DNA of 64,000 bases from Podarcis pityusensis (taxonomy: Eukaryota): NCBI GenBank assembly GCA_964106645.2, contig OZ067044.1. The stretch is one strand, 5' to 3'. Positions 1-64,000 of this stretch are shown one piece after another. Position 1 is the first letter of the stretch, and each line of letters opens with the position of its first letter. A program made the position numbers and the translations under genes. The notes beneath the pieces were generated by a model. It saw only the letters and a program-made list of their open reading frames with translations. It was not told where the DNA came from and did not search any database.

Positions 1-944
1 AACTGTGTTTCCTTTTGCTTGTTTCTGGAAGGACAATTATGATAAAAATGAGAAACAAATTGAATTTCTTCCTTATCCCTAGGGGCAGAGCTGATGGAAA
101 GGGTGGTATTAAAACCAGCCTCTTTGCTGTTGGTGGGTTGGGCTTACCCAATTGGTCAACAGTTTTGTTTTCTGCACAGTCGGTCACCCTGCAGATCCTA
201 TCATGTTTAACTTGCTTTACCTGGCCTTGCTTAATTTTCCTGGCTGTGTTTGCAGTCAGGAGGCTGAAGCCACTGATGTAAGTAATAAGAGAAAATGTAA
301 CATGGTGGGATAAAGAAAAAGCCACCAATCAGATGCCCCCTTCTTGATCTGTCATGCTGAAATGACCTCTTACATACATCTAATGGTATTCTGCTGCCTC
401 AAAGTCACAGAAGTGGAATATTTATATGATACTTCCTTGCATTTTGTTCAAAAAATATGTATCTTTAAAACCTCAGAAGTTAAATATGCAAACGTTATGT
501 AAAAAGAACCACAAATCCCATCAGTTTTCACTCCATTAATTAGAACAAAACTTAAAATGACGACATCATAAACCAAATACCAGAGCTATTAATGAACAGA
601 CCTGCTGCAGCTCTTGCCAGATAAGCCATAAATCTAATTACTGTGCTTTTTTTCTGGCAGATGGCATAGTGTAAAAAGATTTGATTTAAAACTGAAACAG
701 ATTGGAGTATGATAGGAACTTCCACAAGCTAGACACATTGTATACATATCAGGAGTCAGATAATGATTGAAACATTTGTCTAGTGTTGAGAAACAATAGC
801 TTATGAGCAGCATAGCAGCCTGTGCATTAGGGCCTCCTTTAGGTACCACAGAGCAACAAGGATATGACATGGAAGAATCCTCTGCTGATGGTACTCCTTA
901 GTCCATGCAGAATGTATGAATATTAGTGGCCCTGACTGCAATTC

Positions 945-1092
945 AGAATCAGTGTGGTGTAGCCATTAGAGTTCCACAGACTAACTAGCACTGGAGAGAT
1001 CCAGGAACAAATCTCTACTTTGCCATGAAACTTGCTGAGTGGCCTTGAATCAGTTACAATCTCTCAGGCTAACCTACATCACAGGAGGGAAG
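945..1092 (+). mobile_element. Old MIR/CORE-type SINE remnant
   Basis: tRNA-like head (cagtgtggtgtagcc...) then core-like ccatgaaacttgctgagtggccttg...aggctaacctacatcacagg; heavily diverged. Confidence 0.6.
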
Positions 1093-1233
1093 CTGGAAAA
1101 ATCTGACGGGAATAGGAATGGGATTTGCCAATGTTTACTTATTTGTCCCATGCCCAGAATGAAAATCAATCCAGCAAATAGGATTTGTATTTTCTGTTGC
1201 TTTCAGTCCACAAATGATATACAATTGATTACA

Positions 1234-1336
1234 GTTTTTATCCAATGCTGGTCCTATTCAGAGTGGAGTCAATGAGCATGACTTAGGTCCATTAATCTCA
1301 ATGGGTCTAATCAGAGTTGCATTTAGCTGGATACAA
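1234..1336. repeat. Short palindromic interspersed repeat, family A
   Basis: Inverted ends tatccaa...tggata with internal ccattaatctcaatgggtct; related copy at 47234-47341. Confidence 0.6.
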
Positions 1337-1472
1337 TGCTACATCCCTGCCATCTGCACTTTGTGTTTCCTTTACATTGGAATGAACAGAGTGGAATAAC
1401 CTGATGACAATAAAATGTACATAATTTTGCCATTGTGAACATCCAGATAAATAATGTAGCCCTTGGCAGAAG

Positions 1473-1953
1473 TCATAGAATAGAATAGAATAGAATCATA
1501 GAGTTGGAAGAGACCACAAGGGCCATCGAGTCCAACCCCCTGCCAAGCAGGAAACACCATCAGAGCACTCCTGACATATGGTTGTCAAGCCTCTGCTTAA
1601 AGACCTCCAAAGAAGGAGACTCCACCACACTCCTTGGCAGCAAATTCCACTGTCGAACAGCTCTTACTGTCAGGAAGTTCTTCCTAATGTTTAGGTGGAA
1701 TCTTCTTTCTTGTAGTCTGGATCCATTGCTCCGTGTCCGCTTCTCTGGAGCAGCAGAAAACAACCTTTCTCCCTCCTCTATGTGACATCCTTTTATATAT
1801 TTGAACATGGCTATCATATCACCCCTTAACCTCCTCTTCTCCAGGCTAAACATGTCCAGCTCCCTTAGCCGTTCCTCATAAGGCATCGTTTCCAGGCCTT
1901 TGACCATTTTGGTTGCCCTCCTCTGGACACGTTCCAGTTTGTCACGTTCCAGT
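1473..1953 (-). mobile_element. CR1 LINE, 5'-truncated 3' end (ORF2 C-terminus, 3'UTR, ATTCT-type tail)
   Basis: ORF 1560..2009 contains LERVQRRATKMVKGLE...SLEKRRLRGDMI...SPSLEVFKQRLD, the typical CR1 ORF2 end; tail repeat (tagaa)n at 1476-1500; frame intact, so young. Confidence 0.97.
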
Positions 1954-2261
1954 CGAACTGCAGTAGAACAGAAACAGTGCTGCATATGACAAATAGAGGG
2001 CAGAATCAAAAACTACATCTTCTTTTATCCCTACCTCAGTTGCAGAGTGTGGAGTGGAGTGTGGGAATGTTGTGGGTGGCAGGAGAGGCTATATTGATTA
2101 TTAATATCCTTCCTAACTTGCACTAGCAAGTTTCTTCACTTAGCAGAATGCATTCCCCTTCTTATGCAGCAGAAAGCTGGTTGCAAACTCGTGTGAGTTT
2201 CTTAAGACAATAAGCAATTCAATCTGGCTTGTCCAGATTGAGATATGTGCTAATATTCCTG

Positions 2262-2620
2262 GTAAGACCCCTTTGCATCCCTCCTAAAAAAAATAAAGAC
2301 ACCACAGTCTTATTCATAAGTAACAAAAAGTAGTTTTACTCACGATCAGGCAGAGCACAGTGTGATCCCCGAAGGCAGGCTTAAGGCTTAAAGTTACAAA
2401 CATGTACAAACAGGTTTACCCCATGTGGGAGATAACCTGGGGATTACTGTGGCAGCCAGCAGTCCAGTCCAGGTGATGCAGAAAGCAGACAGGACAAACA
2501 GGAAGGTCGAAAAAGAGAGGTAGCAGCGTGACTTGGCCTTTTACCAGGTCTGGAAAGGTCACACCCACCTACTAGTCACATGCAGAAAAGGATGTTCCAG
2601 GCTAGGAGGAACCAACATCC
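2262..2620. mobile_element. Possible LTR remnant
   Basis: Shares taaagacaccacagtct with the LTR-like element near 7590; ends and TSD not resolved. Confidence 0.3.
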
Positions 2621-3557
2621 CCGGCTTGGCCACTCTAGCAAAACAGGTAATGTTGTGCTTGACTGCTCCCAGTGGATTACATCCCACATGGAGGATTGCC
2701 ACAGCTCTGCCTTCCCAGCTGCAGCAGTACTGTTGCTCTCTAGGATTGGGAAAGGACAGTGTGATGTGGCCATGAGAGTGAGGGGAAGAACTGCTTTGGC
2801 AAATTTGAGTATTACCTGCTGCCTCCAACCTGATACTCTCCCACCACATCTCATCTTGGTCCCCCATAAGTGGCAGTCCTGCCACAACCAGGAGCACAAT
2901 GGTCCGTCTACACCCCATGAGTGCTCACAAGGTTGTTGTGCAGCAAGACTGGTCACTGGTCAGAGTTGTACTCAAGAAACATCTGGAGAGTTAGAGGGCC
3001 TGACCAAAATGAAAATGCGATGGGAAGACTAAGTTTCAAAGTGGGAAGGAGCTAGAGCCATTTTGGCAGTGCAATCCTATGTAGCTGGAAGTCATATTAT
3101 GTTCAGTAAGTATGTTAAAAATTGAGGCCTTTGTGAATAAGATTTTATCATTTCAAGGGCAAAGAAAACATACATAATTGCCTCAGATGCGCCAATTAAA
3201 GAAAAAAAGGGGTCACAACCAAGCACCTCGTAAACATCTCGTATCTTTCACATTTTGCTAGAATATAGATTTTTTAAAACACTGTAGTATTGACTTTGTT
3301 TTTGTTTTATTCACTGTGTGCCTGAACATCATTCCAAACCAATTTTCTTTTAATAGAACCTCAGCAGAGAAGTGTATATTTTCAGTGAAGTTCCTTCCTA
3401 TCTATTGCATCCAATTACAAAATTGCCCCATTTTGAGACCTTCACAAACAAAGTGTGTGGAGATGGTTACTGATAATTTGAGCTTGCAAAATGCAGCTGA
3501 GATAAAGGTCTGAAAACAGGCTGAAACACTGTGGTATCAGAGTTAAAGTAAACGTGG

Positions 3558-3641
3558 GAGCCTATACATGTCTACTCTGAAGTAAGCCAAATTGGATTCA
3601 ATGGCGCTTAATCCCAGGTAAGTGTTTACAGGGTTGCAGTC
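3558..3641. repeat. Short palindromic interspersed repeat, family B (MITE-like)
   Basis: cctatacatgtctactctgaagtaag...ttcaatgg...cccaggtaagtg...gggttgcag; further copies near 4798, 4891, 13709, 40618, 57513. Confidence 0.65.
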
Positions 3642-3913
3642 TACACAGGTGCTCTGACATTGAAATCCCATCTGTGTGTGAAATGCTGGAGGCAGGTAGA
3701 CTCAGTAATGCAGGAGGTATGAACAATGATCTTAAACCTTTGCTTCCCATTGACAATTGCCCAGTGTTCAGTGTTGCTATTTGGACGCTGGTTCCTATTG
3801 TACCAATAGGATCTTTCTTTCCAATACAAATAACAGTGAGAAGAGGGGACATCATGTGGGGACCATGAAAGGAAGAGAAAGGGTTAAATTCTTCCTTCCT
3901 ATCAGTCCCAAGC

Positions 3914-4306
3914 CTAATGAGGAAGAAGTGGTCAAGGAGATGGAAAAAGTGGGATCCTTGGGAGGAAGTAACCACATTCTCTTGGCATCCATTATACAGA
4001 GGAAAGGGAAAGGTTAGTGTAATTGAGCATACACTATGAATTTTAAGAAAGCTGATTTCAGAAAACCCAAGGAACTACAAAGTTAGACTCTATGGTAAGA
4101 GATACTCATAAATGGGTGCTCATGAGTGAGGTAAGAGTTGTTCAACAGTGGAACAGTTTACTTCAGAAGGCGGGTGGATTCTCCTTCATTGGAGGTTTTC
4201 AAACAGAGGTTGTATGGCCATCTGCCAGAGATTCTTTAGTTTGTGATTCCTGCGCAGACTAGATTACCACTGGAATCCCTTCCAGGTCCAAAGTTCTATG
4301 ACTCTA
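3914..4306 (+). mobile_element. Internally deleted CR1 LINE (endonuclease end joined to 3' end)
   Basis: NEEEVVKEMEKVGSLGGSNHILL resembles the CR1 APE C-terminal GxLGxSDH motif, followed by a FKKADF-coding stretch; from 4131 it matches the ORF2 end and ttctatgactcta tail. Confidence 0.8.
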
Positions 4307-4797
4307 GGATAATCCCTCCATGAATGGAAGCCGCATTTTAAGGATCATACCCATAAAATCCTCATGAAAGCATTTAACCACATGTTTAGTTTGGCCAGTT
4401 TACACGATCGAGCATCCCACTGTCTAGAAAATGTAAATAAGAATGGAATGATTTGGCAAAGATTTTTTTTCAAAAATGAATACTTTTAATTGACTGAAAA
4501 CTCCCCTCATTTAAACTACACAGCAGATCTCACATGAATGTTACCATTTTTGGAGTGTATGGGGGGAGAGATTGCTTAGAGGCTTAATACAAACAGGATA
4601 TTAAATCAATGAAATATAAATATTCAGCATTAGCCTGAAGAACAGAATGAGGCTGTTACTGACATTCCTCTTCCTTTAAGTGCCTATTTATTAAAATAAG
4701 TAAATATACTGCTGTGAGCCATCCTGCCCTAGTATGTAAACAGTCCTTCTAGGTTTTGGTATGGCTTTGGTACTTGCTCGGGGATTTGGGGGATCCA

Positions 4798-4980
4798 GCT
4801 GTAATCCTGCAACCTCTAATCTGGGAGTAAGCTCCATTGAACTCACTGCAGCTTACTTCTGCATAGAAGCATATAGGATTGCGCTGCAAACCTGTAGTCC
4901 TATACAGATTTCCCTGGGAACAAACCCCATTGAACCCAAAGGGGCTTACTTCTGAACAGGCATGCACAGGTTTTGGCTGT
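4798..4980. repeat. Two adjacent family B palindromic repeats
   Basis: gctgtaatcct...ctgggagtaagctccattgaactc...cttacttctg...ataggattgc, repeated in degenerate form from 4891. Confidence 0.7.
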
Positions 4981-5083
4981 TAATGAGGAATTGGCTACAG
5001 CAATACATGCATTGTTCTAAGTGTTTAGAATTTTCTTTTTTTAAAAAAAAAAAATCACACTCATACACATCACAGCAAGACAC

Positions 5084-5250
5084 GGGAAGCTGCCATCTAT
5101 CAAGTCCGACTGCTGGTTCATCTAGCTGAATACTGTTGGCCCTGACTAGCAGTGCTCTCTAGGGTTTCAGACAGGAGTTGTTCCCAGCCCTACCTGGGAA
5201 CCTTTTGCATGAAATGTGGATGCTGTACCACTGAGCTGTAGTTCTTTCCC
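5084..5250 (-). mobile_element. tRNA-derived squamate SINE (ggaagctgcc... tail family)
   Basis: Reverse-strand tRNA head (taccactgagct) and body shared with 8942-9085 and 62690-62858. Confidence 0.8.
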
Positions 5251-5737
5251 TTCCAGGTTTTGCTAAAAAGGTTATGGGGGGAGAGTTTTTTGAATTCTAT
5301 TATTTATTTAACTAGATTCCTATCCCACTTATATAACCTCTAAGAAGATTCAAGGTGCTTCCCCATCTAGGAATGCCTTTCTGCGCACTACAATATACCA
5401 TGTTTAACCCACACGGATCATTTTCCTAGGCTCTATGGCATTCTCTCTTCCAAGGGAAGCTTTCCTTATCTTCCCAGTGCATGGGAAAGAGGAATGCAAA
5501 ATAAGACAACAGTGACAGCAGGGAGTGGCATTTTGGAACAGAAGTGGGGAGACACAACTGAAATCCCCACACAGCCATGAAACTCACTGTTTTCATGACC
5601 GAAATTTGCTTCTGTTCCATTCCACAGCTTCTAGGGTGATCACCGTTATACAGGTTTGCCCCCTAAAATGACCCAAAGAAAAATTGCAAATTGCATAGTT
5701 AAATTATAACTGGCACTCAACTCAAGCTGCTTGTGTC

Positions 5738-5881
5738 TGGGATGCAGAATTTGTGGCACTCCATATATTGTTGGAGTCCAGCTCCCATCAGCCCCAGCTA
5801 GCATGGCCCATGTTCAAGGATGGCAGGAGCTGGAGTTCAACAGCATCAATGTCTAGAGTGGCAGGGAATCCCAATCCATGG
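5738..5881. mobile_element. Non-autonomous hAT-like remnant
   Basis: ctcccatcagccccagctagcatggcc...gatggcaggagctggagttcaacagcatc; related copies near 27955, 39197, 48893. Confidence 0.6.
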
Positions 5882-6968
5882 TCTCAACTTGCGTTATGAC
5901 TGATTCTAATTTGTGGGACGCAAAACTCAGGTTGGTCAGAATCACATTGCACCATGCGAGCTTGATATAACCTATACCACAGGGATCCCTGCTGCCAAGG
6001 GACTGAACTGGGATGGGAAATCACTTTGTGTGAATGAATCTTCTCCTTGATCACAATAAAATAATTTGTATGGGAATTGATTGGCATGTTTCCCTTAGCC
6101 ATATATCACCACTGGCATTAAGACTATAGCTGGGCATCCCACTTAACGTTGGTATATGCCAGGATGGTATGCATAGCATATCTGAGCCAGGTTTAAAATC
6201 TCTTTCTTAACAGGGCTCATTGTTGGCAGTGCTATGTATACCATACATCCTTAAGAAATTTTAACTTCTCTCTGTATGCTTATGTCACGCGAAAGAATCC
6301 ACCCACATATTAAATTATAGTTTCCTCTTATCTGCTGTTCCTACAGTGCAAGTGAGCTCTAAATTGTCTAACATGTCTACTCAGAACCAAGCCCTACTGT
6401 GCTTAATAGTTTTGTTTATTAACTTTATTAAATGCCTATTTCTTTAAAAAGAGTTGAGGCATTTTACAGCAGGTTAAAATATGCAAAATAATAATAATAC
6501 AAAACAGTATAAACAATATCTTAACAGCAGACAAAACATCAGAAATCCACCATCCCATCCAATGCAACCGGACTTCGGTTCCTGCTGCAGGAGGGTATAG
6601 GATTGCCGCTATAAAGAGGAAAAGATAAATATACTTCAGAGCTGTGTACTTGCTTTCCTCTCTCTCCTCCACCCGCACATGGGCACTTTCACCCAGCGAG
6701 TATTAAACTAGACAGGCTGTGGTGAATGCAATATTAAAAGCTGCTTTAGTTAATCCCGTAACACAACACTGTGGTTTCCTCTCCATGTTTGAAACGAATT
6801 TCAATTCCTCCATCAGTCTGAACAGAAATAGCTAGCTAGAATGGTGTGCTCTGAGGTCTCTCCTGCATGAGCTCCCTTAGAAGGATGTAGGGATTTTTCT
6901 GCCAGTATTGCTGCACAACATGAAGCAGCCACAGAGATATAGAAGGACAAGGACAGGGGCCCTTAAGT

Positions 6969-7121
6969 TAGAATCATAGAACTGTAGAGTTGGAAGGGAC
7001 CCTGAGGATCATCTAGTCCAACCCCCTGCAATGCAGGAATATGCAGCTGGTCCATACAGGGATTGAACCTGCAACCTTGGTGTTATCAGCACCATGGTCT
7101 AACCAACTGAGCTATCCAGGC
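6969..7121 (-). mobile_element. tRNA-head / CR1-tail SINE (POM/Squam2-like)
   Basis: Minus-strand A/B-box tRNA head (rc of ctaaccaactgagctatcc, gattgaacc) plus CR1-type 3' end gtcccttccaactctacagttctatgattcta. Confidence 0.9.
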
Positions 7122-7185
7122 TCATGAAGTGCAATGCAAATGGTAAAGCAGTAGATGAATTTAAAGTTAATTGAATAATATCGTT

Positions 7186-7694
7186 TGTGGGCACCAGTCT
7201 CCCATAAATTCCCGGGTCCAATAGGTTTTATAATTTAATCAAGTCTTGGGGAGTTCAATTGGATGCCATATTCCTAAACCCTGGACCCAGATTCCTGTAT
7301 TCAGGTGACTGCCTGGCAGATGGGCTATTAAGAAAACAAAGGAAAGGTAAACTCAGAGTTAGTTAGAATACAAAGCCAGAGTTGAGAGTTGGCTGTAATG
7401 TGACCTAGGGAGAAAAAGGCTGCAGGGTAGTAAAGACAGCAAGCTGAAGAGAGGGCCAGAGCACAATGTTTGATTTCTGTTTGAATCCAAGGCAGTGCCT
7501 ATGGGAGAAACTAGACCCCACAGTTAATACTGGGAATCCCTTCATTGTATGCACAGGTTATATATATGTGTAAATGAACCATATATCCTAAAGACACCAC
7601 AGTCTCTGCTGTGCCTCATACCTAAAAGGAAACACAAGCCCTGGGTAGATGCCTGGAATCTTGCACCGCTCAGAGACTGAGGTGGTTTGCAGCA
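7186..7694 (+). mobile_element. Degenerate solo LTR
   Basis: ~510 bp TG...CA; 3' part (gtaaatgaacc...aaagacaccac...aaaggaaac...ctgggta...ctggaat) is colinear with 8178-8275; no clean TSD. Confidence 0.5.
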
Positions 7695-7949
7695 ATATAA
7701 TTATGGAGCTTTAAATGGCAGGTGCTAACATAGTTGGTTTAATGCCTCATTCTGTGAAAAGACAACTCTCTTCTAATGTATTGTTATGGCTTTCCTAACT
7801 AATTTCTGTAATGCTGTTGACCTGGGGTGCCTGCCCTTAAATAATGTCGGCCAGCCAGTTAGACTTGCGAAAATAGTGCTGATAGCCCTGATCTTCTAGT
7901 GATGTATTTCCCTGGGACTATGTGATTGTCAGAAGAAATTACTCATCCA

Positions 7950-8290
7950 GGTTGCCACACCCTCTAGCCAGAGGGTAGACAAGGTGTCTCTGAGTGTAAG
8001 AAAACAGACTGCATTTTCAGACAGAAAATGAGGCAAACAGAAAGAGTGGGGTTTGGGTTCTGTAAGCATTTTGGGGAGCAAGCTATCTCCCTAGAACTCA
8101 GAGGTAGCATCACTGGATTTAGGCTGTCTATTGGAGTGCTTAAGCTGTACCTTGACCTATGCTTAACCTGTATTTTTGTAAATAAACTCAAGTGCTACAA
8201 AGCACCAATGTGTCTCCAGTGGCCTCTTCCAAAGGAAACCAAACCTGGGTAATAAGCTTTGTACCTCTGGAATGCCTTACCTTGCAAAGC
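7950..8290 (+). mobile_element. Second related LTR remnant, possibly followed by decayed internal sequence
   Basis: AATAAA at 8181 followed by aaagcacca...gtctc...gcctc...aaaggaaacc...ctgggta...ctggaat as in 7570-7660. Confidence 0.45.
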
Positions 8291-8941
8291 AGTGAGGTAA
8301 ATGAAAGAGAATCATTAGAAAGGGTTGTAGGCAACCTACAGGCTCAGCTAAACCAGGTCTTGGGAAGATTTGATGAAAGCTTAAACCTAAATCTTTTTCC
8401 AGAATGGGGAATAACAGGATCCAACCTACAGTAGGAACAGGTTCAAGCAAGTTAGATTTGGTTCAGCATGGTGGTAATGGGATCTAAGAAGTGAGAGAAA
8501 GCATTATCAACTTTGCAAAATGCAAAACGAGTAGGCAGCCAGAGCCTGTGGTCCCAGGGCCAGCAGAAAACTAGCTGTGGCTGTGCCTGGTAGTTCCAAC
8601 AGGACAGACAGGAAAACAACAAGGGAAGATTAGGATAAGCATTGAGCTGCAGGGGAAAACTTCCCCCATGCGAGGCTCAGTTAGGGTAGGTAGAATCAGA
8701 TGATGGTTAATTATTTTTTTAAAAAATGCTATGTGTCTGCTGTAACCTCAGAATAAGGAAGACAACTTTTCAGCTGGCTATTATAGCAGTGCCTTTAACA
8801 GCATCTCAATGTGTAGGCATTACAAGGCGATCAACTTTACATCCATACTGTGAAATTCTTTAGCTACTAATTTTGCATTGTTGCTAACCATCTGTTTATA
8901 ACCTTGTTTGCGCTTGCCTGTCAGAAGCTTCTGATTGTTTC

Positions 8942-9085
8942 ATAGGAAGCTGCCTTATACTGAATAAAGCAGTGAGTCCATCTAGCTCAGTATGGCCTAC
9001 AGGGAGTGATAGTGGCTCTCTAGGATTTCAGACTTTCCAACTGTTAGCCAGAAATGCCAGGGATTAATTCTGGGGTCTTTTGCAA
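8942..9085 (-). mobile_element. tRNA-derived SINE, same family as 5084-5250
   Basis: ataggaagctgccttatactga...ccatctagctcagtat...gtggctctctaggatttcagac. Confidence 0.8.
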
Positions 9086-12000
9086 GGACTGCTGGGAAAT
9101 CAGTCCAAGCAGGGCATAGTCTAGACTGTGTTGGCTACCTTTCTCATTGTCAGCCGCCCTGAGATCTTTTGATAAAGGGTGGTATATAAATCAAATAAAT
9201 ACAATAAATTACCGGTGCAATTTGGTACCATGTGCCATGAGAGCTTCTTGTCCATTGGGGAATGTTACCAATTATTTACTCACCATGGAAAGCCTTCTAT
9301 GAGAGAAAAGCAATCATGCTAGATTCTTCTAATTTATTTTCCCCCTTGTTATAATAATTCTAAGGTCTCAAATATAGAATAAATTTTCATAAATGTACAA
9401 GGCAAACACATACATAAGTATATAAACCACGTGTCTGAAATAGTACAGGAGAGCAATCCAGAAGCTTTTTTGACTCTCCCAAATTGACCTCAAATATTTC
9501 TCTGCAAGGAGGAAGGAAATGGGAAAAGCTTTCCAATTGTCTTTGGACTGTAGGGGATTACACCTCCCTGCAAATACAGCCTAGCAAGTATCTGTTAAGC
9601 TGAGCAAACTATCAATATGTGTAAGAGATTCAGGAACTAAAGTATTTACCAGCTCAAAGGAATTGCCAGGCTACCCAGAAAATGCAATCAAGTAAGGCAT
9701 TATCAGGTATCCTGGCAGACAGGAGAGAAGCAACACTCCAATTTCTGCTGGAGACCACCTCCTTCTGTGATGTATGTATGATGTTTTGGGGGCTGGTCTT
9801 CGGTTACAGGGTGGGCAATTTCAAAAGTCTTTATGGGGACTTTAGCACCATTGTTCTGGGTCTCTACTACCTCCTTGCAAGGTGGGGAGGGAACTCTATT
9901 GCAACAGAAAAATAAATATCTGCCTTGCTTTCTATGGATCTTGCCTCCATCCATTCACCTCTGACCGATCATGGACTTATGGAACTCAGTCTCTTGGAGA
10001 GTTGGGCAGCAAAAGCAAAACCGCCTTACACTTTCTGGTCTTTAGAAGTGCTAAAGGGTTCCCTTCATTTCTATAACTTCATGCTCTTTTAGCTTTATTT
10101 TCTTATATTTATATATTGTCTTTCTTTCATCATGGAACCCCAGGTGGTGTAGAAGTGGTTCCCAGGCACTGCTTAACTTCAGCTAGGTGTTAACCTCAGG
10201 TGCCTTCAGACCATGCCCTGGGACCCACAGTCTTGCTCAAGAGCCACAGAGAAATAATGTTCAACATGCATGTGAAGCTGGAATCACTAAACCTAATCTA
10301 TCCACTCACTATTTGATTGACAGCAATTCTTTGGTATGACACCATAGTCATGGTATGGTAAAACAAGGAAAATGCAGTGTTTTCACAGGAAGCAATTCCA
10401 CTGTCTCACTGAAAAGCCCCTCAAAAGTGTGGATCTGGGAGAATGATTCCTCTCTCTCTTTGGTTATTTAGAGTCCCTTATCTGTCTCACAGCCTGCAGA
10501 TTCCAATTAACTCTTCAGCACACCTTTGATTAAAATAGTAAGCAGCAAGGTGGATTCTCCAGGAAAATGTACATTTAAGGGCCTGAAAGGCAAAGAGAGA
10601 GATAAAGAAAAATGGAAGGAGGGGAAAAATGCATACAAATCTAAATTTTGCCATCCCCAGAAGTGCTGCGAAATATTCCTCCTTAGAGAAAGTGGCATTA
10701 AGCTCAGTATTTTTAGTCCTCCCCTGAAAGATTAGTTTCCTGTATAGAAACATATTGCTTCCCTGATTTCATTGTGGTTTCTGCAGCTCGTCAGACATGA
10801 GGATGGAACTGACACTGTCCTGTGTAGCAGTGTGGATGTGCTTCAGAACATGACACAACACTGGTTACAGGCAGCTGTTCTGGGTGAGATAATATGCAGG
10901 AACAAGCTGCTAATTCTAATTGAGAAATTAACATGGATTTCCACACACCCTCGCCCCCTGTAATAATTAACAACATTTCATCCAAAAGTAGAACTTGGGC
11001 AGCAACAACCAAAATCAGTATGCTCCATTAGAAGCACACACCATCACTCGCTGTTCCGTTCCCTGAACTCCCAAGTACAGCAAATACTCTAATTCAAAGT
11101 CATTTTGAAGCCTGCATGTTTTCTGTTTAGAATAATCTTAGGTAAGCCAATGGGGCTTTGAAGTGAACTTTGGTTCAATGCTAATGCAGCCGTTTACATG
11201 CAGTTTTTGAGTTCTGTTAGTACAACATTTGCTTTATCATTATCTCTACAATTAGTGATGTGCTCCTTGGAGATGACTGTGATATGTATATGAATGAAAA
11301 TGAGTTTTAAGGCATTAGTAAAGCATAAATAAAATTATCCAAGACACTAAAGCCAAATGCGGTGGGGAGCTGAAGGCCACTTTGTTCTACTGTGAACTTA
11401 AGTTACTATAATATGGGCATCCTTATCTGAATAGTAATATATTAATATGAATATGCATAATTATTATGATTGCCTGAGATGTCAGCATGCAGCCTCCAGT
11501 CTCACACAGTTGTCTCTTTATTAAGTGGCTGCAGATGTCAGAACTTTGCACTAGGGCACTGGGAGACCAACCCTGGAGATTCACAGACCATTTCACCTGG
11601 CTTGAAACTAGCACTGCATGTGTTTTGCTTCCTGCTAAACTTTATGTGAATCTTACAGCTACTTTCTGGAAAATACTACAGATGTGGAAATTGACTTGCA
11701 TGGAAGTTAATAGGCCATGATGATGTCTCATCCAAACCAAACATGCCACATAATAAAACTTTACCACTTATAATTAAATGTAGGCATAGCAAGTTTTGGA
11801 AAACGTAAATGTGGCTGAGAGAGGAAGTTTGTGGTGTTATTCTAGACTTGCACAACTTCTCACCCCATCTTCCCAAACACAGCCCAGCAGGAGCAACCCA
11901 CATTGCAGACCGCTTCATTTCAGCATTGATTTGATTTGCACTGGGCAAATCTCAAGAGTTTGCTGGAACTCGCAAACCCTATGAACTTTGACATCATAAC

Positions 12001-12524
12001 CATTTCTTCACTACAGGAAAGATCACTGGCACACTGCCTTGATATGATGTTCCACTGTCTGGATATATGAATAAAATCTACAATAATCTTAACTAATTTA
12101 ATTTATCTACATCAAGCGGGAATGAGGTCATTTTTCAAGTATTAATGTCCTGTGTGAAGAGCTTAACATTTAACAACTGGGATGTCAAAATATATATTAG
12201 TGCTTTATGTCTCCCATCAAATGGACAATTTAAGAAGTTTAACAGCTATTCTTTTGTAAGAACAACTCTGCCCAGTGAATAACCTTCCAGAATTCAAAAT
12301 GAACCATCCCTTCTAATCAGCACCTTATGTGATCACTGAGATGTCATTTGCAAGGGACATTTTGCAGAGGGCTTCTCCTTAGGAATGCATGGAAGATGTC
12401 TTTGAGGTCTTTTTAAAGGAGTAGCATTCACCAGTTATCAAAGCAGAAAGCATTATCAAATGAGGCTGTACTGTACAGACGGGAAGCTTTCAAAAACTTA
12501 GAGATGGCACTGTAGAGCTGCCTC

Positions 12525-13530
12525 TGGGGATGGGGAGATTTGGTTCAGTTGGCATTTAAATGAGAACTTATCTAATTCACTCTTTCCAAAGCAATATGCA
12601 AACTGAAGCACAGCCATCTTCTGAAATTGACACTTTGGATATTTAATTTTTATATATTTATACATTTTGGATATTTTATTTTTATATTAAAAATATACCT
12701 AAGTAGTGTAAAAAAAAAAGTGGAGCAACAACAGGCAACTTAAAATATTACAAAAATGCACCATTACATATAAAAATGTTGCATTAATACAAAGTTACCA
12801 ATATATATACACATCAATATCAATTCATTTTCTTTCTGATACACCCTCCCTCTCAGGCTCTGGGTTCTCACCCAGGGTCCAAACAAACTCTCAGCTCACC
12901 CACAAAAGTCTCACTCCAAGAAGCGTTCCTGGAAACTGCAGGCATCGCCCTAGTCTCTCACTCTAGATTTGCTTTTTATGGGCAGGCCCAAGGTGGACGG
13001 TACTTCTTCAGGGTGCCCCCAGCTGTGTCCCATTCAGCTGCACTCTCCACACCCAGTTCAGGTACAGAAGGTTTGTTGAGTTTCCTACGGGGTCCAGAGG
13101 ATGGGGAAAGGGCCCCCCTCCCCTCCCACCTCTTTCTTCATCCTCTATCCTCCCCTCTTCCTCCAGTTGCTTTGCAATGCAGTTCCTCAACTAAATGTGT
13201 ATAAGAATGCATATTGCAGGGTAAAGTGTACATAAAAATGCATATATTACTGAAGATAACATACAAATATGCATTGGTATTAGAAGAAATTCATTTGCAA
13301 ACATGTGCATGTTGGGCAAAATTGAATTCAAAAATCTGTATATTAGGATAAATTTGTGTTAAAGTTGTGTGGTGATTTTTTATAAGCATTTTATGACAAC
13401 AACAAAAAACCCCACCTAGTGACAAAGAGATTTTTTTTATGAAAACTTTTTTTTTCCAAAAGTTGAGAACTGAAGACTTTAAAAATGAGAAACTGAGAGA
13501 GACCAAATCTAGCAGATTTGGCCATCCTTA
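12525..13530. mobile_element. Non-autonomous hAT element carrying a ~525-bp internal insert
   Basis: Termini tggggatg / catcctta; 8-bp TSD gctgcctc (12517-12524) / gctgcctt (13531-13538); both halves match 19227-19661 in reverse. Confidence 0.85.
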
Positions 13531-14469
13531 GCTGCCTTAACCCAGTGTTGCCTGGGAGGGTTTCAGTCTGTCTGACACCCTAATGGGGGATGCCAGGGGT
13601 ATAACCTGGTGCTTCGGTCATGCAAAACATGTTTTCTACAACCAAGATATAGTCTCTCCTTCCAATCACCTTCCTCCTCTCCCAAAGGTCTCTCAATGAA
13701 CTGGAATACAGTGCAATTCTCTGCACGTTTACTTAAAGGTGAATCCCACTGTGATCAATAGTATTTACTCTTAGGGGGGCATTTATGTAGCATCACAGCC
13801 TGAGAATTTTGGGGGCACTCCACACATTCCCAGGGAAAAGAGGAAACTAATCCAGCAGCCTTTATTGGGGTATATATACTTTAGTGACATGGACCAATTA
13901 AACTGTGCCTTTGACAGTAATTATGACGGGTAACGAATTTGTCTGCCCTTCTCTCTTCCCTTCACCCTCCTACCATGGCTCAGGGTAGTTTAAAAGATAA
14001 TGAAAAGTATGATAGATGGATAAATAGCCGTTTATCCATGTGAACATTCATTAAGTCCTTTAAAAGAAAAAGAAAACGGTACAAGGCTCCTCACTCCCCC
14101 ACAATCAATTCTCCCATTTCAAGAACAGTTTATTACTTTTTAAAGAAATTGCTCCCCTCCCACAACACAACCAGAAACATTTTCTCTCCCCTCCCCATTT
14201 TTTTCAAGTTTCCACTCTGAATAAAATGGAACTACACCAGAAGCTGCTGACAATCTGCTGGTGATTGATTTGCATGGGATTAATAGGAGTCATGACAATT
14301 AGAACTTCCTCTATGCAGAGGGGGGCCAAACGCAGCCCCCAAGTCTCTGTTTGGTTCTGGGTTAGTTGCTGAGTTTGATTGACTTGCCTAAGATCCAGGA
14401 CAAAGCGCCACCTTTCAGAAATTCTCCCCAGATATCAATTCTGCCTTTGAAGTCTGGATGCATGGCAAC

Positions 14470-14711
14470 CCTGTTCTAGGCACTTTTTCCAGGCCACACC
14501 CCTTTCCCAGCAACAACCCTCATGGGGCCTGTTTATTATGTGAGTTTTTGCCTGGCTGAAATGCATCCCTGCCTGGGTGAAGGATAGGGAGGTGTGTGTA
14601 TAGAAGCTAACCTTTTTTACACTGGCCTCTTGCCCCACCCAGCCCTGGCATGTGGTCCCCAAAAGGTGGCCTAGATGGGAATACAGCTTTGAAAAGTGTT
14701 CTCCATCTCTG
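14470..14711. mobile_element. hAT-like MITE remnant
   Basis: ccaggccacacccct...tttttgcctggctgaaatg...aaaagtgttctccatctctg followed by atctagat; related to 29703-30173 and 18946-19699. Confidence 0.6.
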
Positions 14712-14944
14712 ATCTAGATCTCTGTGCATGTAAGCTTTCCTGTGAGTTGATGCTACCCTGATTGTGCAGGATTTGAGTTCCTGGAATCTACCTCTGCATA
14801 CAGGTTTTTACCCTGCAGATGTCAGCACCTAACAAACGGATATCGTGGGTGGGGCTGGCAGAAACCATGTTAATTCAGGAGTGGGGCTGGCACCAGAGCC
14901 CTGCTCCCTGGTAATCACATGCAAACCCCTTTATTCATTGGTCA

Positions 14945-15097
14945 TAGGGTTGCCATGTTTCAGAATAGTGATTTTAAGCTTTTGGAGCTTTTTCCACTGC
15001 TTTTTCCATCATGATGCTATACAGCCGGGTTTCCCCTGACATTTACACCTGAAAACCAGGGGCATGTCAGGAATTTCCCTGATCTATGGCAATCTTA
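14945..15097. mobile_element. Small hAT (Tip100/Blackjack-like) MITE
   Basis: Inverted termini tagggttgccat / atggcaatctta; no TSD seen. Confidence 0.5.
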
Positions 15098-17819
15098 CTG
15101 AACATATGAAGGGGGCTAGACAGTGTAGGTCATCTTCCATTGCCACCACCCGGTCCCCTCTCCTCATCACTGCTTCTGTTATTCTGCAGAAATTATTGTG
15201 CGTCAAGGTGGCAGGTTTTGCATCTACACTACTGACTTCAGCTGGCTTAAGAGAGACCAGGGTTCTCCAACAGTGAATTCTCAGCACCCTCATCAAGTTG
15301 AAATTCCTTAGTAAACCCTCTGTTTGGCTTAAAATTGATTTAATTTCATGGCGTAGTAGAGAAATATACCCTAGTGCAACTTCATGGCAGCATTTGGACT
15401 TTCATAAAGGAAAGGCATAGAGAGAGAAATGTTCCTCCCTCCCTACTGCTAAAGAAACAGAAACTGAAGAGCAGTCAGTTAAATGGGTCTGTGGGCTCCC
15501 AGGGAATTTGTGGGGAGGGAATAAGACCTTTTCCCGCTCCCAGTGATGTCATCAGAAATGTGGTGACATAAAAATTGGGCTTGGAAGTTTCTGTGATTCA
15601 GTTTTATTTTGTTTTTGAAAAATAGCTCAGTTTGCTGAGCCTGATTCAGAATCCAATGGGGCGGGGGGAATTGATCCATCCCTAGATGACATAGTTCTCC
15701 TCAAACTATTTGATTCTGAAATTGCTTTCCTAAGGGAAGGTTATTTGCTAGGAGGTTTGTACCTGTCATGCATTGGAAGGAACCATGTTGAACCATTTCA
15801 AATAACCTCCTCTTCCATTCTGGTGCTGATGCACATGGATGAATTTTATGTCCCATGAAAAGTTTTTTTTTTTAAAAAAACCCAAACCAGTGGACTATAC
15901 AAGGCTATGGCCTTCAAGTTAACATTATTCAGCAACACAACGTATGTGATTAAAGAGCAACAGAGTCAAAATGGACATGGTGGCATCCCATGCATGTTTT
16001 AAACCTGGACCTGACCAAAACACATATAAAGCGGGAGGGGGGGTCCAATTTAAGACACAAACAAGTTCATGGGTGAACAGTTCTAATCCTTTCACCCCCT
16101 CTTCAGATCACCTCCTTACAGCCTTCTGCAACACGCCCCCCCCCCCCAGCCAGGATCTCTTCCATTCACAGAACCTGGTGGATGGAAAGATTGAATTTGG
16201 AGGTAAGCTGTGGGTATTTGGGGTGGGAATTCTACACTCTTCACTCTTCCTTTTGCTCTTAAAAGAAGATTCCCCTGCCCTGTACTTTTTGCAGAAAGTA
16301 TGTTTTGCAGAGCAGAACCAGTTAAAATCTACAAGTCTGTAGCCTGGACTACAAAAAAGAGTTTATGAGGAGCATTACAGTCATAAACAGCCCAAGGGGT
16401 GTGTGTGGGTGTGTGAGGAAAGAGAGATTGTTCTATATCTAGATCTATTTTTCTATCTATCTATCTAAGGATTAGAATATTAAAATGATTATATAAATCC
16501 TATTTTAAGAATTAGTTGATGTTTTCCATAGTTGATTCATTTTTGGAGCAAAAGAAAATTTAGCACAACCCCCCCCCCCCAGTAATTTCACTGTCATCTT
16601 TAATGGCATAAAAATCAATAAAGAAATCACATATAATAACAAATGGAATTGCCTCTTGCAAACCTGTCATGGATGAGGAATGCAGAATTACTCGATCATA
16701 AATCCATAGAACATAAATACAATTTTCCTCCATCAAAACTTGCAGGGTGATTAGATTATACCATATCATGAGCTAATTATTAGCCCAGTCCTCCATGATT
16801 AAAATAAGACTTAAAATATGTTTTTACTGTTAAAGAAAACAAAAACAGAATAAAATCATCTTTTCCTCTTGAAACACACTTGCACAGAGTCCACACCTCC
16901 ACACTGGAATGCAATGGACTATAATAAGCTGCTTGCAGAGGTTATGAGGACTGCTTGAACATTATACATGGTCAGTTGGAGGAAATAGGACAGGAGTGAT
17001 GGGGCCATTGGTTGTGTTCAGTGAAAGGCAGCTTCTATTTGCCCATTTAAGCTTGCCTAAATCAAAGGAGACCAAACAAGTGGCTTCCTGCTTCCATTCT
17101 AAGTGTTTGTTGAACAGTACGGAGTTCATTTTATACAGTAGTTCACTATTTGTATTAACTAAGCCAAATATTGTGAAATAGACTATGACACCTGTCTAAC
17201 TGAATGAAGATAAGGCTAGATAGGTTTTTAATTAATCCAGTTAGCAAAATTATGTGTAAAGTCTTTGAAAAGGGCTCTGTGATCAACATGGATTAAGAGT
17301 CTTGCCGCTGTCTCGGAAGTAAAATTCATTGTTCAGCACTAAGATTTGCTGCAAGGCCAATGGCCGCTTAGGCTTGGGTGTATTTACCTCTGTGTTAATG
17401 CAGTGATGAAAACTAAGACTGTCAACACAAAAAATATATCTCAACAAGTGTCTAGAAATTCAGAGGGACGACCTGTGGCCCATAATCACTTGTGGATGGT
17501 GAGAGGCTTCAGAGGTGATGCATTGGTTTCCTTTGGAACGAGGTCACGGAAGGCTTATTGGTGCTTTTTAATATTTGTTTTTGTTTACAAATATGCAGGT
17601 TGAGCATTGGTGGAGACCCTCAAAATCCTCTGCTCCCACATCCAGTGAGCCAGCTAAACCATAACTCAGATCTCTGTGTTTCTTCATCATCTCCTTCATA
17701 CTGCAGCCAGTGCTTCACATCAGAGATCACTAACCTCTTTGGCTCTGGAGGGGGGGGGGCTACTTAAATAAAGTATTGGTAGGGAAGCCCGGTTCCACCT
17801 AACTGATCACATGACACAG

Positions 17820-17824
<5 letters not shown>

Positions 17825-17856
<32 letters not shown>
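17825..17856. repeat. (CA)n microsatellite
   Basis: Direct reading. Confidence 0.95.
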
Positions 17857-17857
<1 letters not shown>

Positions 17858-18262
17858 ATTTGAATGGCAATGCCCATTAACTTTGGGGGCACTAATATTT
17901 GGGGCAATAATATTTTATTTGGGGGGGTACAAAGGGACCTCACCCCCTAGGAGTTGGCACCTATGCATGGGGACATTTGTGTTTTTGAGCAGGTGCTGTG
18001 AGTCTGACCACTTCTGGCTACTTCTCTCTCCTGAATTGTCCTTATATGTTAGCTTTTGTCCCAGTCATGTTTTGTTATTTCTTAAGTTGGCTATTTAACC
18101 ATTTTCAAAAAGCCTTAAAAGAGACTGAGAAAAATAAAATAACCTTCTTTAACTTTTGAATTGACCATCCTCTACTCAGCATGTATGAAGCGAGGTGAAA
18201 AACACTGTAACACCCAAATTTGAAAGAGCTTTAATTGCATCCTGGTTTTCTGTTTAATGCTA

Positions 18263-18268
<6 letters not shown>

Positions 18269-18330
<62 letters not shown>

Positions 18331-18335
18331 TGTGT
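18269..18335. repeat. Compound (TC)n(TG)n microsatellite
   Basis: Direct reading. Confidence 0.95.
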
Positions 18336-18945
18336 TTAGAATAACATATATAAAGGCAACTGTAGAATATGTCTTACTCTCTTCGAGAGATACAAGATAA
18401 AACTCTTCTTCAAAGTTTTTGAAATTGGGTATTACCTTCCTTCTCACTTCTGCACAATAGCAGGGGTTTTATACTGACAGATAAGCAGAGAGAACCTGAG
18501 GAGCTCTTTATCTGGGAGGGGGAAAAGAAAAGACTCTGAGAATAGCGGGTACATTCATGTGAAATGGGGAGGGGTGTGTGATTACACTTCCACTAATGTC
18601 AAAAAAGCTTTTTGCAAATCTTTCACACACAAAAAGTAGTTAGATAAACATAGCTTCTGTCACCACCCCCACCACCCCCCTGTTTAATCGGAGATGCTTT
18701 CTAATGCACCAACGATTAGCTTCCAAGAAAGAAGATGCTTTCTTTTACATTTAATGTTAATGGCAAACCCGCAGTTATAAACATTTGGAGCTGATATCCT
18801 GCTGTGTCAGTGACAGCCCAGAGTGATAAGTGTGCAAATGAAAAAGGGGAAATGTTGGTGACCAAGCAAGAAGTATGTTTGATCCTGACAATTACAAAAT
18901 AAACTAATGCCAGATTATTCTAATTTGCATTGCATTGTCACGATC

Positions 18946-19699
18946 AGGATTGGGGAACCATGCTCAACAATCCTGGGGCCCATATGCTATTGGTGGACAG
19001 CATCAAAGGAAAAATGGGTGAAGCAACAAGCATACATTTTATCTGTGTACAATAGATTAGGTTAGTTTCTACACACATTCACCCACCTCTCTTTATCCTC
19101 CATCCAGGAAATCAAAACACAATATTACATTTCAAGGACACATTTCTGCCAGGCCAAAAAAAAATATGATTAAGGAGGGTATGAAGTAGTGCTAGAGGAA
19201 GGATGTGATCTAGGGAGAGTTCTAAGTAGAGATGGACTACTTGGTCAATTTTGGTTTCTCTCAGTTTCTCATTTTTCCCACTCGTAAGTTCATTTCCACA
19301 TTAGTTTGTGACTTTATAAATAAATAAATAAATAAATAAAGTCAGGTTCTCATGAAAATCCACCAGCATTTTAGTGCAATTTCCCTCTACATCGCCGCAT
19401 GCAGTTTTTGCCTAATATACATATTTTTGCAAAGGAATTTCCCCCTTCAGAACACATTTTTTGTATGCTGCTTTCACTAATATATACATTTTACCCACAC
19501 TTTAACATAATATATGCATTTTTGTATATATTACTTGGCTTATGAGCTATATTGAAAAATTCAGTGTGGATTTTAATGGGTTTGGTTTACATATTGTTTT
19601 GAAAAGGATGGATTGGGTAAGTTCACCTATAAATGCAAAGGGAATTTCTCTTGCATCCCAAGTTCTGAGAACCTCTCAACCTACAGTTTCCCACCCTTG
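18946..19699. mobile_element. Old hAT-like element interrupted by a second hAT element
   Basis: Termini caggattggggaacc / gtttcccacccttg; body resembles 14470-14711 in reverse. Confidence 0.6.
19227..19661. mobile_element. Non-autonomous hAT element (nested)
   Basis: Termini tagagatg / catcccaa; 8-bp TSD gttctaag (19219-19226) / gttctgag (19662-19669). Confidence 0.85.
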
Positions 19700-20563
19700 G
19701 TCAGGACCAACCACTGCCAACAACCCAATTACCTTGAATCAAGATGAGGAGCTCTCATCCCCAGTGAATTCAAAACTAATCTGCCCTGCCCAGTGCTGTA
19801 ATGGAAACAACTATGGAAGCAGTGCAGATGAACACATTCTCACAATAGGAGAAAATGTTATTTCTGCTGTGCCAAAACTCAACTTGCCATTAAATGGGGT
19901 GAGGTTTAAAGGTTAAGATGCTGGTGGATGGTAAATGCTGTGCAGTCTTTACAGTGCCAAACTACATCCAGGTCCAAATTTGTAATAAGCCCTCACTAGG
20001 TGACCATCGCTCTGTCTAATTTGCCTCACATCATGGATATGGGGGGCGGGGAGAACCATGTACACTGCTCTGATCTCCTTGGAAGATGAGAAGGATAGAA
20101 TAGTAAGCATGGAAACATTAGCCTGGCCTGAACCTACCTCAGGAATTGCTTCTTGTTATGCAAGTCTGTTCTCTCTCAAAATGTACACTAATATCAGCTC
20201 AGAAGACCCTGCTTAGAGTTCCCTGCACTCAGGGTTATAGATAGGTCACCAAGTGAGCCTGCTGTGCCTTTTCTCTAAGGACTTCCCCATCCACAACCTA
20301 AATGACCAAAGCTACAGTTCATCCATTAGTCTCTTGACTTGGTATTACTGGCAACATTAGGAAACATTTCCAAATTTATTTTGGGTTTTGTTTATGTTCA
20401 GAGTTGAATGTTCTGAGCACACACACCATACTTCACAATGTGTTAACCCTTTGGAGGACAACAGGACAGTAGAGATGGTCCAATGATGGTCCAATGCAAG
20501 CACCCCAGCATGGTGGGGCGAATGCCAGGGTCCATTAGTCCAAGAAGTCCTATCACTGATTAT

Positions 20564-20811
20564 GTTGTTGTTGTTTAGTCGTTTAGTCGTGTCCGACTCT
20601 TCGTGACTCCATGGACCAGAGCACGCCAGGCACTCCCTTCATGGATCACTGCCTTGCCATGGCGAAGGGGCTTGAAAGACTCAGAGAAGCTATGAGCTAT
20701 GCCGTGCAGGGCCACCCAAGATGGACAGGTCATAGTGGAGAGTTTTGACCAAACGTGATCCACCTGGAGCAGGAACCGGCAAGCCACTCCAGTATCCCTG
20801 CCAAGAAAACT
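20564..20811 (-). mobile_element. BovB (RTE) derived insertion with inverted 5' segment
   Basis: 20564-~20636 is the BovB 3' end with (CAA)n tail on minus; ~20637-20811 is BovB 5'-region sequence on plus; 14-bp TSD ctatcactgattat at 20550-20563 and 20812-20825. Confidence 0.9.
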
Positions 20812-21229
20812 CTATCACTGATTATACCTGCCTCTTTTTCTTTTAATTTACTTTTTTCCAAAAATGGTCTGGCACCTTGAAGAGACATGTCAGGAGAGGC
20901 GACTCCAGTCACCATTGTAATTTTCCCAGAATGCCTCCCGGTTCCAAAATAGGGCTCAGAGGCATACTGGGAAAATTAAGGTTGGGGTGGTTCTCTTTTC
21001 ATCACCAGGCTGCCTACTGCCACCGCTTCCCTCTTCTGTCCACAGTTGCTCAGCCTGCTGTACCTTGGTAAGCTCATGGAGGAGCTAAGAGGGCATTAAT
21101 GAGGAGGTGCACATAGCTCCAACCCACAGCCCAAGATAAAGACTTATTTTCAGAAGTATGAAGTCATAATGAGAGACATATGAGGAATTAGTAGCCATTA
21201 ACTACAAGTTGAAGTCTTGTGCTCATAGG

Positions 21230-21570
21230 TCACTATTGTCTATGGGAAAACTTGTCTTTCTGGTTCCAAAGTTCTCAAAAGCTCACTCCACAGTAACAGA
21301 GCAGGGCCTTTAGTGTGGCTGTCCCTGTTCAGTGGAAAAGACGTCCTGTCAAGACACAACAGCTGACCATGATCTATATGTTCTGGAAACAATTGAAGGT
21401 GTTTTTGTTCAAACAAGCTTTCATAGCTGGTCTCTGCCATGGGTGTCTGCCTGATATTGTTTTTGACTGCTCTTGTTTTCTTTGCTGCTTTCATTTTTGT
21501 TTTGTTTTTTTACATGTTTTTATTGCAATTTGCACATCATCTTGAGATATATATGTGGAAGGCAATAAAT
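21230..21570 (+). mobile_element. L2 LINE 3' remnant
   Basis: gcagggcctttagtgtggctgtccct...tggaa...ttgaaggtgtttttgttcaaacaagcttt, a T-rich 3'UTR and gaaggcaataaat end. Confidence 0.65.
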
Positions 21571-21635
21571 AGATAGATAGATAGATAGATAGATGATAGA
21601 TAGATAGATAGATAGATGATAGATAGATAGATAGA
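21568..21635. repeat. (AGAT)n microsatellite
   Basis: Direct reading. Confidence 0.95.
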
Positions 21636-22869
21636 CAATGTTTTATTTATCCTCACTGATCTTTTTTTGGAATGATTTTAAATGCATGTTTGTTTTTGTT
21701 TTAAATAACACTTCTTAATATTTAATTTAACTTGCTTACTGAGTTGAGCCTTTCAAAAGGTGCAGCCTCCTGTTTAGGGCTTTCCCAGAATGTGGTCCCC
21801 CATTGCATAGATAGCAAAGAACAGTACACACCTGAACATCATACAATTTCCAGATAATTGTGTGGGTTTCTCAAAATCAGCAGGAGGCAGCCCAGTCAGT
21901 CATGTTTAATCTCTGGGCTTTCTCAGCAGTTCTTTGCATCTGGCATCTCTGGCTCTGTTCCCAGGCAGGTGTAATTTCAAACACTGGGACCAGTGACAGC
22001 TTTTCTATGGATACAAATGTCACCGCTTACAGTTCAATACCTCATGCAAGCCTACAAATAGGAATTTATTCCATTAGGAAGGGGATGCTCCCTCTATCCC
22101 AGTGAGGGCCAACAGCTACATATGCCTTCCCAAGGTAGATCTGAACTAAGATAGGACTTGCATTCTGATCAGGAACAACAAATACATTTGGGAGTTTTGA
22201 TGGCTTCCTTAGCTTGTCTTTCATGGCTGGGCTGATAGGTATGTGTGCAAGATTTGTAGGAACACTGGGCTTTCCTACATTTTCAACCCAGCAGTTCCCA
22301 AATAACACAACAAATGCTGTTGTGCCACCCCAAGACATTTTGCTGATGGAGCTGAAGGACAAGGTGGCTCCTTTTTCAGTCTATGCAGAGAACTCAAGCA
22401 TATTGGCTGTTGAGTTTTACTTTAACACTGGTGATGGAACAGTGTTCTCCACTAAACCTGAGGGAAGCCAACTAATATAGGGGGTTCAAGGCAGATGGTG
22501 GCGCACACAATTTTGTCCAACAAAAGAAGGAAATGGCCAGGGGACAAGCCCAGGGGACAGCCACCAATATCCTCCCACTTCCCACAGTAGCTGCTAGTGC
22601 CACCTGAAGTAGCTTTCTCACTCTGCCTAATGGTAGCACCGACCCTGGTCTTGTGCTTAGCACCAGAAGCTGCCACAGGAAGAAAACTTCCCAAGAAATT
22701 CCTGTTTCCCCTTTGCATGCTCTCTCTTGTATGTGCTTTTGTGGCTCCTATCTAGAGAAGAGTGTATTTCCTTCACTCCATTCTTGTATGGTCCCCTGAG
22801 TTCATTTTGTTCTCCTTTCCACCTCTCCCAAATTCAGTTTTAACCAGGAAACTTTCTAAGATTGATTCC

Positions 22870-23138
22870 TAATTTGGAAGAAGCACCATCTTCAATGGAA
22901 ACGTCCATCCAATAGTGGTGGAACCATCGCATAGTGGTGCCACCCACCGTTAACTCAGACAGCCACTCCAGTAGAATACCATGGTCAATGGTATTGAAAG
23001 CCACTGAGAGGTTGAGGACATTTAACAAGAACACATTTCTCATGTCTGTCTTCTGACAGAGATCACCATACAGAGCAACCAAAGCACATATCCAAATTGA
23101 AATGGATCCAGAATATCAGTTTTCTCCAAAAGCGCCTT
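22870..23138 (-). mobile_element. L2 LINE reverse-transcriptase fragment
   Basis: ORF 22840..23082 LLNVLNLSVAFNTIDHGILLEWLSELTVGGTTMRWF resembles the L2 RT motif LLDLSAAFDTIDHGILL...GGT.L.WF. Confidence 0.85.
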
Positions 23139-23147
23139 GTTCTAGAA

Positions 23148-23357
23148 CAGATATGTCCAGCCGGTCAACTGCGATCTACAGGTAGATCCCTGGATGTTAG
23201 CGGTCAATCACGGGAGCCTTATCGATCGCTGGATTAACTGAAGTGGGCAATGACTTTTGGGAAATGCTCCTCCTCCCTCCAATGAGAATGGGTAGATCAC
23301 TGCCAGTTTTTATATACTGGGAGTAGATTTCAGTCTCTTGGGAGTTGGATGTGCCTG
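23148..23357. mobile_element. hAT-Charlie-like MITE
   Basis: Termini cagatatgtcca / tggatgtgcctg; TSD ttctagaa (23140-23147) / atctagaa (23358-23365), the NTCTAGAN target of hAT-Charlie. Confidence 0.8.
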
Positions 23358-24694
23358 ATCTAGAAGGGGTCTGATGAAGTACACAACAGTTTCCTATTTC
23401 CCTATCAAAACTACAGTGATTAAGGCAGCAAGAATACAACCTTTAAAACTGTTTAAATCTCTCAAGCATTCCTAAACATCATTCTCATGTTATATAAAGT
23501 ACAGAGACAAAAAATGGTTACATAGCTCTACAAAGATGTCAAATATTCAAGTTTCTTATAGAATGATCTCCCAGCGATCCACTCAGAGGATCTAAAAAAA
23601 GACCCACCTGATATCCAAGATGCTGCAAGCCATTTGACCACTTTGTCACAAACCTATTGTAAGTAAACAGTTGGAGAAACTGAACAGCATGCTGTAATTG
23701 ACAACGACCGTTTCCCACCTTGGCTTAACTTCCCTGCTCATTTTAGTCATCTGTTAAATGTTAATGTTTGTAAAGCACTTCAGAGGTTAAAAGTGGTGCA
23801 TAATTGCTGTGTATTATTATTCTCATGCTCCCTTTGATCTTTATAAGGTTATCCAAACTCAGAGCAATTAAGCTTTCGATAAAAATGGCAGGAGCTTTTT
23901 CTTTGTAGAAAATGTCAAATCCGTAGTTTTCAATTTCCCATAATCTCTACTGGAAGAGTGAATGCAAAACGAAAAGCAATTGATCAAAAAGCCTTGACAC
24001 AAAGAACACCTCGACAATGTAAATGAAACCCAGCTTGTTAAAATATATATATCGAAAAGAGAAGATTTGTATACATTTTTCCCGTGAAAAAAGACTCTCC
24101 TGTCTCTGATTTGAGAAGGGAATTGGAAGATGTATTTTTATGGTGTCGGGTAATTGCTGTTTTGAAAACAGCAGTGTTTTTCACGGAGAACTAAGGGGAG
24201 GTTGGTAGACCTTTGTTCTTTATTTGGAAGATTTATGTTGCTAACCTTCAGCCAAAGCATGATCTATGAGCATAGAACTTCACTGGAAGAAGAGGGAAAA
24301 TATGCCTTCCTGAATTATAAAAGATGGAATGCTGGTATAATAGTATATGCAGCTTACTTAAATGATTCCTAAGAATGAGGCCAAGCTGAATAAAAGAAAA
24401 GGATATCAAATGATGGACAGCCATGACCCCTGTAGTTAGCTTAGGTTCTACTTCAAGGCGGGAAGTGATTGCAACAAGGCATGATTACCTGGAAGTAGGA
24501 ATGAGGAAGAAATTCAATTTTTTTTTTGCCTTTCAAAAGAAACTACCTAATTTGCACTGAAGTTGCCACTCACATCAATTTTGTATTGGCAAAATCCTTG
24601 ATATTTACAGATGCTCATGTGCATTTAAACTATATCTTAGCAGCATAAGTATTAACAAATGAACACAGATGGTGGCATGGAGATTCAAACTTTG

Positions 24695-24998
24695 ACCCTG
24701 GAAGGCATCTATTACTCAATGGTCTGAGGACCTCACTGCCTTGCCCACTTTCATACCTATTTCATATAAGCAACAATTTAATGTGGATGCCTAGTTGGAC
24801 ATCTGGAGATCTTGTATTAACTTTTATGTTTAAGATTCATGTACTGATAGTCACTGTATCCTCAGTGTGAACTCATGGTGGTCTACTGTTATTATTCTTT
24901 CTTTCTTTTTTTATTCTCTTTCTTCTTAATTTTAATTCATCTTCTCTCCCCGCCCCCCCCTTTTCCTTTTCTTGTTAAATTAGCAAATAAAAAAAATA
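24695..24998 (+). mobile_element. L1-clade LINE 3' remnant
   Basis: Translates ITQWSEDLTALPTF...SYKQQFNVDA*LDIWRSCINFYV*, like a reptile L1 ORF2 C-terminus, then T-rich UTR and aataaaaaaaa end. Confidence 0.65.
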
Positions 24999-25342
24999 GA
25001 GAAAATTACACACTGGAACTTATGTATTCCGTATCAGAGTATTGATGCCAAGGGGATACAGTTGTGTTTCTGGTCCAATTTTGGGAGCACAGGGAGATTT
25101 GGAGGTATAATGCCAGGTGTACCTGCCAGACAAAGTATCCAAATCTATCAAAATAAATAAGTGTTAAGGTCCTGCTTTCTGATAAGCCAGACTAGTAGAT
25201 TGTTCTTTGAACTAAACTAAATCAAAGTGCATTCTGTAGAATAATGCAACAAATGATTGTGACAAGTGTGCTGTAGATGTGCATGACTTTCAAAACGCAT
25301 AGCAAAACATACTTATTTTGTTAAGTAGAACTAAAAGCACAT

Positions 25343-25697
25343 AAGGTAAAGGTAAAGGTAAAGGACCCCTGGACGGTTAAGTCCAGTCAAAGGTAACTAT
25401 GGGGTGCTGCGCTCAGCTCGCTTCAGGACGAGGGAGCCAGCGTTTGTCCATAGACAGCTTTCCTGGCCATGTGTCTGACAAGGATTAAACCGCTACTGGC
25501 ACATAGAAACACCAATTTATCCACCACAGTGGTACCTATTTATCTACTTGCACTGGTGTGCTTTCAAACTGCTAGGTTGGCAGAAGCTGGGACAGAGCAA
25601 CAGGAGCTCACCCTATTGCATGGATTCAATCTGTCAACCTTCTGATCAGGAAGCCCAAGAAGCTCAGTGGTTTAGACCACAGCACCACCCACGTCCC
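25343..25697 (-). mobile_element. Sauria SINE
   Basis: (aaaggt)n tail, ggtacctatttatctacttgcac, ctttcaaactgctaggttggcag, head ...ccacagcaccacccacgtccc. Confidence 0.95.
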
Positions 25698-26939
25698 CTA
25701 AAAATAGCATTTGTCTTCAGTCATGATCATTCCACATTAATTCATTTTACTAGCTTTTAAAAAACTTCTGTTGAGCTTCATGACTCATACTTATCCATCC
25801 TGTTCTTATTCTTGTTTACTATTGACATACGATTGCCCTATGGCTCATGGAGATTTCACATCTTGTTCTTGCACCTTCTGCTGTATAGACTGACTCAACC
25901 CAGAGGCATATGGCTTGTGAGATTTAATCTGTGAAACGCATCTGACCTTGGGGGGGGGGGAAACCCTGTACAAATGGGTGCTAATAGACCAGCTTTAGCA
26001 ATTGGAAGTGAGATCACAGCTCATCAACCTGCATTAGAAATACACAGCACACACAAGTAAGGGAACAAGAAGTATAATTGTAGGGAGTATGAAACATAAA
26101 CTTCTCGAGAGACTTTCATATGAGAAGCACGTCATCCAGGAAAAATATTCTACCACTGTGCAAAATTTCATCCAAACATACCAAGGGGGATGAAGATAGG
26201 AGCAGGAGAAAAGTGTTTGGCTAAGGAAGAGGAATTAAAAAATGCAGTGTGCAGCAGTTCTTGGAGCAGGGGAAATCAAGTTTGCAACAACAGTCTTCAA
26301 AAGAATACTAATCCTATCCTTACATTTTACTATGCTGGACATCCTTCCCCACCCCCACCCCACTTCTGCAAGGACATCATCAAAAACACAGCTCCACTGC
26401 ATTCATGCCATTTTTTTAGCTCAAGACTTTCAACGCATAAAATTGCGACATGGCTTATTAGTATTTTTAGCATTTGGTCTGAACCACTGTGGCTATATAA
26501 TGTTGGCGTGTGTCAGCTATCATTAGCATCAGTTTGTTGACTGACACCTAACAAATCAATTTCAAGCACTCCTGATGGTAGTCAAAATTATACATGATGA
26601 TGTAATAAATAGCCCATCACCTTTGTGTCGCTTCTAGGCTAATTTTGGTAGTCAAATTGACCAGTGTTTGCAAGTAATGGCCAAGCACAACATTATAAGA
26701 AACGTGGGATTGTCAGGACTCTCTGTCTCCTCTCTCTTGTAATATCTATTACAAAACCATGCATGATACCACATCATGATATTGTGAATCTCCCCTGCTG
26801 TCAGAAGTAAAGAAGAGAATGGGAGAGATGGAGACACAGAACAATGAAATCACCTTTCCATTTTTGCTTCTGATTTTTACAGTCTTAAACTCAATTCACC
26901 ACATTTCCACATAGCGTGTTCTCCATAACAGAGAGCACG

Positions 26940-27727
26940 TGTTGTGGTTTGGGGAACAAGCCACCCTGCCTGTTACTGGGCAGATTTTGGGAGGAACCCA
27001 AGCCTTTAAGTAGTTAATTGGGTTGCTAGGGAGTTTTGATTGTTGCCAATTTGGAGGAGGGGTCAGAGTCTTTAAATACAGGACGCCCAACGTTGGGCGT
27101 CCTCTTGGCCATTTTGCATCAGATCACCCGCCCTCCCTCCCTTTAATAGGGTGGGTTTCTTGATCGCTTGACCTTGCTATGCCTGTCATGGGGTCGTCTG
27201 CCTTGGAGCGGGGGCCTGGTAGGAATTTTGCCATCTGGCTGATTGGCTGGTGCCATTTGGTTTTTGCCTACTGCGTAGCAAATCGTCACAACTTGTAAGG
27301 TTGGCGGTTAGGCATTGGTTAAATTGGTTCTTGGAGGGGTAAGTGCCTACCCCTCCAAATGGTGCGGAAAGGGAATTCCATTAAAGGAATCCAGGGGCTT
27401 GCCATTCTTTTCGTCCTTGTCCCTGGCATCAGACTTGGGCCGTGCAAGCCCCACAGGAACATGAGGGTGAGAAGTGAGGGACTGATGCCCAGCTTCATTT
27501 TCTCACCCAATACTTGTTTTCCACGCTGGCTTCCATTGGTGTCCAGAAGGCCAGCTCTGTCCCTGAGGGCAAGGACAGATAGTCATAACCAATGCCTAAG
27601 CAACCACTCACATTTTTTGTATTTTGAATAAAGTTGTGGCCAAAATTATGCCAAAAAACTTAAACAAAATTGATGTGTGAAGTGTGACTTTTTTGGTGGG
27701 TGGCATTGTGGGACTCAACACGCAACA
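26940..27727 (+). mobile_element. LTR-like element (probable solo LTR, Gypsy-like) with extensive inverted repeats
   Basis: Termini tgttgtg / cgcaaca; TATA-like tttaaata at 27071; AATAAA at 27627-27632; raised GC and CpG; no TSD found, so left end uncertain. Confidence 0.7.
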
Positions 27728-28628
27728 GATTGCAAATTTTTATTTTACAAGTCTCCCCCCTCAAAAAATTGGGGTGCTGCTAGTGCCCACATCCTCTCCA
27801 CATTTATTCCCTCATGCATTATTTGAACATCATACTACAGCTTTTGTAAGTAGGGCTTAAATGTGAACAAAGAGAGCAAGCAAAGAGAGAACAAATTGTG
27901 GTAGATGCCTGTAGCTTTTAATATTGTGTGGTCCTCAGACAGCTATCCTTAAGCTGGTGCTGTTGAGACTACAACTCTCATCAGTCCCACCTAGCATGCC
28001 CAAAGATGATGTGAGTTATGATACAGAACATCTGGAGGGGATCAGGATGGGGAAGGCTGCACTAAAGTAAGTACACTGATTCACATTTTGGCAGGTTTAC
28101 TATTGGCAGGTTTGCTTAGCCTCCCCAGGTAAGTAATAATCTGCAATGCAATAAAAATACCTAATACAAAATAACATCTCTATCACACATACACATTACC
28201 TTCTTTACTTCTTTAAGAGTTTCATCTGTTTGTTTCATCTGTCTTTTCTGTCTTTTTGATACTATCTGCTTTCAATGGATACCCTTAACTTCAGCAGCTT
28301 TACCGTCCTGCCCCCCTCACACACAAATAAAATCTATAAAATAATGTGTCCAGGAGGATCAACAGGCTGCTAAATGGTTCGCTTATAACCCATAGACCAA
28401 AAACCTTGGTATGAGATCTATTGGCTGATATAATTCCAACAGAGGCACCGAAAGAGTGATCAACTAGGGAGCAATTCTAAAGCAACAGGAAGAATTCTAA
28501 AGAAACGTTGTTTTAAGGGCCGGGGCTATTTAAACAGATGCTCGATTGTAAAATCAGCACCACTGCAGTAAAACATACAGCACAAAATGTTGTTTGCAGG
28601 CATGTTTGTTAAGACTGCTCTCTCTTAC

Positions 28629-28773
28629 CTCTGGCCATATGGCTTTGTTTGCTCAGGTGGCTCTGCTTCCCTGTAACATCGGCAGACAGTGCTGGAGGCC
28701 TCCTGGTTGCCATTCCTCTTCCCGATTCCTCTGGGTATGGAATCCTTCAGGAAATTGTCCTACACAAGGCAAC
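28629..28773 (-). other. Candidate 145-nt exon (non-coding or 5'UTR-like)
   Basis: Acceptor tttcctttgcctttcag|G and donor GAG|gtaaga on minus; stops in all three frames from this acceptor. Confidence 0.3.
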
Positions 28774-29160
28774 CTGAAAGGCAAAGGAAACTTGGCACAA
28801 CTTCTGATCAGTTCAATGGGGTTTGCATAGAAGAACTTCCTTGTGGATGATGACTGCTGCATTTTATTGTCAAAGTATATATATCAAAAGCCTCTAAACA
28901 CCCTTTTCTGCTTCAGAAAAACACGCAACCTGTGCTATTTTCTTTATCATTTCCCCATCACATTAGAATATGTGAGATTATTATTTTGAAAGTCCTGAAA
29001 AGCACACAGATGTGCTTGCAGTTCCTGATTTATATGGGGGAAAGCCCATATGTCTTCTCTTCATAGAGATCATCTCTTCCTAAAGTAGCTCCATTTCACA
29101 GATGACAATAACATGAGTAGAAGGCAAAGGTGCAAGTATTCCTATCTCTGGTCTGTACTA

Positions 29161-29497
29161 CATACCCTCCAACATATTTCTCTGATGGAAATAGGGATGT
29201 CCCATTCCATAATAATAATTTTGCTATTTCTACCTCAGACATCTTATTGGGTTGCCTCAGCCCCCGGGCAGCTTCCAACATATATAAAAACATAAAATAT
29301 TTTTTAAAAAATCTTTCCTATACAAGATTGCCTTCAGATGGCTCAGGAGTTGGCTAACTCCATACCCTTCAACATTTCTCCAATGAAAATAGGGATATCC
29401 TAAGGAACAGCGGGACATTCCAGGATCAAATCAGAAACCGGGACGGCTTCTCTAAATCAGGGACATCCCTGGAAAACAGGGACACCTGGAGGTGCTG
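29161..29497. mobile_element. Composite hAT-like MITE with duplicated left end and captured L2 fragment
   Basis: cataccctccaacat...aaatagggatgtcc at 29161 recurs at 29361; gggac subterminal repeats; L2 3'-end sequence at ~29245-29340; gtacta flanks both sides. Confidence 0.75.
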
Positions 29498-29702
29498 GTA
29501 CTACTTTCACATGTATCACCTATGACAAGTCCATTCTGTTCTTTCCTCCTCACACCTCAAAATATGTATTTTCTATTAAAATATGAATTCACAGGCATAT
29601 TTTGGTATGTTTAAACAGCAGAGAGCTGAATCACAACATATGGAGAAGTGTGAGCTCTAGGTGGAAAATCCAAGGGGCACTGTTCCAATCATTTCACAAA
29701 AG

Positions 29703-30173
29703 CAGGGATGGGGAACCTCAAGCCAGGAGGCCAAATAATCATGATAATCATGATGATATTTATACCCTGCCCATCTGGCATGGTTGCCCCAGCCACTCTG
29801 AGTGGCTTCCAACACAGATTAAAAAAACACAATAAAACATCAAACATTTGAAACTTCCCGATATAGGGCTGCCTTCAGATGTATTCTAAAAGTTGTATAG
29901 TTCTTTATCTCCTTGACATCTCCTTCTAGGCCTCTGTATCTGACCCTAGACTCTCCCCAGGCTGCACACCCCTCACCAGCCCTTCTTTGCACCCTTCTTG
30001 AACATTTTTGCCTGACTAGAATGTGCCCTTGTACATTTTGCTTGAATGTGTTTTGCTTATCCAGATGGGGAACAAAAGGGGGTTCATAAGTGTGTAGAAC
30101 TGGGGCGTGACCCTAGGAAGGTTTCCCAGAAAGAGAATGTGACCTTTGGGCTGACAATGTTTCCCCACCCCTG
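29703..30173. mobile_element. hAT-like element with nested L2
   Basis: Termini cagggatggggaac / gtttccccacccctg. Confidence 0.7.
29737..29922 (-). mobile_element. L2 LINE 3' end (nested)
   Basis: tttataccctgcccatctgg...ccccagccactctg...agggctgccttcagatg...ccttgacatct, matching 33143-33310. Confidence 0.9.
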
Positions 30174-30299
30174 TCATATAGGAATTAGTAGATATTAACA
30201 TTTCTCAGGCATCCCTATGTGAAACACACACATTTACTGACTTCTTGCTGCTTCCAGGTATCCTGAAAAGCATATTCACACAACTCTTACCCAAGGGAC

Positions 30300-30495
30300 C
30301 AATTGGGTTGGGTAAATGTGTGACTTCCTTTCCACACATCCATCTCCTGTCCCTCCTGTTCCTTTCACTCCACAATCAAAATTGAGGTTGTAAGCTCCTT
30401 TGGGACACAAGCCAGTTTTTCCCCGGTAGTCAAACTTTGTAAAATGATGCATGCCTTTATGGCGCCAAATATCAAGAACAGTAAATGAGGCTGAC
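30300..30495 (-). mobile_element. Old L2-type 3'UTR remnant
   Basis: ttgtaagctcctttgggaca...ttgtaaaatgatgcatg motif typical of ancient L2 ends; orientation tentative. Confidence 0.35.
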
Positions 30496-31015
30496 AATAT
30501 TTGGAGAGGTTGTTTATGCTTGCAGTCTTCCCTGATCCACAGGACTGAACCTCTCTAAAGTCTGCAGTGTTGGCTTCCTTGTGTGAACTTGGAGATGTTC
30601 CCTGGGAAACCATATTTGCCTTTTCTGAAGATGCTGTTATCTACTTCCTGCTTCCCCAAGTAATTGTGACATTCCAATGGGCAACACTAAATGATTATTA
30701 AATACTTACTTTAATTACAAACACACCAGGAGGGCATACTGGAAGAAAGGGGACACATCTTCAGCAGAACTCAACTTTAGATACATCTGACCTATGGACC
30801 ACTTACGTTTAAATTAGGACAGTCACTGATGGATTATTATTATTATTTATTAAATGTCTATGCTGCCCGTCATCCGAAGATCTCAGGGGGGTTTACAATA
30901 TAAAAAGGCAAAAAGATATAATAACAAACAAAAACAATAGTCCATCCTACTGTGAGCTGGTGCTGTTTATTTTTTCTTTATTTAAACATACATCCTAAAG
31001 ACTCACTGGATAAAC

Positions 31016-31265
31016 CAGGGGTCAGCAAACCTTTTCAACAGGGGACCTGTCCACTGTCCCTCAGACCTTGTGGGAGGCCGGACTATATTGGGGGGGGGGA
31101 TGAAAAAATTCCTATGCCCCACAAATAACCCAGAGATGCATTTTAAATAAAAGCAGCACACATTCTACTCATGTAAGACACACTGGTTCCCAGACCGTCC
31201 TCTGGCCGGTTTTAGAAGGCAATTGGGCCAGATCTGGCCCCCAGGCCTTAGTTTGCCTACCCATG
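31016..31265. mobile_element. hAT-Charlie MITE, 250 bp
   Basis: TIRs caggggtcagcaaac / gtttgcctacccatg; perfect 8-bp TSD ggataaac (31008-31015, 31266-31273). Confidence 0.95.
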
Positions 31266-33092
31266 GGATAAACTCTATTAGGCTATATCCCAGCTACAGC
31301 TAACTGCAGGGCAAACCTTTTAGCTGCTCTCTCCAAATTCAAACAGCTTCCCCTTCTTTTAGACACACACAGGTTTGCAGAGCACTGGTCTCAGATCTCA
31401 CTCCCTGCAGATAGATTGCCCATTCAGGAGAACATCCATGGCCATTAATGGAACATTAAGGCTCCTTTGTTAAATCTTGGACTACCCATAGAGGAAATAT
31501 CAGCCAGTCATTTTTGACCATTAGCAAGCAATCAACTTAGCAAAGGGTGGCCAGTCAGCATCTGAGCAAACCTTTTCTTGTGCTCATGTAAGACTATTGC
31601 AAGTTGCAAACTGTATGTCCCTGAAGTCCTTTTCCCAAGCTTGTCCTTGTCTGAGTCTCCTGTTCATTCAGCGATCTTAAGTTTATTAAGCTTATTAGAA
31701 TTATTAACAACAGCATTTTGTGGGGTCTCTGCTTTCGTCCCCCACCCCTGCATAACTGTGTTGGGATGGTTAATGAAGCTTAACATACTTTCTCAGGAAT
31801 TCATTTCCTTTGCAACTGTAGACTTTAGCTGTACTCTGTTGTATCTAGAGAAAGGGTAAGCAAAACATTCAATGTCCAATAAAAAATACCGCAGAAACAA
31901 AATGAGACAGATAAGCTTCTGAACAGTATATCCCAGCATGACCATTCATAATGCTTTCTCTTATAATCAAGTTGAATGGCCACTATTCCTTTATTTTAAA
32001 AAAGCGTTTGAGCTATAAGTCTGCATCTGTACTACAAAAACTTTTAGCACTTTTTTTTTTACACTTTCTCATCACCTGAGAGCAAACACGCATTACAAAG
32101 GCCATTTTCCTGCATAAAAGCCAATAGTATGTTTCATGAATTTTATCTTATTCCTAACAAAACTTCACAAAGAGCCTATTTCCAATAGCTTAAATTTCTG
32201 GACTCTAAGATTAGAGGGCACCACATTACCTTTCCCTGTGTTAGATAAAGGGAAATATAACATATTCTGGGCTAGTCCTCACATGATAGAATAAACTCCA
32301 TCTTCCCCATGCCTAAACACACAGACAGACCCAGCATTTTTGAAATTTAAAACAGCTGACTGCCACCTTCCAGTTTTTAATAAAGAAAGCTATTTTTTTG
32401 TAAAATGCCCATATTGAAATCTGCACCACTCCAAATCTGAGTTAGATGTTGACAGCTGACATAATGTAAGTCAACGTGATCTCATATGCCATTAAACAGC
32501 ATAATGTTAGTGTGATCCTAAACAGAAGGAGGCCACACACCATTAGGAAAATAATACAGCATTAGCAAAGCACAGCGTCGCAAGTCATGACATCTATTTG
32601 GCAGGGGATAGTTTTGCACTCAAAAAGACGGTCGTGCTTTGTGTTCGGTGAACTTGTCTGGAAGTGCAAAACACCTAATGGCGAGATTAACCAGTAGCAG
32701 CACAGCAGCAGTCTGTTTTAATTTAGGTTTGCAGCTAGCTACTGCTATGAAAATTAACAACTCTTAAATGTGTTAAACAATCTTCAGGCTTCTGCAATAA
32801 ATGAGCAGGCTGGAAGAAGCCATACAGCTTGTGCAATACTGTTGTTGTGAGACACCAGCCAACTATTTCCCACCCCCTTTGAGAGCTTGATCTGATAAAT
32901 AAACATAGACATACATAGACTCTCAGAGCTAGCTGGGCATTAACTCTAGCCTTGGGCTATATTATCACCCATTGGGCATTTCATTTTAGGATCCGGCATA
33001 AATGAAAACTGCAGCCTTTAGATTATTTTAAACATAAATGTAAGTAATTGTCTACTCCTAAGCACAATTAATCACAACCCACTTGCTGTTGA

Positions 33093-33105
33093 AGTAGTAG
33101 TAGTA

Positions 33106-33143
<38 letters not shown>

Positions 33144-33443
33144 TTTATTATTTATACCCCACCCATCTGGCTGAGTTTCCCCAGCCACTCTGGGTGGCTC
33201 CCAATCGAGTGTTAAAAACAATACAGAATTAAATATTAAAAACTTCCCTAAGCAGGGCTGCCTTCAGATGTCTTTTAAAAATAAGATATCGGCTTATTAC
33301 CTTGACATCTGATGGGAGGGCGTTCCACAGGGCAGGCACCACTACCGAGAAGGCCCTCTGTCTGGTTCCCTGTAACCTCACTTCTTGCAATGAGGGAACC
33401 GCCAGAAGGCCCTCGGCACTGGATCTCAGTGTCCGGGCTGAAC
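33093..33443 (-). mobile_element. L2 LINE 3' end with (ATT)n tail
   Basis: ORF 33229..33531 RTLRSSAEGLLAVP...RAFSVVVPALWNALP...FKRHLKAALLREVF is the L2 ORF2 end; (aat)n at 33108-33143. Confidence 0.95.
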
Positions 33444-34157
33444 AGTCTACATTGGCTATAGCCTTAAGATAGAAAGAAGATAGAAGTGCCATTGAGGGGA
33501 CACTGTTCCAACCACTAGGAAGTGCTAACACTTGGCTTCCACTGGCTTTTTAATCTAGTGCATGGATTACTAACCATGGCAGAAATACTGACAGAATGCA
33601 CACACCTGCATGCTGAGGCAACATATCTTGCACACAATCTGCCTGCCTTGAGTGACAATCAAGTGCGCCATTCAGTCGAAACCTTATTCTGGGGTATGGC
33701 TGCTGTCACCTGCTGACAGCTTCTAGGAGCCACAGGTGAGAACTGAGTGCAGTGTGGGGACCAAAGGTGGGCAAACTACCCCTGAAGGTGCATGATGTTC
33801 TCACACCAGAGGTACAACCCCTCTCCTTACACCCCTATGGATATGGATATAACTACATAGAGGGGAAAACAAAGTAAGAGTAGATGAAATATTCTGGGTG
33901 AAATCCAAATGTAGTGTCTGGCTTGCACAATGGACTTCTGCTTGTGTAAGCAGGACTTAGCCTTTTCCTCATTCCCTCTGTGAACCTGCAACATCTACTC
34001 TGAGGGGTGGGTACCCTCAGAACATATGGGGAGGCTATAGGGGAGCATGGAGGAAGGGAACTTGGTTCGTGCAACAATGTATCCTGTGCATTATTTTTTA
34101 TTAAGCAACTTATCATTTCCCCCCTAAATAAATAAATAAACTAATAACAGAAACACG

Positions 34158-34340
34158 AATCATAGAGCTGGAAAATGCAGTTCTAAACCTAAGGGGTATC
34201 AGGGGTATCAGGCCTCTCAGAGGATCTACAGTTCTGTTTTTTCTAGTGCTTCAGCTCTGTCCCACAATGCTCTGTTTTAAGGATATATGGCATCTACTGG
34301 GATAATGGCTGGCAAGATGTTACTATCTGCCCAGGTACAG
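34158..34340 (-). mobile_element. Old CR1 3' remnant
   Basis: gaatcatagagctggaa...ctgttttaaggat...catctactggg...ctggcaagatgttactatct. Confidence 0.45.
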
Positions 34341-34949
34341 GGCAGGGGTCAGTTTAATTGAGCAGATGAATGGATAGGTTGAAGAATGGCCACCTTGATA
34401 TCTGTGTGGAACAGTGACATAAAGGCTTGGGAGCAGGGGAGCCTGCTAATATAATATTCATACAACTGAGCTTATGCAACAAGTACAGTTTCCCACCCTG
34501 CACTAATTGAAATTAACATAACTTCTGCTAATTTCTCCCAAACAGCTGATATTAGCTATCCTGCACTTAAAGCAGGCAATTGATATACCCACAAGCTTCT
34601 CCTTCTGAATATTTACACTTGGTTCTTCAGCATCTAGGAACCTGACATACATTTCAGCTCCTCCTTTGTGGTCATCAAGCTGCCCCAAAGTTGCAACCGA
34701 GATAAAGTTAGATTGCAGGTGCCATATTTTGATGGTCTTGTTTGTAATTTTCTTAGAAAAAAGTAGACCTCTTGTCTGAAAAAAGGTTCTTTTTTATTCA
34801 TGTTACACATCCCTCATGTTATTCAGATCAAGATAATTTGCACATTTACATCACTTTTAATTACAGCACTTTATGAACGTTTACTAATTAAGCTTCAAAA
34901 GACCCCTAAGCCTCACAAATGAGGAATATATAGTCATCATGTCACTCAC

Positions 34950-35054
34950 CATTGAAATGAAAGCCTCTCTGGAGTAGAGTGGAGCACAACAGCTGTTTTG
35001 AAGCGTACACCAATGCTGCACAACTGTTGAGATGAATTCCATTTCCAGCCGAAA
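34950..35054 (-). other. Candidate 105-nt exon
   Basis: Acceptor ttttatttacccaacgttccccaacag|, donor ATG|gtgagt; length divisible by 3; no stop in any frame; peptide not recognised. Confidence 0.3.
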
Positions 35055-35276
35055 CTGTTGGGGAACGTTGGGTAAATAAAATGTAATTACTTGATTTGGA
35101 ATGTATCCAGGACACCAAGATTAACATCCTGAGACTCACAACTGTTTTCGGAAGTTGGGTTTTACAGGGACTGGGTTTTGCATTTCACATGGAAAACAGC
35201 AGGCCTAAATCTGTTCTGTGCTATGTCAGTATAAATCAGGCTGGATTTCTTATAAGATGAGATGATGAGAAGTTCT

Positions 35277-35278
<2 letters not shown>

Positions 35279-35314
<36 letters not shown>
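35279..35314. repeat. (AC)n microsatellite
   Basis: Direct reading. Confidence 0.95.
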
Positions 35315-35316
<2 letters not shown>

Positions 35317-35394
35317 ATACACACAGGTTCTGTGTGGAGGCTGAATAGCAAGGCAAATCAGTTTGATCTAGAGGATTCTCCCTTTCTCGAGCTG

Positions 35395-35705
35395 AAGTGC
35401 AATGCTAATAAACTCCCCAATGACCCCTTGCATAGAATTTTCTTTTTTCATAGTGCTGCACATTCTGTTGACATTTGCATTGAAATGTCCACCATGATAC
35501 CCATTTCCATTTTCTGTTTAGTCACTGCCAGCTCTGTGTACATGTGAAGTTCAGATCTGTTGCCCCAACATGTCCCACTTGAAAATAAATTAAAAAGCAC
35601 TGACCCAAATTCAAATCCTTGGGGGACCTTCATTCTAAGAACTGTCCATTTATTCCTACTCTGCTTCCTGTTCATTGACCAGATGCCAATTCATAACAGA
35701 TCTTT
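35395..35705 (-). mobile_element. Decayed CR1 RT fragment
   Basis: ORF 35448..35675 NRKQ...VPQGFEFGSVLFNLF resembles CR1 VPQGSVLGPVLFNLF; MGIMVDISMQMSTECAA resembles LGV.VD.SMKMS.QCAA. Confidence 0.8.
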
Positions 35706-36972
35706 TGATTGTGAGTCCTGTGACAAGTTCAAAGTGAGTTTAAATGTGAATAGAACTTACATCTTTGGACTTATAGCCAGATTTCATTTCCCAGTTTGTA
35801 GCAGCTCAAACATTTGACTGTTGTTCTTTTAATTTATTGCAATAATCTCCGTAAGATAAATCATTTTTACAGAAGACCTTTTTTCACAAAGTTACTAGTA
35901 CTTTGGGGATTTAAAATATGTTTCCACATAAGGTTACTCAAGCTATTTTCACTTGTTTTCCAGCACTTATTTAGCACTTTCAGTTGAACATCAAAGGCAC
36001 CCAAAATGTGTCACATAGCATGTTACATATTTTCTCTTTTCAGTTATCAAATTCCTGCATGTTACTTTATCAGTATGCTTTTAATTTAAATATGGCATTA
36101 AAATTCACAGCTGTTTCAAGTGGAACATAAAGTCAGTTGAGAGGACAGATTTGTGGAATTTTGCAGAGAATTTCAAACACTCAGCTGTCATCGTGCCATC
36201 CTTTGCTTTTGATATAAATAACTTGCCTTTGGTACATAAGCCATTTAAAAAAAAAGAAAGAAAGAAAATGAAGATGATTGCACCGAAGAAAGCACTGTGT
36301 GCTCTTCAGAGTTATATGGGATGTTTTCCAATTGACAATATGGGAATGCTCTGACTCGGGCCAAGGAGTTTGTTGCTATGGGGAAATAAGGAAAGCGTCA
36401 TTTGATGTTGTTACACTTGGCAGACAAACTCAGGAACAGGGAGTGGGGGGTGCCTTCAAGCGGGTTTCGCTATCAATGGGAAAAGAAAAGTTCCTTCCTT
36501 GTTATCTTTCAGTCTTCTATTTGCTTATCAACTTTTCACAAGCACTTCCATAGCTATGAAAGAAATTTCACACGTTCATATCTCACAGTCAGTATTCCCC
36601 ACTGGAATCTACATGGACTATGCAGCCCAGTGTTGCTGTGATTTCTCACTCATGTGTGCCTGCACATCTGCATACCACCCAACTTTTTCAGATCCAAAAC
36701 AGGGACGCATGACCTTGCCTCAAGATCAAAATGAACTTGCCTCAAAAAAGTGCTTTATCGGGGTGAGATCTTGTGCAGCACCAAAATGTGTGTGTTTTGG
36801 GGCACCGTAGGAGATCATGGCCCTCCAAAAAGCACTTTTTTGGGGGGTGAGAGCGTGGCATGAGAGCACATCACCCAAAATGGCCACTGCAATCTCATGC
36901 AAAAAAAAACACCCAGGTGTCCTTTTTTTCCAGAAGACTTGGTGGGTATGCATTTGTGTCTGGTTAAAGATT

Positions 36973-37308
36973 GGGACACGGGTGGCGCTGTGGGTTAAAC
37001 CACAGAGCCTAGGACTTGCCGATCAATCGGAAGGTTGGAGGTTTGAATCCCCACAACGGGGTGAGCTCCTGTTGCTAGTTCCCTGCTCCTGCCAGCCTAG
37101 CAGTTCGAAAGCACGCCAAAGTGTAAGTAGATAAATAGATACCGCTCCATCGGGAAGGTAAACGGCGTTTCCGTGCACTGCTGTGGTTCGCCAGAAGCGG
37201 CTTAGTCATGCTGGCCACATGACCCGGAAGCTGTACGCCGGCTCCCTCGGCCAATAAAGCGAGATGAGCGCCGCATCCCCAGAGTTGGCCATGGGTCCCT
37301 TTACTTTT
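36973..37308 (+). mobile_element. Sauria SINE
   Basis: gggacacgggtggcgctgtgggttaaacc...gggtccctttac; small deletion near the 3' end relative to the 50917 copy. Confidence 0.95.
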
Positions 37309-38052
37309 TTAAAAATACCTTAGTTTCAGTGGAAATATATATAGAGAAAATAGGTGTTAGTAGGCCACTCCATGAAAAGGGAAAGAAGACACAGTGGTCT
37401 GAAATAAAGGAACGATCAGGAGCAGCTCACCTGGCAGAGCTGCAATATCAACTTTCCAGCAACTGTGTCACTGCTGCTTATCCAGAGAGAGAGATGTAAA
37501 CCAGCAGAGAGGTACAAGGTGGGTTCACCAGCAGGAGCTTTGCTGGTGTGCCTGTACCACACTGACTACCTCACCCCTCCCAGTAAGCAGCAGCAACACT
37601 CCTGTCAGGAAGCTAGCAATCACAGTTCCATCCCACTGAGAGAGTGACTTTCAGGAAATTGGCTGAAATGAAGAATTTCCAACACAAGTTCTGGATGCCA
37701 CACAGAGCCTACAAAAGCTTTCCTACTGTTGATAGTGGCACCCTATCTGGGGGGTAGTGAGTTGGGGTGAATACAAACTGGCAAAAATAGTACAATGAGC
37801 CACAGAATAGCAAAAAAAAATGGCAGTGCTGTGATGAGCCAAAAGATGTGTAAATCAAATTGAGGACTGAAAATAGGGAAATTAAGGAAGGCTAACATGG
37901 GGGGGGGCAGTAACCAATATGTATAAAGTGTGACCTAAATATTTCCCGTAGTTTGTGTAGTGATATAGTCCTGTTGAATTAATACACTTGCAAAACTGCC
38001 ACTTGGAGTTTTCAAAGTTATGCCTGTATAACATATTTATTATAAATATGCA

Positions 38053-38081
38053 CAGACACAGACAGACAGACAGACAGAAAG

Positions 38082-38128
<47 letters not shown>
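38053..38128. repeat. (GACA)n(GA)n microsatellite
   Basis: Direct reading. Confidence 0.95.
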
Positions 38129-38134
<6 letters not shown>

Positions 38135-38890
38135 ATCCTGGTCACCATCACTGCAAAATCTCTCAGACAGCAAGACAACGTGAGCTCCAGGTGTGAAGCA
38201 CATTTGAAAACAAGTCTGTATATAAATCAGTGAAGAAAAATAGCATATGGGCTTCACAGGTAACAGACCACAAGAGAGCCCTCTACATAAGGCCTGAATT
38301 ATTGCCGCTACATGGCTTACGAAGCAGCCCAACTCACAGCCACCAAGCTATCGCACCTCAGGGGGAAAGGGATATTGAGGGTTATTGAACATTGCCAATT
38401 TTTGCCGTAGATCAGCTTGAAGTTATTTAGCACAGATGTTTCCGTAATTGTGACACACTGGGAAAATCCACATGCTCAATAGCCCTCAAACTCACACTTC
38501 CATCTGTGCAGCGTGAAGGTCTACAGTTACTACACTCAGTGGCAATATAAAACATCCAGGAATACTGGCTCAAGATCTAGGGAAAGGTTTTTCTTTTCTT
38601 TTTTTCCTCTAGCACCATCTGCTCTCTTATATTTACCTGCATTTTTGTGCTCTTGCATTCATATTCAGCACAAGGAGGCAATGTGTTTTGTGAATGTTGG
38701 TAAATATGTGCAGTTAAGGAACCATAACCATTTATTAAGCTCTTGTGGCTGAAGTGTAATATATACAGAAGAGCTGGAACCAATTTCACAAGAGATGTTT
38801 AAATCAGATTTAGAAATCCCCACCTCTGTGCCATGAAATTACACTGAGTCACACAAGGCACGTTCAAATGTTATCATTTTTGTTTTATAC

Positions 38891-39140
38891 CATGGGTAGG
38901 CAAACTAAGGCCCGGGGGCCACATGCGGCCCAATCACCTTCTCAATCTGGCCCGCGGATGGTCCAGGAATCAGCATGTTTTTACATGAGTAGAATGTGTG
39001 CTTTTATTTAAATGCATCTCTGGGTTATTTGTGGGGCACAGGAATTCATTCATATACGTTTTTCAAAATATAGTCTGGCCCCCCACAAGGTCTGAAAGAC
39101 AGTGGACCGGCCCCCTGCTGAAAAAGTTTGCTGACCCCTG
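38891..39140. mobile_element. hAT-Charlie MITE, same family as 31016-31265, opposite orientation
   Basis: TIRs catgggtaggcaaac / gtttgctgacccctg; perfect 8-bp TSD ttttatac (38883-38890, 39141-39148). Confidence 0.95.
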
Positions 39141-39292
39141 TTTTATACAGCTGCACCCCGACAAGTTTTTCTTGCAGACTGGTACTGATATTCATGTAAG
39201 GCAACCCTCGCCAACGTGGTGCCCTCCAAATATTTGGGGCTACAGTTCCCATCAGCCATGCTGGCTGGGGCTAATGGAAGTTGTATTCCAAG

Positions 39293-39428
39293 TCATAGAA
39301 TCATAGAGTTGGAAGAGACCATGAGAGGCATCTAGTCCAAGAACCTGCAATGCAGGAATAGTTTGCCTGATGTGGGGCTTGAATCCACAACCCTGAGATT
39401 AAGAGTCTCATTCTCTATCAACTGATCC
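39293..39428 (-). mobile_element. tRNA-head / CR1-tail SINE
   Basis: tcatagaatcatagagttggaagagacc tail plus tRNA-Lys-like head (rc of ccctgagattaagagtctca...ctatcaactga). Confidence 0.85.
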
Positions 39429-39800
39429 ATGACAGGAGCATCTGGAGGTCAGCAAATTGGCAAAGGCTGACGTAAAGGGATGCAGAAACAACACAGTCTT
39501 CAACTTTTCCTCTTCCTGGCTATGGGCATTCCCATTCCCAACCCCATTGTGGTAACCATATAGTTTGCAAACTGAAGTCTTCACATGCATTCTACAGTTA
39601 TTTTTAATTCAGGCATTTCAAACACAAACCAGTTATTCTGCACCTATTTTCACTGAGAATTAATGGAACGAATTATCTCTAAATCGCTTGAATGCAATGC
39701 TGGCAGAAAAGGAGTATTGATTCCCACTTGTCTTTCACTAGGGAAAGGGGTTCATGGAGAAAGAAGAATTTGGCTGTAGACGTGGCTCTTGTATTGCCAC

Positions 39801-40305
39801 TGTTACGGCTAAAATCTGGGTGCAGGGCTACTCTGCCACCCAGCTCGTCGGACTAGGTCCGCGGGTCCATGCGGAAGAAAATGAGCTCAGCCGGAAGCAG
39901 GAGCAAACTGCAGAAGATCCAAGTTTATTGCGCAACAGGTTCAAGGCGAGATTGAACAGCGAGAAAGGGGTGACATGAACTTTTGAAATTTCCCTCCATA
40001 TCCCAGAATACAGTGCAAAATACATCCCAGTTACATCATGAATACATTAAGAGGTTGGGTTACACAGATTAACATATGGAGGAGGGAGGGGGGAATATGC
40101 AGAGAGCTGGATGGAGGAGGGAGGGGGGAATATGCAGAGAGCTGGAGATATGCGCAGATAAGCACATCCTGAGAAGACAATGGTCCATGTTTGCATAGTC
40201 TGTCACCTGGCATCGCCCGGAGGAAGGGCTTGGCAGATGGAAATAAATGGATATATTGTAGCGAAGAAGAAGGTGAAGAAGACATGCCCCCCCCCTTCCG
40301 TATCA
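39801..40305 (-). mobile_element. Solo LTR (ERV1- or Gypsy-type), 505 bp
   Basis: Inverted termini tgttacgg / ccgtatca; 4-bp TSD ccac (39797-39800, 40306-40309); minus-strand AATAAA at 39924-39929; CpG-rich. Confidence 0.9.
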
Positions 40306-41600
40306 CCACGGAAAAACTAAAAAAGAACCAATCTCAAATATGCTGAAGAGTCTAAATACCTGGCACACTTTTAGCCAGAACAGGGGCTTTCCTATAAGAA
40401 ATGGGACAAACCATGCTTATTTTTTTATAAACCTTTCTAAAAATGTATAAAAACCTTAAAATACAACCTCAAAAGTCACCAATTTATAAAACTATTTTTA
40501 CCATAATTCTCACAGAATATCCATTATCCCGCTAAACAATTTGTTTTTTTCCAGGCAAAAAATATTGTTTGTGTACGTGCTTTGCAACAAAACATGACAT
40601 GCCACCAATGCCTAACATACAATACTGCTCACCTTTACTTGGAAATCTCTCCCATTGAACACAAAGGCATTTGCATCTAGGTGAAAACACATTGGATCAG
40701 GCTGTAAATTACAAATGGCCATTCCAACACAAGTTGGAATTGTTACAATCAGACTCTTTGTTCAATGACAACACCATTGACTTTGTTTTAGACTCAGTGA
40801 ACATTGTGGTATTCCCAAACTGGTATTTCTAATCAAAGGAACCAGCAGCCCTTTCATCAGATACAGCAGTAAATTCTGATGGTAATTGATGAAATCCTTT
40901 AATTTCTCTGTTTGAGAGAGAAGAAACATAGCAAAATCGACAACGTGCCAGCACAATGTGCCAGCCCAACATGCCCAAATGAGCAACATGGAGTGCGCAG
41001 GGAGTACGTGAATCTAAAAGTCAACCCAAAGTGTCCAAAATCTGCAGTCAATAGGTTTTTTCCCCCTCCTCAGGCATTGTCACTCTCCCTAAGTAGCCAT
41101 CGATTCGTGAAACACAAAGAAGAAGAAATCAACTGAGTGACAGCTTTATGCTCTGCCACAGTAAATTCATGCTGAGATGTTGGGGAGGGGGATCTGCCCT
41201 AAAAATATCAATCAAGAGACAGAAGGGAAATGGACACAAGGACACCAGTGTTGACATGCCATTTAGAACAGGGAATTTGCCTTTAAGAGCCGTGAAAACA
41301 AAACAAGGCCCATGCAGCCAAGGGAAGCATAAAATCTAGGCTAACACACAGCAGGGAAAAGGAAAGAAAGAAAAGAAAACATTTATTGTTTGGGTTGGGG
41401 GGGGGACACAAGGGATCTCCTTACACCAAGAATTGCTTTGATGATATTAGGGCTCGTCATGAGAACCGGGGTTTATGTTAGAGTAAAGGAATTAAGACAC
41501 AACATGGCTTGTATGCCTTATTCCACCCTTCTGAAATCAGCGAAAGCGAGTGAGCCAGCATTAAGTTACTGTTCAGAAAAGTCAAGGAGTAAGGACTCAC

Positions 41601-41612
41601 CAGGGGTTCCAT
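41601..41612 (-). other. Candidate 12-nt microexon ATGGAACCCCTG
   Basis: Minus strand reads ctgtaatctttgcccattttgtccttag|ATGGAACCCCTG|gtgagt: polypyrimidine tract with UGC, consensus donor, frame-preserving; host gene not recognised. Confidence 0.5.
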
Positions 41613-44319
41613 CTAAGGACAAAATGGGCAAAGATTACAGATATAGATATAGATGGGGTGCAGAAGCAGGTTTCACAGACCTGCTTGTAAAGCTGCCCCA
41701 AACGTGTTTAAATTCATTTGCTATGGTGACTTTTTATTCCTTACAATAATCAGATACATAAGTGTTCATAAGGGATAATCACGCATTGCTAAAATGGATG
41801 GGGCTATCCTTTCCCTAAATGCTAGATTTGGATGTTTGAATAACTAAGCTGCAAAACTAAGAAGCGATGCTGTACTGCAAATCATCCAATGCATTATGAC
41901 ATTCTTACATTTTTATTATATGTGAGGCATTAAGTACGTAATGGATTTGTAAGTATCATATCATATCAAAAGAAGCTACATCAATAGGGCCTGATGGCAT
42001 CTGCCATCCAATCATTTAAAATTTAAAATAGATGTGCCGTAAAACCCAGAAAATACATTTTAAGAGGTAGCTTTGTTTGCATGTATTGACTGTCACACAT
42101 CTAAATCTTTAAATATATTCTTGATTACAAAATTCAATGCATTCCAGCAAAGCTAAGGTAATTGTTGCACCTTAACCCCTGCTCCTTAACTTATAAGTGT
42201 TAGGTGAAAATTTAGTGGTCACAAGCGACTGATACTCAAATACGTACCGCAGCTGTTAAACAGGTACAAGTGGAGGGAACAATAACATGAGGGTTGTGGG
42301 ATGGTTGCTTGTCTTTCCCTTTCTGCGCATTATTTCCATGTTGTGTTTATCTTGTCTTCTTGTAAAACACATCTAAAAGTAATGAACACAAAATTTTAAT
42401 GGTAGCCACTTTCTACTTAAGATGCTGCAACCTCAGAAAATGTTCACTGTAATTATATTATTCAGGCACTTAACTCCTGGTCTATATGCTTAGCCCAATG
42501 GGAAATATTTGAGAATGAAAAATATGAGATGGTAACTTGGAATGTAGATCAATGAAAGACTGAGGGCAAGGGATGAAATATTGGCACAGACTTAATTCAT
42601 TAGGAAAGTCTCCAATCTTAACCAACTGATAGAGCCTAAGTGGATTGATCCACTAACTGAACCATTTAAGAATGGAATCAATCATTCCTCAAAATAGTAC
42701 AACAGTGTATGTATGTGTTTTGTTTGTGTGGGTACAGGTGCAGAAGAAATAATTTCAATCTTTCTCTCAATATCTCTATCTGGTTATTGTCTAATATTTT
42801 CCTGGCAGAGGACTCTGCACTTCAGGGGTGTAGAGATTTTACCTGTAGTGGAATTTCAAGGTTAATTGGATAGTAGAGAATAATTAAGAAGTATTCATAT
42901 ATTCTGTTTACTATGTGAAAAGCTCAGTAACAGTGATGTAGTCATGGATCTGGTTAGATCGCACATCAGATAATTTTGCCAGTGATTGAACAGATGAATC
43001 AAAATGTACTGAATGTGTCATACTGTTATGTTGCCACGTTGGGAAAACTGCTACATAGTTATCACCCCAACCTTTATGAGATGTGAATCTAGACAAGCAG
43101 AATTAATCACTGGTACATTCTGAAGGACCACAATGTAAATCCAAAATATTAGTCAAAGGATTTCAAATGTAAATATTGTTCACAAACTAAAAATGCCCTT
43201 GGTTACCCACATCCATCAAAATACTGCTTGATGTAGAAAACATGTATAAAATATCCATGTTGTTTATTTTTAAAAAAAATTTAAGCAAGACATCTGCTCG
43301 TTTAAACATGTGGGGTTTTTTTTAAAAAAAAAAAAAGCCAGAAATGAGAGCTCACAATGAACTACAGCACACAACCTGAGGTACAGGACATGTCAACACA
43401 TTTAAGGTCCAGCAAAATAGCATAGGAAAATTTTGTGACTATACCAGACTGCAACCTTTCTTCTTCAAGTGTAACTTTTTATTAAATATGGGGGAGCATT
43501 AAAAATGTGGTAATATTTGAAGTTAACTCTGTGGCTTAGACACTCACTTACTGTGGCACGGATGTTTGGCAAATAGTTAGTACTACTATTCAATATGCTG
43601 GACATTTATTATGAATGCTGTCCATTTCTGTGAAGCTTGGGCATTATGAACTTGGCTTATGTCTAAGTTGCATTCTGTATGCCAGGATAATATTCTATAA
43701 AGATTTAATAAGACATAATGAGCAAGTGAAATTTATGAAGCAGGCTTGTTCCCCTCTACCCAACACTGGGATTTTTATTCCTGCCAGCTCAAAACGCTAA
43801 CTAAATGGTGATTCATTTTACAATGTCAGAGGTATCTAAGCAAGAGTCATTTATTTAAATCTTTCTGCTCCTGGGGTGACTGTACATGGAAAGCAATGCT
43901 TTCTGGTATTTAGTATTTATGAACCTTTGAGAACCATAGCAGTACTAATTTGGCACATCATCTTCTTGTAGTAATTCTTAGAAGACAAGCTGGGAATCCC
44001 AACAGCATTCTCTAACACAGGATCCTTTCTTTGGGTTGGTGAAAAACAGCACCTATGACCCACATTCAGCTAATATGGAATACAACATTAGTGAGAAATC
44101 ATGTATGTAAATCAGGAGTGTGCCAGTGTAATTAGGGTTGAATGCACTTCAGTGCTAACAACCTGTGTTCCGGGAGAACCAAGAACCAACCATTCCAATG
44201 CTCTATTACTGTCTTAGTATATTCACATGGTCAGCCAAGGCTGTTTCCCTTCCCAAACTAGCACGGGACCCAAATTGGTATGCATCCAAACAATCAGGGA
44301 TGACATCACAAAGCTAAAG

Positions 44320-45150
44320 GAGGCCTAGGGTTGAGATACCATTTATGACCAAGGTATTGAAGAGGATGAGAGTAAGTTAGACACTGGCTTAAAGCTGTTC
44401 AGAACTGTAGAGTCCAGACTAGATTCTACCCCACTTCCAGAAAGTCCTCACTATTTCCTCCTTAAGGGAAACAAGAAAAGCTTCCCTCCCTCAGAGCAGC
44501 ATTCACGATCTCAGTGGTCCAAGTTGGAAACCCAGCCTGGTTGATTTCCCTAGCTAGAAAAGGCAAGTACAAGTATGGGCCTAAAACCTCTAAGCACCTT
44601 GCTTACATTCTCAGGCTACACAAGAGCCTGTGACAACATACCTAGACAGTGCTCTAGCTATGTCCACCTCTGATTTTGTAATAACTATGGCATTCAACTC
44701 TTCAAAATTATCTAAAAATGTAATGCAAATTGGTCACAGTGAACATCCAAGTGTTCCACAATTGTTCCATTGGGCCTGCATAAAAAGGCCTTCGGCCACT
44801 TCAAAAATCTCCACTGGACAACATCCAGATGCAATGGTGGAAAAGTTTTCTGTGAGCCATCTCAGCCACAGCAGGCCCTACAATAGAACCTCATCAGTAT
44901 TTGGTTGCATTTGCCAAAAGTCTTGTGCTATCAGTTGGTCATCCATTTCACTCCCCTCAGCTCCTCAGAATATGAAGCAGCTAACATGATGAAGTGGTTA
45001 AATTGCGGTCATTTGGGAGTGACCATCTGAATGGCCAAAATCACCCCCATATTCTAAGCAGAGATCTGGACCTTGGCAGGGTCATTGGCCAAATCTACAA
45101 GAAAACCCTCTGAATCCATCAGCCTCTGGTAGTGTACCACTGAAAATGGT
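44320..45150 (-). mobile_element. Decayed L2 ORF2 internal fragment
   Basis: Minus-strand pieces QRLMDSEGF, VHCDQFALHF, PENVSKVLRG, EIVNAALREG, SLDSTVLNSFKPVSNL follow L2 ORF2 order with frameshifts. Confidence 0.75.
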
Positions 45151-47233
45151 GTATTCAAAGCCACCAGTCCACCATCTGCACATGTAATTACCTTCTGGAA
45201 TCCATCGGAACATGTTTTGATGTCACCTACCTTAAATAACTCTCCTCAAGGGCACAAGGGAGTAAAGAAACACTGCATGTAAGGAAGATTGCAGTTATTA
45301 CTTCCATATGGGGGAATTGTTAAAAGATTGTGGTTTACCATTCAGAGAATTTACAGCTGAGTTGAAGCTTGATCTAGGCAATTCCTCTTCATACCGCAAG
45401 TTCAGCACACACTACACTACAGCTCTTGGGAAACATCTCAGGACTGTCCATTTAGGATTTTCTTTTAGGGCTGAGTGAGTGAGTAAGTGAATGATTTATT
45501 AGGGTTGAATGGAATGGAAGGATGGTGAAGTTTGTGGCAGCAGTATATCAAACATAAAATCTCACCCTTTTGGTGACAATCTGAGAGACTTAAAAACATG
45601 ATGCAACAATTATCCCGTTCAATGTGGGAGCAGGAACCACTGCCCTAAGTTCACTTTAGCTTTGTGATGATGCCACATAGGTGGGGATTTGACCTTTACA
45701 CTAGCTACATGATCCCTGATTGGTTGGATCATGCAGCCAACATAAGGAGGAATTCACCAGAATAGCAGCTAAAAAAAAGCAGTGAGCAAGAATGAAAAGG
45801 AGCAAAAGGATACCCCCCCCCCAAAAATGCGAAAGGTATGAGAGATATATTTCACACAATATTTGGTGTTTGTGTGGAGAATCCCTTTTTCCATTTTCTG
45901 AACTGAATATGTTCACCCACCTAAATGCGGCTCAGCCCTAGAATTTCTTTTTGATGGAAGAGTGGAAGAGAAGTGAGATAATCATGCAAATGTTGGCTCC
46001 ATAATTTTATTATACCAGACCTCTGCATTGCATTTTAGAAACTTTTCCAGGGCAAATTATTAACCTTTCTGGCTATCTGAAAAATGAGTTTAATAGCATT
46101 TTTCTACCTCAAAGGGATATTGTGTCGCTAAATTAATTAGACTCAGCCAGGATCTTATTTTGCATCTGTAGTAAGAATAGTGCATCAGCTCTAGGGGATT
46201 TCCCTCCTACAAAACACCCCACACACCCCAATAAGAAGAATGGAAAAAGAAGAAAAAATAGCCTCCAAATGCCATGTCCAAATGACCACAATATGGAAAC
46301 ATCCCCTACAAATTATAATATTAAAATGAAATGAATCCTGTTTGGCTTTGTCTGCAAAAATGCAACCATCCTCATGTGAATTACATTTTTAAAAGTCACA
46401 ATTACATCTGTAAGGCACATAAACATTTTTTTAAAATGTTTTTTAAAAATTTTTAAAGCTCTTTAGAGGAAGACCATTAGATAAGTATTGATTTATGACC
46501 CCAACTATATGTGTTTCATATGTGAGAGAGAATGGTTTATATGTAGGATTTTATGGGTCATTGTAAATAGCTGTCTCTACCAGTGTGGAAAGATAATAAA
46601 AAATGAAAAATGATTTTTAAAATACCTAATTCCACGGAAACTGTAAAAAGGAGTGAAACTTCTTCACCTGTTTGACCTTTAAACTATGTAGATGTTTCAT
46701 CCTGTGGCATAAAAGCTCTTTGTAATTTAAAAACAGGAAAAGGACGAATGGAGCAAGCTCAGACTTTCTCTCTTCTCTCTCTGCTTCTTTTCTTTCAACT
46801 CATTGTGGGCAGTTAAAATGAGGTTGCTGGTTTAGTTCAAAATACACCCACTGAGATCAAGACTCTGTCCTGCTGCTAGACTATGAGCAAAAGCAAAATA
46901 GGATTAAACTGGATAAAGCACCTTTCTAATTTATTAGCCTCAGACTTCAGGTCTGAGAGTTTAGGTGAGAGACCAATGGAACATTGCTCTTATTCTCCCC
47001 ATTGGTTGCTGGTTTCTTCCACTGTTCCATTGCAGAATATGATCCATTCCCTCCCTTGCAGAAGTTCATTTCACCTGAATGCTTTCATAACAGCACAGCA
47101 AGAAACTGCTGTATCACTCCAGTGGCCTATCCTGTTCTCAACATCCTGGGCATTTAGAGGAGGGATAAACAAATAAATAGTAATGCATCATTCCATGTTT
47201 CTTTTTATCACCATAACAGAATAATGAACTATG

Positions 47234-47341
47234 GGTTGTAGCCAATGTTACTTCTACTCTGAGCAGACCCATTGAAAATAAAGGGTCATAGTCCATATAT
47301 CCATTAATTTCAATGGCTCTGCGACTAACATTGGATAAAAC
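47234..47341. repeat. Short palindromic repeat, family A
   Basis: ggttgtagccaatgtta...acccattgaaa...ttcaatgg...taacattggataaaac. Confidence 0.65.
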
Positions 47342-49864
47342 ACTACATCCCAACTTTAATCTAGCAGTTTTGTACTGAAGGCACTGCAAAATATATGAAC
47401 TTAATGCATTGTGCTTCCCCTAAAACATGGGTAGCTTGCACATGCACAGAAATTGTAAGAATCCAAATTTTCTATCAAGCAGAAATATCTTCTGTGTGTT
47501 CCTTTTGAAATTTGTTAAAAGCTGTGATCTCAGGTGATACTAGTAAATAAAGTACCAAAAAACCCAGCAAAAGACAAAGGCAGCATTTTCAAACTTGGAT
47601 GATATTTTCCATTCCATTGTTTTATTTTAGGTTACGTCTGACGTGTCACATTTGCATCATGGTGTCTCTGAAGACTACAACCAAAGATCTCCTGGCAGAG
47701 GCTATGAAGAGATGTGTTTTAATCACTAAATTCCTTCTCCGCTGTTAGAAGACAGCAACCCACTCAGTTGTGTGGGTAACAAGGGCCGTGATGAGGTTAC
47801 TCAGGACTTCTGACTCAATGGCAATTGACCCTGTGACTGAAACCAATTTGAGTTTATTGCTCATTTACAGTGTTTTCGTCGGGTCCCAGATGGGCAATTT
47901 TCACATTCTGTGATCAGTGGCTGCCCCACTGTAGGTCATGCATGACAGGCGGCACACAGACAGAGTCCACTTTGCATCCTCCTGCTAAGAATTCCACTGT
48001 AGCTGCATAGTGCTTAATGCCTGACTCACAGCGTGGGACCATGGCTTGGCAACTTCAAGTGCTATTATCTCGCTTTTTCTCAACAAAACAGAAGCACACT
48101 TCTCCTGAGATACAATGGGAACAAAGCAAAACTCCTGCTGCTTTGTTCTGATACTGGTAAGATTGCCAAACTATTGCTGCAGGTAAAAAACCCCCAGCAA
48201 AACTATCTGGAATGAAGTCCAAATTAGCTAGGTTACCCATTAACTTCATTCAAAATGGTATTCCAATAATCTTCTCACAACCATCACCACAAAAAAACAA
48301 AAATTACAAGCCTAAGGTCCAACTAAGATGACCACAGCAATGGCAGGGCTTACACCAGTATATTTAGTTGATATGCTATGCTCAGCAGAGAGTTGTAGCA
48401 TCTTTGAGGACGAACAGAAGCATGGGGCTCCTTTTATCAGGTGGGGGGGGGAAACAGTTTGGAGAGGAATGGGTTGACCTTTTCCTGTGCTGCAGTTCTA
48501 GTTTAGGCCCCTGCAACCATGTACAGTTGTATAGAGTTCCATATTTCTGCTGTGCAGATTCGTGTGGCAGCAAACTAGTTAAATAACACTTCCAGATCCA
48601 CTGTTTCCAACTCATGTTCCGGCAATCTGAAAAAAGGGGTGAGCATAATTCTTTGCATAGAGTGGGATAATATCTTGAATTTTGTCTGAAACTGTCATTC
48701 AGAAATATTGTATATTTGGACAAGACACAAATGAATGCACAAAGTCTTCCTATTTCTGAAAACAGAGAAAACAAAGCATGTCCAAGAGCTCTGACAAATG
48801 CATGACAAGGAACCCCTGCTTATGAGTTCTGTTGAATTAGTGGGGTGGATGGCTAGTGCCAAGTAGCCCTGAGGGGTTAGCATTCTCTGTAGGTCAGGTT
48901 CCAAGAACACTTGGCCATCCAGATGTTGTTGGGCTCCCACTCCCATCAGCCTCTGATGGGCAGGGATGGTTAGTGTTGTGGTTCAGCAACATCTGGAGAC
49001 CCTGCTCATTTCCTCAATGTCCCTTTGAGTGCATTCTATCATTTTGTATCTGTTTCCTTAAAATAAGAGCAAAGCCAATCATGGGGAAGGATGGTGCTAG
49101 ATGGGAGCATGGCTGAAAGATGAGAGGGCAGCCTACAGAAAGAAGGTCATGAAGATATGTAAGATGTGTCTCTTTCATCCCAGATTACAGTGCTATGTCA
49201 CCAAGCAACTCAAGGGGTGGATAAATCATTTTCTTTACCTGACCACTGGAAGACAGAGGTCAGGTAAATTAGAATATCCAATGCTATTTTGTTATTTAGG
49301 CAAAAGCATTTATTCAGAGAAAGAGGCTCACCCTGGTTGTCCTGTTTGATGGAGGTACACAAAGCTGATTCTGGTAATTCTTATTGACAGCAGAGGGTCA
49401 TAGCACTTGGAGCTGAGGTGAAGCTGACCAGCTGCAGAGGTGCTGCTGACTGATTTAACTCAGCCAACAGGCCACATGAGATTCCAATTGAGCACTGACT
49501 CTGTTATTTTGTTGTTGGGATGAGGGAGGAAAAGGAGTCTTTCTTTCCTTCCTTCTCCATAAAACACTATATCCAACTTTCTTCTTATGTGACAGTGGAT
49601 GTTTCTATGAAGAATGAACTCTAGATGGAATCATTGGGGTTGTGTCTTTTTTAAAACAAAGCACGACAACACTGTTGTTGTTTTTAATGGGAAAGCTGTC
49701 AAATATTTATCAAGGAAAGAAATCCAGAGGTGAATTTAAACCGACTGAAATACATCAAATAAATGGGCAGACTTTACCTTGCATTATTGGGATCATTTGT
49801 TTCAATAGCAATCGGTTTCAGTCTTGTAAACAAGCTATCTGTAATGGAATGACCTCTGGGAAGC

Positions 49865-49867
<3 letters not shown>

Positions 49868-49896
<29 letters not shown>
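49868..49896. repeat. (AC)n microsatellite
   Basis: Direct reading. Confidence 0.95.
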
Positions 49897-50916
49897 TTTC
49901 ATTCTTTAGTTTCATTCTTTTTCATTCCAGAATCTAGCTCTCTTTCATGATACAAAGTGTTCCCATCCTGTTTGATATCTTTAAAAATGATACCGGGTAC
50001 CAGATTAAAGAACAAGGAATGTTGTACTCAGAGCTTGGAGAGTTCGTTTTAAACAGAAATCAGTTCCTACCTTAAGCTCAGTATGTCCAAATAGGAACTA
50101 ATTCCAGTTCATCTTCGTTTTTTTACAAAACAAACTAGTTTGGATCATGTTCAATTCAAGTTCATCTATATAGATCCTCAGCAATTTCCCCCCAGCATCT
50201 GAATATTACAAACTGTTGTGCTAAAGTATAAAATATAGTTAAGAAGACAAAGGAAACATCAAAATACACTCAGTGGAATTTGAATTGTTTAATTTATTTC
50301 CCCCAGCAATCATGATCTTTAAGTTTAAATTTCTGAAGCGTATAAAGAGTAAAAAAAAATGTGTAAGAGAATAAACTTGAAGATGAACTAAAAATCATTA
50401 AGAGTTCTAGCTTACCATTCAGCAAACCCGACAACTCTGGGAACTGCTTTCAGGTGTAGCTCAGAGATTTTTGAACTTTATTCCATGATCTTCATTAAAC
50501 TGAAAAGCCAGGGTAAAGAGGTGTAGCTTCTATTCAGGCTTTTATAGTAGCTCCATTGTAACGGTTTTGACCATTATATTGTAATTATTTTTCTATAATT
50601 TACTGTTTATTTTGTATCATTCTTTCATGGTTGTGAATGAACATTTCCATTTTTTCACCGTTTTTCACTTATTTTTAATGCAGTTTAAATTGAATTTCTT
50701 TTTGGTGCAGTTCTGGCTGTCTACACATATGCTCACTGTACAATGTATATAGATTGAATTGAGAACCCTTCCCCATCCCCAACAGAGAACACAGTGCATG
50801 AGGAGGGGAGATTTAACCCATATGTCTCCAGTTATGAAGACAATTGCAATATTTGATGTGACTTCAAGGAAAGGTATAGATAGTTTTTGAGAATTGTGCA
50901 ACAGTAATCATTAAGT

Positions 50917-51268
50917 GGGACACAGATGGTGCTGTGGGTTAAACCACAGAGCCTAGTGCTTGCCGATCAGAAGGTTGGCGGTTCGAATCCCCATGATGGG
51001 ATGAGCTCTTGTTGCTCGGTCCCTGCTCCTGCCAACCTAGCAGTTTGAAAGCATGTCAAAGTGCAAGTAGATAAATAGGTACCGCTTTGGCGGGAAGGTA
51101 AATAGTGTTTCCGTGTGCTGCTCTGGTTCACCAGAAGCAGCTTCATCATGCTGGCCACATGACCCGGAAGCTGTACGCCGGCTCCCTCGGCCAATAAAGC
51201 GAGATGAGTGCCGCAACCCCAGAGTCATCCGCAACTGGACCTAATGGTCAGGGGTCCCTTTACCTTTA
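50917..51268 (+). mobile_element. Full-length Sauria SINE
   Basis: gggacac head, ccctttaccttta tail; TSD taatcattaagtg at 50905-50917 and 51267-51279. Confidence 0.97.
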
Positions 51269-53388
51269 ATCATTAAGTGAGGGGCAGAGTGTGCTTGCTA
51301 GGCAAAAAGGTGCTTCTGAAAGCACATAACTGAGGTCTTGTGTTGACTGTGGAGATATTTTTTCCAATATGTTTATTTAAACATTTGCATTCCACTTCTC
51401 TATGTGAACAACAAACAGATCCCTAAGCATCCAGATTCAGCAAACACTATCATACATTAAAAACAATTTTAAAATGAACTATCTTTTAAAAAAAAAATAA
51501 CTATAAAAGTATGAATAAATTGATAGCCCAAATTAAATACCCAAACATCTTTTGATCATCTTTCCAGAAATCATGCACTATCCATGTGCAGAACACATCT
51601 AGACATATTGAGCCTATTTGGATCTCTGAATCTTGGCTCTAGAAGAGTTATATTGTTCTTATGATGTTTAAGTTGATATATGAACTTTTCACCAAAGTAT
51701 CATTTTTAGAAAGATGATGCATTTACAGAATACAATGCAATATTGATGTTATCAGCCATGTCTTAAAACTTGTGATAGTCTGTACTTATATCATGATGAA
51801 ATACATTCAAATACCATACCTTTTCAAGGCAGCTTGGAAAAACAAAATATAATCTTAGCAATCCTCTGCCAAAATGGATTGAGAAGTGAATGTTAATAGG
51901 TGCTGCTTAATTCCGGGCTATCCAAAACAAGTTTTAAATCATTTGTTAAAGGTAAATTGGAGTTTTCGGTGTTCAAAAAATTGATCATGCAAATAAAGGC
52001 ACCGAAGCCTTTAAAGACAGCCTCTTTTGTGATCTCGACAAGAAATACTCTAACAGTCATAAATTCATCAGGGAGACTGCATCTCTAGCATAAGCTATTT
52101 GGTTTTTATAGGGAGCTCATTGTAGGCACATTGTTGGCCCATCAATTTTATTTGCTGTGAGTAAAGGAAAGTCTAAACAGAACAAACTAAAGGGAGACTG
52201 TGCTTCTGAAAACAGCCTTTACACTGTTTAAATGAAAACATTACTTTACTTCTTGTGGCACAAAACAAATAAAGAAGAACAAAAGTAAACCCAAGAGGGA
52301 CATCAAGAGATTTTAGAAGTGACCTCTATGGTGACATCTTTTATTTTCAAGGATCAACATATGGTACTTGAATACTTCATGGAATGCTAAGTGGAGGGAA
52401 AGGGAGATAGTATATACAGAGGAATGATAAGGAAATAACTCAAGCAAAATACTGACAGTTGTATATCTAGATGAAACCAATTAAAACGAGCATTCATCAC
52501 TTCGGTTACAAGAATGTGCAGTTTAGATTTAATGCTTGCAGAAGCCGCTGGTATTTCAACAGATAATAAACAAATCTAAAGGGTGAGCATAATTTTCTGT
52601 TTACATTTCAGCACCATGAACAATCACACATGTGATTCTCAATTAAAATTGTCCCACAAAACTATGCATACAGATTCAAACTCTCTCTCATCAAATAAAA
52701 CAGTCCAAATAAAAATGTTCTGTGCTGCATGATCACAAAAGCTTTCATGATAGTCAGGAAGTGTGAGTTAGGCAAAGTAAGAATACTTCATTGGCCTTCT
52801 TTTCACTGATGGATGAGAATGTAAACTTTGGAGGATCTTAATGTCTATGAAGGTTCATATGGCAGCAGCTGGCCCTTCAGCTACACAAGTTACAGGCTAT
52901 TTAGTGATTGGACCTTTCTAATAGTGACAGGAGACAGCACTGCAATAGTAATACAGCACTATATTAGTGAATGAACACTAGCATCCAGGACAAGATGACA
53001 GCCTTATGGGGTCAAATCATGTCATTGGTTCAGGAGCTCAGGCATATTATTTTTTATGTTGTTCATTGTCTTTCTGAGATGCTTCTCCTAATATAACTAT
53101 TATAAATGTGCTGAGGAAGGCATTGCTCCCCTGAGTCATAACATCCTCTCACAGCATCTTAATGGAAGATAACCTCAGCATAAACTTCTTTGGCAGATAA
53201 GGAATCATGTGTAATTATTTCCTCTAAACCTTCCCAGGCATATTTTGAGGACTGGGTTCAGAGCCTTGCCATTCAATTAAAAACCACAACTGGAGACTCT
53301 GGTAGGTTTGTAAATTTAATTGTAAACAATGAAGAACATCTAATTAACTCCATTCAGTTTTTGTGCAATAATGGCTACATACGTTAAA

Positions 53389-53533
53389 CTGGACAGTTAA
53401 CTCAGTTGGTTAGAGCCATGCCAAGGTTGAAGATTTGATTCCTATATGGGACAGCTGCATGTTTCTGCATTGCAGGGGATTGGACCAGATGATCCTCAGG
53501 GTCCCTTCCAACTCTACAATTCTATGATTCTAT
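53389..53533 (+). mobile_element. tRNA-head / CR1-tail SINE (POM/Squam2-like)
   Basis: Reverse complement of the 6969-7121 copy with a short deletion in the head. Confidence 0.9.
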
Positions 53534-53720
53534 CACTTTTACCTTTCTTTTACCTTTCCCCCCTCCTGAATACAGAATCTACTGTAAAATTGGGAACCCA
53601 CTGAAGCTAAAGCTGTCCAAAAGAGTGTTTTTCACTCAGGGGACTGAAAAGCTTATTCTTATTTCCAGAATATTGTCATTGTTATTATTTATATACTGCT
53701 TATCTACCCAAAGGCCGCCG

Positions 53721-53919
53721 AAGAGAAGAAGAAGAAGAGTTTGGATTTGATATTCCGCTTTATCACTACCTGAAGGAGTCTCAAAGCGGCTAACAATCTC
53801 CTTTCCCTTCCTCCCCCACAACAAACACTCTGTGAGGTGAGTGGGGCTGAGAGACTTCAAAGAAGTGTGACTAGCCCAAGGTCACCCAGCAGCTGCATGT
53901 GGAGGAGCAGGGAAGCGAA
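53721..53919 (-). mobile_element. Squam3-like (MIR/Ther1-derived) SINE, 5'-truncated
   Basis: (gaa)n tail, cccccacaacaaacactctgtgaggtgagtggggctgagaga, tgactagcccaaggtcacccagc core; cgaagag duplicated at both ends. Confidence 0.85.
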
Positions 53920-56599
53920 GAGGTGAGGAACTTATTTATATGACAGAAGAGGCAGTAAAAATATGACAAAATCCAATGAAGAATCAACCAAACAAACGTT
54001 ACAAGACATCAACACTGCAATATAGGAAGATACGAATAAAAGGAAGCCTCCCCAAGCATTTGTGGTGTTGTAAGAGATGCTGCTGCTTAGGCTTTTGCCA
54101 ACTGTGGCAGCTGCTTCATCTTGCCTCATGGGTGGGCCGGCCCTGGCTTTTAGAACAAGCATTTACCACACAAAAGTCCCACAATAGTTAGAAGTCCCAC
54201 TATGGTGACTTTACAAGGTCAAAATCAATGCAAGAATTATTCCTAAGGTTTATAGATGCTGAAGCAAGATATAGTGATATCAACACAACATAGTTTTGCT
54301 AGTATGGGAATGGAGTTAAATCTTCCCATTTGTTTGGCATACAGTGTTTATGTGATTGTTCAAAATGGCTGTATAACAATAGAAAAGCTGTTTCAAATTG
54401 GTTCATGGCCAAACCGAGCTACAACCCTATTTAAAAGTTCATAAACCAAAATGGCTTTCAGGGTCAAGTAGGCTTGACTTTTCCTAATCTTTTGGGTGAA
54501 TGATTAACTAAAGATCAATTCTGTTTCTTTGTTAGAAGCAGCTTGCTCACAAATGCTGCTTTCCCACAGCTATTTCTTCCATTTTCACCTTTCCTTACCT
54601 GGTTATTTTTGTGTTTTACATCACATGATGTAAAAGCCATTCCTGGAAATCTAGTGGGAGTCTGGTGTTCATTTTCACGTTAACTGCTTCCTGGGAGGGG
54701 GGAACGCTTTGCAACCCTGTTAACCCAGAAGAGCTTAGGGCAAAATTTGGGGTAGCATCCTGGCATACGGTTCCCTGCCCCTTAATTTTAGCAGAATATG
54801 CAAGTATATTGATCACGAAGCTACAATTTCATAATGACACTATGACAAAAGTGCCAGAATTATAATCAGGAAAACTAATGCAATAAGATCCAAGTCTGGA
54901 TGCACCCAGGAGGCTTTGATACACAATACTGTTATTCAAAAGTCAAATGCGGAATTCAGCATAGTACTAAGCAGATAACTCCATCAGCAGAAGGATTTCT
55001 GCTTGCCTGGTGGAAGAATCTGCTCTCTCCTCCCCCTACATGTTGTTCTAGAAGTTCTCCCACCCCAACCTCCTGAGTTAGAATAGCAAGAGGGTGCAAA
55101 AACAAGGGGGGGGGAAGCATTCCGAGTGCACTTTAAACCTTTTTACCATATGAAAACCCAAGGGGTATTATTTAATATGCTTGAATGTATGGTGCATTTT
55201 GTTACCATTCAGAACAGATGCCAAGGGTAGCAGGCCTGCTTAGCACAACATTGTGAAAAAGATTCTGTTACTTGGTTACCCAAGTTTATCATTCGAATGA
55301 GTCATGCTGCCATTTACAATGGTTCGAATATTTCTTGTAAAATGTATAAGAAGTAATTTGCTTGAAATTTCAAAGAAGCACACACTGATGTTCACAGAGA
55401 TTCAACAAACTACGCTGATGAAAGAAATCCTGTTTCCTTACATAAAAAGAACCCTATGGGAGAAAGAGAGGCAGTTTATTTACACAAAAATCAAAGCAAT
55501 TTTGGCATGCACTGAGGCTGAATATATAGCTCTTGGGGAACTAAAAAAGCGGACTCTGGATTTCTAGATGGAAAAAAATAAAGCAGAATAAGCATAAATT
55601 CATTTGACCAGCAGGCCTTTTAGAAAGTATATTTATATTAGTGTATGTGGATCAGGTCACCATTTTACAGGAATGAGTACTACCTGCTCTAGACATGGTT
55701 GCCTTCTCCCTTAAAAAAAACTTGGAAGCATTCCTACAGCTAGCTTTGTCTCTAGAGGTTCAAGTGGTCTCAATGGCTTGGTGTACTTTTGGCCAACTTT
55801 CTTGGTCCCTCATGTACCATGTGTCACTAGTAGTCATGTGAATATTATGGAAATTGTCAATGCTATTTTTCTGAAGACAGAGGTGCCAGAACTCACCATG
55901 AACACCTCCCTTGTTCTGTTATAATGGCAATGGCATCCACCTGAGAAGTGCCAGAACTGAATTTCGGTGTGTTCTGGCTGAAAAAAAGGCCCTGGATGTT
56001 GTAAATAGAAGGTGTTGGTGGGTGAATTGACCCTTTCTTCCTTCACCATGGTCTTCACAAAAATCCACAGTCCCTCAAAACTGCTATGAGCCTCAGGAGG
56101 GAAGTTTCTGTTGTCAACAATGGAAGCTTTCCTCCCAAGCAGTAGCAGCCAGTAGGAGGGGTGCAGGTGGGGCTGCTTTGCTGACCTGCCTCCCCAGTGC
56201 TGCACGTCACTGTTGCTTACCATAAGGGGGAGAGGAAAGGCAGCAGGAGCCTATCGTGGTCCTTGTCCAGAAGGAGCCAATCTGATGTTCGCTCACTGTG
56301 CCCACACTATGTCCACACCACACTGGCTTTCCACTGACTTACCCCTCTCCTTCTCCTTCTCAGGAAGTGGCAGCACTGCACAGCGCTGGCAAAGCAGGTC
56401 AGTTTACACAGACCCACTCACACTGCCCAACTGGCTGCTACTACTCCCAAGGCTAAGAACACTCGGTGTATGATATTTGACAGGAACATAGTGTAGGGGA
56501 CTATGTGCCACAGTCTTGATTGCCACCACTTCCCTCATGGTGCTTTGTAAGTTTGAGAAGGCTCACACATCTACAAGTTTAGCATTTTGTAAACTGCGA

Positions 56600-56945
56600 C
56601 TCAGCTGCCTTGCTCTCCTAAGAAACTCCATCTGTTCTCCCTCGCTTGCCCTGGAATAGCTCGAGGAGCCACCTTGCTTCACCTTCAAATCCTAGCTCAA
56701 AAACTGCCTTTTACAGCAAAGCCTTTGGCTTAACCTCTTCATCCTCATCTCCAGCTGAAGCAAAGCCTGAGCACACCAGACTGCACCTGCTCTTTTACAT
56801 CCCTGGTTCCAGCTGACTCTCCTTTCCTCACCATTTCTCTGTCCCCTTGTTGAAATAGAAATTGTAAGGTTTTGGGGGCTGGGACCTACCTTTATGAAAT
56901 TCTGATAAAAAGAACCATATAGACTGATGACACCATAATAATAAA
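56600..56945 (+). mobile_element. Ancient L2 3' remnant
   Basis: ccttcaaatcctagctcaaaaactgccttttacagcaaagcctttggc then attgtaagg...gggggctgggacc and ataataataa end. Confidence 0.55.
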
Positions 56946-57512
56946 AATTATTAATACTGGGCCTACTGAAAGGAGGAACACATTGCAGATGTGTCTTTGC
57001 TACTCTAATGGTGCACTCGCTCGTACACTCTGTTGGGTGTTTCTCTCTTTCTTACAGAGAGTTCGCCTGACAAGAAAAATATACCTTAAACTTGTTGTTC
57101 TGTAGCTCACAGGTGAAGATGAAATCAACTTGAAATATATAGAAGATGCTCTGAAAAGAAAACAATTTCACTAGCACAGGGAAGGGAAAGAATGTTAATA
57201 GTCCCTAGAAACATTTGGAACGATAAATAGAGGAGGAGAACAGATAAGGGTAGCTGGGAAAGTGTTTCTATTTTAGAAAAAAAAAGTTGCACATTCTTAT
57301 CAACCACCCACCACATACTATAATTTAAAAGTTGTTGACTACACAGTATTTCTTTTACAGGCTTAAAACACTGTTGTGTGTTGTCCCAAAATACCTTGAT
57401 TAGCAGTTGGCAGTTGAGCCAGGGGAGGGACCCCTGCATTTAGACAGGCAATTTACAAACTCCCCAAAGTCACTCCGAAGAGACAAGGACAAGAGGATTA
57501 ACAGAGCAATTT

Positions 57513-57579
57513 TGTCTACTCAGAAGTAGGTGCCACTGAGTTCGATGGATATCCAGGTAAGTGGATATAGGATTGCATC
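57513..57579. repeat. Family B palindromic repeat
   Basis: tgtctactcagaagtaggtgccactgagttc...ccaggtaagtggatataggattgca. Confidence 0.65.
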
Positions 57580-59273
57580 TTTAGCAAAAGAAAGGGAGGA
57601 TTAACCTTCAGGGGAAAAGGCTGTTGAAACAGTGAATGTGGTCTCCATCGCCACTGATCTCCTCCGCCCCTTTTAGGTTTTTGATACGGTGTGTCAAATT
57701 TAGCCATTTAGGTGGCAGGAGATTTCTCAAGACACTTGTGTCGTGCGTTCTGCCAGTGCACTTCAGTGAGAAAGTGACAGCTACAGCTGGAGAGAAGATG
57801 ATGGCTTAATATTGCGTGTGTGCAACAGACTTCACCTTCCCTAATTTGAAAACATATTGTATAAAAAGAAAAAGAAGGTGCACGCTTGTACTGTGTAGCT
57901 GCATCAGGCAACACCCATCCATCTGGACCCACACAATCTGATTTGATATAATTAAGAAAAGAAGATCTGGGGACATGCCTGCAAAATATGCACACAGTTA
58001 TTTTAGAATAGTGACTAAAAGACAGAGCTTAAAAATAGGGAGCTTCTCTGGCCAAATCTTGCCTCTGCAGCTAGAGATGGGCAAATCTGTCATTTTCTGT
58101 TTCTCTCCTCCCCCCCCCCAATTCTTAAATTCACTTCTTGCATCCCCACCCCCCACCCCCCACCCCCGTAGAAATAGAGCTTGCTGGAACAAGTGCAGAA
58201 AAGGGGAAGGAACATGAGCATGGAGTTGGATCAACTTCTCTACGAGAACAAGTTATAGCATTTGGGGCTTTTCAGTTTAAAAAGGCAAATAAAGGGGAAC
58301 GTTATTTGGCAGAATGAGTTTTTGGTGGAAGGAGAAGTTCAGCAGAATGGAAAGAGTGCTGCTTGCAACAGACACAGAGCAGGGCAGGAAATGAGTCCCT
58401 AACACACAGCCACACCCACACCCCAGTATCTCATGCAACTTTGTGAACGGAATGCTGCACTAGAGAGGGCTTTCAGCTGATCCACCAGGGCTCTTATTAT
58501 GTTCTTATTTGGGATTGTCCTGCCTCACTGCTCATGATTTTGGTTCTGCTTTTGAATATTAATTAAAAAGAGAAAGGCAGGAAGTGAGCTTTCCCACTCT
58601 CTCCATTTCTTTCTTTGTTTTGTCTGTCTGTCGTCTCTTTTGATTTGTCTGTTCATGTGCAGAATTTTAAGAAGTCATAATATATTATCACTGATTAGAC
58701 AAAGAAGTTGCAGTGAATGTAGGTCTGTTTGATCAAGCATCTGTACTTTGATCGCCTAGTTAAACATAAAAGAAATCTAGCCTACAATTTACATAACATC
58801 ATTATAAAAAAAAGACACAATCATTGGATGCAACTAAGGAACAAACATTGCCTCTTGTATGAATCTGGCATCTGAAGGTGGTATTAATGGATTATTTCCA
58901 CCCATGCATGACTTTCTTTAACCCCTTTGTCAATGGTCAGTTGTACCAGGAGCTTCCTTCTGCAATATTGCTCTTATTAAAGTACTGCCAAAGAAAGGGA
59001 CCAATGGGGCTTAGGGATGACAGAGAATTCAGATGAAAATGAAAAGGGTAGCAAAAATTGCTGTGGTTTGTATGTTTGTCTGTGGTCAGGATCAGGAACA
59101 GAAACAAGTCAAGTGGATATGATTGGTGTTCATTCACATTGTTGTGGTTTTTTAAAAAACTCCACAAATGATATGTAATTAATGACCTTTTTACATTGCT
59201 TTGATATTTCCTTTATATTGAAATGAGTATTATGTAACTTGCGTAAATAGTTATGTAATATATGTATGGATGT

Positions 59274-59443
59274 AAGGTAAAAGGTAAAGGTAAAGGACCC
59301 ATGGGCGGTTAAGTCCAAGCAAAGGCAACTGTGGGGTGCGGTGCTCATCTCAATTTTCAGGCTGAGGGAGTCAGCGTTTGTCCACAGACAGCTTTCCAGG
59401 TCATGTGGCCAGCATGACGAAACCGCTTCTGGTGCAATGGAAA
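59274..59443 (-). mobile_element. Sauria SINE, 3' half
   Basis: (aaaggt)n tail and gtttgtccacagacagctttccaggtcatgtggccagcatgac. Confidence 0.9.
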
Positions 59444-59814
59444 TGTTCTGTATGTAGCTTAAGCTAAATAATAGGGAGATAGTATTTGATGAACTACAGA
59501 CTGCAATGGAAATCACTGCCTTCTTACATCCTTAGAGGAGTCATATGCTGTGAACAATTTTTAAAAGATACCAGAGATATAAAATGAAGTAACTATGTCC
59601 TGGAGGTATCAGAAATTCATATTGGAAAAGTAAAGTTGCTGGATTTTTTTCCTGGCCTGGCCTGGCACCTTTAATAGTTATATGTCAAGCTGAAATTCAG
59701 CAGGTGTCTCCCTATGTTTGGAAAGCATCACCTCAGTTTTGGGCTGTCAAGCAGTGAGGAGAGCCCCCTCCCTCTTAGCTTCAGATTGGTCCCCTTGTCC
59801 TAGCTTGAATAGTT

Positions 59815-59980
59815 TTGGATTCACAACAATGGAGATTCTTGGGTGACTTTGGGCCCATCACAATCTCTTTGTCAAATCTGCCTCATAAGACTGTTGTTGT
59901 GAGGATAAAGGAAGGGGGAGAACCATGTATACCATACCAATCTCCTTGGATGAAGGGTGATATATAAATGTAATAAATGA
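59815..59980 (+). mobile_element. MIR/CORE SINE remnant
   Basis: gggtgactttgggcc...ctgcctcataagactgttgttgtgaggataaa...gatatataaatgtaataaat. Confidence 0.6.
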
Positions 59981-60029
59981 ATCAACAAACAGCCTTTGCA
60001 TTTACCTCTCTTGATATATCTCTGACAGC

Positions 60030-60300
60030 AAAAGGGGTTCAGTTGGTGAGCAAGAAGGGCCTTTTCTGTAGCAGCATCCTGGTTGTGGAATTCCTTCCAA
60101 AAGAAGATGAGACTAGCCCATCCCTGATGATGTTGGTAACCAATTGAAACATATTTATTCCACATAGCTTTTAAAATATATAAATAAAAGATTTCCTTTT
60201 GAATTTAAGGTTTTAGTTGTTGTTTTTAATTTGAGGGTAATTTTCTTGGTTTTGCTCTTATATGTAAACCTCTTTGAGCTAAGGCTGTTAACAAGCTATA
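60030..60300 (+). mobile_element. Decayed L2 3' end
   Basis: agaagggccttttctgtagcagcatcctggttgtggaattccttcc. Confidence 0.6.
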
Positions 60301-61240
60301 ATAATTTATAAAATATAAATAATACAAGCTGTCTTTCACTCGCGGTATTCCTTTTGCAGTCAGACAATGGCCTTTTACAGTGGAAACTCAAGGAATACAA
60401 AAGTGGAAACTCATTGATACAAAAGAATAAGAACACATTGAAATCTGGGATGGGAACAACCATTTGCCTACAATAAAACTTTTTCGAAATGACTAACATT
60501 TCATTTTCATGTATTTTCCCCACCACCTCCCCTTTTAGTTTTTACAAAGAGTTTTACAGGAAAGGTCCTAATGAAAATGCAATAAAGAAGAGGCCACTGC
60601 TATCTAAAAGATTTCATATGGGGCCAGCTTGCGAGATTAATGTACCCGCCTGCAGCTAATGCATTACTCTCACTAGCTTGCCAGAGATGAAACGTCATGT
60701 ACGGCAACTCGTATTTTATTGCTTTTAATTTGTATCCCATTTTTGGAGCGAACAGTGAATCAATGTCCCTACTTTAGGCCCTTATGGTTGTGATTCTTCA
60801 CTAGCATAGTTCCATCTTCAACAGACAAGCCCAATTACATCTCTGAGGGTGAAGGAATGGCTGCTGCAGGAAGGAGTGATGAAAGGTATGCCTTAATGTA
60901 AAGAAACCCCCAATTTCCTTGGCCTATTGTAAGTGGGCTTTTGACCCAGAATTTTGGGTACAGGTTACAGTGAAGGGGAAAGTCCCATTAACTGGTTTCA
61001 TCTTTCCACCTGGTAGTGTCTAAGGCAAAATGGCATCATAGCCATGATGACTGTGCATAAGTTAAATGAATGGCTACATGGTCAACCAGCATCGCTCTAG
61101 TGCTGTGAAGCAGGCCCCTATGTCCTGTTTGTCTAAGCTATGTCTGCCCTTCTGTATCCAGGCCTTTTGGGGTAAAAATGGTCCTTGTCTTTTGTCTGAC
61201 GGCCCCTACTTTGATGGAGATTGTGGATGCAGTGTGCTGG

Positions 61241-61314
61241 TATTAGTAGTAGTAGTAGTAGTAATTTAGATACTGCTCTTTACCCAAAGATCCCAGGGTG
61301 GTATGCAAGACCAA

Positions 61315-61347
<33 letters not shown>

Positions 61348-61460
61348 CCATAATTTGCATAGCATAATAATAAAAGACAATAAAAGAATCACGGGGGGGG
61401 GGGGTTATAATAGCAGGCTCCTCGCATTTAAAAGGCCATAGTTTGTTTAATGGTTGAAGG
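61241..61460 (-). mobile_element. L2 3'UTR remnant with (AGT)n and (CAA)n tracts
   Basis: cccaaagatcccagggtggt, catttaaaaggccatag; resembles the tail remnant at 30833-30940. Confidence 0.55.
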
Positions 61461-62689
61461 CCATTTTTGGAGTGAACAGTGAATCAGTGTGTTAATGTAT
61501 TAATGTATTAATGGGGGATGAAATTATTGGGGTCCATGAGTCTAGTGGTGCAGCAATAAAACTGCTAGCACCTTTGCAAAGGTAAGCAGAGTCTGGCATG
61601 GTTTCAAATTGGATGGGAAACAGTGTATTGTGATTCCTGCATTGGACTAGACACTCAGAGTATCTTCCAACTCTACAATTCTATGATTTTTTTAATTAGG
61701 AGGAGGCAAGGTGTAGAATGATTTCCACAAGGAAATGTTTCATCAACCCCTTAGCATTTTTCAGTGCCATTAGGATATTGGGAGCAAATGAGCTCCTGTC
61801 TTCCTTAACTCATGAGTTTTGGTGATGCCATTTACTATTTGGTTGGACAGGTGGTTTGTTGGCAAGATTTCGACTCAATTTTACAACCATCTTTACAGTA
61901 TGCTCTACAAAAGAAAATAACAGTGGATTAATTTTTTTACATTTATACTTCTCCTATAATGGAATTCAAGGCAGCATATGCAGAGTTCCCAAACAGCCAC
62001 CCTAATGCTCTAAACCTGCTTAGCTTCAGCACTATGGGGGCCTCAGACCATACCCCAGGACCCCATTTATTCTAATATGCAAATTACAAAGAGCTTCCAA
62101 ATGAAAACTGTCCAGGAGAAAGCTATAATACAGATAAGTAAGGAAGCTCCTCTTTTGTTCTAGTGTGGATTATTAATTTTCAGTAAGCTCTGAATTAGGA
62201 GTCGTTCCCCAGTGCCTTCCCTGCTATTTCTCAGAGTGATACTTATTAGGAAAGGCAATTTATCAGATGCTTTCAAAATCTGCTGCTCTTGGATTCTGTC
62301 TGAAGTAAGGATAATTTGTGAAAAGTACTGCATGGCTCCAACTCTAGGTATGCTGTGTGTATGTGCACACTGAATTGGTCCCACTGGTTGTATTTGAATT
62401 TATTCAGAATAGAACTCATCATTATTTCCTTTCTCTACAACATCGTTTCTGAGCCCAAAAAGTGTGACAATTGTTTCTTATGCTTAAGTGTGTGTGTGGT
62501 GTGTGTGGAATTCAGTTTTATAATTCTTATTCATGTATTTCCATTCCTGGAAATGAACCTTCGCAGTGGAAGTGAGAACTACTGGTAAATATTATGTGTA
62601 TATTTAGTTCCATCGGTAAATCTTATCTTGCAACATGAAATGAAATGTCTGCAACTCTGCAATAAGTATCATATGCCTTCACTGGCGCT

Positions 62690-62858
62690 CCTCTATCTAG
62701 CTCAGCATCATTTACAGTGTAGATTCTACATTAACTGGCAGCAGCTATCCAGGGTTTCAAGCAGAAGTTTCTCCCAGCCCTAGGTGGAGATGCTGGGGAC
62801 TGAACAAGAGACCTTCTGCATGCAAAGCAGATGTTCTGCCACTGAGCTATGGCCCTTC
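62690..62858 (-). mobile_element. tRNA-derived SINE, same family as 5084-5250
   Basis: atctagctcagc...actggcagcagctatccagggtttca...gaccttctgcatgcaaagcagatgttctgccactgagcta. Confidence 0.9.
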
Positions 62859-62919
62859 ACTACAAAGGTACAAGGCATGTTTTGTTGATTTATCAGTATT
62901 TTTTCTATTGTTATTACTA

Positions 62920-63290
62920 TGTTGTTGCTGCTGCTGCTGCTGCTGCCATTGCCCTCCCTTCACAATGATGCCCCCAGAGCAGGTTACAATAATTTAAAAA
63001 TAGAACAGTAAAACAGTAAAAGTGGGTTACTATCAAGAGAATGAGGTGTTTCCTAAAACATGTGTTTCCGATGTCAAAGGGCAGGCAGGGTAAAGCCATG
63101 TGTCTTCAGCATATGGTGAAAAGTACAAACCCAGCGAGTAAGCTGACTGCTGCACTTTGGGCTAGCTGAAGTTTCTGAGCCATCTTCAAAGGCAGCTCTC
63201 TGTACAGTGGGTTGCAATAATCCAGTCTGGAAATTAGCAGGTCTTGGAGTACAGTGGCCAAGTCTTCTATGTTCAAAAAAGGCCATAGCT
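62920..63290 (-). mobile_element. Internally deleted L2 fragment
   Basis: 3' tail (ccccagagcaggttacaa) plus ORF2 piece tctgagccatcttcaaaggcagc...tgcaataatccagtctgga (SRLDYCN.LY..LPLK on minus). Confidence 0.75.
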
Positions 63291-64000
63291 GATCAGTGCT
63301 GAGTTGAAGCCCTATTGAGATTGGCTGCAGTCTTCCTTTGCAGCACAGTTTGAGTTCAAGCCTTGCAAGAGGGTGAAAGGAGCCAAGGCCTTAAAAGCCC
63401 TCACTCTGGGGCCATTTTGCCCCACTCGTCAATCCTTGGGTTAGAGCTTCACTGAGCTGTTAGGGTTGCTGAGTGACAGGACCAAAAATGTTTTTTTCTT
63501 CTTCTTATCAGTCTTAATTGGTACCTTGGTTGGTGAGTTTTTTTGCCTTTCCGTCTGTGAACTTATGTCAGGCATTGACAAGCTTTCTAAACTGTGAGTG
63601 GAAATGGCACAGGGCAGGATCAGCATGGCAAAGAAGGGCTCCCTAAAAGGGGCCTGGGAGGAGAATTGGCCATGGCATGCCCAAAGTTCGGGTTGGGGAC
63701 TCTGTCTAGCTGAAGTCTCTTATTGTGGTTGCTCAGTTAAACCCTGGATGCTTGGCTTGCAGCACACCAGGGTTCAAAGTTGAGCTACTCCCAGGAAAGG
63801 GCTTAGGCAGTTCCCAATGATGACAAAATGTAATTATATCAGCAGGTGCTGAATGAAATGAGAAAAATGATCCTTGCCTCTTTGCCATGCCAACCCCACA
63901 TATGCTGCTCGCCAATAAAGATATGGCCTGATTATACCCATCACCTGGTCTTGGTTATTTCACCATTCTCGGGGGACCGCAAAATGCATGTGCTTGGACA

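Follow-up and report, generated by a model that had tools for sequence, protein, structure and literature searches.

Vertebrate Ngaro elements with the layout found in this work have already been described, as far as the parts of both accounts considered here extend (bioRxiv 10.1101/2021.08.05.455354; PMC4157794). The Xenopus element DIRS-53_XT, like the Podarcis elements, is organized as A1-ORFs-B1-A2-B2, encodes gag, reverse transcriptase (RT), tyrosine recombinase (YR) and SGNH hydrolase and possesses identical repeat pairs; it differs in its B repeat, which is 152 nt long versus ~420 nt in the Podarcis element, and the considered parts of its description mention neither RNA structure nor a conserved spacer (bioRxiv 10.1101/2021.08.05.455354). 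Isolated A+B copies scattered in the genome, as observed here, are represented by the solo AB repeats of Cafeteria Ngaro elements, which were ascribed to recombination (PMC8547959, in part); the Podarcis case differs in that a young solo group has no close full-length partner among the scored matches and in that the unit contains a covarying fold. For DIRS-type elements no primer has been identified, a 3' hairpin having been suggested (PMC7192593, in part). DIRS-1 resembles the present element as a tyrosine-recombinase retrotransposon with non-coding 3' signals and an unknown primer, but its ICR is an inverted complement of the ends and the suggested priming hairpin has 14 nt, whereas here a ~290-nt multibranch domain lies inside a direct repeat (PMC7192593, in part).

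The window, i.e., the whole stretch of 64,000 nucleotides of Podarcis pityusensis DNA that was analyzed, contains an 813-bp element which, judging by the ends of its copies and the layout of its full-length relatives, is a solo A-spacer-B unit of a Ngaro tyrosine-recombinase retrotransposon. The window copy is slightly decayed. The following parts were recognized in it:

26913-27725, plus strand: solo A-spacer-B unit, the ends of which are common to 29 other copies; it has no target-site duplication and matches A2-spacer-B2 of full elements.
26913-27126, plus strand: A repeat (A1 = A2 in full elements), which carries the promoter-like region and is found 5' of gag and again after B1 in 6/6 full elements.
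27071-27078, plus strand: TATA-like box, TTTAAATA; an AT-rich box stands at the matching place in the aligned families (alignment of 21 sequences).
27127-27301, plus strand: spacer between A2 and B2, conserved and structured (alignment of 21 sequences).
27302-27725, plus strand: B repeat (B1 = B2), which begins 4-11 nt 5' of the closing-helix core in 71/71 rows.
27627-27640, plus strand: AATAAA plus the invariant 8 nt behind it, exact in 25/27 families.
27719-27725, plus strand: right end, equivalent to the B/A junction of full elements and a putative recombinase site, as indicated by the shared copy ends and the alignment.

We infer a transcription start near 27100. The first ~35 nt of A (26913-26950) form a hairpin adjoining the B/A junction, with a stem changed on both sides between clades; a role in the recombinase site or as a cDNA signal is possible.

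The initial annotation had placed the fold in an LTR-like element; what carries it is the B repeat of a Ngaro split-direct-repeat element, without target-site duplication. Instead of TG...CA ends flanked by a 4-6 bp duplication, the unit has the ends AGCG...GCAA and a shared AA: it is found just before the left end in 25 of 29 copies and also makes up the last two bases of the right end. Neither does the whole unit stand at both ends of an integrase-coding element, as its repeats are split and the recombinase is of the tyrosine type. A Gypsy/ERV solo LTR with a CpG-decayed 4-bp duplication is ruled out by the true ends of the copies.

Full-length relatives were studied at six loci (10 kb each), chosen because the sequence of 27302-27725 occurs there directly upstream of a whole copy; a seventh such stretch was a solo beside an inverted distant copy. 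All six exhibited the order A1, long leader, four ORFs, B1, A2, 175-nt spacer and B2, the ORFs being gag, RT, YR and SGNH hydrolase. The RT ORF matched RVT_1 (E 1.8e-12), and the hydrolase ORF, which follows YR, matched Lipase_GDSL_2 (E 5.6e-6; GDSL/SGNH hydrolase). The YR ORF matched Phage_integrase (E 0.0024) and a SAM-like domain (E 0.0017), both below the curated cut-offs, and gag, the first ORF, gave a weak zinc-finger match. At E 0.1 none of the four ORFs matched a methyltransferase family. Among named sequences, the proteins are closest to those of wall lizards. The leader (2712-3950 at one locus, L031) comprises 1.2-1.8 kb of AT-rich and GC-rich blocks and, unlike the 3' tail, is unalignable between families; it may hold an intron. 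At another locus (L036:99-2513, element orientation), an 805-aa open frame, presumably of a LINE endonuclease/RT given its motif, ends at the left end of the Ngaro element, which may have been inserted into a LINE.

Among 127 distinct hydrolase-anchored loci, 69 end with B1-A2-spacer-B2, 55 stop after B1 (53 of them with a recognizable end motif) and three are broken; in two groups of loci (L088-L095 and L130-L139) all fetched members end after B1, without the A2-spacer-B2 tail. Among the 40 scored of 3824 candidates, the 25 best matches to a young solo are themselves solos (96-100% identity) and the nearest full elements reach at most 93%. A tree built from 27 solos and 24 full tails places the solos on short branches near its centre, none of them pairing with a full family. 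Recombination followed by loss of the master element and direct mobilization of the short unit both fit these sequence relationships. Some copies have relatives nearby: at L037 (G000:C9:68970300-68980299), as also at L008, a solo and an inverted copy from a 75% related family lie ~15 bp apart, and L004, L020 and L026 have 74-77% relatives within 1.5 kb; clustered insertion may explain the 4 of 29 loci of this kind. A large proportion of the old, divergent Ngaro hydrolase copies is found on contig C19 (38 Mb) of the same assembly (G000); this contig may be a non-recombining sex chromosome. Other dispersed repeats of the window (36972-37285, 50916-51225, 25348-25697 and 59280-59407) resemble Sauria SINE.

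The fold itself was confirmed. The helices of 14, 11, 9, 9 and 7 bp proposed in the initial annotation (27308-27321/27586-27599, 27331-27341/27348-27358, 27394-27402/27444-27452, 27465-27473/27500-27508 and 27556-27562/27573-27579) are perfect Watson-Crick helices, and 27525-27533/27546-27555 pairs with one bulge. The 292 nt of 27308-27599 fold at -126.9 kcal/mol (z -5.73), an energy attained by 0/200 dinucleotide shuffles and far better than theirs. Since the reverse strand folds as well (z -6.89), energy alone does not give the strand. The assertion that no other part is as dense in helices holds by a small raw margin: among 437 windows of 292 nt in the 64 kb, the lowest energy belongs to the one at 27303 (-116.5), followed by -113.2 at 56065. 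The domain does lie between the TATA-like box (27071) and AATAAA (27627), both of which are conserved. Comparison of copies refined its architecture as follows:

27308-27599, plus strand: folded domain closed by P1 (27308-27321/27586-27599), filling the 5' part of B and starting 6 nt inside it.
27331-27358, plus strand: P2 hairpin, with a double change in 3/11 pairs.
27371-27522, plus strand: four-way junction (RNAalifold), closed by Pj (27371-27375/27518-27522) and holding P3, P4 and P5; absent from the initial list.
27376-27389, plus strand: P3 hairpin with a G-N-U-A-R-A loop (GUUAAA type), a motif present in 27/27 distinct families; likewise absent from the initial list.
27390-27458, plus strand: P4 arm with 27394-27402/27444-27452, the invariant 27413-27416/27437-27440 and the apical 27419-27422/27431-27434; double changes in the lower and apical stems.
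27465-27508, plus strand: P5 arm; its apical stem is 27482-27484/27490-27492 and its loop varies (alignment of 22 sequences).
27525-27579, plus strand: P6 and P7 hairpins, P6 being variable, and absent or rearranged in distant families.

P1 is all but invariant, with no variation at 11 of 13 pairs among 22 sequences, and is therefore uninformative for covariation. The invariant helix of P4 includes a U-G pair. In P3 the window copy has a private G>A at 27380, by which the first G of the loop is lost. Pj has 3 of 6 pairs changed on both sides in the distant alignment (RNAalifold), and in 14 of 27 rows the best complement of its 5' strand is found 120-130 nt away and changes together with that strand; in single-sequence folding Pj is weak, reaching a probability of at least 0.6 in 3/27 rows.

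Searches with four hydrolases yielded 132 fetched loci with 40-100% protein identity. Four anchors (the closing helix 5' and 3', the hexaloop hairpin and the AATAAA block) were all present in 113 of them, and 15 more lacked only the strict hexaloop; the layout persists down to 40% hydrolase identity. Among 22 nearer-clade sequences (3 of 25 were left out for internal duplications), from which the structure itself was derived, the nested helices were paired in 92.8% of cells versus 33-54% in slid controls. In raw counts, uncorrected for kinship and drawn from one genome, 18 of 85 pairs were double-changed, a value reached by 0/500 shuffles; 9 of these 85 pairs (P3 lower stem, P5 base) were probably mis-assigned and are replaced by Pj. 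Covariation across copies, proposed earlier as a check of the fold, was thus obtained for the nested helices. RNAalifold analysis of 12 distant copies (2 of 14 were left out, one broken and one poorly aligned) gave a matching layout with 18 of 89 pairs double-changed, counted in the same raw manner. Of 13 families folded against 20 shuffles each, 11 had z of -2.4 or lower and one had -1.5, the remaining one being mis-anchored. G-U cells outnumbered A-C cells (131 vs 41) in the plus-strand reading, which favors the plus strand as RNA. Between families, B is conserved at ~92% identity, as against 83% for the coding part, and the leaders cannot be aligned. Taken together, these comparisons indicate that the stretch is a real, conserved and selected RNA structure in a known element; the earlier proposal of a functional structured RNA stands in this respect, but its kissing loop and LTR setting fail. 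Related hydrolases occur in other lizards and in a toad; a 23-base pattern gave 0 matches in metagenome and viral contigs, and hence the fold is documented for one genome.

The kissing loop had been proposed between 27425-27432 and 27482-27489. In the window copy these 8-nt strands are exactly complementary, but they lie partly in conserved apical stems (27431-27432 and 27482-27484) rather than wholly in loops, and the complementarity is not conserved across copies: 66.9% of cells are paired (22 sequences), with covariation no better than in shuffles (298/500), and sister-clade copies keep 2-5 of the 8 pairs. A perfect kiss requires A at 27431, which occurs in 0/29 close copies (all have G; nine have the version with one G-U) and which also breaks an apical stem pair. 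The kiss is a subfamily coincidence completed by decay of the window copy, and on account of the pairing level, the covariation and the private A it was rejected as a family feature.

Beyond the domain, further pairing engages the sequences on either side of it through two strands:

27299-27303, plus strand: 5' strand of the outer helix P0 in the solo/B2 setting, pairing with 27601-27605; both strands differ between clades.
27285-27292, plus strand: spacer strand able to pair with the 8 nt immediately following AATAAA (27633-27640); missing from the initial list.

In B1 it is the end of the hydrolase gene that pairs with 27601-27612, and in B2 the spacer end pairs with 27601-27605. P0 is thus rebuilt from unrelated upstream sequence in the two settings, and both copies of the fold look selected. 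The strands 27285-27292 and 27633-27640 are both exact in 70 of the 71 full-length rows with both anchors (of 72) and, being invariant, provide no covariation. The spacer also contains the helices 27174-27179/27276-27281 and 27219-27223/27267-27271, the latter changed on both sides in one family (L149). The predicted short transcript (27100-27665) folds with z -3.98. A pseudoknot between the P2 loop (27344-27347) and the leader (27303-27306) is a candidate only, with 90% of cells paired in the 12 distant copies and no double change, as compared with 79% for a slid version. No support was obtained for a contact between the P3 loop and the tail that follows AATAAA: five pairs form in 6 of the 12 distant copies, are broken in the other six and are poor in the window clade. 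Apart from P0, the short unit showed no long antisense match to other parts of the element.

Rfam gave no match at the gathering score over the fold or over five distant relatives, in agreement with the initial statement that the fold could not be assigned to a known family. No tRNA was found either. Of the functions listed at first, an IRES-like one is unlikely because no ORF follows the fold. The fold is not described in the literature searched, to which neither the founding Ngaro papers nor the repeat databases belonged. Elsewhere in the window, 28803-28866 matched the Rfam fluoride riboswitch with 24.2 bits (E 0.0009; gathering score 34), probably by chance in a vertebrate.

In four RNA runs with 90-126 aligned reads each, reads at least 99% alike to the window copy numbered 4/126, 5/90, 1/113 and 0/125, so that the reads over the element come mostly from its relatives. 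Two bulk runs displayed one-directional coverage over most of the fold, falling after 27685, which is consistent with sense RNA if the libraries are of the usual stranded kind. Two reads in one run join the end of B to the start of A, and no sharp read ends were seen at this low depth (90-126 reads per run). The reads neither show nor exclude transcription of the window solo copy.

With respect to function, we tentatively favor the reading in which the fold would be an RNA signal bound by the element's own Gag and RT, serving packaging and the start of copying. The fold would then stand at the 3' end of every RNA that terminates at the poly(A) signal of a B repeat, namely the mRNA that stops in B1, the read-through transcript that stops in B2 and a short RNA of ~560 nt made from A2 or a solo. 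The long outer helices would hold the 3' end beside the 5' edge of B, and the four-way junction with the conserved hexaloop would form a protein-binding core, replacing the tRNA primer site that is absent from these elements. Structured RNA signals that recruit RT are exemplified by hepadnavirus epsilon, retron msr-msd and the 3' tails of LINE/R2 elements; epsilon lies in a terminal redundancy, and the retron RNA is closed by a long terminal helix. The proposed fold would resemble them, by analogy only, as a structured RNA recruiting its cognate RT without a tRNA primer. The reading is suggested by the position in a terminal redundancy, the B edge at the base of the fold, the selection in both settings, the partnerless solos and the absence of a known primer. 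The narrow range of distances (4-11 nt) between the B edge and the closing helix would result if copying began or ended at the fold; a fixed edge follows equally if the fold is merely needed twice. The predominance of solos among the closest matches to the young solo agrees with a unit composed almost entirely of this RNA being mobilized in trans, but solos and halves with B1 only are also explained by repeat recombination, as in Cafeteria (PMC8547959, in part), or by a lost master.

It is possible, though on balance unlikely, that the fold faces the host as a post-transcriptional element, acting in the export of unspliced RNA (like the musD MTE or the retroviral CTE), in 3'-end protection or in the choice between the B1 and B2 poly(A) signals. 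It sits after the last ORF and before AATAAA, and its size is like that of known transport elements (PMC5767303, in part). The musD MTE is likewise a large structured cis-element of a retrotransposon; it differs, however, in requiring a kissing pair and in being single-copy in an LTR element (PMC5767303, in part), whereas the fold has no MTE-like kissing pair. As regards poly(A) choice, the first bases of AATAAA in B1 form covarying pairs with the end of the hydrolase gene in the distant clades, and the bases just behind AATAAA pair with the spacer in B2. The window clade, however, lacks the pairing into AATAAA, and opening AATAAA costs more in B2 than in B1 in 12/12 computed rows of the window and sister clades (L069 gave no value), as against more in B1 in only 6/11 distant rows. 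A poly(A) occlusion switch between B1 and B2 was rejected for this inconsistent direction of opening costs between clades.

We regard as distinctly unlikely a stronger version of the Gag and RT signal, in which the A2-spacer-B2 tail would be a small gene for a ~560-nt structured primer RNA and the same unit would move alone as a non-coding mini-element. The four-way-junction core would then bind RT, first-strand synthesis would need no tRNA and would begin at the 5' edge of B, and B2 would be rebuilt from B1 in every cycle.

A new self-cleaving or self-ligating ribozyme, cutting B1 and B2 alike and releasing a B-A-spacer monomer as retrozymes do, appears very unlikely. The invariant unpaired and wobble positions, the four-way junction, the candidate pseudoknot, the tandem occurrence of the fold and the unit length of the solos would be in keeping with it. 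Against it are the absence of an Rfam match and, at the low depth of 90-126 reads per run, of a pile-up of read starts or ends and the finding of hammerhead, hairpin and pistol core motifs in 0/27 families; a loose twister pattern, uninformative in itself, was present in 10/27. Still less credit is given to a structure that would act on single-stranded cDNA, in end restoration or circle formation, rather than on RNA: DIRS-1 does make single-stranded cDNA (PMC7192593, in part) and the minus strand folds equally well, but the threefold excess of plus-strand G-U over A-C, the invariant U-G included, would be read as mismatches by the minus strand. The least credible reading is that of no function, i.e., slippage-made hairpins carried in a homogenized repeat, which would account for the variation of P6, P7 and the P2 loop by local duplications and for the uninformative invariance of P1, but not for the covariation of the long-range helices Pj and P0 or for a non-coding fold better conserved than the ORFs.

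Returning to the favored packaging and RT signal, the element class and its solo units are already known; the fold is, within the literature searched, a variant without prior description, and its function is a prediction from sequence. Many lizard 'solo LTRs' are likely mis-annotated, an error that the finding sets right. How tyrosine-recombinase retrotransposons begin reverse transcription and select their RNA is an open question (PMC7192593, in part). A bounded, covariation-supported RNA domain with named conserved positions is now available in abundant young vertebrate families, and the question of the primer and of RNA selection thereby becomes testable on RNA alone.
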